Assembly: GCF_947568905.1 (NCBI RefSeq)
Contig: NC_079170.1
Location: 74,400,001-74,464,000 of the forward strand
DNA from: Ostrea edulis
Taxonomy: Eukaryota
DNA length: 64,000 nucleotides
Direction of reading: 5' to 3'
The notes below the pieces were generated by a model that was not told where the DNA came from, made no database searches, and saw nothing but the letters and a program-made list of their open reading frames with translations. Shown piece by piece: positions 1 to 64,000 of the stretch. Each line of letters opens with the position of its first letter. The stretch's first letter is position 1. The translations under genes and the position numbers were made by a program.

Positions 1-605
1 ACCTGTCATCGATCCACTCATTATATTAGGATGAACACTCTTTATTTAAAAATATAAATTATTGTATACAGCTTTATTAGGAAGTGCATCACTCTTTTAC
101 TCAGGAATTGGTCCTGATATTTAAAAACTCGCATCAATGTATATTTGTGATAATTTTTAAAATTATTGTTTTTGTTTAAATATACAATTTACATTCACGA
201 TCTCGATGAAAAATGTACCTAAGACAAACTGAAATAGGCTATATCATGGATAATAATAACAAAGAAAAATCTCTCAAATGAATTGAAATCTAATTCGTTC
301 TGACCGTGATTGAATATAGGCCTACATTTTCCGACTATTTATTTGGGTTTTAATTTTTAGGTAAATGTGTGTGGTTTCGATTTTGGTTTTGACGCGGAAA
401 CTGGGCTGTGGTTTAAACACTTGGTTGTCAGTTAGTGTTCTGAATATAATAGGACGCCTCCGTTATTTTCTATATATAGAGCACGGATTCTAACAGTATT
501 AATCACTTGAATCTTATTCTTTTAAAAGCACATTTAATAAATGTCAATATTCTATGTCCTCCTCCACGTTATGCTCTTCAAGAATGCTACAATATCAAGT
601 TTCCG

Positions 606-1813
606 AAAATATTCAGTCAGTAACTGTAGTTAATAATAATAATAATAATGTAAAATATTCAGTCAGTAACTGTAGTTAATAATAATAATGTAAGATATTC
701 AGTCAGTAACTGTAGTTAATAATAATAATAATGTAAAATATTCATTCAGTAATTGTAGTTAATAATAATAATAATGTAAAATATTCAGTCAGTAACTGTA
801 GTTAATAATAATAATAATGTAAAATATTCAGTCAGTAACTCTAGTTGATAATAATAATAATAATGTAAAATATTCAGTCAGTAACTGTAGTTAATAATAA
901 TAATAGTAAATTGTAAAATATTCAGTCAGTAACTGTAGTTTATAATAATAATGGTAATGTAAAATATTCAGTCAGTAACTGTAGTTAATAATAATAATAA
1001 TGTAAAATATTCAGTCAGTAACTGTAGTTAATAATAATAATAATGTAAAATATTCAGTCAGTAACTGTAGTTAATAATAATAATAATGTAAAATATTCAG
1101 TCAGTAATTGTAGTTAATAATAATAATAATGTAAAATATTCAGTCAGTAACTGTAGTTAATAATAATAATAATGTAAAATATTCAGTCAGTAACTCTAGT
1201 TGATAATAATAATAATAATGTAAAATATTCAGTCAGTAACTGTAGTTAATAATAATAATAGTAAATTGTAAAATATTCAGTCAGTAACTGTAGTTTATAA
1301 TAATAATGGTAATGTAAAATATTCAGTCAGTAACTGTAGTTAATAATAATAATAATAATGTAAAATATTCAGTCAGTAACTGTAGTTAACAATAATAATA
1401 ATGTAAAATATTCAGTCAGTAACTGTAGTTAATAATATTAATAATAATGTAAAATATTCAGTCAGTAACTGTAGTTAATAATAATAATGATGTAAAATAT
1501 TCAGTCAGTAACTGTAGTTAATAATAATAATAATAATGTAAAATATTCAGTCAGTAACTGTAGTTAATAATAATAATAATGTAAAATATTCAGTCAGTAA
1601 CTGTAGTTAATAATAATAATAATAATGTAAAATATTCAGTCAGTAACTGTAGTTAATAATAATAATAATAATGTAAAATATATCAGTCAGTAACTGTAGT
1701 TAATAATATTAATAATAATGTAAAATATTCAGTCAGTAACTGTAGTTGATAATAATAATAATAATGTAAAATATTCAGTCAGTAACTGTAGTTGATAATA
1801 ATAATAATAATGT
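606..1813. repeat. Minisatellite, ~43-bp unit AAAATATTCAGTCAGTAACTGTAGTT(AAT)nGT, about 28 copies
   Basis: Direct tandem repeats; unit length varies with the (AAT)n count; variant units recur at 355-bp spacing. Confidence 0.97.
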
Positions 1814-2044
1814 CCTTTATTTAAACATGATAGCACAATTAGTTTAAAACTAGTTTACATTGTGGTCCTGAAAACATATATACAGACAGCAGTATTATAC
1901 AGATACAATATAAAATAGTATATGAAGGTAAGTTGTATGCATACATGTTTAATATATATTAAATAGTATATATTTAAAACTGAAAATAAAACAAAATAAA
2001 TAAATAAACAAATAAAAATAAAACTGAAATTAATCAAAAACAAA

Positions 2045-3292
2045 TCAACATAGTTTTATTTTCCCGAATGAAAAAAAAATTCTAAGATAAGCGGATTTAA
2101 AAGTTTCCAATGCAAGGTGAAGATAACGAACAGTGATCAATCTCATAACTCCTATAAGCAATACAAAATATATAGTTGGGCAAACATGGACCCCTGGACA
2201 CACCAAAGGTGGGATCAGGTGCCTAGGAGGAGTAAGCATCCCTGTTGGATAATATTTTAAAAATTCTGGCATATCATTCCATACCTGCGAACCGTAAATT
2301 GTAAAAGATCTTCTAAAATACTGTGTCTTTACTCTCTGGATATGTAATGAATTACTTTGATTTCATCTGGTAGATCTACTGCTAATTCCATGAACATACT
2401 GAAAAACATGTAAATAATCGTGGGTTAGACTATGTAAAACTTTGAAAACAAGAATGATAGTTCTATATACAAAATAGTCTGACAGAGACATCCATCTAAG
2501 TTGCTGTATCATTTCTGTTGTAGGTGTATAACAATTTTTATTTAAAATCACTCTTGCGGCTCGCTTTTGAAGTTTGCATAATTTGTAAAAAAAACAAAAC
2601 AAAACAAAAAAAACAAAAAAAAAAAAAAACGTCCGTGTTTTTCATATTGCCCCAAACAGTAAAACAGTAGTTAAAATGAGGATAAACAATTGTATTGAAC
2701 ATTTTCAGTAATAATTCAGTTGACAAGAATGAACGTAATCTAAATAACACACCTATTTTGCTTGCAAGTTTTTTGGTTAAAATTTCAACATGTTCAGACC
2801 ACGTGAGACATCTGTCAATATAAACACCAAGTAGTTTTGCACATGATACATTTTCGATGGCGATATTGTCCAATTTTATTGAAAGTTTTCTACAATTTCT
2901 TAATCCATTTTCTGTACCAATTATCATGCACTGCATTTTCCTGAGATTGATTGTAAGTTTGTTTTATCCATTCATTCCAAAGTATTCTTAATATCCATAT
3001 GTAATTTGTTTTCTATAACATCTTTACTTTTATCCGAGACATCTTGGGTTGTATCGTTCACATACAGATGGGCTGCAGAATATTGTAAGCAATCTGGATA
3101 GTCATTTATAGAATAAAAAAACAAAGGACCAAGTATTGATCATTGAGGTACTCCTATTGTAATATCTAGTTTGTCGGACTGAATTCCATTCCATCTAACA
3201 CATTGCGATATATTTGTCAAATAAGATTTAAACCAATTGTATGAATTTTCACACATTCCAAAAGACAGTAGTTTGTTAACAACAAGGAATTT
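2045..3292 (-). pseudogene. Decayed CR1/L2-type LINE reverse transcriptase, 3' part
   Basis: The minus strand reads WFKSYLT...GVPQ*SILGPLFF..IND...HLYVNDTT...KLLGVYID..LTWSEHV...LQKRAARVIL...FRRSFTIYGSQVWNDMP...LETFKS, with stops and frameshifts. It is interrupted at 2111-2247 by a Penelope-like 3' fragment. Confidence 0.85.
2111..2247 (-). mobile_element. Naiad-type PLE 3'UTR fragment inserted in the LINE
   Basis: Reverse complement of the 41300-41449 UTR; LINE reading frame continues on both sides. Confidence 0.8.
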
Positions 3293-3598
3293 ACGGTAAA
3301 TTCAGATATGACGTGCTCCACCCAAAATTAAATTTATGTAATAACATGTCCTGGCTGTGGAAAACATTATATCGGTGAAACTGGAATTACTCTGCGAACT
3401 CGTATACGAGTTCATAAACAACGCATTTCAGCACCCGAATACAGAAAAATTAAAGTTAGTGAACTTATAGATGTGTGTGGCCACGGACAATTCAGTGTAT
3501 TTCCGTTTTATGAATTGTATACAGAAAATACTATTTCCCGACGAGAAAAAGAAAGATATTTTATTTAATTAAAACCACCTCTCAATAGCTTACTGTGA
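3293..3598 (+). pseudogene. Penelope-like (C-terminal EN, Neptune-like) GIY-YIG endonuclease remnant
   Basis: TCSTQN*IYVITCPGCGKHYIGETGITLRTRIRVHKQ...SVFPFY...RREKERYFI*LKPPLN: IY/YIG motifs with an intervening CxxC, a terminal KPxLN, and two internal stops. Confidence 0.85.
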
Positions 3599-3800
3599 AA
3601 TATATTTACTGTTATTATCTATGACATCATAATATGCTTAACGTAAAAACCGTTTCTCTTCATTCGTTTATGACGTCGTTATGTACCTGAAATGTTAGGA
3701 CGCCTTTATGACGTCAGATTATTTCAAAACTATTTCAAGGACATGCGGGACGATGTGGCCAAAAATAACTCGTCGATGAATATTTGTTCTTTTTTTTTTT

Positions 3801-5042
3801 TTAGCTCACCTGAGCTGAAAGTTCAAGTGAGCTTTTCTGATCGCTTTTTGTCCGTCGTATGTCTGTCTGTCTGCCTGTCTGTCTGTTAAACATTTACATT
3901 TTCAACTTCTTCTCCAAATCCACTGGACCAATTTTAACTAATGTTGACACGAATCATCCTTGGGTAAAGGGAATTCAAAATTGTTCAAATGAGGGCCAAC
4001 CCCCTTATCCAAGGGAAGATAATAGCAAATCAGTAAAAATACACTGACATTTTTCAAAATCTTCTTCTCCAGAACCAGTAAGCCAATTTCATTCAAACTT
4101 AATGCAAATCATCCTTTGTTGAAGGGAATTCAAAATTGTTCGAATTAAGGGACAGGTTCTCTTCAAAGGGGAGATGATCACAAAAGTGTAAAAATAGGGT
4201 GGGGTCATTTAAAATTCTTCTTCTCAAGAACCATTGAGCCAGAAGAGTTCAAATTTACATGAAAGCTTTATGACATAGTGCAAATTCAAATTTCTTCATA
4301 TCATAGCCCCCAGGGGTCGGGTGGGGCCACACTAAGTGAAATCATATTTTATATGCGTTTATATAGGAAAAATCTTTAAAAAATCTTCTTCTCGAGAACC
4401 ATTGAGCCAGATGAGTTCAAATTTACATGGAAGCTTCCTGACATAATGAAGATTTAAGTTGTTCATATCATGGCCCCCAGGGGTCGGGTGGGGCCACAAT
4501 AGGGGAAACCATATTTTATATGTGTTTATATAGGAAAACTCTTTTAAAATCTTCTTCTCAAGAACCATTGAGCCAGAAGAGTTCAACTTTACATGGAAGC
4601 TTCCTGACATAATACAGATTCAAGTTTGTTCATATCATGGCCCCCGGGGGTCGGGTGGGGCCACACTAGGGGAAACCCTATTTTATATGTGTGTATATAG
4701 GAAAAATCTTTAAAAGTCTTCTTCTCAAGAACCATTGAGCCAGAAGAGTTCAAATTTACACGAAAGCTTTATGACATAGTACAGATTCAGATTTGTTCAT
4801 ATCATAGCCAGTCATGACACCTGGAGCTCAGATGCAGACATTATCAAAGAAACTATTTTTACATTCGTTTTAACTGTATTATGAAAACCTTTTTTTCCTT
4901 AAGAACCTCTGAGCCAGAAAGTATTTCAATGTACCTGAACCTCCCCAACATAGTGTAGAATCAAGTTTCTTAAAATCTGACATGGCTCCTGAAAAGTTAA
5001 TGGAATAACAATGGGAAATTCATTTTCCATGTGTTAAAGTGA

Positions 5043-5075
<33 letters not shown>
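3801..5075 (+). mobile_element. Non-autonomous Helentron/Helitron-type element (HINE) with internal ~166-bp satellite array
   Basis: subTIRs GCTCACCTGAG 3804-3814 and CTCAGGTGAGC 5043-5053, 3' hairpin GGCCCATGGGCC 5059-5070, (GTCT)n near the 5' end, T-rich flanks. Core repeats start at about 4211, 4380, 4546 and 4712. Confidence 0.88.
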
Positions 5076-5079
<4 letters not shown>

Positions 5080-6416
5080 CATGAATCACCATCAGAATGT
5101 CCTTTACAATGTGAATAGATTTCTTGGCCACTTTCTAGGTATACAAGGGAGATAATAAGATTTGAATTACCCCCCTTTTCGACAATTGTGAATTTTACAA
5201 TTTGATGGAACTTTTATTTATATCTTTTACAATAATCTTTAAAATATATGCAAAATATAAAATAAATAATGATAATATGCTTAAACATAACTGTATAATA
5301 AGTAATTAGGAAAATTTAAGGATTTGGGTAGGAAATTAGTACTCCAAAACAGGGTAGTCCAGATACTAAATGAAGCACTGCTCAAAGACTTGTCAATGAT
5401 TTTTTTTTGGAAACACTGCAATTAAAAGCTATTCATATACCCAACCTCCTGTGAAAATATGAAGGGATGAAGCCAATCTTGATTTTGAGGTAGGCGTCCT
5501 TGAAGTTATTACATTGATATGTTCACTTGGGGTTAGGCTTGGCGAAATATTTGTTATTAATAACTTTCAAGCTTATATTCGTTTCATGTACAACTACTGT
5601 TAAGAGTTAAGGGGTAGAGGATAATATCACTTCATTTGCACTACATTCCTAGCATGGACGTTAAGATTTGACAAAAAGTATTGATCTTCGGCATATGGTG
5701 GGGGGTAGGGGTGGAGTATTTTTCGCAAACAATGATCGATTATAAAAGCACCAGAATATATAGTTCGTACGTTTCTCAAACAAGATTCGGTAGAAATGTG
5801 TGCCCAGTTCTAGTTTCACTACTATAGTAAATACCAACAGACGATCATCATCTTACACTTGCACCGGGTCATTGTTTACGTACGATTGACTTTCTTTTTG
5901 TAAATGCCTAGAAATTCAAATTGCATGTACATGTAGGAGCGATTTCGGTGACTAATAGGCTATACTATCAAAATTACTGTGGTGCATACTGTATACATGA
6001 TATATATACAATGTATATGAAAAGGGAGACTTGTAATAAATATCAAATAGAAATAAAAATTATCATTTGACAAGAATTCAATCAACAGATTTAGACATGA
6101 CACTTGGCAGCAGTAACAAATTACGACAAAATATGAAGACATTTTCCCCGCGATACAACGTTGTGACGTATTATTTAATTATGACGCCATATAGTGTGTC
6201 TGTAGAGCATTGTGATTTTTTTCTCGGAAAGCTTTAACTACGCTGCGTCCGGTTCTAAATTTAGTATAAATTCGCAATCATCACGTGATCATCGTCCCGC
6301 ATATCCTTAAAATGTAACGCCTGAGGATTATAAAATGAAAGCGCTTGCGTTAAAAATTTAACTTTGTGTACTGTTTATTTTATTTCTTATATATATATAT
6401 ATATATATATATATAA

Positions 6417-6542
6417 GTCGTTGTGGCCGAGTGGACTTACGCACTGGTTTGATAATCTTGCTAGGCGGTGGGTGCCGTACGTCGTTGGTTCGACCCCGGG
6501 CTGGAGCGAAAATTTTCAGTACCTAGTTGTGATTATTTAGTG

Positions 6543-6546
<4 letters not shown>
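6417..6546 (+). mobile_element. tRNA-headed short element (SINE-like) between (TA)n tracts
   Basis: Pol III A box TGGCCGAGTGG 6424-6434 and B box GGTTCGACCCC 6487-6497; no acceptor-stem pairing; ends TTTAGTGCTTT followed by (AT)n. Confidence 0.7.
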
Positions 6547-6586
<40 letters not shown>

Positions 6587-6664
6587 AGCACTAAAGTTCC
6601 AACAACACACGATATCTCAGAGTGTCGGATCCACAACATGGATACATGGTCAACTACAAAAAAT

Positions 6665-6887
6665 TATACAAAGCACTAAAATGACCAAAGACACTAACAA
6701 CGAGATTGTCAAATTTTCGGGACGACCCGTTCCTTCTTCAGGACAAACGAAAAGAATTTTTCGGGACGACCCGTCCCTTTTTCAGGACAAACGAAAAAGA
6801 ATTCTTTTCGTTTGTCCTGAAGAAGGAACGGGTCGTCCCAAAAATTTGACAATCTCGTTGTTCGTGTCGTTGGTCATTTTAGTGCTT

Positions 6888-6893
<6 letters not shown>
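6665..6893. mobile_element. Foldback of three Penelope-like pLTR fragments with hammerhead-like cores, inserted in (TA)n
   Basis: The left arm 6665-6758 is the reverse complement of the right arm 6801-6893. A near-perfect palindrome is centred on GAATTC 6799-6804. The consensus TTGTC-CTGAAGA-A-GGGACG-ggt-CGTCCC-GAA-AATTT-GACAA fits a minimal type I hammerhead. Confidence 0.65.
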
Positions 6894-6942
<49 letters not shown>

Positions 6943-7045
6943 ATAATAGTATTAAAATTGCAAAAAAAAAATGTCCATGGTATAGGTAATAAGTAGAAAA
7001 AATATATTCAACGATGACTAAGTACACATGATCCCCATTTAATTA

Positions 7046-7100
7046 ATTACACATAACGCTTTCACCGTGTAGTTCGGCTCTTCAGAGTACTAGTGTAACG
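7046..7100 (-). ncRNA. Hammerhead-like core (stem I imperfect) beside the assembly gap
   Basis: Minus strand: CTGAAGA-GCCG-aactaca-CGGT-GAA-AGCGTT-A; stem I only pairs distally (TTACAC/GTGTAA). Confidence 0.4.
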
Positions 7101-8141
7101 AGTTTTANNNNNNNNNNNNNNNNNNNNNNNNNNNNNNNNNNNNNNNNNNNNNNNNNNNNNNNNNNNNNNNNNNNNNNNNNNNNNNNNNNNNNNNNNNNNN
7201 NNNNNNNNNNNNNNNNNNNNNNNNNNNNNNNNNNNNTATTTGAATATGTTCGCCACCATGTATTCTTCAATCTAATTGAAATATGATTTTCTAATTGCCG
7301 GAGCGCAGACTATCGCAGCGATTATGAAACATCTCATTTTCATTAATTAATTTGATTATACCATAAATTCATTTTCGCAAGATGGTGCTTTGATTGGGGG
7401 AAAATAACGATCAGTGATCAATCTCATAACTCCTATAAGGAGTACAAAATAGAGAATGGGGCAAACACGAGTGTCACTTAATCAAATACAACGATCCTGT
7501 AACACACCAGTTGAGCTCATTTGTCAAAATATATCCTGTGTTTAGTATAGAACGTGCGGTGTTTCATACAGACGATTTCATGATAAACGAATTACCACAG
7601 TCGTCAAGGTCACTCACGTATGTTTTCTGGATAGATTGATGAGGGTTGATTACGTTGTCTAATTTCGAAGATTTAATCAGACTAAATTCAATTGAGATAC
7701 ATTGTGCTGGTTTTGAATAGGGAATTAATTTGATTACACAGTTTAATTCCATTTTAAATCGCTAAAACATATTGACCAAAATGTTGTTCTTTTTTTATGT
7801 CTTACGAAGATATTTTCCGGCGATAAATTTGCTCCAGAGTAAATTTTCCTCCTGACAAAACCCCGCATTTACTCAAGATATTTAACTGTACAGCGGATGT
7901 TCTTCGGATATGGTCAATTTCCCCATCTATGTGTTTCCTTTTACGACTTATCAGTTGAAAGTTTATATAATTTGTTTCTGGTGAAATGTTCCGTCATCCG
8001 TGTACCCCTTGACAATTATTGCTCAACTGTTGGTGTGTCGTTTTTGTTTCAGCCATATTAGTCAGCATTTCACAAATTATACGGTCATCATACACTTGTA
8101 ACATTGCAACACACGTTTAACATATCAGTCGCATAACAATC

Positions 8142-8330
8142 CTACAACCTATCATTGGGTCAAATGCTGTCACACCCGCCGTGAGCCCTATATCCTGATC
8201 GGGTAAACGGAGTTATCCGTAGTCAAAATCAGTTTGCGAAGAACGGTCTGACAATCGGTATGAAACATGTCAGACAACATTCGACCCAATGATAGGTTGT
8301 ATTGGCAAACCAGATCGTTATAATAACATA
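8142..8330. mobile_element. Naiad-type PLE fragments in inverted junction (+ 8142-8169, - 8170-8330)
   Basis: ACAACCTATCATTGGGTCAAATGCTGTC abuts a minus-strand copy that contains its own reverse complement. Confidence 0.7.
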
Positions 8331-9389
8331 TTATTAAACTTTGTTTTGAAATATATGCCGATCATGTAAATTCATACGATCCTGTCACCAAATAATCCCT
8401 CACTCGGGGTTTCTTGACACCAAATGTTCTTATTACGTGAACAGTTGATTAGTTCATTAACGGTAATTTAATTTTGTGACATGATCGTCATTTCATGGTT
8501 AGAATTTTGATTTGAAAGTCGGTCAATATAAATAGGACAAATTGAATGTTCTGAGCATTTTGCACTCACGTTTTCCATTCAGGAGTAATATACATGTACA
8601 TGTGATAGAAATTAACGCAAGTCTCACGAGAATAACTAATAAGTAGCAAGAAACCAATGACAACGTGTCTTACATTATAAGGTAATTCCCCAAATCGCGT
8701 CAAATAACGTTAGAAACGTTACTCACGAGTCACGAATGTTATCACACATTCAACGAACCCGATAACATTTTGGTGAATTTTGTAGACTGTATTAGGACTG
8801 ATTGTTTGAAAGCAAACAACAAAAAATTAGAATAAAAAAAACAACAACATACGAATCGCAATAATGCAAACAAGCCGGTTTTATACAAGACAAAGCTCGG
8901 GAGAGAAAATGCTTATAGTTATATACATCGCGAAATCGTAAACTCTCCATACATATTGCGTTATGACACACAGTCGTTCAGTAATTCCCGTGAGATTTCT
9001 GCAAGTATTACAGATTAAGATGTTAAATCGTGTTGCAAACTTTGAATGCATCTTTTGTAGGCCATTTCTTTTGTGTGATTTCTGATCATTAATGAGGTAG
9101 AAATATCGAATTCAACAAAATGCACATTTTTATGTGCTACATGCAATTACAGTCATATAATTTTGTTATGTTTTCTCTATAATTTATTTAAATTTCTATG
9201 AAAGAATACGATCGATGTTGTCATAATCTAAATAAGATATATGCATAATCTAAAGATATATTGACATTGTAGCCCCCCTTGCATTTTTAAAACATTTTTT
9301 ACACGACAAAATCATCGCTTTCGAGGCCCCCCGAATCCATAATAAGAGCATCTATTTTTCATACAAAATAGATGTATTTATTTTACGAG

Positions 9390-9940
9390 AAATACTCGCA
9401 TTTAATACGGTAGTTCCGAGATCCCCAAGAGTTATTTCCCTTTGTCGAACTCTTCCGAAAATTATGACGTAAAATATGATGACAGTGGGTACATTTACTA
9501 ATTATTATCGTTGTATTGTTTCTTAAAAGATGATATCCAGAGTTTCTGAGACCATCCTATCTCAGGGAAAAGGCAACTTTAGTGAGTTTATAAGTATTGG
9601 ATAACAAAATGGCTCAAACAAATATTGTTAGTTGCCATCTTTCTTTGATAAAAGCGTCACTCATGTAGAAGAGGAAACGAATAATGATTCAATAGCAATC
9701 TGATGATCTTATTCAAACAAATTATGCTTGATATGGCCAGAATATGAATACCAGTGATTGATATAAATAAAAGTTACGCTTTTATTACATTAATCGTACG
9801 TAATCGTTATGTACAATGCCAGTCTACGATATAATGTATATATTGTGTACCCACCTTACGTCATAAAATGCGAAAGAGTTCGACAAAGGGAAATAACTTT
9901 TGGGTAACTCGGAACTTCCGTATTCGGGTGCGGGATATTA
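9390..9940. mobile_element. MITE-like element with ~90-100-bp imperfect inverted repeats
   Basis: 9404-9491 is the reverse complement of 9846-9924 (AATACGG..GTTCCGAG..GAGTTATTTCCCTTTGTCGAACTCTT..TTATGACGTAA..GGGTACA). No TSD identified. Confidence 0.6.
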
Positions 9941-10162
9941 GGGCCCCAATGAATAAGTACGATGTGCATCACATCGGGATCGGCCTCTTTTTTGTTTAGA
10001 TTCTATCCAGCGCCCTATGGCGTTCCCGCCTGATGTCGAACGTTCGGTGATGTAGCTGTTACTGCCTTGTTTTGGTGACTTGGGTCTGCCGCGGCCGGGG
10101 TTCGGGCCTCTGACCTCCCGCATGTGGGACAAGTGCTCTACCTTTAGACCACCATGGCGGTC
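9940..10162 (-). mobile_element. tRNA-derived SINE
   Basis: The minus strand begins GACCGCCATGGTGGTCTAAAGGTAGAGCACTT...GAGGTCAGAGGCCCGAACCCCGGCCGCGGCAGACC, with A/B-box-like head and body similar to the 33603 element. Confidence 0.65.
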
Positions 10163-12641
10163 AGATCAAACGTACATTCCTTAGGAGAAGATATGACCCT
10201 ATGTGCGGGGTCCGTCAACCTCATTATCATAGTAGAAGTTTACTATCAAAGGATATGGCCATGTGGTTAGTGTTTTTACAGTCTTGAATTTGTCAGGGAC
10301 ACTGCTGGATCAAATGTCTGATCTAGGATGTGGGGCCTTTTTTCTGGGATGTGTATTTCTTCCATTGCCTTAATATTGGATAATCATGAATTTATGTAGA
10401 AGTTGAACTTCACCTTTTTCAAGATATTATCCATAGTGGTCAGAGCAGTTATGGTATCTTGTAAATATCTTTCATTGGTTAGTGTTTAGTAATAGAGCTA
10501 TAATTCTAAGAAGGTATTGGAATTGGGGACACATTTTGTGTTGAAATTTCTATTAATTATTGTCATCTCCGGTGTTCGACACCAAATACAGAGTACGATT
10601 CTCAATTTGCAGGAGTCAGTCAACTTCATTCACATACTATGAAATAAAAATATCCCAGTTGCTAGAAATTGAATACAACGGGTGTCAGTTTAATTTAAAA
10701 AGATAGTGCATAGTCTGGTTATCTCACATCTGCTGATCTGGGCGACATAGTAAATCGTCTTGTACAGTTGGTAGCATACTTACCAAGTTAAAGTTGCTCT
10801 TGTTGGGTAGCCAGAGTTCATGACTATTGGTTTCTAGTAAATGCAAAATTAGAATGATGTGCTTTTTATCTTGACAAGATCCTTAAAGTTCATGAAGCCC
10901 ATATTTTAGATGTTTAGTATCCTAACAGGAGTGTGCTTCAATGCCTATGAAACCCCATGATGAAACGGGGTGATGAAAGTCTAAGATTATGCCTTGTATG
11001 GAGTGTATTGAAGGTCCATTAAATGTCCAAATAAATAGGGAAAACTAAGAAAGGATTGTATTTTGTGTGGTTTTGCCCTGTGTTTAATTTGGACCCAATT
11101 TTGGGGGTATTGTGGTTTATTAATCGCTACAGCATCAATTTCCATATTGTTTGGTTACTTGTTTTAATCATGCCCTAAATATTGCAGAAACAGGTAATGC
11201 TAGAAGATGGTGTTTTGATTCAACCATCTTTGAGCTAGCTTTCACAGCTTTTTGGTTGAGTAAAAGGAGTTTTGCATGTGGATCTGGTGGCTGAGATACC
11301 CTGGTTTGAAATGCTTCAACTTCAAGATAAATGTTTATATCTTGAGGAATAGGAAATTTAATTCTCAATGTGGGTATGATCTTAGAGAGTGGGACATTCC
11401 TCTGCATACATTTTGGTTAATTATTCGAAATGCCAGTAATTGATTAAACCATCAATTCTCCACAAATATTTATGTTTCCTAATACATCCACTTTCAAAGT
11501 GGATGTATTACAATATGACAAGGCATTGGAGATATACTGTTCCCAAGTCAATAGTGTAGTAGGTAAGTCCATGCTGCAGGTAAGGAGTACGGTGAATGTA
11601 GTTTTGTTATGACGTGTCCCTCAGCAATATAATGAGAACAGGGTTTTTATGTGTTGAATCCTGGAAAGTGCAGTGTTTCCTTAAATTTAAGGAAATTAAG
11701 CGAGGTCGGTCGTGGGTCAGTTGATTGGTGGCTCCCCCTTTGGTGGGATGACTGCAAAAAAGGCTAACCTGTTTGCAGCCATGTGGCGTTTGCGCACACC
11801 AAGTCAACTGATTCTATATGCATTGGTGTATTGCCAGTGAATTTGAAACTATTCTATGATTTGTGACTGTGATTTGGTGAAACTTGTTGTTGAAAAAATG
11901 AGTGCTTTTATCATAATGCATTGCATAATTGTGCTAAATATTGGGTTAATTTAACATACTCTGATTAATTAAGTAACCATCCGCGGTTGACCCGGGGTGG
12001 TCTTTTCTGAACTTGTTAATGGATGTTGCATTTTGTGTTGATGTTGCTTTTGTGTTGGATTGCCCATATGAGTTGTTATTGAATGTCATCCCACAAATTC
12101 GTGCTTTATGCCACGGCCAATACTCGCCAAATAATGTTTAAACTGGTTTTGCTTGTCTGTTTATCTGTATAAATAAATGCGCATATACATGTACAATGTA
12201 CACTGTATGTGCATGTCGCTGTTGTGTTTAATGATATCAGGGTGTTCAATTCAGATCATACGCTGACAGATTTGTCACATATTCAGGTCCTATCTCTAGG
12301 CCTAGGTGCCATACGTTTGGGTTCTTGTACGTACAGTATGAATCATGGGTGTTGTAATATAAAACAATTTTCTGGCCGGACACGACCTTTACTGATGTTT
12401 GATTAAAACGACTCGGAATGTACGCAGTAGTTACATGTCATTAAGACTCACATCGCATAGTGTATCGAATTGTTAAAAACTACCAGGGACTGAAAATTAC
12501 CAAGTAGGCGAGGAATGCAGAATTCGGGTGTTTTAAAATATTTGAATTTTCCAAAACTTGTAACTTGAGCATAGGTTAGCATTCTCTGAATGAGCGTTAA
12601 AAATGTAAAAATCATTCTGATGTACATCACTTTGTTCCAAC

Positions 12642-13605
12642 TAGCTGCAGAACTGTAGTTCTCTGAAAAAATATTTTGACATAACAGAGAGCTACAGAGC
12701 CACCCCTTATAAAAACCTTCGATTTACGGCGCACAAAAAGCTGCGCACGGTTGAGGCCTTAAATCGTTGTATTCTTGAGTTACTGTCTCATAAATTTAAT
12801 ATCAACAATTTTTTAACATATTTTCCTACTATATTTGTGTCTAAACATACCTTCAAATATTCATTAAAGCTCCACACGACCTGAAAACTCCCAGCTTCAA
12901 ATGATTTCGTTTGTTGACGTAGCCATGTGAGGTAGCCGGGTCAGTTCGTACCCTGTTGTTGTTGGTATATATTCATAAAATTCGTTATATGTTATGTATT
13001 CGCTCTTCATTTATTATCAATACGAATAATTTATAGAAATTAAAAAATAAAGTTTTTCTAAAGGTAAAATAAGCTCTTGATTCATGAAAATGCTACCAAA
13101 GTCCTTAACACTCGTGTGGCAGGGATGGAGACCGGACCAAACTAATGAAAGCCGCATTGCCGTGAGTTTAGCTATTTGAATAATTATTATTTAAAGGCAC
13201 TGGGATGATATATTATTTAGAATATTTAGCTAAAATATTTGTGGGGATATTAGTTCACATCTAGACGTTATTGTGCAAGTATGAAAATTAACCAGGATTC
13301 GAATTGACCGGCTACCTAACATGGCTACGTCAACAAACGAAATCATTTGAAGCTGGGAGTTTTCAGGTCGTGTGGGGCTTTAATGAATATTTGAAGGTAT
13401 GTTTAGACACAAGTATAGTAAGAAAATCTGTTAAGAATTTTTTGATATTAAATTTATGAGACAGTAAGTCAAGAATACAACAATATAAGGCCTCAACCGT
13501 GCGCAACTTTTTGTGCGCCGTAAATCGAAGGTTTTTATAAGGGGTGGCTCTGTAGCTCTCTTTTATGTCAAAATATTTTTTCAGAGAGCTACAGTTCTGC
13601 AGCTA
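12642..13605. mobile_element. Mutator (MULE)-like non-autonomous DNA transposon, 964 bp, ~308-bp TIRs
   Basis: 12642-12949 is inverted with 13300-13605 at high identity; perfect 9-bp TSD TGTTCCAAC at 12633-12641 and 13606-13614. Confidence 0.85.
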
Positions 13606-14637
13606 TGTTCCAACTAGATCTGGCGACATAATTTTATTTTTTCATCTATTGTGACGTCATGTCAGTATCCATGTGACGTAGGCTATGGATTTAATAAGCT
13701 CCATAGTAAAGTTAGGATTTTTCTAACTTCAAACCCAACCCCTAAAGCTTACGACAATCAATGAAAATGGTTTTTAGCTCTTTGAAGGTTAACTTTTTTA
13801 AAACTGTTTTTGTAAAACCACCCTGTAATATTTCTTGAAATGGTAATTTAGTAATGTAAATGATGAATAAAACATGTTTGCTGGGATTGAAATTTTAGAC
13901 ACCATTTTCCAATATGCGTTTTTTCAAGGTTTTTAACCTAGACGGGTCATTGGGCTCTCAAATTATCCGATACCCTATTTACTTCTTATGTCAAATGATT
14001 GCTGAAGTGTAAAGGTAAAACATATTGAAATGTTTAAAAAATCTGAAAGTTTTTGAAAACACAATTATCCGGATATGGTAGGCTACGATTAGTCAAAATG
14101 TTATTATTATACGTGCATTTTCATCATCTTGAAACCAAGAGCATGGTTCAGTAGATGAAAAAATATTGAAAACAGTCAAATGCAATACATTTTCTTCAAT
14201 TCCTATGAAAGAAACACATATCTATCGTTTAAATAAAGACAGTGTCTTAAAATGTATGTATATTAACACTGCTTGTTTTAAAGTGATATGTTCTATTTTT
14301 AGCAGTGACTGTATTCTGGGAAAGGCCGCTAAACATATTTTTCTTCGGGAATTTGGTCAATATACATCCTTCGTCGATAAAATACATGCAAATTTTAATA
14401 TAAATCGGTAGATGTGGTATGGGAAATTACCTTAAAGAGGTGGAACTAAAGTGATTTTAACTTTTGTGAGCAACAATACGAAATCGCTAATATGATTGAA
14501 CCCTTAACCAATAAGAATCTAGGTCACCATTTAGTACGCGGAGTATATGTAACCTCGAGAAAGTCACGCTCTATTAAAAGTCCAAAGCAGTGAGAGGTTT
14601 GTACTATTTTGTGAGTAACTTTAAAAGTTCCGTTTTA

Positions 14638-17600
14638 CACAGGTAAAATTGCAACATATGTTTGGATATTCATATGCCCAATGAACATATGATTTTATCA
14701 TCATATGGCGAACATATGTTTTGAACATATGTTTAACGTATGTTTGAAACATATTGAACATACTGCAAACTTCAAACATAAGATTAACACAAGGTGAAAC
14801 ATTTATATGTTTAACATGATAAACATATGAAATTTGAACATATTGTAACGGCCAAGCGATTGATTTTATAGTAGCTGCCACCAGTTGTCTTCCTTGACAA
14901 CAATCCAATATTTTGAAAATTGACTCTGATGTAAAGTTTACTAATTTATTGAGTTATGTATAAGTTAGGTGAAGTTTGTTATACAACAATGTAATACTCC
15001 AGAAATATTTCTGGGACTTCATGCACAGAATATAAAAGAACAATCGTAACAATATCTCTTACAATAGAGTTATAGCGACTGAACCTGGTGCCAATATTGT
15101 ATGAATTAATACTAAGTTATAGTCTGACCCAACCAATGAAAGGTGAAGATAACAAATCCATATACAATAACTTATCATTAGTATAAAATAATAATTGGTT
15201 CCCCTCTTTAGATTGATTAGTTGAATTGTTACTTCTATGAATAATATTCTGAATCTTACACTTACTATTAAATTGTGACTTTACGCCAGTAATTCTGAAC
15301 ACAGGTACTGGGAATGATTCTTAATCTAAGTAATTACTTAATCTAATCCTAATTAATTAATTAATCTCCAGATCAGCCTTATCAGGCAACACTGGGAACG
15401 TCCTATTCGTAAAGTAAAATTAGCTATCTCCCAGAATCTTGTCGGATTCTGACTTATATACCCTTTCTTAAGTCCGGGGCAACAGACGGGACAACCCCAC
15501 CAGGGACGGGGCAACGCACGTACAGACTGGTCAACCCCAACTTTCCCCGGACAATCCAAATCCCCATCAAACCAACCCCGGCTAAGTATTCTACGGGACT
15601 ATATCGTTTATCTATAACTAAAATAACTTAAAATGAAGTCTATAAATCCAATTATAATAAAGATCAAACACTTACATTATAAGCACTCTTCGTAGTAAAA
15701 ACAGCCGTCTGCAACCTAAACAACTTTGACCCGAAGATCGGGGTCAAATAAAAATAGACGCGGCCCCAACTCTGACTTTTATAAACAAATATGGCACCTA
15801 ATACGAACAACGTGATTGTTTATCACATTAAAAATCGCTATATACACAAATATATGTGGATGAACACCATGCTACTGAAGTAATCAGCGTAAGTAGGCAA
15901 TAGTCATATTAATAACTTGTGGTTTTACATACAACCCTTTGATTAAAACTATAAATAACACCGGTAACATCGAGTGTATAAAATAACACATGACACATAT
16001 GCACATGTATGTAAACATACTCAGTCAACGACTGGAAATAACGAGAAAAGATCGTAAGGTATAAATACATATAATCAAGCTTGCAATATTAGCTAAAGAA
16101 TGCCATTTTCCTACAATATGATTAACGTATGACAAAAAAGGGGTTGGGGTATATGTTTTATAATGATTTTTGCTTGTTGGAATATCCCCCCTCCCTCCAT
16201 CAAAATCGCTGCATTGGGCCTAGACCCTGTTCTACAAAAGAACTTACAACTAAGACTAAAATTGTTACAGAACAGAGTTTAAATTTAAAAATCTCATCAC
16301 CTTTATAAATAAATCACAAGGTTTTGACACAGTCTGAGCAAACCGGTTTTATAGTATAAAGACTCTTTGGACTTTATAGTCGTAGGTTCTATTGTTTGAC
16401 GTGATCCTAATCTGTAACAAGTATAACAAATATGACGTGCAATTATTTTGAATTACGTTTAACGCTCGCGGAGACAATCTTGCAAAACAGCTTTGTAATT
16501 ATATCCGTCGACGTAATTTACACGCTTGACACTCGCTGTTTATAAAATCCATGCAATTAAAGCATCGATGTAACTAAGAAGATTCAGAACACGTGCGGGT
16601 ATTGGCAGACAATCGATGTGAAAGACTTTCCAACAGTAAGTAGAAAAATGGAATTAATGTCAAGTATAGGCTTACATTCAAAAGTATGTTTTTTGTATAT
16701 AAAGTCAGGTTCTAAGCAGTGTAGGCATACATATCAGAACTAAACAAGGAAAGAAGACTAACCAGAAACGACGCTGTAATTTTTGTAAACGTTTTGTTAA
16801 TATCAGGAAGGTTTCTATATTCAGCCGAAACATTTGTATATTGGGCATAGCTGATTTAGTATTTACAAGTATATTCTTTATATTGATATTTAGAGCAATC
16901 AATAATCCCAACAACTAACGGGGAACCTGCTCGTGGCCGTGAAGATACAGCTGTTTACCCGAAACATCACTAGAACCTCAGGACAAAGTCATGGAAGATT
17001 CTCAACAATGTGTAAGTTCAGTTCATATAAAATTCTCATTTATTGTTGAAAGAAGTCAACAGGAACAATTACTACATTTGTAGATCAAGATATTAGACAT
17101 ATTTTAGACCCCCTCCCCAAACAACACCCTTAATTTTACGCTTACTACATTAGATAAACAAAATATGTATATATAGACATACTATATTTGAATGCAATGT
17201 TAATGACAGTAATCAATGCAACCACACAAAATGCATATTTGTGTCCAACGTCCAGGACCCCCCCCCCCCCCCCCCCCCCCCCGACTTAGTCTGTAGGCTT
17301 TTTCCCGTCTTTTAAAAAATTGTCATGTTTCTTACTTAATTTAAATGCTTTATGGGCCCAGGATTGGTTTAAGAAATGTTGTAATGAAATGAAAATCATT
17401 ATTAAATGTCATGGTCAAACTTTGTGAGAATCAAAATGAAATGATGTGGTGTAAATGTATCTAGATTATTTTATATTTTATTGGGGGAACCCCATAAGTG
17501 GATGCAGTGGGGTATCAATTTATATAAACAAGTATCTTAGTGTCTTCTTTCAGAAATAAGTAGACAGCAAGAAAGTTGATACATAGGGCATTGCAATCAA

Positions 17601-18634
17601 GCAGACACTACTACGGGATGTGGATTAAAGTTACTCACAATATAATCATCCCTACAACAGTTACTGCCAGAAAAAGAGCACCTGACAATAATGCTGGTAA
17701 TTTAATTTTTATGTTCACCAAGTACTACCTTTCCTTTCTATTTAGTGAAAAAATATCTTAATAGGTATGCCAATGAATTGGATTTGAATGAATTGATCTT
17801 ACGTATATGTAAATTATTTGATATTTTGTGCAGGTATACACGCACGGATGTATTTATATTTTATGTGATATTTTTGCATGCTTAATATTAATATAATATT
17901 ATTAGAAATAAATGTACAGCTGTATGTGTCTAAAATAAGTATTGATTGTTCCTCCTTTCATTTCAGGTGCAGCGCAAACCGAATAATAACTATGTAATAA
18001 ATAAATGCTGATTCCTTCCGACATGAATTGTTTCGTTTTTTTTCTGGAAAGGTACTTCGAAATCACATGTATGACCAAAAGATGGTAAACGTTGATGGCA
18101 TGTACATCAACATCAGGGGGATTATGTAAACAAAATACATATTTATTTATGACGGAGTAATACTAACATTTATCTACTGTATATTATCAACAAATAGGCT
18201 AAACAAAAGTTCGAAAACATATATGCTGTGTGTCCCTTCAAGATTATCGTGTTTCAAAACATGTTGAACATATGTTTAGCATATTCTGAACATGTTAATT
18301 ATATGTTTAATACATGTTAAACATGTTTAATATATGTTAAACATATGTTGAACATATATTAATCATATCTTTGATATATGTTAACATATGTTTAATATAA
18401 ACTTGATGTTACAATAATAAGAAAAAAACATGTGAATATCACATGAACAAATTATATGTTTTTCATAAGATAATACAAACATATGTTATTCATATGTTTA
18501 ACATATGCTAATCATATGTTTGAAAACATATGTTGACCTTTAAGTACTCCTTTTATATGATTAACATATGTTTGAAAACATATGTTAATCATATGTTTGA
18601 CACATGATAAACATATGTTGCAATTTTACCAGTG
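14638..18634. mobile_element. CMC/EnSpm (CACTA-like) non-autonomous element, ~4.0 kb
   Basis: 26-bp TIR CAC(A/T)GGTAAAATTGCAACATATGTTT at both ends, flanked by TA. Subterminal arrays of AACATATGTT at about 14655-14845 and 18255-18620. Confidence 0.72.
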
Positions 18635-20104
18635 TAGTGGTTGCTTAATTACAGTATTAACTTTTTTGCTGTTTACTTATACCTGAAAGAAAAACATAAC
18701 CATGATGCTTGTTTACATGTATTGATACCCCACTGCTAACACTTATAAGGCTTCCCCCCAGTAATGGTGATGCAAAATAATATTGATACATTTACACCAC
18801 ATCCTACAATTTTTATTCTCAAAATGTTTGACCTTAGCATTTCTTAAATAATTTTCATATCACTACAATGCAAGGTTTCGTAAACCAATCATGAGTCCAT
18901 AATGCATTTAAACTAAGTAAAAATATGATAATTTTATTATGATTATGATAATTATCCCACAGAATATATCTTCAAATGACATACAAAACGAGACTTAAAA
19001 GGGGTTAATGTTCATTGTGGATGTAAACATTGAAAGTTGTAGTTAATCCCTACTGTAAGTTGCATGTAATCTGGTGTTGTTTGTCAGTAAATTGCTCCTG
19101 CGATGGAGCCCTGGAAAAATGTATGATTAGTGCAAAACTCATTCGAAAGGTGCCGGGGAGTCCTGGAAGCCGGAAACATATACGCTTTTTGTGTGGTTGC
19201 ATTTTGTGTGGTGTCATTAGCCACGGACAATGATATCGCCTGGGTTCGAATTTACTATTAAATAGTAAAGATATAGAACCCCAAATATATTAGCATAATT
19301 TATGTACTATAATGAATTGATATTGGTAAAAATAACATTTGAGTATCAAAATCGTTATGTGTGGTTTGATTTTGGGGGGTAATACTCCGGTTTCGAGATA
19401 CGCTCGAGTTATTTCCCTTTGAAGAACTTTCGTACATAGTAAGGCGCGAAACAACTTGTTTACATGCGGGAGTGGGGCGAATATTCATCACTGCATAAGT
19501 GAATGTACCCATTAAGTTTGTCATACGCTGTTTTATCACCCCGAATTCAAGTGATAAGTATTCAGGTAGTAATTAGATACATGGAATTCTTATTACATCA
19601 CGTAATTTTATTGGTCGTAGGTGTCATATTCTGGATATTACTTTCAAATATGACATTGTTTTTATGTTTCTGCTTTTGTAAAACATTTCTTTCAATAGTA
19701 TTTTGTGTTTCTAATATTTACATATTTAAAAAGAAGCCGCTTTTAATACATTTTATCGTCTTCCTCACTGACTGTAGGTTCACCCTGTCCCACTTAGGCC
19801 CTCAAAATTCTACTAAATGTACCTCCTACACAAAAGAACTCTTATCTCGAAACTGACGTATTCCACCGGTCGAAATTCCTGTGATTAGTGAAAGTGCAGA
19901 GTGTTAACGACTTGCAGTTACTTGGAACTATTACGGACTACAGTTTATTGAACCGATATTGACAGTTCCATCGCCAAACATTCGTCATTAGGTGTGAATG
20001 TCATGGTTTCGCAGAGATGACCTTAAAAACGGATGATGCATGCCACAGAAGATGTGGTACGCTAGAGAACCCTCACCGGTTTTGGTGACGTTTCCATGAC
20101 TTAG

Positions 20105-20240
20105 ATATCTAGCTCCAGTTTTTGGCACTCTAGTTTTCCCTTTAGCTCTTACATGTTTATAGGTATTGTTATTTCGAATTTCCAAAATTTCGGCTTGAGC
20201 ATTACTGAAGAGACATTGTTTGTCGAAATACGCATCTTGT
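20105..20240 (+). mobile_element. Degenerate single copy of the hammerhead-repeat (retrozyme) family
   Basis: GAGCATTA-CTGAAGA-GACAttgttTGTC-GAAA-TACGCATC (core at 20205) with upstream similarity to the 350-bp unit. Confidence 0.7.
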
Positions 20241-21154
20241 TTTAAAAAATCGGGTTGACGTGTCCGGTTAAACAGAAAATAAAAGAAAACCTCTAACTTT
20301 CAACAAGATAAATTCAACCGTTCGTTAAAATTTACCTCTCGAGAACCACATAGATACGGTTTGTCAATTTCACAGTACACATTTCCTTAAGTAGTATATA
20401 TTCCAGTTTGTTTAAACAATGCTCCCTAAAACCAAGTTAAGATCACAATGGGAATTTTGTGAATTGATGCTTAAGAAAAACTATGTTCATGTATTGTAAA
20501 GAACAGAGCTCCAATTTAGTTAAAGGATGTGTATGATGTGCTTTCCTGTATATTGGGTAATATTCAGAACCAATTTTTGTTTTTGTTTATCTCTCTTAAA
20601 CCAGGCAAAGGGTGCACTTGTTATAGTATACAATAAAGATCTTAAACTATATGCATTTAACAATTGGCGATATACTTTGTGCAGAATTCATATTCAAGTG
20701 TCAATACTTCGGATGTAAATAGGGATTATTAGAATACTTTAAGATATTTCAAATAGCTTTATAAGTTTACATGCATCCTCTGACAGGTTGTGTTCAATGT
20801 CTGGAGTTGCCACGTGATAGTTCTAACTTTATGACCAGGTTACGCCCACAGCTTTGAGTATCTTTGTCACAACAACGTGACACTGATGATGACCTTCGTG
20901 ACCTATGTACCTTACACATTGTATGTTCTGTTTCAAATATCGAATTGAACGTCCAGTATGATAACCAAACATAAAAGAACCATTCTTATAAGTACGTCCT
21001 AGCTGTTACGTAATGTTCACTTTCAGTATTATATTTCATGAGTTTCCCCTATGCTACATATTCAATAGTTCTCCACTATGGACAGTTACGTTTTTATAAA
21101 GACTTGTTGTGATGTATGCGCTTCATAAAGGTATTATCAATGACAGTGTCGCGC

Positions 21155-21321
21155 CGGTAAGTGAGAAAGTTTCCCAGTTTACTTTCGGAAGGTCGGTGGT
21201 CTCTTCCCAGGTGCATTGTATCTGGGTTCTCTCTTCCACCAACAAAAACTGGGCGCCACCATATAACTGAAAAATTGTTGAGTGTGGCGGAAAACATCAA
21301 AAATCAATCAATCAAAATCAA
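21155..21321 (+). mobile_element. SINE 3' fragment (V-domain-like)
   Basis: GGTCGGTGGTCTCTTCCCAGG...CTCTCTTCCACCAACAAAAACTG...GAGTGTGGCGGAAAAC followed by an (AATC)n tail; family recalled from memory only. Confidence 0.45.
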
Positions 21322-23118
21322 TGACAATGTGTGCCAGATCTTACCATTTCTCAATAACGATGTATTGTGTGACCTCAAATTATCTTTAAGAGCACTAATG
21401 ATTTAGCAAGCGTGTTCAATTTAGCAATGTTACTTTATGACAAGCTGGTAGGAGGTTGGTTTACGTAACTTGTGACGTCGACCGCAAGCCGGAACGGAAT
21501 TACCTCCAGGTATGTAGCTTTCTGGGGAAAACTGTGATAACTTACAGAGCTACATACTCACCACTTTTAAAACGTTCAATATACGGTGCAGAAAAATGCC
21601 CATATTTGAGGTCTTATATCGCTCAGTTATGTAGGTTTTTTTTCCTGAGCTGTAAATCGAAGGTTTGTACAAAGGGTGGATCTGTCTTTCTCTTGTCTTA
21701 CCAGATAGCTATAGATCTGCAGCGAGGGTGGAAGTGCGTAACTAAATGAGTATTTTTTCTGCTTGTACGGCTATACACACATTCATTGGATCGTGATTAT
21801 AGTGAGGTGAAGGTGGTTTTATGTTTTTTTTTGTAGGCTTGAGAGGTGAGAGATTCAATTTGAGTCACAATGCACGAAGGGATGAAAACGAAACAAGCAA
21901 ACAATCTTTATGACTTATCTATAGCTATGTTTCTTAACCTCTTCGTAAATGAATAAATATATAGCAGTGATATGTCATGTTCTCTTTAATGAAATTCATC
22001 AACGTTAACAATTATAATTCTTTTTCTCAGCTCCTATCTAATCTTTTCTAATGAGTTGAATTTCGCGCCTATTTGTTATTGATGAAAATATTGAGACCCA
22101 AGCACCCTCACCACCACAATCATTTTAATCATTGTCATTATATCACTAATATTCTAATACTATTCTTATTTAGTCCTGCATATAGCGCGTATAATGCATG
22201 AATTGATGTCTGTGACCCTTAAAACGAGGTGAGCGCAATGGTGTTGTTGATGAATACATTTCAAGTTTGCTCTACATTGACATAATCAATGTTACTTTAT
22301 GACAGACGTGTTAACAGACTACAAGTGCACCGATCGTTTCTATCTGTGATGTATAACGTATTAGAAATAAAAATGTAACAGGTGATAGCCATCATACAGT
22401 TTAGGCAAAACAAAAATATTAATATCACAGAAAAAAAATGAAATTACTATCAATCAATTGAATTGCGTTTTAGGAAAACAATTAAGTTAAAAAAGAAGGC
22501 CAAACCTCTATCGAAAATTAAAAGAAAAACAAATCAGTAAATTACTATTCACTTGTGTGTATTTGGTATTGAAATTCATAAACCTTATCCAGTATATCTT
22601 GTAAATTTCAGATGCATTCTCGTTGATGTTCATAAGTACATTATAATGAAAAAAAGACTATATTGACAAAATGCAGTACTGACACCCAGTCAAACGTTCA
22701 GCGTGTGTTTTAGGTGTTCAGTTGTTGAAAACTAGTGAAACTATAATTACCTGTACCGATGTTTTTGTTTTTAACTCTTTACTATCAAAACAAGACGGAA
22801 ACGTATCTAGGTTATTTCAAATTGTTTTAGAACATTGACAATTGAATCTATCGAAGTAAATGGAAAATATATCTTTACCCTTTTTTTTCAAATTTAATTC
22901 GTGTATTAATATTATTTCTATTCTATTTATTTTGCCGATGAATGCGAATGCTTGAGTTTACGAGCGTACACGCAAATACGCCCATGGGAAGGTGTTGCCT
23001 TTCGTGAATTATTATTGCTTGCCTGATATCCATCACCTAACAAAATGTTCTGGATTGGAGATTGTGAGGTAATATAACACAGAACGTAAACATACAGCTT
23101 GCAACTCCGCAGGGAATA

Positions 23119-23200
23119 ATTTGCATATTAATTATGATATGAAATACATGTATAAAAGATACGTAAACGATGATTTTGAAATCAGATGGAACACGGTAAG
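23119..23200 (+). promoter_or_regulatory. Putative core promoter and short non-coding first exon of ApeC A
   Basis: Octamer ATTTGCAT 23119-23126, TATAAAAG 23151-23158, Inr-like TCAGAT 23182-23187 and donor G|GTAAG at 23196. A matching acceptor TTTTCAG lies at 23828, 10 nt before the ATG. The layout is repeated upstream of gene C. Confidence 0.55.
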
Positions 23201-23460
23201 GTTTTAAAACAATTGCAATCAAATTTGAAAACGGTTATCTTAAGTCTTAAATTGGGTTGTGTTATCACCTGTTTTTTGTTTTATTTTTTCTGTTTATTTG
23301 GTAAATTATCTGTAACTATGTGCGACCCATTCATAGATATGCTATCTTTTGCGCAGCTAATTTGTTTTCGATATTTCCAAACATAATATCATAGACTAAA
23401 CGTGAAATACTCTCTTTACAAATTATGACGTGCATTATGTGATTTAATATGGGACACTAA

Positions 23461-23660
23461 TTTTGACCATGGATTACTCTATATACCTGATCAAGACCGG
23501 GCTCAAGACGGCTGTGACCGGTCGACAGGGGATGTTCACTCCTAGACACCTGCTCCCTCCTATGATATGTCTAGGGGTCCGTGTACGCCCATTTGTTTTT
23601 ATTTTGTAATCCTTGTGAGAGTTATGGGATTGATTACTCTTTGATATCTACGCCTTTCAT
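23461..23660 (+). mobile_element. Degenerate Naiad-type 3'UTR in the gene A 5'UTR intron
   Basis: ACCTGATC..GGGCTC..GTGACCGGTCGACAGGGGATG..CACCTG...GGGGTCCGTGT. Confidence 0.7.
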
Positions 23661-23838
23661 TGAATTGAAGGTTTACCGCTAGTTTGTTTTTCAACGATTC
23701 TAAAACCTTAATGCATATGCTGCATATACACCTGTGCATCAGACAATGTATATGTTATATATTTGTATGTATAACCAATGATTTTGTTGAATTAAAGTAA
23801 TCGAAACGGAAATTTCTATTATTTTCAGGATCAATAAG

Positions 23839-26800
23839 ATGGGCGATTTTACAGCCAGGAATGCTATTTTCTTGCTCTGCTTTGTTGCTTTCACCTCAGC
23901 AGGTATGGTGTTTTGTTTTTTTTTGTTTGTCAAAATCAAATAATCAAAACTCATCAACTATTGCATTATGAAATTATCATTTCTCATATCATTCTGAATG
24001 TTGTATTCTTTATATGAATATATACATATTGATCACTGGTCGATAATTTCACCTTTTTATCATTCTTTGATTGTATTAAAATTGGATAAACAAATATTAT
24101 CAAATATTGCATGATGAAATTCTTATTCATTACGTCATTTTTTCTTTGACAATTTAATATTGCATATATTCAATGATTTTAAGCTTAGATCATTAAGAAA
24201 ATGTGTTATAGAGTTCCTCATCGACAATATCGTCCTGGTCTTTGGTGATCAGGTCTTCAAACAGTCTGTTGAAAGTCTCATGGGCACGATTTGTGCTCAT
24301 TCGTTAGCTGACCTGTTTCTGTAGTGATATGAGACAACATTCATTCAAAAATTCCTATGTGAGAAGAAAAAGTTTCATGTTGTGGCCTTCAATTTGACAT
24401 TTAAATATATTGTCGATGTTTTATCTTTTACATGTAACAATGGCTAAATATCCATCCATATCTCGATTCGATATTATATCCCTGTGAACTAGAAATAAAA
24501 AAAAACTGAGTCGTTTATTTCTGCTTCATACTTAGATGTGTTATCACTGAAGAGACATTATTTGTCGAAATGCGCATCTGGTGCATCAAAATTTGTACCG
24601 TATAAGTTTTATATTATGACCCCTGTGTCGAGGCCACTGCTGGTGGACTGTTAGTCCCCGACGGTCTCTACAGCCCAGCAGCTAAGTACTTCGTTACTAG
24701 CTTGAAAATACAGATGTATATATAATTGCTGTTATAAAATTTAGAAATTCATTTCAAAATTAAGGATTATCTCCCTCACGCATAACTCTTATCCTTCGAC
24801 GAATTTAACTCCACTTTTTTTGTACACTGTTTTCCCCTATAATAGCTCTAAAACTTCATTGTTATTTCGGATTTCAAACATTTCGGTTGAGCATCACTGA
24901 AGAGACATTGTTTGTCGAAATGCGCATCTGGTGTATCGAAATTGGTACTGTATAAGTGTTATATTGAAAATAGATTTTAACGGCAAACTAGCGACTCAAC
25001 TTTATGTTGAACACTATTGTTTCAAACTCTCTATCGTCAACTTCCCATATTCATGTAGCGATATTCCTTTATCACCTGCATATGATGTTTATATCTCTCA
25101 ATTTATTCAATACACAATAGCTTGTTCTGCATATGATCAGTTTTTAAATCGAAGCAGGTTAATGACATACAGGTTGATGGTGCAGAGGTTTCCAGAGTCT
25201 CGTTTAAAGTTAGTATTTTGCAAATGTTATAGTCGCTATAGCAATCTAGTTTGTCTTTAAAACCTACCATTGGGTTAAATGCTGTTTGACGTGTTTCATA
25301 CAGATTGCTAGGCCATTCTTTGCACACTATTGTTACCGACATAGATTTCCGTTTACCTGATCAATGTATTGGGCTCATGCCGGGTATAACCGGTCGATAG
25401 GGATATTTACTCCTCATAGGCACCTGATCCCGTCTCTTTTATGTCCAGGGGCCGTGTTTGTCCAACTCTCTATTTTGTATTGCTTATAGGAATTATGGGA
25501 TTGATCGCTTCGTTATCATCGCCTCCCTTAAGCGTTCCGAAAATCCTTTAATCGTTATAATGATCTTATTTGCAAATAAAACCTGTCATTAGGTTGAGTG
25601 TTGCTTCTTTGTGTTTCATATCAATTATTGAGCTATTCTATACATTTTTATTTTGACTTAAATTTCCTCCATTTATCAAGACATCAAGACAATAGGTCAA
25701 CAGGCATTCCTCCTAGGCACTTTATTCCCCAACTGATGTTTACAGGGTTCTTTTCCCCCTACCCAACATCTGAAAGATAGTGCAATCATCCGCGGGGATG
25801 TAACTAAATTTACAAGATTCATAAATTTAGAAAGTGATTTTTTCCAGAAATGAGTACGCACATGATCTGGTAAACACTCATAGCTAAAGATAAACTGATG
25901 GTATCCTTACGATTTAAATTGGGATTAAAAAGCGATGATATACTGTTTAATGCCTAGATTTCCCTTTAAGGTATTCCATGTATAATGAAAGGATAATGAA
26001 CAATTTTAAAAGATTTAGATCAACAGAAAAGTTTATTGTTAAATAATGATGAAAATGAAGCTGATGAAATTCACAAGACTGAAAAATGATTAGAAGATGA
26101 CCTTTTTGCACTAAAGACATTTTGGAAGACTTGTCTGCCCTTTGTAACAATAAGACAAATCTAATTTTCTAAAAATGTGTGTGCTCAATGATTGATTTTA
26201 TTTCATATAATTTCATGAAAAGAAAGTAACACTTTACCAAGAGATAATTATCAAAAACATAATTTGTGTTTAAAATATTGTAATAAAACATGCTTTCCCC
26301 GTATACTTCAATGTTAAATTCTAGGTGAAATAAATCAGGCAGTAAACAAAATTTTGAAAATGCCTATGGTGGATTATTTTTATTTGATGAACCCTTCAAA
26401 ATGATACCATGATTACAAATATTCCACCTTCCATTTATTAGGTATGAAATATGGTCATTATACATTGAATACCTTAATACTACGTACAACATTGTCCATT
26501 AACCCCTTTAAACTGTCGGAATTATTTACAAGTGACCTTAGTATATTCCGTCGCTCCTATTGGGAATAACTATGTGGTATCGTTTTTCTATATGATATGT
26601 AAGTATGCGATATCAAATACTTTCAACGAAAAATTCTTACATTCCCGTTGTGCTATTTGGTTGTAAAGGCATACGTATAACCAACGTGATGGATATATTT
26701 GAATTAACCACAAATATATACCTACAAAATTAAGCTTCATGTATCGTATTTTTCTGTGTATTAATTGTTGTGTGTTTTTCATTAGCAAAATTACGATATT

Positions 26801-29550
26801 ACTATAAAAATATACAAATGGTATTTATTAAGTTTTTGGATGTAATTCTATATATATATGATGAATGACTCTTATTATACATTTTATTTAGTGAAATGGC
26901 CAAGGGGAACATATACTTTGGTCAAGCCAAAGACCGGATGTCCTCGTGGGTGGCTGGAGGGATGGAGATGGCAGGACAATGAGGACAAAAATAACAAAAA
27001 CCAAATCGAAGACGGACACCACTTCTTTGGTAAACAGTCACACGACTTCTGAATAAGAACTACAATACTCATGTACACATATAATTTCTCAAAACAGTGT
27101 TTCCCCTCAAATATCGTGACAACGAGCAAGCGTCATGTTTTCAAATTCATCAGCAATATATTACACGAAATGCTAGTGGTAGCGATATTGTGCACGTTTC
27201 TATTCAATGAAGAACCATGTGTGGCTCCGGGTTAGAACATGGATGGAAATTCTCAATTGAAAAGGGTTTGGTTCATCCTTTCTGAGCTCTAGTCATTTGA
27301 AATTGATGATATCAAATATATATTATGCTATGAACGCCTATAAGGAAGGATACTAATTTGTATATGTAGAACACTGGTGAAGATTAGGTTTGAATAGCGA
27401 TGAAGGTGGCAAACATTGCGTACACAGGTTCTGCTTATTTTCTGTAAGGTTTGTGACATTCATATTCCAATAATAACAACAAAGCAAACATATTTAATTG
27501 TTTCTATTGTTCTTTATTTTTTACTACAAATAATGTAGAGTGCATACGAAAAAGATATTTTTGTTCTGTAAGTTATTTCAACGAAACCACTGGGATTCAC
27601 CTCTCTTTGACTTGCCTTTACATTTGGTAATGCTTTACACACTTAAACGATGGTAAACGCAAATAGCCCAAAGTAATCTTAACCTTTTCATGCTAGGTTA
27701 CCAAAGATATATAACTGAATATGATGTACGCTATAATTGCGCACACCTCTGGTGCGTCCAGTGATTTCATGTTTGTACGAATCTTTATTTTGTATTGCTA
27801 TAGGAGTTATGAGATTGATCATTGTTCGTTATCTTCACCTTGCATATGCATGTACATTTATGACATCGTTTGATATCTAGATCATTTGAATATTAAATAC
27901 ATCACTTAACTGTCGCTTATGCGAAACTAAATATGATAATCCTATCTAAATTACATCAATGTAATGCAGAATTTTTAAGGTTGCAAATTATTCTGTTTGT
28001 CCAGGCATCAGTGGAAACAATCCTAGGAATCTGAATTTCTCTTACTGCACAAAGGACCCCAATGATTTTAATGACGAGGGATATTGGCCCAGTGGGAACT
28101 ACTGTATTCTGAAGCATGGAAAGACTTGTCCTCCTGGAGGTAATTGCAGATGGTATATTTATCATCATTCAAAATGTTTTATCACATGTCTTCCCCAAAT
28201 ATAAATTACTTTCTGTACATATTGAAGGTGATTTCGTTTCTTGTCATTGGTTGTAATTACTGTTTTCTCCATTCAATATCTGTCCGATGTCAATTGATGA
28301 ATGAAGCGACTCATGTTATACGATCTCATCCAATTTGGTGCATTTTGCGATTTATAACACATGATGTATCTTAATGCTTTGATCAAGAAATACCTCCAGT
28401 AAAATATATTTCATAATGAAACATCCAAATTTGTTAATACTTGATGTACCATTATTTCTCCAAGATCATAAACTGACAATAGACTTAAGTCAAAATTATA
28501 ATTAGTTGTATACTGTAGGTTTATCAAAAATTCAAATGCAAACATATACTGAAAATATTATTTGTTCATTAAAAGTATTGAAAAAGATAGCTGGATTTGA
28601 AATTAAAGCTTAAGAATATTCTCAGTTTTTGGTGTTGAGGTCAGATATCACCTCCTGTATTTCAAGAAGTTCGTGTTTGCCCAACTCTTTTGTTTCTATT
28701 CCGTATAAGAGTTGTAAATATGTATGATATTGATTACTGCTCCTTATCTTCGCCCTTCACTGAGGAGTACTCCTAATATATCAATATATGTTATGAATCT
28801 ACACAACATCCGGTGTTTAATTCAAGCTTTCCAAAGTGGAACCGTTCATTGGGATGACGAAGACTCTAGAAATAAAAACAGTGCAGGGGGAGAATTGCCT
28901 AGTGGGAAGTTTGGTAGGAATACAGAAATCGACTACTGCTGCAGGTAGTTCTTGAAATATATAGAAAAAGAAAATGAAATGTTGTCATATGCATGGTTTT
29001 ATTTACAAATTGAAATGTAAGCACGGTTACAGCAGAATTTAAGAGAAATGGTCAGATACTTAATAATATGTATCATGTGCACATAATGCATTGGCTCATT
29101 GATACTGTGCTGAAGTTTATTGATAAACGGACTATTATTTTGAAACTCTTATATTTAGCGTCCGTCAATCACAACCGAATTGTGTAATACGCCAAAATGT
29201 CGATATAAAATGTATGTATACATTTCTGTAGTGTATAAACCTATCACAAACAGACTTTCATAAGCTTAACACATTTTTTACATTTTGTTTACGAGTAACA
29301 TATACTGTATTTTAGAAAAGACGGCCCCTACTCTACAGAAATCAGACTTCCAAAATCTAAACCGTTTTATTTGTTGAGACATACCACATACTGTCAAAGG
29401 GTCAGGGGAATGTACGCGAGAGAAGAAACCGTGTTTACAGATGACGAGGACAAGAACAACAAAAATAGCGTGTCCGGAAGTCACCCATACGGACCAAGTA
29501 ATGGAGGAAGGAACTACAAGCTTTTCTATTGTTACTATTGGTCATTGTAA
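23839..29550 (+). CDS. ApeC (apextrin C-terminal) domain secreted protein, paralogue A, 229 aa; coding exons 23839-23902, 26892-27029, 28005-28139, 28827-28944, 29316-29550
   Basis: All introns are GT-AG with compatible phases (1,1,1,2), giving 690 nt in frame. Signal peptide MGDFTARNAIFLLCFVAFTSA; mature VKWPRGTYTLVKPKTGCP...QDNEDK...YCTKDP...WPSGNYCILK...CP...WDDEDS...YCCR...PFYLLR...CQ...TDDEDK...FYCYYWSL*. 8 Cys and three DxED motifs match the known ApeC signature. Confidence 0.92.
24542..24589 (+). ncRNA. Type I minimal hammerhead ribozyme (predicted cleavage after C24578)
   Basis: TATCA-CTGAAGA-GACA ttatt TGTC-GAA-ATGCGCAT-C-TGGTG: intact core, 4-bp stem II, palindromic stem III, AUC triplet, 5-bp stem I. 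Confidence 0.8.
24545..24964 (+). mobile_element. Hammerhead tandem repeat (non-LTR retrozyme / PLE pLTR type), 350-bp period
   Basis: Two hammerhead cores at 24547 and 24897. The insertion splits a Naiad RT fragment, with GTGTTAT at 24538-24544 and 24956-24962. Confidence 0.88.
24887..24939 (+). ncRNA. Type I minimal hammerhead ribozyme (predicted cleavage after C24928)
   Basis: TTGAGCATCA-CTGAAGA-GACA ttgtt TGTC-GAA-ATGCGCAT-C-TGGTGTATCGA: intact core, 10-bp bulged stem I. Confidence 0.85.
27745..27846 (+). mobile_element. Naiad-type 3' tip in gene A intron 2
   Basis: CACCTCTGGTG...ATAGGAGTTATGAGATTGATCATTGTTCGTTATCTTCACCTTGCAT. Confidence 0.75.
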
Positions 29551-29774
29551 TAAAGCACTGCATCATGATTGTCATAGTTCTATAACGGAATTCTGTATAA
29601 AGTCTAATATAAATTTAAAAACGAAGTATCAGCAATGTTAATATTGTAATAAAAGAGCAAATATATCTGACCTTAATCTTCCTGAATCTGTTTTGGTTTT
29701 CTCTAAAAGTGTTGGTATCGTTTTGAAACGAGAATGGATGTGCAATAGTTTACAATGTCAATTGTTCTCTGTCA

Positions 29775-29956
29775 TGAAAGGTGACGATAACGAATAGTGA
29801 TATCAATTTCATAATTCCTATAAGCAATACAATATAGAACGTTGGGCAAACACGGACCCCTGGACACACCAGAGGTGGGATCAGGTGCATAGGAGAAGAA
29901 AGCATCCCCTGTCAACCGCTTATATCCGCCGTGAACCCTATATCATGATCAGGTAA
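29775..29956 (-). mobile_element. Naiad-type 3'UTR downstream of gene A
   Basis: Reverse complement match to the family UTR. Confidence 0.78.
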
Positions 29957-30917
29957 TCTAGACAAGTTGGTTATCGAGTTTAAGACTATGTGCTTTCTTA
30001 TTGGATTTCGATGGTATAGTTCATTAATGTATTTAATAACAGCTCTAGTGCTGTCTTCTGTGATAAATTAACTGATTAAGATTATCATGGCTGGTATGAA
30101 TTCTCCATCTCCAGTACACGGATCATTATATCACTTGACATAGAGAAATATGTGAAGCACCAATCAGAAAATAACGAATAGAAAGACAGTGACTGCCTTC
30201 ATATACATTCACAGAAATGTTGTGATATGACAATATAGCTTACAATAATAAACACAAAATTTGATAAAGACTTATCAATTCAACGGTACATTGTATACAT
30301 GTAGGGGAAGAGCTTATTCCTTGCGACTTACCAACTTCCAATGCAATTAATAATCATAATATATTGTTTATATGATATGGTAAGTTGTTAGATTTATGTT
30401 ACGCACGTGATACTGTAAACTGGATGCAATCCATAGTGATATATATCGTATATTAACCAAAGCAAAACTACAATGTTTAATTTTTCTAATGAGCAGCATT
30501 GGGAAGTATATCACAGTGATTAAAACTTGAAATATCTACATATCGTAAACAAAACCTTTGTCATTTCTTAAACAACCTTAGCGTCGCATGCCTTGATCAA
30601 CGGGTATATAACAGCATATGGAATTCGCAAAACATTAGTGACTATGTGCGAAGGGATTAAAGTGATTGCAACAGTAAATGCTGTTGAACACCCATACCGT
30701 TGAATCTGCATTTTATCAACATTATTACCATTTTTATGTCCCGTGTACTATGTCCTAAAGTATGCTCATATGAAGTGTAATCTTTATGTCATTACATGCA
30801 GCTGTCCCTATGCTGGTTCAACTTGTGTTATGTTAGCCATGTATGATGATAGTCGTATAAATATGCCTCTGTTGTGTGTTCTGTCAGTGACATCAACGGA
30901 ATACCCCTAGGACATGG

Positions 30918-33198
30918 CTGCCGTAACACTGCTGTTTAGTCTATCGGGCAGACTGTTGTAACACTGTTTAGTCTATCGGACAGACTACTGTAATACTGTT
31001 GTTTAGTCTATCGGACAGACTGTTGTAACACTGCTGTTTGGTCTATCGGACAGACTGTTAACAATGCTGTTTAGTCTATCGGACAGACTGCTGTAATACT
31101 ACTGTTTAGTCTATCGGACAGACTGTTGTAACACTACTGTTTAGTCTATCGGACAGACTGTTAACAATGCTGTTTAGTCTATCGGACAGACTGTTGTAAC
31201 TCTGCTGTTTATTCTATCGGACAGACTACAGTAATAATGTTGTTTCGTCTATCGGACAGACTGTTGTAACACTGCTGTTTATTCTATCGGACAGACTGCT
31301 GTAATACTGATGTTTAGTATATCGGACAGACTGCTGTAACACTGCTGTTTAGTCAATCGGAGAGACTGTCGTAACACTGCTGTTTAGTCTATCGGACAAA
31401 CTACGATAATATTGTTGTTTAGTCTATCGGGTAGACTGGTGTAATACTGCTGTTTAGTCTATCGGACAAACTGTTGTAACACTGTTGTTTAGTCTATCGG
31501 ACAGACTGTTGTAATACTGTTGTTTAGTCTATCGGATAGACTGCTGTAACACTGCTGTTTGGTCTATCGGACAGACTGTTGTAACACTGCTGTTTAGTTT
31601 ATCGGACAGACTGTTGTAACGCTGCTGTTTAGTCTATTGGACAGACTACTGTAATACTGTTGATTAGTCTATCGGACAGACTGTTGTAACACTGCTGTTT
31701 AATCTATCGGACAGACTGTTGTAACGCTGATGTTTAGTCTATCGGACAAACTACTGTAATACTGTTGTTTAGTCTATCGGGCAGACTGTTGTAACACTGC
31801 TGTTTAATCTATCGGACAGACTGTTGTAACACTGTTGTTTAGTCTATCGGACAGACTGCTGTAATACTGCTATTTAGTTCTATCGGACAGACAATTGTAA
31901 CTCTGCTGTTTAGTCTATCAGACAAACTGCTGTAAAACTGCTGTTTAGTCTATCGGACAGACTGTTGTAACGCTGCTGTTTAGTCTACCAGACATACTAC
32001 TGTAACACTGCTGTTTAGTCTATCGGACAGACTGTTGTAACACTGCTGTTTAGTTTATCAGACAGACTGTTGTAACGTTGCTGTTTAGTTTATCAGACAG
32101 ACTGTTGTAACTCTGCTGTTTAGTTTATCGGACAGACTGCTGTAACACTGCTGTTTAGTTCATCAGACAGACTGTTGTAACGCTGCTGTTTACTCTATCG
32201 GACAGACTACTGTAATACTGTTGTTTAGTCTATCGGACAAACTGCTGTAACACTGCTATTTAGTTCTATCGGACAGACAATTGTAACTCTGCTGTTTAAT
32301 CCATCGGATATAGTGTTGTGACACTGCTGATTAGTCTATCGGACAGACAATTGTAACATTGCTGTTTAGCCTATCGGACAGACTGTTGTAACACTGCTGA
32401 TTAGTCTATCGGACAGACTGCTGTAATACTGTTGTTTGGTCTATCGGACAGACTGTTGTAACACTGCTGTTTAGCCTATCGGACAGACTGTTGTAACACT
32501 GTTGTTTAGTCTATCGGACAGACAATTGTAACACTGCTGTTTAGTCTATCGGACAGACTGCTGTAACACTACTGTTTAGTCTATCTGAAAGACTGCTGTA
32601 ACACTGCTGCTTAGTCTATCGGACACACTGTTGTAACACTGCTGTTTAATCTATCGGACAGACTGCTGTAACACTGCTGTTTAGTATATCAGACAGACTG
32701 TTGTAACGCTGCTGTTTACTCTATCGGACAGACTACTGTAATACTGTTGTTTAGTCTATCGGACAAACTGCTGTAATACTGCTATTTAGTTCTATCGGAC
32801 AGACAATTGTAACTCTGCTGTTTAATCTATCGGATATAGTGTTGTGACACTTCTGATTAGTCTATCGGACAGACAATTGTAACACTGCTGTTTAGCCTAT
32901 CGGACAGACTGTTGTAACACTGCTGATTAGTCTATCGGACAGACTGCTGTAATACTGTTGTTTGGTCTATCGGACAGACTGTTGTAACACTGCTGTTTAG
33001 CCTATCGGACTGACTGTTGTAACACTGTTGTTTAGTCTATCGGACAGACAATTGTAGCACTGCTGTTTAGTCTATCGGACAGACTGCTGTAACACTGCTG
33101 TTTAGTCTATCTGACAGACTGCTGTAACACTGCTGCTTAGTCTATCGGACAGACTACTGTAATACTGCTGTTTATCTATCGGAGAGACTGTTGTAACA
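30918..33198. repeat. Minisatellite, 35-bp unit TGTTTAGTCTATCGGACAGACTGTTGTAACACTGC, about 65 copies
   Basis: Direct tandem repeats with point variants; variant blocks recur at 526-bp spacing. Confidence 0.97.
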
Positions 33199-33253
33199 GT
33201 AATTTGAATACCTTCAATAGTTGTTTCTTCTTCTTTTTTCACAATTAAAACAG

Positions 33254-34148
33254 TAGGACTGTAACGGCTAACCGACAAATTGACCTTAGTAAAACAAATT
33301 CAGTTCATTTCGTATTTTCCGGATCTCAGTAAGGTTGTGTTTACAGTTTATAACATGCCCTTTTCTTTTATATACGTGCCACATGTATGCTTGTTTCGAT
33401 ATGTTTATTAATGATTTTTCTAACCAATGACAGTCCAAGTAACATTGGTAGGTAAAAGTAAAACAAAACATGATGACATGTGCAAAGAAATTGCAAGGGT
33501 GGGGATACTTTAATTTTCTAAGAAAGGGGGAATCTAAGTTTTTAACAAAGCATCCACGGTCTGCATAATCTTTAAGAGCGAATGATATCATGCAATGAGA
33601 TTGAGGTAGCTCAGTGGTAGAGCGTCCGTTCGCTTTGGGAGGTCGTATTTTCGAGCTCCACTAAAACCTAAGACATAATGATAGATGGTGATTGCTCCTT
33701 CGCTAAGCGTTCGGCATTTAAAAGAGTCAAGGATCTTTCAGATATGATCTTGAGGTTCCGTGTCGCAGCAAGTGTTTGCACGTTTAAAACCCCTTACTAC
33801 TACGACTGTAAGTGTCATGCATAGGTCTAAATTTACAGCACCATACCTAGAGCTTAGAGTCCATTAAAAAGTAATCGAGAGCTAAATCAATGTTGCCTGT
33901 TGTTTTGTACATAATGTCGTCTGTAAATAAATATTTCTTACTTTTGTTGTCTAATAAAATGCAATAGAAAATAATCGTTAAATTTATAAAGAAAAAAATA
34001 CTCTAGGGTCTTCGTTATTTTTGGATTCAATGAATTATTTTGTTATACAAAATAAAACCGAACTGGAATAAAAACGAATACCGGATCCCGGAGTTTTGTT
34101 TTCCGAACCGAACCGAACCCCCAAAATACCTGAACCATGACAGTCCTA
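33254..34148. mobile_element. hAT-like non-autonomous element, 895 bp
   Basis: TIR TAGGACTGTAACGG / CCATGACAGTCCTA (12/14 match); flanks TAAAACAG and TAAAACGA (6/8, a decayed 8-bp TSD). Confidence 0.55.
33603..33842 (+). mobile_element. tRNA-derived SINE nested in the hAT-like element
   Basis: A box TAGCTCAGTGG 33607-33617 and degenerate B box TTTCGAGCTCC; the body shares CCGTGTCGCAGCA..GTGT..GCACG and ATAGGTCTAAATTT with other SINEs here. Confidence 0.7.
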
Positions 34149-34915
34149 TAAAACGATGAATGAACAATTTTGTATCCTTATACTTGTTTGATCACGTTTT
34201 GCTTTTCAAAAACTTTTTTGCATCAATAAGCTAATTGGAATGTTGATTGGAATTATTTGGATATTTTAGTGATCTGTAGATATCTTGTATATTCCATGCA
34301 AAATATTCCATGCTATCGATCTTATATATTCCACGCAGATGCATGTTAATCCGGATATTTGAAATTAACAACTGATTTTACTGGGGCATTAAAAACATGA
34401 CAAAAGAGGTGGTTTTATTGTTCTCAAAGATCCATGTGTAATATGCAAATTGTTTTCTGTAGGTTTCGGAGACAATTACTAATACTAAAAATAAATATCA
34501 TGTTCAAAATAGCTGGACATATGTACTAAGCAAATAAATGGACTGGCATTCTACGTATGTAATACCTGACTAGATGACACCTCGATCAAAATACTAGGAA
34601 TTGGTTTGGTATTCTTCGTCAATTGAAAAAGCATAGCGAACAAACATGTACATTGATATATATATATATACATACAATGCGGCTTGCCATTGTCACATCC
34701 ACTGCTCTCCATTTTAGTTCGATCCCGACAGATAGTTAGTCATTGTTCATTTATTTTATCTATCTACTCAATAAATTAACCTACATTGTATTCCTTTATT
34801 GATTTGATCAGTGATTGGATTGCTACTATTTTAGCATCACACTTTTTTATTTAATGTCAGTTTGATGTCTGTACTTACATGAACCATCGCCACCATCCTC
34901 ATACTCACCACTCCC

Positions 34916-35183
34916 CTCGGGATTCAGGTTAGAATAGGTCTGGAGCACCATTTGCTTGTCGTAACTGGCAATTGAGTGGGACGGTCATTCGGATTAGACC
35001 CCCCAAACCAAGGTCTCGTGTCACAGCCGATATTGCACGAAATGGATTCTTCCCTTCTCAATGCCCATAAGCGCTGAACATAGGCCTAAACATTGCAGTC
35101 CTTCCTTCACCGGCAATGGTGACGTCTCCATATGATTGTAAGATTCCCTAGAGGGACGTTAAACAATATACAATCAAACAATT
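34916..35183 (+). mobile_element. SINE body (Meta-domain-like)
   Basis: CATTTGCTTGTCGTAA...GGGACGGTC...GGTCTCGTGTCACAGC...ATAGGCCTAAA...GGTGACGTCTCCATATGA...GAGGGACGTTAAACAATATACAATC; same family as 39423 and 63430. Confidence 0.65.
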
Positions 35184-36237
35184 ATACCCTCCAACCGCCC
35201 CGGGATATGTTTTCTTCTAGCTGACAAGAAGTGTTTTATTTCACCTCGGGTGTGACCGGTTAAAAGGGGTGTTTACTCCGTCTAGGCTCTTGACCCCACC
35301 TCTGATATGTCAAGGGATCCGTGGTTGTCCTCTTAATATTGATTTTTTTTATAGGAGCCATGAGAATATTTATTTGTTCTCTGCACTTGTTCATCTGTAA
35401 TTTTTCCAATCTCTGTCTTTGACGATAGGCTAATTGTTATTCAGTTGAATGTGCTCTGAAATATACAAGATGAACATATGCCCACTTTACATCACTGTAA
35501 ATAAAAACGATATACATTATAGCTGTTAATATATAATTCTATTAACCATATCATTTCTAAAAAATATCAAAATAGTTCAGTTTTGAAATATTACTTAATA
35601 CAGTATTTGTAAATAGATTTGGTTACATAACTTCAGAGCATAATGTTGATGATTCATAACTTGATATTTGAAATAGATTTAATAGAATTTGAATATGTAT
35701 CACTTGATCTTTAAAAGTCCCGTGGTTCCATCCATTGTCACGAAAATCAAATTATTGGATTTCTGGAAAAAAACATACTTTGTAAATGCACTATTATGAG
35801 TTTGATCACTGTTCGTTATCTTCACCTTTCACCATGTATATTTTTATTGAGATTCACATTTCTTTTTGTTATTAAACAATTTGAATTGATCACTTAATTT
35901 TACGGTTTGGGAAAACCAAGAAAAATGATATTAACAGAAAATTATAAATGTGATGCAATCTAAGAAATCTAAGAATATTGATCCAGTAAATATATTCTTA
36001 CTCCACTATCAAGAGATCGCAATAAAGAAATGGTGATGACATGTTGACAGACAGTTATGCAGAACTAAGTTTGGAATGTATTGTGGTATGATGTTTTTAA
36101 ATGTGAGTATATATAGATAATGTAAGCTTTGTCTGATTTGATGAATTACACATGAAAATAGGAAATGGTCAGAATAAATTGACGAAATAAATAACCATTT
36201 TACGGACAGAAATAGAACAGACGTATAGCACATACCT

Positions 36238-36276
36238 TATAAAAGACACAGAATACTTTTCCTCTTTACTCAGATT
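36238..36276 (+). promoter_or_regulatory. Putative core promoter of ApeC B
   Basis: TATAAAAG 36238-36245 and TCAGATT at 36270, i.e. 32 nt spacing versus 31 nt in A. No ATG between here and the start codon at 36359. Confidence 0.5.
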
Positions 36277-36358
36277 CTATTGAAATCAACGAGGCTTCAT
36301 ACGAATTGAATCTTTGTAATTACAACTATCGTTTCCAAAGATTATCATTATATTTAAG

Positions 36359-39300
36359 ATGGGTGCTCTCTTTCTAATGGAGGCGGTGCTTTTAGTTTGT
36401 TTTGTATCAACCGTATCCGCAGGTATGTATTTTTAAAAATTCAAGTAAGTAAATTTCATATTTCGGTAATATCGGTAAATACCAATACAGGTAGTGTTAA
36501 TACTATTGCTCCATGAAATGTCTACAGTGACATACAACTTACATTTTCATAATTTTATAATTCCTTATACCATGTAGATTTACATAAATATCTTTAGATA
36601 CCGGTATGTGATAGTAGGGCTGAAACGACAATTTACATAATAACCTAATAATAGCATTGAATATTAATTTAATTACCAAGAATCACATTCATAATTTTAA
36701 ACGCAAAATCTCTCTAAATTGCCAAACGGTGAGAAGCATGCTGACACGGTAGTTTAAACTTATAAAGTTTATTATTGCTTTCGTAAGAAGCAAGGTAAAC
36801 ACCATCCTGAACGTCATTTGACGCTATTTTATCCCTCATTGAGGTAGGAATAATCAGTGCAAGCCGATCCTGGTATATTTTACTTAACCAGTTTACGACT
36901 AACGTATCGAACCAAAAATTGAAGCAATGAATCGAACATTTATGTGAATCGTTTCAGCCCTATGTGATAGCAGAGACTGTTAAGCTAAATAAAATTGTCA
37001 TATAATGGATTTTCTTGTGCAATGTGATACATTCTCGAAGTATTAATTCAATATAAAACCTTGTGTATATGTTCGCGGTAAACGTAATGCACGGGTTCGA
37101 AATTCCAAACACAAAATATCAACCCAAGGGCTATTCCTATTAATTTTTCTATGTATTTCTTTTTGTACTTCATGTTATTATCATACCTCACAATATTGGT
37201 CACATGGAAAATATGCAAATGAGGCTTTTAGATTGTCTCTGAAAAAAAGTGAAATATACCTAATGACAAATCTTTGATTATATATTTTCATTTAGTGAAA
37301 TGGCCAGAGGGAACATATACGCTGGTCAAGCCAAAGACCGGATGTCCCACAGGGTGGCTGGAGGGATGGAGATACCAGGACAATGAAGATGATGATAACA
37401 AAAATCAATTAGAAGATCAGCACCACTTCTTTGGTAAACAGTCACACACTATGTGGATACGATCTTAAATACCTTCATCTGTAGTTAACATGTGTACTTT
37501 AAGGTATATAAGAAGGGGTTTACTCCAATACCGTGAAAAAAATCAACCGTCGTATTTCAAAAACATTACAAATGCCATGCAAGGCATGACTGCGGTAGTG
37601 ATAGTGTGTGTGCTTCTGTCCATCGTCAAGATTGTGCTATTTTGATTACTGTCACCTTTAGATGTTGATCACTTTCTTAATTTGTTTATTCATTAAAAGA
37701 AAAATCTTACGTCGCATATGGTTAATGTTTAAATTAACATTTTAATGTTTACGCATAATAGCAACTTCAAATATTTCGATTTAAACTAATTTATGCTATG
37801 CTATGTCCCTGTGGATTCAAAATAAATAACACCTCATGGTCCTTCAAATCTGCTTCATACATAGATATTTTATTAAAAATAGATATCAACAACAAACTAA
37901 CAATCAAATGTTATGATAAAAAGGATGTTTTCAGCCTCCTCATTGTCAACTCCCATGTATTTATTACAATGTTCCATTACCACATGTATATGGTATTTAA
38001 TATCTTACCTGATTAAGTACACATGAGCTTCTTCCACGCTTGGTCAGTATTTAAATCACTTAACACTGCTGAAAAACAAGTTAATGATACAGGGGTTTCA
38101 AACACCTTGTGTAAAGTTGGCATTTCGCAAATTGTACGGTCGCTTTAACGACCTAGTTTGTCACTACAGCCCCTCATTGGGTCAAATACTGACTGACGTG
38201 TTTCATACCTATTGTTAGGCCGTTCTTGGCACACTGATTCTGGTTTGGTATCACTCCGTTTATACATGAATCAAGATATGGGGCTCACGGTGGGTGGGGA
38301 CGGTCGACGGAGAATGTTAACTCCTCTTAGGCACCTGATCCCACCTGTGGTATATTCAAGGATCCACGTTTGACCAAATTTCAATGTTATGTTCCTTATA
38401 CGAGTTATAAGATTCATAACTATTCATTATTTTTCCTGTTTATCATGAACAAATACCAATCTTTATGAATGCATGTAAATCACTTGCATACAGAGGATGT
38501 GGAGGTCTACAAGGCATGGAGAGATTAGCAAGTACATTCTTTGTTTCATAAGTTTCATTCTCTCTTGCTAAAGATCTCACTCAATGTAATGTACTCACTA
38601 AAATTCTGCATGAACCTTTATGATATTATTTGATATGTATTTCATTTATACGTTTAAACATATATCTAGCCTCTCGCTTATATGAGGATATATCTGCTAA
38701 ATGAATCTGACATAGATCAATATAATAAAAAAATAATCCACTTACCCAGGTATCATTGGAACCCATCCAAGGGATATGAATTTCTCTTACTGCTCCAAGG
38801 ATCCAAATGATGTTAATGCCGAAGGTAATTGGCCAAGTGGGGACTATTGTATTCTGAAGCATGGAAGTACGTGCCCTCATGGAGGTAATTGAATATATGA
38901 TGTCTATTACTATTGACCAAATTGACATTACTTTGGAAAATTTAGATTATGTCTGTAGACAATTCTTATTAAAGGTAACTATTATTATTTCCCTATATTT
39001 TTTTTTATTCGATTGTAAATGCATATATTCCGTAATGTTGATTTGGTATGATTAAAGAGATGGAATAGTGATATGAATGTACTTTAGAAATCTGCACAAC
39101 ATTTGGTCTTTAATTCTAGGTTTTCAGAGTGGATATGTTTTTTGGGATGACGAAGACTCGAACAATAAGAACAGTGTCGGTGGAGAATTACCAAGTGGAG
39201 GTTTTGACAGGAATACAAGAATAGACTACTGCTGCAGGTACGTTTTAACACCAAGCAAGATGAAAATAGAATCTTACTCGCATTATATGCTTTATAGATG

Positions 39301-40155
39301 AATTAACATGCAAGGGTGTTTACGGTTGTAGTATTTCATTTTTTGTGTGGTCAGAATTTTGATTCCCCGTACTATATACTTCATATGCATGGACTCATCG
39401 ATAATTTGCTAAACTTACTTGTCCCATAGGGATCCGGGTGTGAATAGATCCTTAGTACCGCTTGCTTGTCGTAAAAGACGAATGAGTGGGACGGTCCTTT
39501 TCATGGAATAGTAAAGAAAACCGAGACCCCGTGTCATAGCAGGTCTGGCACGATAAAGATTCCTGACTGCTTAAAGACCTGTGAGCGCTTAACCTAACCT
39601 TAAATTCTTGCGACCTTTCATCGGTAATGGTGACATATCCAGATTCATGAGTGAACAATTCTCGAGTGGAACGTGACACAATATATATAACCAACCAACC
39701 TAAACTTAAAACATTAATATAGTGCTGATCAGTTCGGGCTTTCCTATCCTTAATTTCCTTGCATTACAACATAGTATAATTTGCAGTTCGCCAAACTATC
39801 AATGAATGTCAAAATTTATAGAGTATTATATCTTATACACCTTTAAAAGAAGCAGGCGTTCAAAACCAAACAGATAATTAAACATTTTGTTCATGAGCAA
39901 CCTACTCTGTATTTTAGAGATGACGGTCCCTACTCTACAGCTATCCAACTTCCAACATCGAAACCGTTTTATCTGTTGAGATACAACGACTTCTGCCAAC
40001 AGGTCCAAGGAATGTTGGTGAGAGAAGAAACCGTGTATACAGATGATGAAGACGACAACAATATCAATAGTGTGCACGGAAGTTATCCATTCGGACCGGT
40101 CAGCGGACAAAGGAACTACAAGCTCTTCTATTGTTACTATTGGCCATCGCAATAA
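36359..40155 (+). CDS. ApeC domain secreted protein, paralogue B, 230 aa; coding exons 36359-36422, 37296-37433, 38750-38884, 39120-39237, 39918-40155
   Basis: Same exon sizes as A (64/138/135/118, last 238), GT-AG introns, 693 nt in frame. Signal peptide MGALFLMEAVLLVCFVSTVSA; 8 Cys; DNED/DDED/DDED; ends FYCYYWPSQ*. About 75% identical to A in the mature region by hand alignment. Confidence 0.92.
37800..38445 (+). mobile_element. Naiad-type PLE RT C-terminus plus 3'UTR in gene B intron 2
   Basis: SFKSASYIDILLKIDINNKLT.KCYDKKD.FS..IVN... then the decayed family 3'UTR. Confidence 0.8.
39423..39700 (+). mobile_element. SINE body (Meta-domain-like) in gene B intron 4
   Basis: GTACCGCTTGCTTGTCGTAAAAGACGA...GGGACGGTCCTT...CCCGTGTCATAGCAGGT..GGCACGATAAAGAT...TTCTCGAG followed by an (AACC)n tail. 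Confidence 0.7.
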
Positions 40156-40854
40156 AGCACTGTCTTACGACAGTAATATTTCTAGAGCTGAATTCTATAT
40201 GGAATCAAACATGATTTTAAAAAGTATTAGTTATGTTAACAACATATCAAAGCAGAGAGCTAACAATTTCGATCCAAATCTTCCTTGAAATTTATTTGAG
40301 TTTCATTTAATGCCTTAGTTTTCTGCTTTACCAAACATGTGGAAGAGAAGGAATATGAAGTAGACTACACTATCTTTCACTTTCTTTCTCTGCCATATAT
40401 AACGTACATCGATTAAAAGATAACGTTTCAACGCGTATTAGAGGGAGAAACGTGTTTGTTAATCAAATGTACAGGAAAAATAAAGAAAACAAGAGGACCA
40501 TGGACATCAATGGTTACCTAAAGATCAAACAGTATATTGCTCATAATTCCCGTACCACTTTTCAATTACATATATGTTCTCAATTTTCCAAGAGTACTGC
40601 GCCCCATAAAACCGTAGCAAAATGTGGACTCTAAATGCTGTATACCTACTGCATGTTTGATCAAATGCAAATATTCAGACTATATACACCAACAGTCTGT
40701 AAAATTGTACATGTGCCACTGCAGAGTACGCCGCGGTAGAATATGTCTCTGAAATGAAATATTCCTTTTCCATACACCATTGTGAAAATACGACAGCACC
40801 AAGGAAATACTATCAATAGCATAATATAACGTATCGTTAACTTAATGATTCTAA

Positions 40855-41449
40855 GAACTTCTGCTTCATACTTAGATATTTTATTGAAATTAGACATTAA
40901 CGGCAAACTGACAAACTGTATGACAAACGGGATGATTTCAGCTTCTCCATCGTCAACTTCCCACATTTATGTAGCAATATTCCATTATCACCTGCATATG
41001 GTGTTTATATATCTCAACTGATTCGATATGCAGGAGTTTGTTCTGGGTATAGTCAGTTTTTAAATCGAGGTAAGCTACTGACAAACAAGTTGATGGTACA
41101 GGGATTTCAACAGTCTCGATTGAAGTCAGCATTTCGCAAATTCTATGGTCGTTATAACGATCTAGTTCGTCAATACAACCTCGCATTGGGTCAAATGCTG
41201 TCTGACGTGTTTCATACCGATTGTTAAGCCGTTCTTGGCACACTGATTTTGGCTGCGGATAACTCCGTTTACCTGATCAGGATATAGGGCTCACGGCGGG
41301 TGTGACCGGTCGACAGGGGATGCTTACTCCTCCTAGGCACCTGATCCCACCTCTGGTGTCTCCAGGGGTCCGTGTTTGCCCAACTATCTATTTTTTATTG
41401 CTTGTAGGAGTTATGAGATTGATCACTGTTTGTTATCTTCACCTTGCAT
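40855..41449 (+). mobile_element. Naiad-type PLE RT C-terminus plus complete 3'UTR (best-preserved copy)
   Basis: SASYLDILLKLDINGKLT/YDKRDDFSFSIVNFPHLCSNIPLSPAYGVYISQLIRYAGVCSGYSQFLNRGKLLTNKLMVQGFQQSRLKSAFRKFYGRYNDLVRQYNLALGQMLSDVFHTDC* (TAA 41225-41227). No GIY-YIG follows; a ~220-nt UTR ends ATCTTCACCTTGCAT. Confidence 0.85.
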
Positions 41450-41559
41450 AGTGTAGGGGTGTAGCCAAACTGATTCAGAAATCTGAAATTATCGTAAACT
41501 TCAATTAAGTACTGCTAGAGTAGTTTCCGGTTTAACATCATTGGCTACAAGGAAATATC

Positions 41560-41810
41560 CGTATCCTGCAACCGGGTGGGAACCACTTTACATCGGAACA
41601 AAAACTAGGAGACTGAAAACAATTTGTAAAGTCAACTCCAATTTAGCTCCTCGGTATCTCTCGGATATTTTTTCAAGCATTACATCCCGTTCCTCAAAGT
41701 ATGTAACAATGCTTTTTTTAAAGACAATAGTATTTCAAGATGCAGACTACAAACTAAAAAAATAAGCAAAATCCTTTCCTCCAACAGTCAGACAGGAGTG
41801 GCCCTATTTT
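41560..41810 (+). pseudogene. Decayed LINE (CR1/L2-like) C-terminal fragment
   Basis: RRLKTICKVNSNLAPRYLSDIF...KSFPPTVRQEW resembles the LAPxYL...SFxPxxxRxWN tail. Confidence 0.45.
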
Positions 41811-42084
41811 CCTTTGGCGACAATGTAATCTGAACCTTTATCAAAATTTATGAAATACATCAGTAACTTTAAAATGTTCCCTCCCATTTATTTTGCATTC
41901 GAAGAGAGGTATTTAGATAGACAATGTTTCGACAGAACTGCATTCTTAATAAAGATATATTCCACTCAATATCGTTGAGAGCCCATGTTGCACATGTGGA
42001 TCAATAGAGGATGAATGTAATTGTTTGCTTTCATGTATTGACAAAAATACCAGTAATGAATTCTTGAACAAGATGTTTAGTATG

Positions 42085-42390
42085 AAAGGTGAAAATAACG
42101 AACAGCAATCAATCTCATAACTCCTACAGGAAATACAAAATAGCTAGTTTGGCAAACACGGATCCCTGGACCCTGGAGACACCAGAGGTGGGATCAGGTG
42201 CCCAAGGGCAGTAAACATCCCCTGTCCACCGGTCACACCCGCTGTGCGCCCTATATCTTGGTGAGGTAAACGGAGTTATTCGTAGTCACAATCATGTGCC
42301 AAGAACGGTCTAACAGTCGGTATCAAACATGTCAGACAGCACTTGACCGAATGATAGGTTGTATTTGAAGAACTAGACCGTTATAACAAA
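42085..42390 (-). mobile_element. Naiad-type 3'UTR plus RT end
   Basis: Reverse complement match to 41150-41449. Confidence 0.78.
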
Positions 42391-42712
42391 CTTCAAATAG
42401 TGAACACACATGTTCTACATTCTCGGCACTAAAGGTGATTACTATTTTTCTATCTTATTCATACATACATTGAACAAGAGATTGATTTAATTAATAATCA
42501 AGCAATGTACATTAATTTGCCATGTACAATTAGAATGTTGTAATATGCCAGGTCTAATACTGGATATCTCCCAGATATGTACTCGTAATGTTTAATGTTG
42601 ATTAATAGTCATGCACATCACGACCTACTCTGTACTATTTATATAGGGAGAGGGCGATATATGTTTTTAGAACTTGTGTCCGATACCTTTGTAATCCTAT
42701 TACAATAAAATA

Positions 42713-42877
42713 GAGGGCTCACGGTGGGTGTGACCGGTCGACAGGGGATGCTTACTCCTCCTAGGCACCTGCTCCCACCTCTGGTGTGTCCAGGGGTCTG
42801 TGTTTGCCCATCAATCTATTTTGTTTTGCTTGTAGGAGTTATGAGATTAATCACTATTCGTTATCTTCACCTTTCAT
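42713..42877 (+). mobile_element. Naiad-type 3'UTR
   Basis: GGGCTCACGGTGGGTGTGACCGGTCGACAGGGGATGCTTACTCCTCCTAGGCACCTG...TTATCTTCACCTTTC. Confidence 0.82.
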
Positions 42878-42960
42878 TCAAACCACCTATAGTCTTTTTC
42901 TGATTAAGCGTACATGTATATCAAAGTTTACATCAACGCCTGGATTCAGCAATCCAGGTA

Positions 42961-43950
42961 CAGTACCCGCAACGTTATTCTTGACATGATAAACGATAGA
43001 ACACGACACATGCACGATAGGATAGGATACACGCACGATACGATAGGATACACGGTAAACCTGATAAACAAAATCGGAAGAAAAAGAACCATTATTAAAA
43101 TATATGTAATAAACAATGTAATTTACTAATTTTCCCTTTCAGATCGGAACTTCCTATTTCTCTGTTAGTGTTAATTACAAATAATTGTTTCTAGCAAGGT
43201 GAAGACAAGCAACAGTGATCAGTCTCATAACTCTTACAAGGAATACAAAATAGATAGTTGGGCAAACACGGACCCCTGGACACACCATAGGTGGGATCAG
43301 GTGCCTAGGAGGAGTAAGCATCCCCTGTTGACCGGTCACACCCGCTGTGAGCCCCATATCCTGATCAGGTAAACGGAGTTATCCGCAGTCAAATCAGTGT
43401 GCCAAGAACGGCTTAACAATCGGTATGAAACACCGATAAACTAGACAAGGAAATGTCCAGATGAAGGAGCTTTCAGTTTTACTGTCCTCAGTTTGCTCGG
43501 CAAACCACTACCTACTTTTCAGACTACTTAGAATGAAATTGTGATAAATTTTCACCCTCTCTGGACCGACAATTAGCTCTTTTTCTGCCTTAAAATCGAC
43601 AGCTTCATGTTCGCTTTCAAATATACTGTCTTTCCTCGATTCCTAAAAATAGCTTCTTTAACAAAACGAATAAAGCTTTCGGAAAGTATCTTACTTTTTC
43701 ATTAGATTTAATATACGATCCCGATAGTTTCCCAAGCTACACGATAAACGATTTCCACGATAAACGGAAAACCTGATACACGCAAAATACGATACACGAT
43801 AAACCTGATAAACGCAAAACACGATAGAAAACGGAAAACCTGATACACGATAGGATACACGCACCATACGATAGGATACACGCACGATACCATAAGATGC
43901 ACGCACGATAGAGCACGATAGGAATGTCAAGAATAACGTTGAGGGTACTG
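42961..43950. mobile_element. Tc1/mariner-like MITE, 990 bp, with nested Naiad 3'UTR (- strand, ~43196-43435)
   Basis: 27-bp TIR CAGTACCC(G/T)CAACGTTATTCTTGACAT, TA on both sides; subterminal ACGATAGGATAC-type minisatellites. Confidence 0.75.
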
Positions 43951-44688
43951 TATAGGGATCAATATATTACAAACAGTTTACGAAATGGACAACTTCAGAT
44001 ATTCACTCATTGAATGGGTATCTATGTCGCTCTATTTTCGTAAAATGAATAAAACTTAATTTGTTTTATTCAATTAGCAAAGTTTATGATCTTCGTTGAA
44101 TTCAGACATATCTTTCTTTGAAAGATTTTGTAGTAAATGACACATCTGTTAAAATTACAACAGATATGTTAGAGTATTTCTTTAATCCAAGCGCCAGGTC
44201 CGAAAAAAATGGAAGGAAATATTCATTTACATCGTAGAACTCTATGTGCATGTGTACACAAAGAAATTGAAAACGTTAAGTCTTGCCCAGGGATGTTTAT
44301 TATGATATATCATAATTTTTCTTGTATCTACGCTATTTAATATTTCATATTTGTTCGCATATAGATCTGCCTTTTAGGTATATGAATAAATAATCATGGA
44401 TTTGACATTGGTTTATTAAAACCTAACATGGTAGGGCGGAACCAAGTTATCTCCGCTATGACCTATATGAGTCTAAATCTAGATCTTGGGCTGTTTTTTC
44501 ATTACCTGCATTAGAATAATAAAAATCACTTGTACAAAATACCACTGTTTAGTCACTATGCAATAGTAAACATAATTACGAAATATCTAATAAAAATACT
44601 TAATTAAACATACCTAATTTGACTTAAAAACTACAAAACCTTATCGTTATCACGTATTTGAAAAATCGGGCGAAGGTTCTAGTATACT

Positions 44689-45822
44689 GGTCCCCAGAAG
44701 CACACGACTGTGCATGAAGAGTTATTTCCCTTGTTGTTGCTAAGCGAAATGTAAACACGTCGCCATTTGCATTATCGCCTCGGATGCTGAGCAATGAAAA
44801 TCGTGCGATAAAAATCCCCCATAGAAAAGCCCAACGGCGTTTAAGTATACTAAGCGAGGGCTTTGGGGCGGCAGCCCCGACAAGTCAAATATAATTTCGA
44901 ATTGTCTTACCTTACAACATAAAATCATCTAAGATGTTGTTTGCATTAATCAGATCAAGGGGTTGAAGAACTCGTCGTTGTTTGGCAATCAAGGGTTCCT
45001 TTGGCTTTGATGAAGTAAGGTTGGGCACGAGTATCGAGGGGTCATAAACAGATTAGATGAGTTCTAGAAATTTGAGGAATGGATTTTGGCAGTCTGTAAG
45101 ATATTTTTTTCGGATGCAGTACTGACTAAAATAAATATCGTACAGAGATTTAACTGTGCAGCTGACTGGTAATGACTTTTTAATGCACACCAAGTAGATT
45201 TTACCATATTGATGTGTGCCCCTGTATCGCGATCTACAAAATTTACAGAATGGTTTACTTTTAAATGTTCGAACCCTTCTTTATCAAGAATATCATAAGC
45301 TTTCCAGCAATCGTTAAATGAATATAAATAATCCTTTCTTAATCCTATTTTCCCGTTGTCACAGCTGCCACAGATGTTGCCGTCCAAATTTATCAAAACT
45401 GATATTCCTATTAAACAGTGAGTCAGCTCTCTTACAACAGCAGAAATAAAAAACGTTATGGGTATTTTATCGCAAATCAGCTGTTCAGTTTGTTTACATC
45501 AACACCAGTGACGTCGTATCATACGAATACCCATGACAATTACGTATATAAAGCGCAAGTAACCATTTTGCTCAACAACGGATTCCATTTATTTTGGAAC
45601 GAAACATGTTCGTCTTCTTGTATTATTTTTCATTTCGGATTTAAAAAAAAAACAGATTCAAAAAACAGTTTTTTAAACTTCATTTTTAAAAAGGAATTCG
45701 AATTTTTGCTTATTTTTGTGATTTTTTCCCGTTTTAGCGATTTCACTGATCGCTAACGCGATAGTATATATACACTAAACTGCCTTCGGCAGCACATATG
45801 TTAGCACCATATTTTGTGGACC
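44689..45822 (-). mobile_element. Merlin (IS1595/ISXO2-like) transposon, internal-deletion derivative
   Basis: Minus-strand CGSCDNG...DCWKAYDILDKEGFEHLKVNHSVNFVDRDTGAHINMVKSTWCALK / KSLP...LYDIYFSQYCIRKKYL..NPFLKFLELI. Termini GGTCC...GGACC; 8-bp TSD AGTATACT/AGTATACC. Confidence 0.8.
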
Positions 45823-46332
45823 AGTATACCAGAAGTGTTCCAAATCGGGTACTATTGATTCTAGCCTACATTGCCAGGGTGTATTCTAGATAAATTGACT
45901 AGTTTAAATAAAGGGCAACCCGACATACAGCTTATGTGACATATCTATCCAGCGTTACCGTATGTAGAGGACTTTATCTGTGCGTGACGGGACTGATTCA
46001 CCAACAGGGAGCGAATCGAATAGCGAGAGAAAAGTTAACAGCAAACTTAGTCTATGTTTCACACGAGTACTTAATGTCTTTGTGGATTTTGTTTAACTTA
46101 TTATAACACTTCTGTACTATCCATCATTTAATCAGAATAAGAATTTATCTTGATTGTGCAATTTTCACTGGTTGTGTTTAATAATAAGTATCCCAATCGG
46201 ACGTCTGCCTGTATTAAACAGTCGGATGATGGTCTACGGTTAGTAGTTTTCAGGCGTTTTTCTACACTTTCAAATTCTAATTCTCCAGTGAGACGTTAAG
46301 CAAGATACAATCTACACTTTCAAAATATTTTC

Positions 46333-46336
<4 letters not shown>

Positions 46337-46387
<51 letters not shown>
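46337..46387. repeat. (GA)n microsatellite
   Basis: Uninterrupted AG dinucleotide run. Confidence 0.98.
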
Positions 46388-46390
<3 letters not shown>

Positions 46391-46853
46391 CGGATTTATA
46401 TGCAATATCATTTCCTGCTTCTGTTGGTTGCTTATTAAGCATTTACCACTGCTTGTGTGTGTTTTTAATCATTTTTTTTTAACTGAACAGCACGTTCAGT
46501 GGACATGTCACGCTTTTCGTGATTACTACCAATCATTGATAATTGATCATTGGTTTGATACAAGTGATTATGATTACAATGGTAGGGTTACCCAGCTATG
46601 AAGCTTGGAATAGGGATGTGCCAATTGAGACAAAACTCTTTTGCTTGAGTTGTGAAACATGTACTCAGTATGTTTGTCTGATGAATTACACGTTCATTGC
46701 CTAAATCAGTTTGTGGTAGAGAGACATGGTCTATAACATCATATTTTAAATCAGATAAAAATGCATTCTGTTATTAGGCACTTAGTCGTTTGTAATACTT
46801 GAAAACCGTTTTTTTTAGTTAAGAAACATCCATGTGAATAAAAAGAACCATTT

Positions 46854-47142
46854 AAACTGAAATACAGCAAAGTCACATATGATGTGGTGATTTGAATGTC
46901 TTCTGAAGTGTTTGAAGTTTTTTACTTTGATACGTGAGTGTACCTTCTGAAATCCCCATTAGACGTTTTAGTTAGATTTTTCTCCTCTGCGACAGCAGCC
47001 ATAATGCAGAATCGAACAGATTATATGAATAAAAATATTCAAATTGAAATACAGCAAAGTGACATATGATGTGGTGATTTGAATGTCTTCTGAAGCGTTT
47101 GAAGAAATTTTTACTTTGATATGTGAGTGTACCTTCAGAAAT
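46854..47142. repeat. Local direct duplication of ~100 bp (46854-46951 and 47041-47142)
   Basis: GAAATACAGCAAAGT.ACATATGATGTGGTGATTTGAATGTCTTCTGAAG...GTGAGTGTACCTTC present twice, 187 bp apart. Confidence 0.85.
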
Positions 47143-49115
47143 TTTCATTAAGAATTGATAGTTAAATTAAAGTTGCTGATTGATGAAATATTGAAAAATC
47201 ACTTGTTTCCACAATTTGTACAATATGTAATGGTCATTTTAGAAATATCATAATTCAAAGATTGATTTACTACTAGTTGTCAGCCAAGCTCAACATGATG
47301 TCGGATCACCTTTAGTATGGGATGACAATATTAAGTATGTTGTATCTAAGCAAATCTGCGTCAGAAATCCATCCAATAAAAAGTAATTGAGAGACAAGTC
47401 CCTTTGATTTTCCGACTTAGGTTTAATGTTGCCTATTCTTATCCACAATATGAATAGAAGATAGATTTATCACGACTTGTTTTAAACGTTTGCAAGAAAA
47501 ACAATAATGTGCAAAAAATATTTTTTTTTGTCCAATTGTAGGGACACAGACAAAATGATTTATAGAATTTAGAAGTTCAGGAAACGATCATTCTAACGGG
47601 ATTTATGGTACACGTTTCTTATTTCCGTCATTACTTGTGTCGATTTGTCATATAACTGTTCGTTATATTCACTTTTCATCGCATTCCCGTATTTGGGATC
47701 ATCTGGAGGATGTAGATAACAGTGAATTTTCATTTTTGAAATTAAGCTATTTTTGTTACGAAGGGATGAGATGTAAATGATCAATAATGATCTCCTCAAA
47801 ACTTTCCTTTGGTAGTATACATTAGACACTGTCTGCATTGAACTTTCACTTTTATATTGGACTATTTATATTGCGTAGTAAACTGTGTGGAGAATAGGGT
47901 GACCCGGGGTCATACTGAAATGGGGGGGGGGACCTGGTCATACTTATGAGATCGATGTGAATTGTATTGGGATGATAGAATAGCATACTTAATTTTGCGG
48001 AAGAAATGCCATTTTGACTCGAAATGCATGCATGCGTATTAATGTGCATCGGATTTACATCGAACTAGTGAATCAGACTTACTTTTTATTCTCCAATGAA
48101 ATTGTTGTTTGATATTTATATCGTTAGTATAAGTCAGACCCTTACTGGTTGGCATGGTCAAAATCACAAATTTGCACTTGCATAACTTCTTGCGGATAAA
48201 GGGTCTGAACATATTCAAAGCATAGTTTGACATAAAAATGTCTACAAACCGATGTAAAATATACAATCACATGTCATTGTCTTTTGAAATTTCAATTATC
48301 TAAATAACCATAACTTTTTTTGTGTTTTTCGTTGCATTTTCAAGGTTATAAATGTATTTTGATATTCACAATCAAACATATAGGCACACATACTTCCCAG
48401 AGGTTACCAATGTATTCTGATAGTCCTAATCAAACGTATAGAGACAAATACTTTCCAGCACATACATGCAAGTGTGCCAAATTATGATTGGACGATTTTC
48501 AAATTGACATAGCTTTCCTATAAATAATGAAAACAAACTGAAATACTTTAAATATATCTACCGAACATATATTGAATGTCATCAACATTGTAGTTTCTGT
48601 GTAAACGAGGAGGTTATTCATATTCGGTCTTGATAGGAAAGACCGAGTATAATTAACCCCGTCGTTTCCAAAGAAATTATCAACATTGATGCCAAGTCGT
48701 GCATGTCTGCTCGTGCATTGATTTCGTTCATTTGTGAAGCACAAAAATGGTCCTAGCTTTCGAATAAAATACTCGAATGAATTGGAATTTTCTTTGTACG
48801 TGTATAATTAGAATATCTATTGACAGTATCAACAACAAATCTTACTCCAATTCCCGTGCGGTTGAATGCTCGTCCATTGTGAATTTTGACGGGTAAATGC
48901 AAATACCGGTCTATCAAATGGTTAGATTTGAATTGTTTTGAAAATTACATTGAGCACTCTATTTTGGATTCCCTATTCATTGGTATTGTAAAATGTACAT
49001 TCTAAAACACACACGCAGATGCACTCAAATTGATTGGCTAATATTCATTTACATATATCCCCTTCATGAATGAGAGAGATGTGGAATGATATTGAATTCA
49101 TATTGAGATACATAT

Positions 49116-49612
49116 TCCACTTTTTGGCACGCTGTTTTTGGCTATATTTAGCTCTAAAGCTTCATAGTTATTTCGGATTTCAAACATATCGGTTGAGCAT
49201 CACCGAAGAGACATTATTTGTCGAAATGCGCATCTGGTGCATCAAAATTGGTACCGTATAAGTTTTACATTATGACACCTGGGTCGAGGCCTCTGCTGGT
49301 GGACTGTTAGTCCCCGAGGGTCTCTACAGCCCAGTAGCTAAGTACTTCGTTACTAGCTTGAAAATACGAATGCATATTTAATTGCTGTAATAAAAATTCA
49401 TTTCAAAATTAAGGATTAACTCCCTCACGCATAGCTCTTATCCTTGGACGAATTTGGCTCCACTTTTTGGCACGCTGTTTTTGGCTATATTTAGCTCTAA
49501 AACTTCCTAGTTATTTCGGATTTCAAACATTTGGGTTGAGCATCACTGAAGAGACATTATTTGTCAAATGCGCATCTGGTGTATCAAAATTGGTACCGTA
49601 TAAGGTTTACAT
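49116..49612 (+). mobile_element. Hammerhead tandem repeat copy with both cores mutated
   Basis: Core 1 reads CCGAAGA at 49203; core 2 at 49546 lacks the G of GAAA; ends GTATAAGGTTTACAT. Confidence 0.85.
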
Positions 49613-49734
49613 ACATATAAACACTCTTAAAGGTCCCTGCATAATTCCTAAATGAGTGCATTATATTGAGTTACATATTAAGTAAGATATAATCAAACTT
49701 ATCAAACATAGAATGTACTTGTTAATCTCTTTAT

Positions 49735-50164
49735 GCAAGGTGAAGATAACGAACAGTGATCAATCTCATAACTCCTATAAGCAATACAAAATAGATAGTT
49801 GGACAAACACGGACCCCTGGACACACCAGAGGTGGGATCAGGTGCCTAGGAGGAGTAAGCATCCCCTGTTGACCGGTCACACCCGTCGTGAGTCCTATAT
49901 CCTGATCAGGTAAACAGAGTTATCCGCAGTCAAAATCAGTGTGCCAAGAACGGCTTAACAATCGGCATGAAACACGCCAGACAGCATTTGACCCAATGCG
50001 AGGTTGTATTGACGAACTAGATCGTTATAACGACCATATAATTTTCGAAATGCTGACTTCAATTAAGACTGTTGAAATTCCTGTACCATCAACTTGTTTG
50101 TCAGTAGCTTACCTCGATTTAAAAACTGACTATACGCAGAACAAGCTCTCGCATATCGAATCAG
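49735..50164 (-). mobile_element. Naiad-type 3'UTR plus RT end, interrupted by the AcademH-like element (resumes 51005-51030)
   Basis: Near-consensus reverse complement of 41020-41449. Confidence 0.85.
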
Positions 50165-51004
50165 CATCTTCACAAGTCAAGGGTTATTGATTCGTTACCT
50201 CGCACTAACCCTTGACATCAGTCGCTATTTAAAAGTTGGGCTCGAGAAGAAAAATGATTGGTTTGCAGCCTGGAGCTGCTAACCAATCAGACAACGGCTT
50301 TTATAATCGGTCGAAACCAAAACTAAACAGTAAACACGCATGGCGACGGCATTATGGTGTAGAATTTGTGGCCAATTAGTACAAGACAGATACCATCGAT
50401 TGATTTTTGGGAGTTCGTTTTGTTTGAAGAAACAATTAGACGAGGTTTTGGGGTATGAGCCGAATGAAAATGATGGATTGTCGAAGTACGTGTGTCGACT
50501 ATGTTTTAACAAATTAAACAAGTTGTCTAAAATTGACTATGAACTATATAATAATATACAACAATTAAAGGACGAAAAATGTGAATTATTGATTACGTTA
50601 CGAAATAATTTAACACGCAATGATGTTGAAAAGTGGGGCGACTATCAGCGTCACTGCATTTCCCCCCAAAATAATGGAAACAACTTCGTAAGGTAGCGAT
50701 TTACCACTGCCGGTTTTAGTCCCAATAAAAACATCTTTTCCTTCTCTGATACATGATATCGAAAGCTTTTGGTTTTCAGTCAAATGATCGATTTGATGTT
50801 TTTCACATCTTTTCATCAACGGACGCCATTTTTTACTTTCTGTTTATTCCCTTACCAAACTTTCATCTGAAACAAGAAATCCCATTGGCTGATTAATTTT
50901 AACGTTTCGCGTCATCCTTTTTCTCGAGCCCAACTTTTAAATAGCGACTGATGTCAAGGGTTAGTGCAAGGTAACGAATCAATAACCCTTGACTTGTGAA
51001 GATG
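50165..51004. mobile_element. AcademH-like DNA transposon, internal-deletion derivative, 840 bp
   Basis: ~93-bp TIRs starting CATCTTCACAAGTCAAGGG; perfect 10-bp TSD ATCGAATCAG 50155-50164 / 51005-51014. Convergent ORF stubs: + Zn finger (CRIC...CRLC) from 50340 and - RecQ-like helicase start (GKDVFIGTKTGSGKSL...LIVAPL) from 50819. Confidence 0.82.
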
Positions 51005-51246
51005 ATCGAATCAGTTGAGATATATAAACATGCCTTGCAGACGTCTAAATCCTCCGTGTGCACGTGATTAACATTGATAAAGAATGGTGTTTTTCATTAT
51101 GGGAATTCATTTCAAAATTTAGGATTATCTCCCTCATGCATAGCTCTTATCCTTGGACGAATTTGGCTCCACTTTTTTTGGCACGCTGTTTTTGGTTATA
51201 TTTAGCTTAAAACTTCATAGTTATTTCGGATTTCCAAACATTTGGG

Positions 51247-51299
51247 TTGAGCATCACTGATGAGACATTATTTGTCGAAATGTGCATCTGGTGCATCAA
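51247..51299 (+). ncRNA. Type I minimal hammerhead ribozyme (predicted cleavage after C51288)
   Basis: TTGAGCATCA-CTGATGA-GACAttattTGTC-GAA-ATGTGCAT-C-TGGTGCATCAA. Confidence 0.82.
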
Positions 51300-51597
51300 C
51301 ATTGGTACCGTATAAGTTTTACATTATGACCCCTGGGTCGAGGCCTCTGCTGGTGGACTGTTAGTCCCCGATGGTCTTTACAGCCCAGTAGCTAAGTACT
51401 TCGTTACTAGCTTGAAAATACGGATGCATATTTAATTGCTGTTATAAAATTTAGAAATTCATTTCAAAATTTAGGATTATCTCCCTCATGCATAGCTCTT
51501 ATCCTTGGACGAATTTGGCTCCACTTTTTTGGTACGCTATTTTTGGCTATATTTAGCTCTAAAACTTCCTAGTTATTTCGGATTTCAAACATTTGGG

Positions 51598-51650
51598 TTG
51601 AGCATCACTGAAGAGACATTATTTGTCGAAATGTGCATCTGGTGCATCAA
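51598..51650 (+). ncRNA. Type I minimal hammerhead ribozyme (predicted cleavage after C51639)
   Basis: TTGAGCATCA-CTGAAGA-GACAttattTGTC-GAA-ATGTGCAT-C-TGGTGCATCAA. Confidence 0.82.
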
Positions 51651-53260
51651 AATTGGTACCGTATAAGTTTTACATACTACAAAAGCCTACGACGTAAGAT
51701 TATTGATAGTGATAAAACTCACAGGCATGATGCGCGTGTATGCATGTGCATTATTTTTATATTTCCCCTTCCCATTGATTTTTTTTAATTTATCTTGTAA
51801 TCAGATATCTAAACTTGTAATGCATCGACATGCTCAACTTTCTTGACAGCGTGTGCATGCACGTGCATGCACTGATATTTGATTAGTTGATACTAAAATG
51901 TTCATAACTGATTTCAAATAATATGTCAGTAATCAATAATCAAATCAATAATATCAAAGATACTGACCAACATAAGATAGTATATTCAGACGCATCTGGT
52001 GCATCAAAATTGGTACCGTATAAGTTTTACATTTCGCTACACAGACTCATGTCTTCAAACCACGTGTAGAAGATAATGACTATCGTTATCTACATCTACA
52101 AATGATACACTATCATCCTGAAAGGTTTCAAATCGATCTTTTCTGTTCTTTATGAGAACATTACCAGAAAAAAAAAATAATGACTAGTACTAATTGCAAT
52201 GGGACCGTTACAGATGTTCCTCAAACATTTCAATATATAACTATTTTATAGCGCTCAGTCCTTTTGATGCTAAAAGTCACAGACATTTGAATATTAACCA
52301 ATCATTAGTTTCTTTTTATGATGTATAGAATGTGTCTTAAAAATGAAATACAACAGGTGCTAGCCTTAGCCTGGTTTAGGTGAAACATCAAAAATTAATA
52401 TCACAGAAAAAATGATAATACAACCGATTGAATTACGTTTCAGCACAATAAATCATTTCGAAAAAAGGCAAAATTCTATCCAAAAGCAAACCAAAATCTT
52501 CAATATACATGTATTAAAATTGTGTTGCCTCTGGTACTGAAATCCATAAACCTCACCAAGTATTTTTTTGTAAATCTCAGAGGTAGGCTCGTTTATTTTT
52601 ATCCGTTTCCTTACGTTCATTGTAATGAACAAGACCATATTTCTTTTATAGATCCTGTTGACTATATTACCACTCAGTCGAACGTCCAACTGGGACTTTA
52701 GATGTTCATGTGTTGAAAATTAAAGAAACTAAAATGATATATTTTGTAAAACTCTTTACTGCCAATACAACCCAGGATCGCAGCTAGATGAGTTCGATGT
52801 GGAGTCTTGAAATGTCCCAAGACGAAGCCCTGGTATGTTTAGTAGCATCCTGGAAACATGAAATTCATATTTTGGTCCGATCATTCCCATGCAATTCCAT
52901 GCTATTAATATTATAGTGAAATCAGAAACCTTGTTTTTATTCATCATCTAAGGGATCGGTCAATATTTATTGGGGGATTGCAAAATGCAATAGGACACAT
53001 ATTTATTTTTACTTGCATACTGATAGTACTCCAACTTTTTTTTATTTTCAACACTGATAGGACAGCTATATATTTTTTTGGGCAAATGCATCAATGAACA
53101 AAAAATATCATAAGGTATTTCAAACTTTTAATTGAACTATTTTAAAACAATAATACTTAATTGTGTGCATGCTTTATTTCATGTCCAAATTAAATTTACT
53201 AAAAAAAAATTTGCAGTAAAATACTAGCACTTGAATTTTTTAAATATAAAAACATGTAAT

Positions 53261-53792
53261 GAAAGGTGAAGATAACGAACAGTGATCAATCCCATAACTC
53301 CTACAAGCAATACAAAATAGATAGTTGGGCAAACACGGACCCTTGGACACACCAATGGTGGGATCAGGTGCCTAGGAGGAGTAATGAAAAATCTTTAAAA
53401 AAGTATTCAGCTGTGAATGAAAGTGCAAACATTACGTGTAAGTTTTGCATGGAGTATGGATTTCAATCACAGAAGCTAAAAATAGTATATCATGTTGGTC
53501 ATTATTTGAAAGACACAGACCAGAATGCAATTAAAATTTAAAGACATCTTTAATAATTTTACAACCTATGGATGGGTCAAATGCTGTCTGATTTTGACTG
53601 CGGATAACTCCGTTTACGTGATCAGGATATAGGGCTCACGGCGGGTGTGACCGGTCAACAGGGGATGCTTACTTCTCCTAGGCACCTGATACCACCTCTT
53701 GTGTGTCCAGGGGTCCATGTTTGCCCAACTCTCTATTTTGCATTGCTTATAGGAGTTATGAAATTGATCACTGTTCGTTATCTTCACCTTTC
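53261..53792. mobile_element. Inverted pair of Naiad-type 3'UTRs (- 53261-53382, + 53565-53792)
   Basis: Both match the family UTR; 3' ends point outward. Confidence 0.8.
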
Positions 53793-54375
53793 GTGGAGAA
53801 TACTGAGATGTGAAAAATAATTCAACATGAGACAACAATTCAGTAAAACAGTAATTGAAAAATAAGGACTTTAAACAACAATTTAACCAAAAAAAAAGAT
53901 GAAAATAATGAGATTTCTAGACAAATAACCGAACAAACATGACAAAGTAACAAAACTTTTTCAGGAGCTTAAATCCCTCAGCTGATATAACTGGAGATAC
54001 AATTATGAAGAACACTAGAGGTTTTTAAAATNNNNNNNNNNNNNNNNNNNNNNNNNNNNNNNNNNNNNNNNNNNNNNNNNNNNNNNNNNNNNNNNNNNNN
54101 NNNNNNNNNNNNNNNNNNNNNNNNNNNNNNNNNNNNNNNNNNNNNNNNNNNNNNNNNNNNTTAATTGAACATCTAATATAGGACAGGGACTTTTTTGTAT
54201 TTTTAAAAGATAGGAGATGGGTCTTTTTTAAAATGGAAATGTGAAATGCACCGTTCCCAACCCCGCAATAAATATTGACCGATCCCTGAATCATTGATTT
54301 GGATTGGAGACTATGAGATGGTATAACATACAGTGCATTAAGGTATGCTAAGCGAATGCAATTCCGCGGCGAATA

Positions 54376-54491
54376 ATTTGCACATTAATTGCACAACAGA
54401 AGATTTGTATATTGATTATGATATGAAAAATATATATAAAAGGACATATACATCTAACAGATGACTTTGAAATAACCTTGAATACGGTAAG
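54376..54491 (+). promoter_or_regulatory. Putative core promoter and non-coding first exon of ApeC C
   Basis: ATTTGCAC 54376-54383, TATAAAAG 54435-54442 and donor G|GTAAG at 54487. Acceptor ATTTTCAG ends at 55818. Alignable to the gene A promoter. Confidence 0.5.
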
Positions 54492-54966
54492 CTTTAAAAG
54501 TATAGATTAGAACGGTATTAGATTGGTCTGTGTTATCCCCGGTGTTCGTCTTAAACGTGTTTCTGTTTATTTCGTTATTTATATGTTAATTCGTCCGCTC
54601 CATTTATAAATATGCTGTCTACTGCGGTGCTATATATTTAAATCCAAAGTTAATGGCATATTCACCGGGTAGATACACTAAAAGGTAGCACCCTCTCATG
54701 ACGTACATTATGTGATATAACATCGAAATCTGATGCTAGTTTGTTCTTCAAATGTTTCTAAAAATAAGTATTCACCAGAGAGGTACTGTATTACCCCGTC
54801 TTCATGGCATGTGTTATGTACTTTGATATTCAATTGTAAAATTGGAACATGTTCTAAGTATAGAAACTGTAAGACATTTATTTAACTTCCTGTAGGTAAA
54901 TCCAATTTGATTGCAATCGTGATATTACATAACATGAACAAACTCTAATTATCCAATAAGTCAAAA

Positions 54967-55395
54967 TGAAAAGTGAAGATAATGAACAGTGATCAATATC
55001 ATAACTCCTATAAGTAATACAAAATAGATAGTTAGTCAAACACGGACCTCTGGACACACCAGAGATGGGATCAGGTACCTAGGAGGAGCAAGCATCCCCT
55101 GTATAATATTTCACATTACCCGATAACATTGTTCCTTTGTTTACATGTTATGGTCTGATAGTTATTGAGTGTGGTGTTATGGAGTCATGACCAGGTACTT
55201 AACTCTTAACTCTTTGTCGCACGAAAATACATGCCAGTGAGTTAGAGGGCTCAAATATTGTTTATAATTAATGAATTTTATTTGAAAAACAAGCATCTGT
55301 TATATTCATGAAACCTTGTTTGCCCAACTTTCTGTTTTTTTATCCCTTAGAAGACTTATGAGATTGATCGCTGTTCGGTATTTTCACTTTTCATA
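54967..55395. mobile_element. Inverted pair of Naiad-type 3' fragments (- 54967-55103, + 55315-55395) in the gene C 5'UTR intron
   Basis: Family UTR matches, 3' ends outward. Confidence 0.68.
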
Positions 55396-55843
55396 TACAC
55401 ATTTGGCAATATTTTTATCTTTCAAATGTGCATCAGTACGTCTGGCATGTTCCAATCTCTGTGATAATCCTATTTTCATTTTTTAAAAATTCTATATAGG
55501 AGTAATTAAATTGAATATTTTCATCTTGAAATTGCAAAATGGCAAACGAAGAGAAAATACTCCAAACAATGACGATATGATGAATATGGAATTCTCGTAA
55601 TTTGCGTTTTGGTCCTTTATATTATTCAGACTTTACAACTGCTTGACGTGTAAAACATGATTACCATTGCCAATCATGATTTTTTAATGGCGCAAGATAT
55701 ATATAGACCTGTTTATTAAATAGAGTATTTTGTATATTATATGGACCTTCATTTGCTTTCGTAGGTAATACATTTGTTAGTTTAAAAAAATCCAAACTGA
55801 AACTGATTGCATTTTCAGGATCAAGATTGGTCATTATCAGAAA

Positions 55844-58800
55844 ATGGGCGGTTCCACATTTAGAGATGCAATTTTCTTACTCAGCTTTGCTTCTGTCATC
55901 TCAGCAGGTATGGTGTTTTTGTTAATATCGAATCAACAAATCAACAAATCTTATCAAATATTGCATTATGAAATTATTATGTTATAATATTATTCTTAAT
56001 TTTGTGTTCATTATAGCAATATGTAGATATTGATCCCTATCCATTATCTTCACCTTTTCCCAGTTCCTTACTGACAATATTATATTGAATCGTTGAAGTA
56101 CTTAATTGACTTGTTAACATACTGTTTAACCTTTTAGTAACGCCAAAGAATATTTCCCTGATTTCAGCTTATTTAAGTTTTTGCTTTTGTTTTAATTAGA
56201 TGAGCGTTCCGCAAATTTTATCGTTGCTATACTGATCTTATTATACAACATGTACTTAGATACTGTTTCTTTGTGCTTCATTCTACGTGTGTAATTGTTG
56301 GGCTGTTCTTTGCATTTTATTTGGACTACCAATCACTCCATTTACTTGATGACGATATAGGGTTCACAGGGGGTGTAGCAGAAAGGTGATGATAACGAAC
56401 AGTTATCAATCTCATAACTCCTATAAGCAATACAAAATAGATGGTTGCGCACACACGGACCCCTGGACACACCAGAGGTGGGATCAGGTGCCCAGGATGA
56501 GTACGGATCCACTGTCGACCGGTCACATCCGCCGTGAGCCCTATATCCTCATCAGGTAAACGGAGTTATTCGTAGTCAAAATCAGTGTGTCAAGCTTGCT
56601 TTTCTTTGGCACCCCGTCCCTGCGGATTCCAGGACAGCGTGTTTGACATATTTTTACTTTAGAGGACTTTTGCAAGAGATGATACAATTAATCAAGCTGT
56701 TTCCATTTCTATAATGATTAACGCTGTCAGAGGTGAAAAGAAAAAAGGGTATCTTATGAGATAGGGGACATAGTGGACATCAATTTACTTTTATGTTCCA
56801 TCTACAAGCGTGCATAACATATTACAAAGCCTCCGGTAGGTCTCTTAAAACGATGTTCAGATCTCAGTATTCCATCCCTAGTATTAGTGATATCTATGTG
56901 ATAGCATCTATTGTAGGCAATGTATGTATGCGATATCTTATTCATTACAATTTTACTGAAATTATTTAAAATATTTGAATGAAAAACATCTGCTTATATA
57001 TTTGCATTCAGTGAAATGGCCAGAGGGAACATACTCATTAGTCAAGCCAAAGGCCGGATGTCCCTCTAGGTGGTTGGAGGGATGGAGATACCAGGATAAT
57101 GAAGATGTTAATAACCGAAACATTCTAGGAAACGGGCATCATTTCTTTGGTAAATAATCACGATATCTGAATAAGATAGGATATACTTTTATACTGCGTC
57201 ATTGGACGGATATACCGTGCTGTTTTCAAACACCATGACAAAACAAAAACAACCCTCATGCTCCCAAATACATCACATACAAGCTATGCCCCTGCTACGG
57301 ATAGTGTGAACTCAAAATAAGATACTCTACAGTGTCCTTCGCATTTAATTTGTACTTAGATATATTTTGTTAAATATATACTAACGACAATTGAACAAAT
57401 CAGCTTCATGATTCCAGCTTCTACATCTTGAACTTCCCATATTTACGTAGCTATATTCTTTTATCATCCGCAATTGTGTTTATATGAAGGGTGAATATAA
57501 CGAACAGTGATCAATCTCATAACTCCTACAAGCAATACAAACTAGATAGTTGGGCAAACACGGACCCCTGGATCTCAACCAATTTGATACGCAAGGCCTT
57601 GTTGTGTGTATGATTGGTTTCTAAATCGAGGCAGATTACAGATAAACAAATTGATATTTAGGGATTTCAACATTCTCATTTAAAGAGGCTTGCACCTGAG
57701 ATTTGTAGTAATGTCAATGTTTTGGGAAGTGTAATTTTGATTTCTACATTGAAGGAAAAGTGGGAAATTAAAACAAACTGGGTTCGCAACGCTTGTTATT
57801 GAGCTACATTGTGCTAAACATTACCTTTTGCATTTAAAATGTATTCAACTAAACTCGATGTGTCTGTTGATGTCAACACTGCATAAGCAACACAAATCAT
57901 ATTGTGTAAGAACACTACAGATAAAATAGTTTAACACTAGTAATGGAAATAAATGATGACCTTTTTGGACTTGATATACGAAACAATCATGACATCAAAT
58001 TTAACTTTAAAAGGACACATTAGAAGTAATGTCGGTTTCGAAAATTTAGCATAATTTTCAAGGCCTTGTCTTGAAATTGAAAATGGAACTTAAAAAGTGT
58101 GAGTCAAAGACCATATCTTTAAACTATTGACGAAAATACTCAATTTTTATGTAAAAATTTGAGTAGATTAATTGAAAATCTTTGAATAATCGGTGTTTTG
58201 TTTGCAAAACATATAGCAAAGAAATTAATGAATTACAACATTACAACAATTGAACTGGTTCTAAGTCTCAAGTACTCGTATCATAAATTATAAAACTGAA
58301 ATACACGTATAGGAGTATAAAATAGAAGTTGTAGGGATGAAACAGAAACTGTAATATACCGCAGATTAAACTTTATTTGGTTTATCAGTCCTTCCACTAC
58401 AGGATGCCAATCCCGCCAAACCCTTTTAAAATTTGAATTGACCCTTTTTTCAAGTGCATAGGGCTCTTTAAGGAAGTTAGCTCTTGAGCTTTTGAGCAAT
58501 TTCGGTCTGATAAAATGTTATTCGGTCGAGTAATATTGAACCAATTGTCCAGTAAGTACCAGAGGAACTTTTGATGCACTGCGCCAGTGGGGGATTTAGA
58601 GGGGGGGGGTCCAACAGTCCTCCTACCTTTCGCCACAAATTCAAAAATAATGCAAGTAAAAACTCACGACTTCTCACCCAAAATGGCTGAGTATTTTGGA
58701 TAAAACTTTACTTTCACCCCCCCCCCCGTCGGAAATCCTAAATCCGTCACTAATTTGACATCGAAGAAAACGGGAACGTGATTAATTAAAGTAATTTCAT

Positions 58801-61800
58801 CACTTGGAATAAGTGTCTGAATTCAGCCAATTTCAGACATTCAAACTTACGATATTTTATAACTTACACACAGGATTCTGTGTACAGTCTTGCAAGAACG
58901 AAAATGGGTTCAGATTAATCACTTCAAACCATATTGAAGGTGTACAAATGTCATAAATGCTTAGAACAGTTGCCATTAAATCGGACTGCATTCCAGTAAC
59001 GAGACAGACGTCAAATCCTTACAATGTATGGGTGCTGGTGCACCCGTCAGGGCAAATTGTGTCTGGAGGTTGTATCTGTTGCGCAAGTTTTTGTGTTGTT
59101 TCAAATCTTGTCATATATTAGAAATAGATTATATTACTGCTAAGCAAAATTATATGGTAAAAGTATCACACCATGTCAGATATCATTCCCATTGTGGTAT
59201 CATGTCATTCAATAATCAACATATATTTGATTTTTCATGTTTTTGTATATCATAATTTCTCAATTCCCAACAGCTGTTTAGTTCCTTTCGTTTTTGTAGT
59301 AACTGTTGTTGATCATTTTGCAAATTGTCTTGATATTTCAAAGCTAGCATTTTTGTACTCTGATCGGTGGCTATGTTTTATTATCATCATGAACATTTGA
59401 ACATCACCACTGTCATTTTTATGTTACGAATTGATCATGGATTGGTAATAATATCCAAGCAACTGATATTAAAGTATTCCAAGAGGGTAAATGTAATCAA
59501 TCTAAGAAATATTCAAAACAAATTAAAAGATAGATAATAAACTTTATTTGAATTTACAGTAGCACTAATTTGCATTTGAAACTTAAAACACGTTCAATTT
59601 TCCAGTGCATAACGGTTCATTAGAACATAAATGACAACATTCTATCATTTTTAAAATTATAATACACTTTATAAAAAATGCTCCCACATTTTCATGAATA
59701 TTCTCTAATCGTTTGTAGCGATCTAGAATCTATTGTTGCGATAATGGAAAGTGCAAATATTCAATGACACTCACGCCTCCGTCACTGGATGTACACGCGA
59801 CTCTCTGGACAAACAACATCAGGGTTCTAGGATTTTGACTTCAAATCCAGGAGCTCTGTCATTTGTTCCATTCTTATATCTGTCTGTACCTCCATTTCTG
59901 TTTTCTTGATGTTTCGAGGTGACGAGAAACCAATATAACTGCGATTAGTGGAATAATTATCATCACTAAAACAAAGTTTCCGATATCTGGAAAAAGAATA
60001 ATGAAAATAAATTTTGTGGCTGTACTGAATATTTTTAAACAGAATACCAGTGGTTTAATGTGCAACCAATTTGTCTCTACTTCACTTGAAAAAAGAGAGG
60101 GGGGGGGGGGTTCTGATTTAAAAAAAACCCTTTTATACCAAACGAAACATTACTGAAGCATATAGGTTAAATGAAGCTTTAGATGAAAGCAGTTGTATTA
60201 CACTCCATTAGGATGCTACCCAAATATAGTATCTAATGAGTCTTATTTCCTCGCATATAAAATTGAGACCCCCCCCTCCTAGCACCACCAACACTGTTTT
60301 TCGCAGTGTTCCACTATGTCCAATGCAATTTTTTTATAATTTGTTGAACAAACTTTATAAACATGTTCAGAATGTATATATATATATACATGTATGAGAA
60401 TGAATAGTGAACATTCATTGAATTAATTTGTAAAATATAAATTACAAACCAGTTCATGCTTCTGTGAGATGGATGGCTCGACGTCCCGCTTGTCGAAAGA
60501 ACTCGTACTTTTCAACTTCAAAGGCTGTTTATAATTGTTGTTGGCAAACAGTCAGGTAGGGATTTTTCTTTGTAGGCGTTCAATCTACGAAGTGTTTGGA
60601 GTACAGTCTATAACTAGTACAAGTCCATGATGTTTCGAAGGGTCGTAATCAATTTGTCTCATCAACTTTAATCACGCTTTTCGGATCTTTTGTCTGTGCC
60701 AGAAAGGGGTAGAATGTAATGTTTTTCGTATAACCATACTTTTCCATCTTTCAAGAGTCCTCACCCTGAGCAGTAGTATCTTGCTTTTGATCCCTTCGTT
60801 TCTTCCCAACAGATGCTATTTTACCGGAAGTATCGAAGCCTAACCAAATTTTGAAATCACGTGATCACGTTATATAAAATCTAGAATAAACACGCGTTCC
60901 GGCACTAACTCGAAAATGGGCTATTCAAACATTTGGTCTCAAACCCCATTTTTTATACATCCATTTTCAATTTTAAGACAAGACCTTGAAAACTATGTAA
61001 AATTTTAGAAATTGACATTACTCCTAATATATGTTTTAAACTCGCAGATTTGATATAATTTTGTTCGTATATCAAGTGCAAAAAGGTAGTTTTTCATTTC
61101 CATTACTTGTATTAAACTTTTTTTTATCTGTATTGTTAGAAGACATGATTATGTATCTATTTTATGTAATGATTGATTTTTGTTGCTTATATTGTATTGA
61201 TACCACCAAGTAAATCAAGTTAAATTGAATAAATTTTAAGTGCAAAGAGGCAATGTTTAGAACATTGTAGCTCAATAACAAGCATTGCGACCTCCCGTTT
61301 TTCTTTCCAATTTCCTAATTTTCGTTCAACATGAAATTTAAGATACATTTACCAAAAAATGACATTACACCAAATGTGAGGTGCGAACCTCTTTAAAGTC
61401 AGCATTTTGCATATTCCCTGGTCGTTATATAACGATCTAGTTTGCCAATACAACGTGTCATTGGGTCAAATGATCTCTGATGTGTTTTATACCGATTGTT
61501 AAGCCCTCCTTGGTACATTAATTTTGACTACGGACTATTCCGTTTACCTGATCAAGATATAGGGCTCACGACGGGTGTGACAGATTGACAGATGATGTCT
61601 ACTCCAACTAGGTAACTGATCCCACCTCTGGTATATTCAAAGTTCCGTGTTTGTCCAACTTCCTATTTTGTGTTCCTTCTGAGGGTTCTGAAATTGACCA
61701 CCGTTTGTTTTCTTCACCTTTGAATTTCAATGAATGTAAATCACTTACACACAGAAGATATTGACGTCTGCAAGGCATAGAGGCATTAGCAAGTGCATTA

Positions 61801-64000
61801 TGTTTGGTAAATTTTATTCTCTCTTACTTAAGATATAACTCAATATAAATTACTCACTAATATTCTACATAAACTTTTTTTTTCATATTGTTAGATATGT
61901 ACATGTATGTCATTTACACATTTAAATGAATACTTACTTCTCGCTAGCGCTTACATGAGGATATACAAGTATTTGCTGGGTGAAAGGCAAATATAACGAA
62001 AAGTGTTCAATCTCATACAACCAATACAAATAGCGAGTTTGGCAAATACGAACCTCTTCATATACCAGAGGTGGAGTTAGGTGAGTAGGAGTAAGTATCC
62101 CCGGTCGACCGTCACACCTGCTGTGTGCGCTCTATCTTGATCAAGTAAAATGAGGCATCCGCAGCCAAAATGAGTGTTCCAAGAACAGCCTAACAATCGC
62201 TATGAAACAAGTCAGTCAGCATTTGTCCAAGTGATAGGTTGTATTGGCAAACTAGTTTGTTATAACGGTCATAGAATTTGTGAAATCCTGCGTTGATTTA
62301 AAAACTGATCGTACGCAGAACAAGCTCTTGCGTATCGCATGAGTTGAGAGTTATAAACATCATATGCAATTCATAATTGAATATTGCTACATAAATATGG
62401 GAAGTTGACGATGGAGAAGCTGAAATCATCCCGTTTATCATAAAGTTAAGTGGCTAGTTCGCCTTTAATATCTATTCTCAATGAAATATCTAAGTATATC
62501 GAATAGACATTAATATATTGGAGCATAACAATTCATTTATCCAGGCATCAATGGTACGAGTCCAAGGGATATGAATTCATTTTACTGCACCAAAGATCCT
62601 ATTACTGTTATTGAGGAAGGTAATTGGCCAAGTGGGAACTATTGTATTCTGAAGCGTGGGAGAACATGCCCTGATGGAGGTAATTAAACATGTCATATTC
62701 CTTACTATTGAAAAACACATTGCACCTCGTAGATAAAGATCCAATATTGTCTGTACACTGAGGAATTCTTATTTCTTTTCATTGATACGGGTAAATGTTT
62801 CCCGCTCATATCTTATCAAATGCATAAAACTGGATTTTTAAAATCATATTTAAATAGTACTTCTTGATACATAATGTAATAGTGATATGAATATGAGTGA
62901 TAAATGTACACAGCATCTGGTCTTTAATTCAAGCTTTCAAGAATGGATATGTTTTTTGGGATGACGAGGATTCGGCAAATAGAAACAGTGCAGGGGGAGA
63001 ATTACCGAGTGGAAGATTTGGCACGAATACAAGAATTGACTACTGCTGCAGGTACATCCTAAAGCTAGGCAAAATGAAAAAAAGGATCTTATCAAAGTGC
63101 ATAATTTTATTTATCAATCAATCATGTGAGGCAAATTGTGTTAAAGTTCACATAAATACTGTAGATTTCTAAATACATATATACGCGAGGGATTTATCAT
63201 CACCAGCGAAATACATTATTCGCTTTGATTTTTCTGCTGTTAAACTCTTGATTAACACAATACAGGCGATTTCATGTTGACGCGATTTGACGTATACGAG
63301 TCATTTCGCAATATTAATTACTCGCTTGAAATAGGACATTTACAGTAGAGTATTTCGACGGTCAGAATCTTGAATTGCCATAATATATACCTCCAATACA
63401 TAGGATCATCGATACTTTGTTCAGGTTAATCATCCCATGGAGGCTTTGATTTGAAAAGATCCTCAGTACCCTTGCTTATTGCGAATGGCGACTAGATGGG
63501 ACGGTCCTTCGAATGACATCGCAAAAACTGAGGCCCTGTGTCACAGCAGGTGTGGCACGATAAAGATCCAACCCTGCTCAAAGGTCATAAGCGTCGGACA
63601 TAGTACTAAATTTTACAGTCCTTCACTGTCAGTGGTGACCTCTCCATATGACTGAAATATTCTCGAGAGTCCCTCTCATATTCAATATTCAATCAATCAA
63701 TCAATCAATCTATTTGTACATTTCTATAGTATTGCATTATATAAGCCTTTATAAAAAGCAGACGTTCACAGAGCAGCAGAGTATTAAACATTTTAATCGT
63801 GAGCAACCTAATCTGTATTTTAGAAGTGACGGTTCCTATTCAACAGCAATTCCCCTTCCAACATTTACGCCATTTTATCTGTTGAGATACACCAGCTTCT
63901 GCCAACAGGTCAAGGGAATGCACGTGAGAGAAGAAATCGTTTATACAGATGATGAGGACGACAACAATAGCAATAATGTACATGGAAGTCATCTACACGG
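55844..64000 (+). CDS. ApeC domain secreted protein, paralogue C, 3'-incomplete; coding exons 55844-55907, 57012-57149, 62545-62679, 62934-63051, 63824->64000
   Basis: Same exon sizes and phases as A and B. Signal peptide MGGSTFRDAIFLLSFASVISA; 7 Cys and all three DxED motifs visible; open frame to the window end (…TDDEDDNNSNNVHGSHLH). Confidence 0.88.
56383..56592 (-). mobile_element. Naiad-type 3'UTR in gene C intron 1
   Basis: Reverse complement match to the family UTR. Confidence 0.8.
57684..61392 (-). mobile_element. Kolobok-like DNA transposon, 3.7 kb, in gene C intron 2
   Basis: TTAA on both sides (57680-57683, 61393-61396) and AG...CT termini. Diverged ~400-450-bp inverted repeats (57684-~58090 vs ~60955-61392). 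THAP-like remnant on - strand ~60540-60720 (KIRKA*LKLMR...RLYSKHFVD*TPTKKNPY). It splits a + strand Naiad copy (57573-57683 and 61393-61722). Confidence 0.62.
58585..58752. mobile_element. Small MITE nested in the Kolobok-like element
   Basis: CAGTGGGGGATTTAG ... CTAAATCCGTCACT inverted ends with subterminal G/C runs. Confidence 0.55.
61981..62500 (-). mobile_element. Naiad-type RT end plus 3'UTR in gene C intron 2
   Basis: Decayed reverse complement of 40860-41449. Confidence 0.78.
63430..63710 (+). mobile_element. SINE body (Meta-domain-like) in gene C intron 4
   Basis: GTACCCTTGCTTATTGCGAATGGCGACTA...GGGACGGTCCTT...GTGTCACAGCAGGTGTGGCACGATAAAGATCC...TTCTCGAG followed by an (AATC)n tail; same intron and orientation as in gene B. 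Confidence 0.7.

What the first reader, a model, noticed from the sequence alone, without database searches (positions are those of the whole stretch)
24542..24939. Two intact hammerhead ribozymes in the sense strand of an ApeC gene intron
Seen: intron 1 of ApeC gene A (23903-26891, + strand) contains two + strand type I hammerheads 350 nt apart. Both have a complete CUGANGA/GAAA core, stem II, a palindromic ATGCGCAT stem III and an AUC site. Established: such minimal PLE/retrozyme hammerheads cleave efficiently as dimers, and metazoan non-LTR retrozymes yield small circular RNAs. Inference: ApeC-A pre-mRNA could self-cleave and release a 350-nt RNA (24579-24928). That would couple expression of a probable pattern-recognition gene to circRNA production, or could dampen gene A relative to B and C.
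Basis: partly seen in the sequence, partly recalled or inferred. Interest (0 to 1): 0.8.

Follow-up and report, generated by a model that had tools for sequence, protein, structure and literature searches.

The report
Ordinary hammerhead retrozyme in ApeC intron
The two self-cutting hammerhead RNA motifs are real, but they belong to one ordinary 423-base copy of a mobile repeat present more than 10,000 times in this oyster-like genome, a kind of element (animal retrozyme) described in 2020, and nothing shows that it regulates the immune-type gene it landed in.

Summary
Both type I hammerhead motifs are at the stated coordinates, with cleavage predicted after 24578 and 24928. The exact motif is not expected by chance. 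Rfam Hammerhead_1 matches both over its full length, but below its gathering score.

They are the two ribozymes of a single 423-nt insertion (24543-24965). This is a 73-nt, 5'-truncated partial unit followed by one full 350-nt unit. The family has at least 10,359 exact-motif hammerheads across the 895-Mb genome. Its copies share a fixed 3' end about 36-37 nt past the cleavage site and have variable 5' ends. That is the partial-tandem, 5'-truncated signature of Penelope-like-element retrotransposition. A paralogous empty site at 40858-41081 shows a clean insertion into an older repeat.

The element does lie sense in intron 1 of ApeC paralog A. The exon 1/exon 2 structure is shared by three paralogs.

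"Two intact" is only partly right. The upstream ribozyme is cut off inside stem I and keeps 4 of about 10 native pairing bases.

This is a new member of a known kind: non-LTR retrozymes, as in the mussel. This scan has already found the same family many times elsewhere in this genome, including other sense-intronic copies. Coupling to ApeC expression is untested speculation, and read-through transcription is already the published general model.

The parts
24543..24965 (+). Whole retrozyme insertion (423 nt): a 5'-truncated partial unit plus one full unit
   Evidence: BLAST of the region against the window and 30 genomic loci gives the same boundaries. The flanks show no further similarity to the unit. 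The flanks align contiguously to an empty paralogous site.
24543..24615 (+). 73-nt 5' partial unit (pseudo-LTR-like direct repeat) carrying upstream hammerhead A1
   Evidence: Direct repeat D1, 92% identical to 24893-24965, spacing 350. It corresponds to unit positions 315-350 plus 1-37.
24541..24584 (+). Hammerhead A1, with cleavage predicted between 24578 and 24579. The core, stem II, stem III and site are intact, but the 5' strand of stem I is truncated at 24543.
   Evidence: Exact motif. RF00163 scores 23.5 bits over model 1-45, with one non-standard stem I pair. The constrained hammerhead fold is -1.5 kcal/mol against an MFE of -13.8.
24579..24928 (+). 350-nt cleavage-to-cleavage monomer (37% G+C, no ORF of 45 aa or more)
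   Evidence: Its fold is not unusually stable: -71.1 kcal/mol, z -1.23.
24880..24942 (+). Hammerhead A2 with a complete native stem I. Cleavage is predicted between 24928 and 24929.
   Evidence: Exact motif. RF00163 scores 29.7 bits, E 3.4e-6, at 24891-24934. The constrained fold is -7.2 kcal/mol, with a stem I of 6 bp, a bulge and 8 bp.
24929..24965 (+). 37-nt 3' tail after the cleavage site. This is the fixed 3' terminus of the family's insertions.
   Evidence: Most of the 30 sampled insertions end at unit position 32-43, most often 36-37, while their 5' ends range from position 13 to 315.
23839..23902 (+). ApeC gene A exon 1 (start codon plus signal peptide, 64 nt, phase 1), followed by a GT donor at 23903
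   Evidence: Paralogs B and C have the same 64-nt exon with a GT donor.
23903..26891 (+). Intron 1 of ApeC gene A (2989 nt, against 873 and 1104 nt in paralogs B and C), enlarged by nested repeats
26892..27030 (+). ApeC gene A exon 2, the start of the ApeC domain
   Evidence: Pfam PF16977 ApeC, E 7e-8, profile positions 1-53. Later exons match profile positions 91-133 and 157-208.
24966..25524 (+). Older interspersed repeat into whose 5' edge the retrozyme inserted
   Evidence: There are many copies on both strands of the window at 70-85% identity. The ORF inside it has no Pfam match.
40858..41081 (+). Paralogous empty site: the same older repeat without the retrozyme
   Evidence: The joined flanks of the element align across this site without interruption. 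There is only a 3-nt indel at the junction and no target-site duplication.
51104..51675 (+). Second retrozyme insertion (1.6 units, intergenic). Both ribozyme cores are intact, but the stem III loop has changed from GCGC to GUGC.
   Evidence: RF00163 scores 27.4 bits at 51251-51294.
49116..49612 (+). Third retrozyme insertion (1.4 units, intergenic), with both ribozymes inactivated (core CUGA changed to CCGA; G of GAAA deleted)

Best explanation
The feature is one ordinary insertion of this genome's abundant, roughly 351-nt non-coding hammerhead repeat. The repeat is an animal non-LTR retrozyme, a non-autonomous element most likely copied by Penelope-like-element (PLE) reverse transcriptase.

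Shown here:
- The insertion spans 24543-24965. It consists of a 73-nt, 5'-truncated partial unit followed by a full 350-nt unit.
- The family's copies share a fixed 3' end about 36-37 nt past the ribozyme cleavage site and have variable 5' ends.
- The insertion landed cleanly, without a target-site duplication, in an older repeat inside intron 1 of ApeC paralog A. It lies in the sense orientation.

Inferred from the published retrozyme model:
- When the intron is transcribed, the downstream ribozyme (complete) can cut after 24928.
- The upstream ribozyme is truncated in stem I and cuts poorly, if at all, after 24578.
- This would be a by-product of read-through transcription, as at hundreds of other loci. 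It is not a device regulating ApeC-A.
- The mussel ribozyme cleaves at about 0.1 per min. That is slow against transcription of the remaining 2 kb of intron and its splicing, so any effect on the mRNA is probably small.
For: Motif and ribozyme identity:
- The exact motif occurs twice in the window, with 0 expected.
- RF00163 gives full-length matches at 29.7 and 23.5 bits.

Family size and shape:
- There are 5208 forward and 5151 reverse exact-motif hits in the 895-Mb genome and 0 for the reversed control. Many pairs are spaced 345-353 nt apart.
- The central 261 nt has 2683 candidates, the nearest 94-96% identical.
- 3' ends are fixed and 5' ends vary (positions 13 to 315) across 30 loci and the window copies.

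This insertion:
- An empty paralogous site exists at 40858-41081.
- The unit does not extend into the flanks, and its G+C is 37%.
- There is no ORF of 45 aa or more in the unit.
- The gene model is conserved in three paralogs.

Literature:
- PMC7229834: mussel repeats of 350-390 bp, about 5000 type I hammerheads, circRNAs up to about 1% of RNA, kobs about 0.1 per min.
- PMC7761336: no own promoter, read-through transcription.
- PMC8557442: PLE insertions are 5'-truncated partial tandems with a 30-40 bp tail.
- 10.64898/2026.07.22.740005: retrozymes derive from PLE pseudo-LTRs, and 42-44% of Xenopus copies are intronic.
Against: - Neither ribozyme reaches Rfam's gathering score (34 bits). Scans of the whole window and of 901 nt reported nothing.
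- No cleavage, transcript or circRNA data exist for this species here.
- No autonomous PLE with a matching 3' end or ribozyme was found among 32 sampled PLE loci.
- The monomer's predicted fold is no more stable than shuffles (z -1.23), unlike the 'highly self-paired' circles described for other retrozymes.
- Homology to the mussel family could not be tested, because no mussel sequence was available.
Confidence: 0.87

Rival explanations
1. The sense-strand ribozyme pair makes ApeC-A pre-mRNA self-cleave. This either couples expression of the gene to production of a 350-nt circRNA or lowers gene A output relative to paralogs B and C.
For: - The element is sense in intron 1 of gene A only. B and C have short introns without it.
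- Both catalytic cores are unmutated.
- There is a precedent for an intronic self-cleaving ribozyme tuning its host gene: the Cpeb3 ribozyme (PMC10919898).
Against: - It is one of more than 10,000 family ribozymes, and of an extrapolated roughly 1,300 arrays with two or more exact ribozymes (10 arrays in the first 6.66 Mb of contig 1).
- The upstream ribozyme lost most of its stem I 5' strand.
- Decay looks neutral: 6 of 73 sites differ between the two repeats, and 3 of the 6 are CpG-type changes.
- One change against about three expected in the 72 core nt is not significant, and the locus was picked because the cores are intact.
- The related mussel ribozyme is slow (PMC7229834).
- No expression data are available.
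Confidence: 0.05
2. A dead relic. Neither ribozyme is active in the pre-mRNA context, because alternative folds or the truncated or weakened stem I prevent the active fold. Nothing is released, and the element is inert intron filler.
For: - The hammerhead fold costs 7.5 kcal/mol (A2) and 12.3 kcal/mol (A1) relative to the MFE of the local sequence.
- In A1 a flank-derived helix sequesters the cleavage site in the MFE fold.
- Cofolding of the two motifs did not give a double hammerhead.
- Rfam scores are sub-threshold.
Against: - Nearest-neighbour energies ignore the hammerhead's tertiary core.
- All 15 core positions, the G10.1-C11.1 pair, the A15.1-U16.1 pair and C17 are present in both copies.
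- A2 keeps a long stem I.
- A closely comparable mussel element cleaves in vitro and accumulates as circles in vivo (PMC7229834).
Confidence: 0.07
3. A chance motif, or a local tandem duplication (satellite-like) rather than a retrotransposed element.
For: None beyond the small size of the motif. Only 1.2 units are present.
Against: - 0 matches in 100 shuffles of the window and 0 for the reversed control genome-wide, against 10,359 hits.
- The copies are dispersed on all large contigs, with a shared 3' end and variable 5' ends.
- An empty site exists.
Confidence: 0.01

Closest known systems
Metazoan non-LTR retrozymes, especially the Mytilus galloprovincialis family (Cervera & de la Pena 2020, PMC7229834)
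   Same: - A type I hammerhead whose stem III is 2 bp capped by a tetraloop.
- A unit of about 350 nt (mussel 350-390 nt).
- Thousands of dispersed and short-tandem copies.
- Low G+C (37%).
- No ORF, LTR, PBS or PPT.
- Bivalve host.
   Different: - The host is a different, oyster-like genome (ten large contigs).
- Sequence homology to the mussel family was not testable here.
- No RNA evidence is available.
- This copy's monomer is not predicted to be unusually self-paired (z -1.23).
- The copy number is about twice the mussel's reported figure of about 5000.
Penelope-like elements and their pseudo-LTR hammerheads (Cervera & de la Pena 2014; Craig et al. 2021, PMC8557442; Li et al. 2026 preprint, 10.64898/2026.07.22.740005)
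   Same: - Insertion architecture: a full unit preceded by a 5'-truncated copy, forming a short direct repeat that carries the hammerhead.
- A fixed 3' end and a tail of about 37 nt.
- A palindromic stem III that could pair two ribozymes.
- PLEs with GIY-YIG endonuclease are abundant in this genome (at least 1102 candidates).
   Different: - There is no RT/endonuclease ORF, so the element is non-autonomous.
- None of the 32 PLE loci sampled shares sequence with it, so the partner is unidentified.
Conserved intronic self-cleaving ribozymes of amniotes: intronic hammerheads (de la Pena & Garcia-Robles 2010) and the CPEB3 HDV-like ribozyme (PMC10919898)
   Same: A self-cleaving ribozyme on the sense strand of an intron, which could in principle compete with splicing.
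   Different: - Those are single-copy, deeply conserved motifs with evidence of function.
- This one is a decaying copy of a 10,000-member repeat, with no evidence of conservation at the locus.
Plant LTR retrozymes (PMC4918200)
   Same: Two hammerheads in direct repeats bracket a non-coding unit that is released and circularised.
   Different: - Plant elements have type III hammerheads, LTRs of about 350 bp, PBS and PPT motifs and 4-bp TSDs, and they are mobilised by Gypsy elements.
- None of these features is present here.

Membership tests
Hammerhead ribozyme, type I (Rfam RF00163) | Conserved catalytic core C3-U4-G5-A6-N7-G8-A9 and G12-A13-A14 | tested here: met
   CUGAAGA and GAA(A) are exact in both copies.
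Hammerhead ribozyme, type I (Rfam RF00163) | Three helices around the core with stem I open-ended, a G10.1-C11.1 pair, an A15.1-U16.1 pair, and cleavage after H17 | tested here: met
   - Stem II is GAC/GUC with a 7-nt loop.
- Stem III is A-U and U-A plus a GCGC loop.
- Position 17 is C.
- Stem I is complete in A2 (6 bp, a bulge, then 8 bp).
- In A1, stem I has only 4 native bp plus fortuitous flank pairs.
Hammerhead ribozyme, type I (Rfam RF00163) | Score at or above Rfam's gathering score (34 bits) | tested here: not met
   Scores are 29.7 bits (A2) and 23.5 bits (A1), full-length with E 3.4e-6 and 4e-4 on 79-nt stretches. The whole-window and 901-nt scans gave no hit.
Hammerhead ribozyme, type I (Rfam RF00163) | Self-cleavage activity | not testable with these tools
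   This needs in vitro transcription of the locus with core-mutant controls.
Metazoan non-LTR retrozyme | Type I hammerhead within a short repeat unit of 150-450 bp that occurs as monomers, dimers and multimers | tested here: met
   The unit is 350 nt. Sampled arrays range from a quarter of a unit to about 2.3 units, with motif spacings of 345-353 nt.
Metazoan non-LTR retrozyme | Non-coding, G+C below 50%, no LTR, PBS or PPT | tested here: met
   G+C is 37%. The unit has no ORF of 45 aa or more. The only terminal repeat is the 73-nt partial unit. PBS and PPT were not searched for specifically.
Metazoan non-LTR retrozyme | High copy number, dispersed through the genome | tested here: met
   There are at least 10,359 exact-motif ribozymes, on both strands and on all large contigs.
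Metazoan non-LTR retrozyme | Expressed as monomeric linear and circular RNAs | not testable with these tools
   No transcript data are available. This has been shown only for coral, mussel and axolotl (PMC7229834).
Non-autonomous derivative of Penelope-like elements | Insertions 5'-truncated with a common 3' end, often as partial tandems forming a pseudo-LTR | tested here: met
   3' ends cluster at unit positions 32-43, and 5' ends range from 13 to 315. The window copy is a 73-nt partial unit plus a full unit.
Non-autonomous derivative of Penelope-like elements | Sequence similarity of its 3' end or ribozyme region to the pseudo-LTR of an autonomous PLE in the same genome | tested here: inconclusive
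   32 PLE loci were sampled out of at least 1102 GIY-YIG candidates. None was similar. Two carry different minimal hammerheads with an AGCGCU palindrome.

The most novel reading that the evidence does not exclude
Transcription of ApeC paralog A feeds this locus's retrozyme unit into the circRNA pool and/or is attenuated by intronic self-cleavage. A transposon-borne ribozyme would then act as a paralog-specific brake, or an immune-inducible circRNA source, in a pattern-recognition gene cluster.
Probability: 0.05. Interest if true: 0.55.

Novelty: new member of a known kind. Interest (0 to 1): 0.14.

Why it matters
As it stands, the finding is ordinary. It adds one more copy to a bivalve retrozyme family of a kind characterised in 2020, and this scan has met the same family repeatedly in this genome.

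Two small points have some value:
- The family shows a sharply fixed 3' end, 36-37 nt downstream of the ribozyme cleavage site, with variable 5' truncation. This constrains where reverse transcription starts on the RNA and fits mobilisation by Penelope-like elements.
- Sense-intronic copies with two unmutated ribozymes give natural test cases for whether slow self-cleaving ribozymes in introns cost the host gene anything.

Only a genome-wide orientation analysis or expression data would make the second point interesting.

Tried and rejected
- **Rfam on larger stretches.** The whole window at gathering score and a 901-nt stretch at E<=10 gave no hammerhead hit. Only 79-nt stretches, which use laxer filters, revealed the sub-threshold RF00163 matches.
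- **Folds.**
  - Free folds of the two motifs do not give the hammerhead as the MFE.
  - Cofolding did not give a double hammerhead.
  - The 350-nt monomer is not unusually stable.
  - These energy models ignore tertiary structure, so I give them little weight.
- **Autonomous partner.** The 30 best GIY-YIG loci, plus a young 3.7-kb PLE family with a 787-aa ORF, share nothing with the retrozyme.
- **Target-site duplication.** None was seen at this copy or at the sampled copies.
- **Extension of the unit into the flanks.** An apparent short match (TTATTTC) is not better than shuffles.
- **Literature and supplement search for the ribozyme sequence.** No hits, so homology to the mussel family remains untested.
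- **Unbiased sampling of copies through the central region.** The fraction of family copies with intact ribozymes is therefore known only from the window: two pairs intact out of seven sites.
- **Pfam on the ORF of the older host repeat.** Nothing. One search was a coordinate error.
- **Spliced models.** The exon 1-exon 2 join was checked for reading frame only, inside a local script.
- **Assembly gaps.** The N stretches (7108-7236 and 54032-54160) were left alone.
Full report
**Observation**

The + strand carries two copies of a 32-nt motif at 24547-24578 and 24897-24928. The motif reads CUGAAGA, then GAC, a 7-nt loop and GUC, then GAAA, then UGCGCAUC. None was expected in 100 dinucleotide-preserving shuffles of the window.

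Read as a type I hammerhead, every core position is present:
- C3 to A9 and G12 to A14.
- The G10.1-C11.1 pair at the base of a 3-bp stem II.
- An A15.1-U16.1 pair.
- C17 as the cleavage-site base.

Stem III is two pairs (A-U, U-A) closed by GCGC. The eight bases AUGCGCAU are self-complementary.

Rfam reported nothing for the whole window at gathering score, nor for a 901-nt stretch at E<=10. On 79-nt stretches, where the filters are laxer, RF00163 (Hammerhead_1) matched over its full length (model 1-45):
- Downstream copy: 29.7 bits, E 3.4e-6.
- Upstream copy: 23.5 bits, E 4e-4.

Both scores are below the curated 34 bits. The identification therefore rests on the exact core plus these sub-threshold matches, not on a family-level pass.

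**What the two motifs belong to**

The motifs sit in a 73-nt direct repeat (24543-24615 and 24893-24965, 92% identical, spacing 350).

The exact motif occurs 5208 times forward and 5151 times reverse in the window's 895-Mb, 52-contig assembly. The reversed control gives 0. Among the first 100 places listed (6.66 Mb of contig 1), ten arrays have two or three exact motifs 345-353 nt apart. That extrapolates to roughly 1,300 such arrays genome-wide.

The central 261 nt of the unit, which holds no ribozyme, has 2683 first-look candidates. The nearest copies are 94-96% identical.

Aligning the 350-nt monomer to 30 fetched loci and to the window gave a clear pattern:
- Insertions end at unit positions 32-43, most often 36-37.
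- Their 5' ends fall anywhere, at positions from 13 to 315.
- They span from a quarter of a unit to about 2.3 units.

This is the signature of reverse transcription from a defined 3' end with 5' truncation. It matches the partial-tandem, pseudo-LTR architecture described for Penelope-like elements, including a 30-40 bp tail (PMC8557442).

The window copy fits exactly. It is a 73-nt truncated unit followed by one full unit, 24543-24965. No similarity to the unit continues into either flank.

The flanks align without interruption to a paralogous copy of an older interspersed repeat at 40858-41081. That copy lacks the element, there is only a 3-nt indel at the junction, and there is no target-site duplication. 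So this is a discrete, nested transposon insertion.

The window holds further copies, all on the + strand:
- 51104-51675: both cores are intact, and the stem III loop is GUGC.
- 49116-49612: both ribozymes are mutated.
- Fragments at 20165-20236 and 51997-52033.

**Gene context**

Three ApeC paralogs lie on the + strand. In each:
- A 64-nt first exon encodes Met plus a signal peptide and ends in phase 1 at a GT.
- An AG acceptor precedes an exon that opens the ApeC domain (Pfam PF16977, E 7e-8 to 8e-12 over three exons of gene A).

Intron 1 is 2989 nt in gene A, 873 nt in B and 1104 nt in C. Only A's intron holds the retrozyme, and it is in the sense orientation. The join was checked for frame only in a local script.

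**How intact are the ribozymes?**

The family's stem I pairs about ten bases upstream of CUGA (unit positions 309-318) with positions 1-11 after the cleavage site, with a bulged A.

- *Downstream ribozyme.* It keeps all of this. Two of its substitutions convert pairs to wobble or new pairs. Its hammerhead-constrained fold is -7.2 kcal/mol.
- *Upstream ribozyme.* It begins at the truncation point, so only AUCA is native. The flank happens to offer five more pairs beyond a 3-nt bulge, but the constrained fold is only -1.5 kcal/mol. The free fold instead buries the cleavage site in a flank-derived helix. Its Rfam score is 6 bits lower.

"Two intact hammerheads" is therefore an overstatement. One is complete, and one has an intact core but a crippled stem I.

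**Age and constraint**

The two 73-nt repeats would have been identical if they were copied from one RNA. They now differ at 6 sites, 3 of them CpG-type transitions. The nearest genomic relatives differ by 4-6%. About three hits would be expected in the 72 core nucleotides, and one is seen. This is not significant, and the locus was chosen because its cores are intact. Nothing indicates selection at this locus.

**Mechanism**

The published model applies:
- Retrozymes lack their own promoter and are transcribed by read-through.
- They are circularised by a host ligase (RtcB in vitro).
- They are copied back into DNA, probably by PLE reverse transcriptase (PMC7229834, PMC7761336, 10.64898/2026.07.22.740005).

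At this locus, ApeC-A transcription would be one such read-through source.

Invertebrate retrozyme hammerheads with a 2-bp stem III and a tetraloop are reported to cleave as monomers, the mussel one at about 0.1 per min. That rate is slow against transcription of the remaining 2 kb of intron and against splicing. From general knowledge of ribozyme-in-intron experiments, only fast ribozymes abort co-transcriptional processing. I therefore expect little effect on the mRNA. This is inference.

Intronic retrozymes are common elsewhere: 42-44% of copies in Xenopus, though mildly under-represented per base (10.64898/2026.07.22.740005). The best precedent for a host effect is the conserved Cpeb3 ribozyme (PMC10919898). 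That ribozyme is single-copy and conserved, unlike this one.

**Earlier notes of this scan**

The same family has been reported many times elsewhere in this genome. Follow-ups called it an oyster retrozyme with over 10,000 copies and PLE-like insertion. First readers also flagged several other sense-intronic copies in unrelated genes. My copy number and insertion-architecture results were obtained independently and agree with these notes. The other intronic cases are unchecked leads, consistent with my extrapolation that this arrangement is frequent.

**Verdict**

The regulatory reading is unsupported and unlikely. Interest is low.

Noticed in passing
window 24929-24965, and loci L001-L030: Family insertions end sharply 36-37 nt downstream of the hammerhead cleavage site, not at the site itself, while their 5' ends are scattered. 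This points to a fixed start of reverse transcription on the RNA. It resembles the 30-40 bp 'tail' of Penelope-like elements.
   Followed up: partly
window 24966-25524, 40879-41444, 37868-38417, 62287-62482, 49738-50161 and others: An unidentified interspersed repeat of about 570 nt has many copies on both strands of the window at 70-85% identity. The retrozyme is nested at its 5' edge. The 109-aa ORF inside it has no Pfam match.
   Followed up: partly
window 23839-29547, 36359-40143 and 55844 to beyond 63992 (+): Three tandem ApeC (apextrin C-terminal domain) paralogs share the same exon 1/exon 2 structure. Their intron 1 lengths are 2989, 873 and 1104 nt.
   Followed up: partly
L061 (G000:C1:110499000-110508999) and L062 (G000:C2:32783000-32792999): A very young Penelope-like element family with a 3.7-kb unit, copies more than 99.6% identical, and a 787-aa open frame with a C-terminal GIY-YIG domain. 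It occurs in tandem and inverted arrangements. No hammerhead motif was found by my scan.
   Followed up: partly
L034 at about 665 (+) and L041 at about 475 (-): Two PLE-associated loci carry different minimal hammerhead-like motifs with an AGCGCU palindrome as stem III. These are distinct from the retrozyme's AUGCGCAU type.
   Followed up: no
window 20165-20236, 24543-24965, 49116-49612, 51104-51675, 51997-52033: All five retrozyme copies or fragments in this window lie on the + strand, the same strand as the ApeC genes. Genome-wide the two strands are equal (5208 against 5151). With so few copies this may be chance.
   Followed up: no
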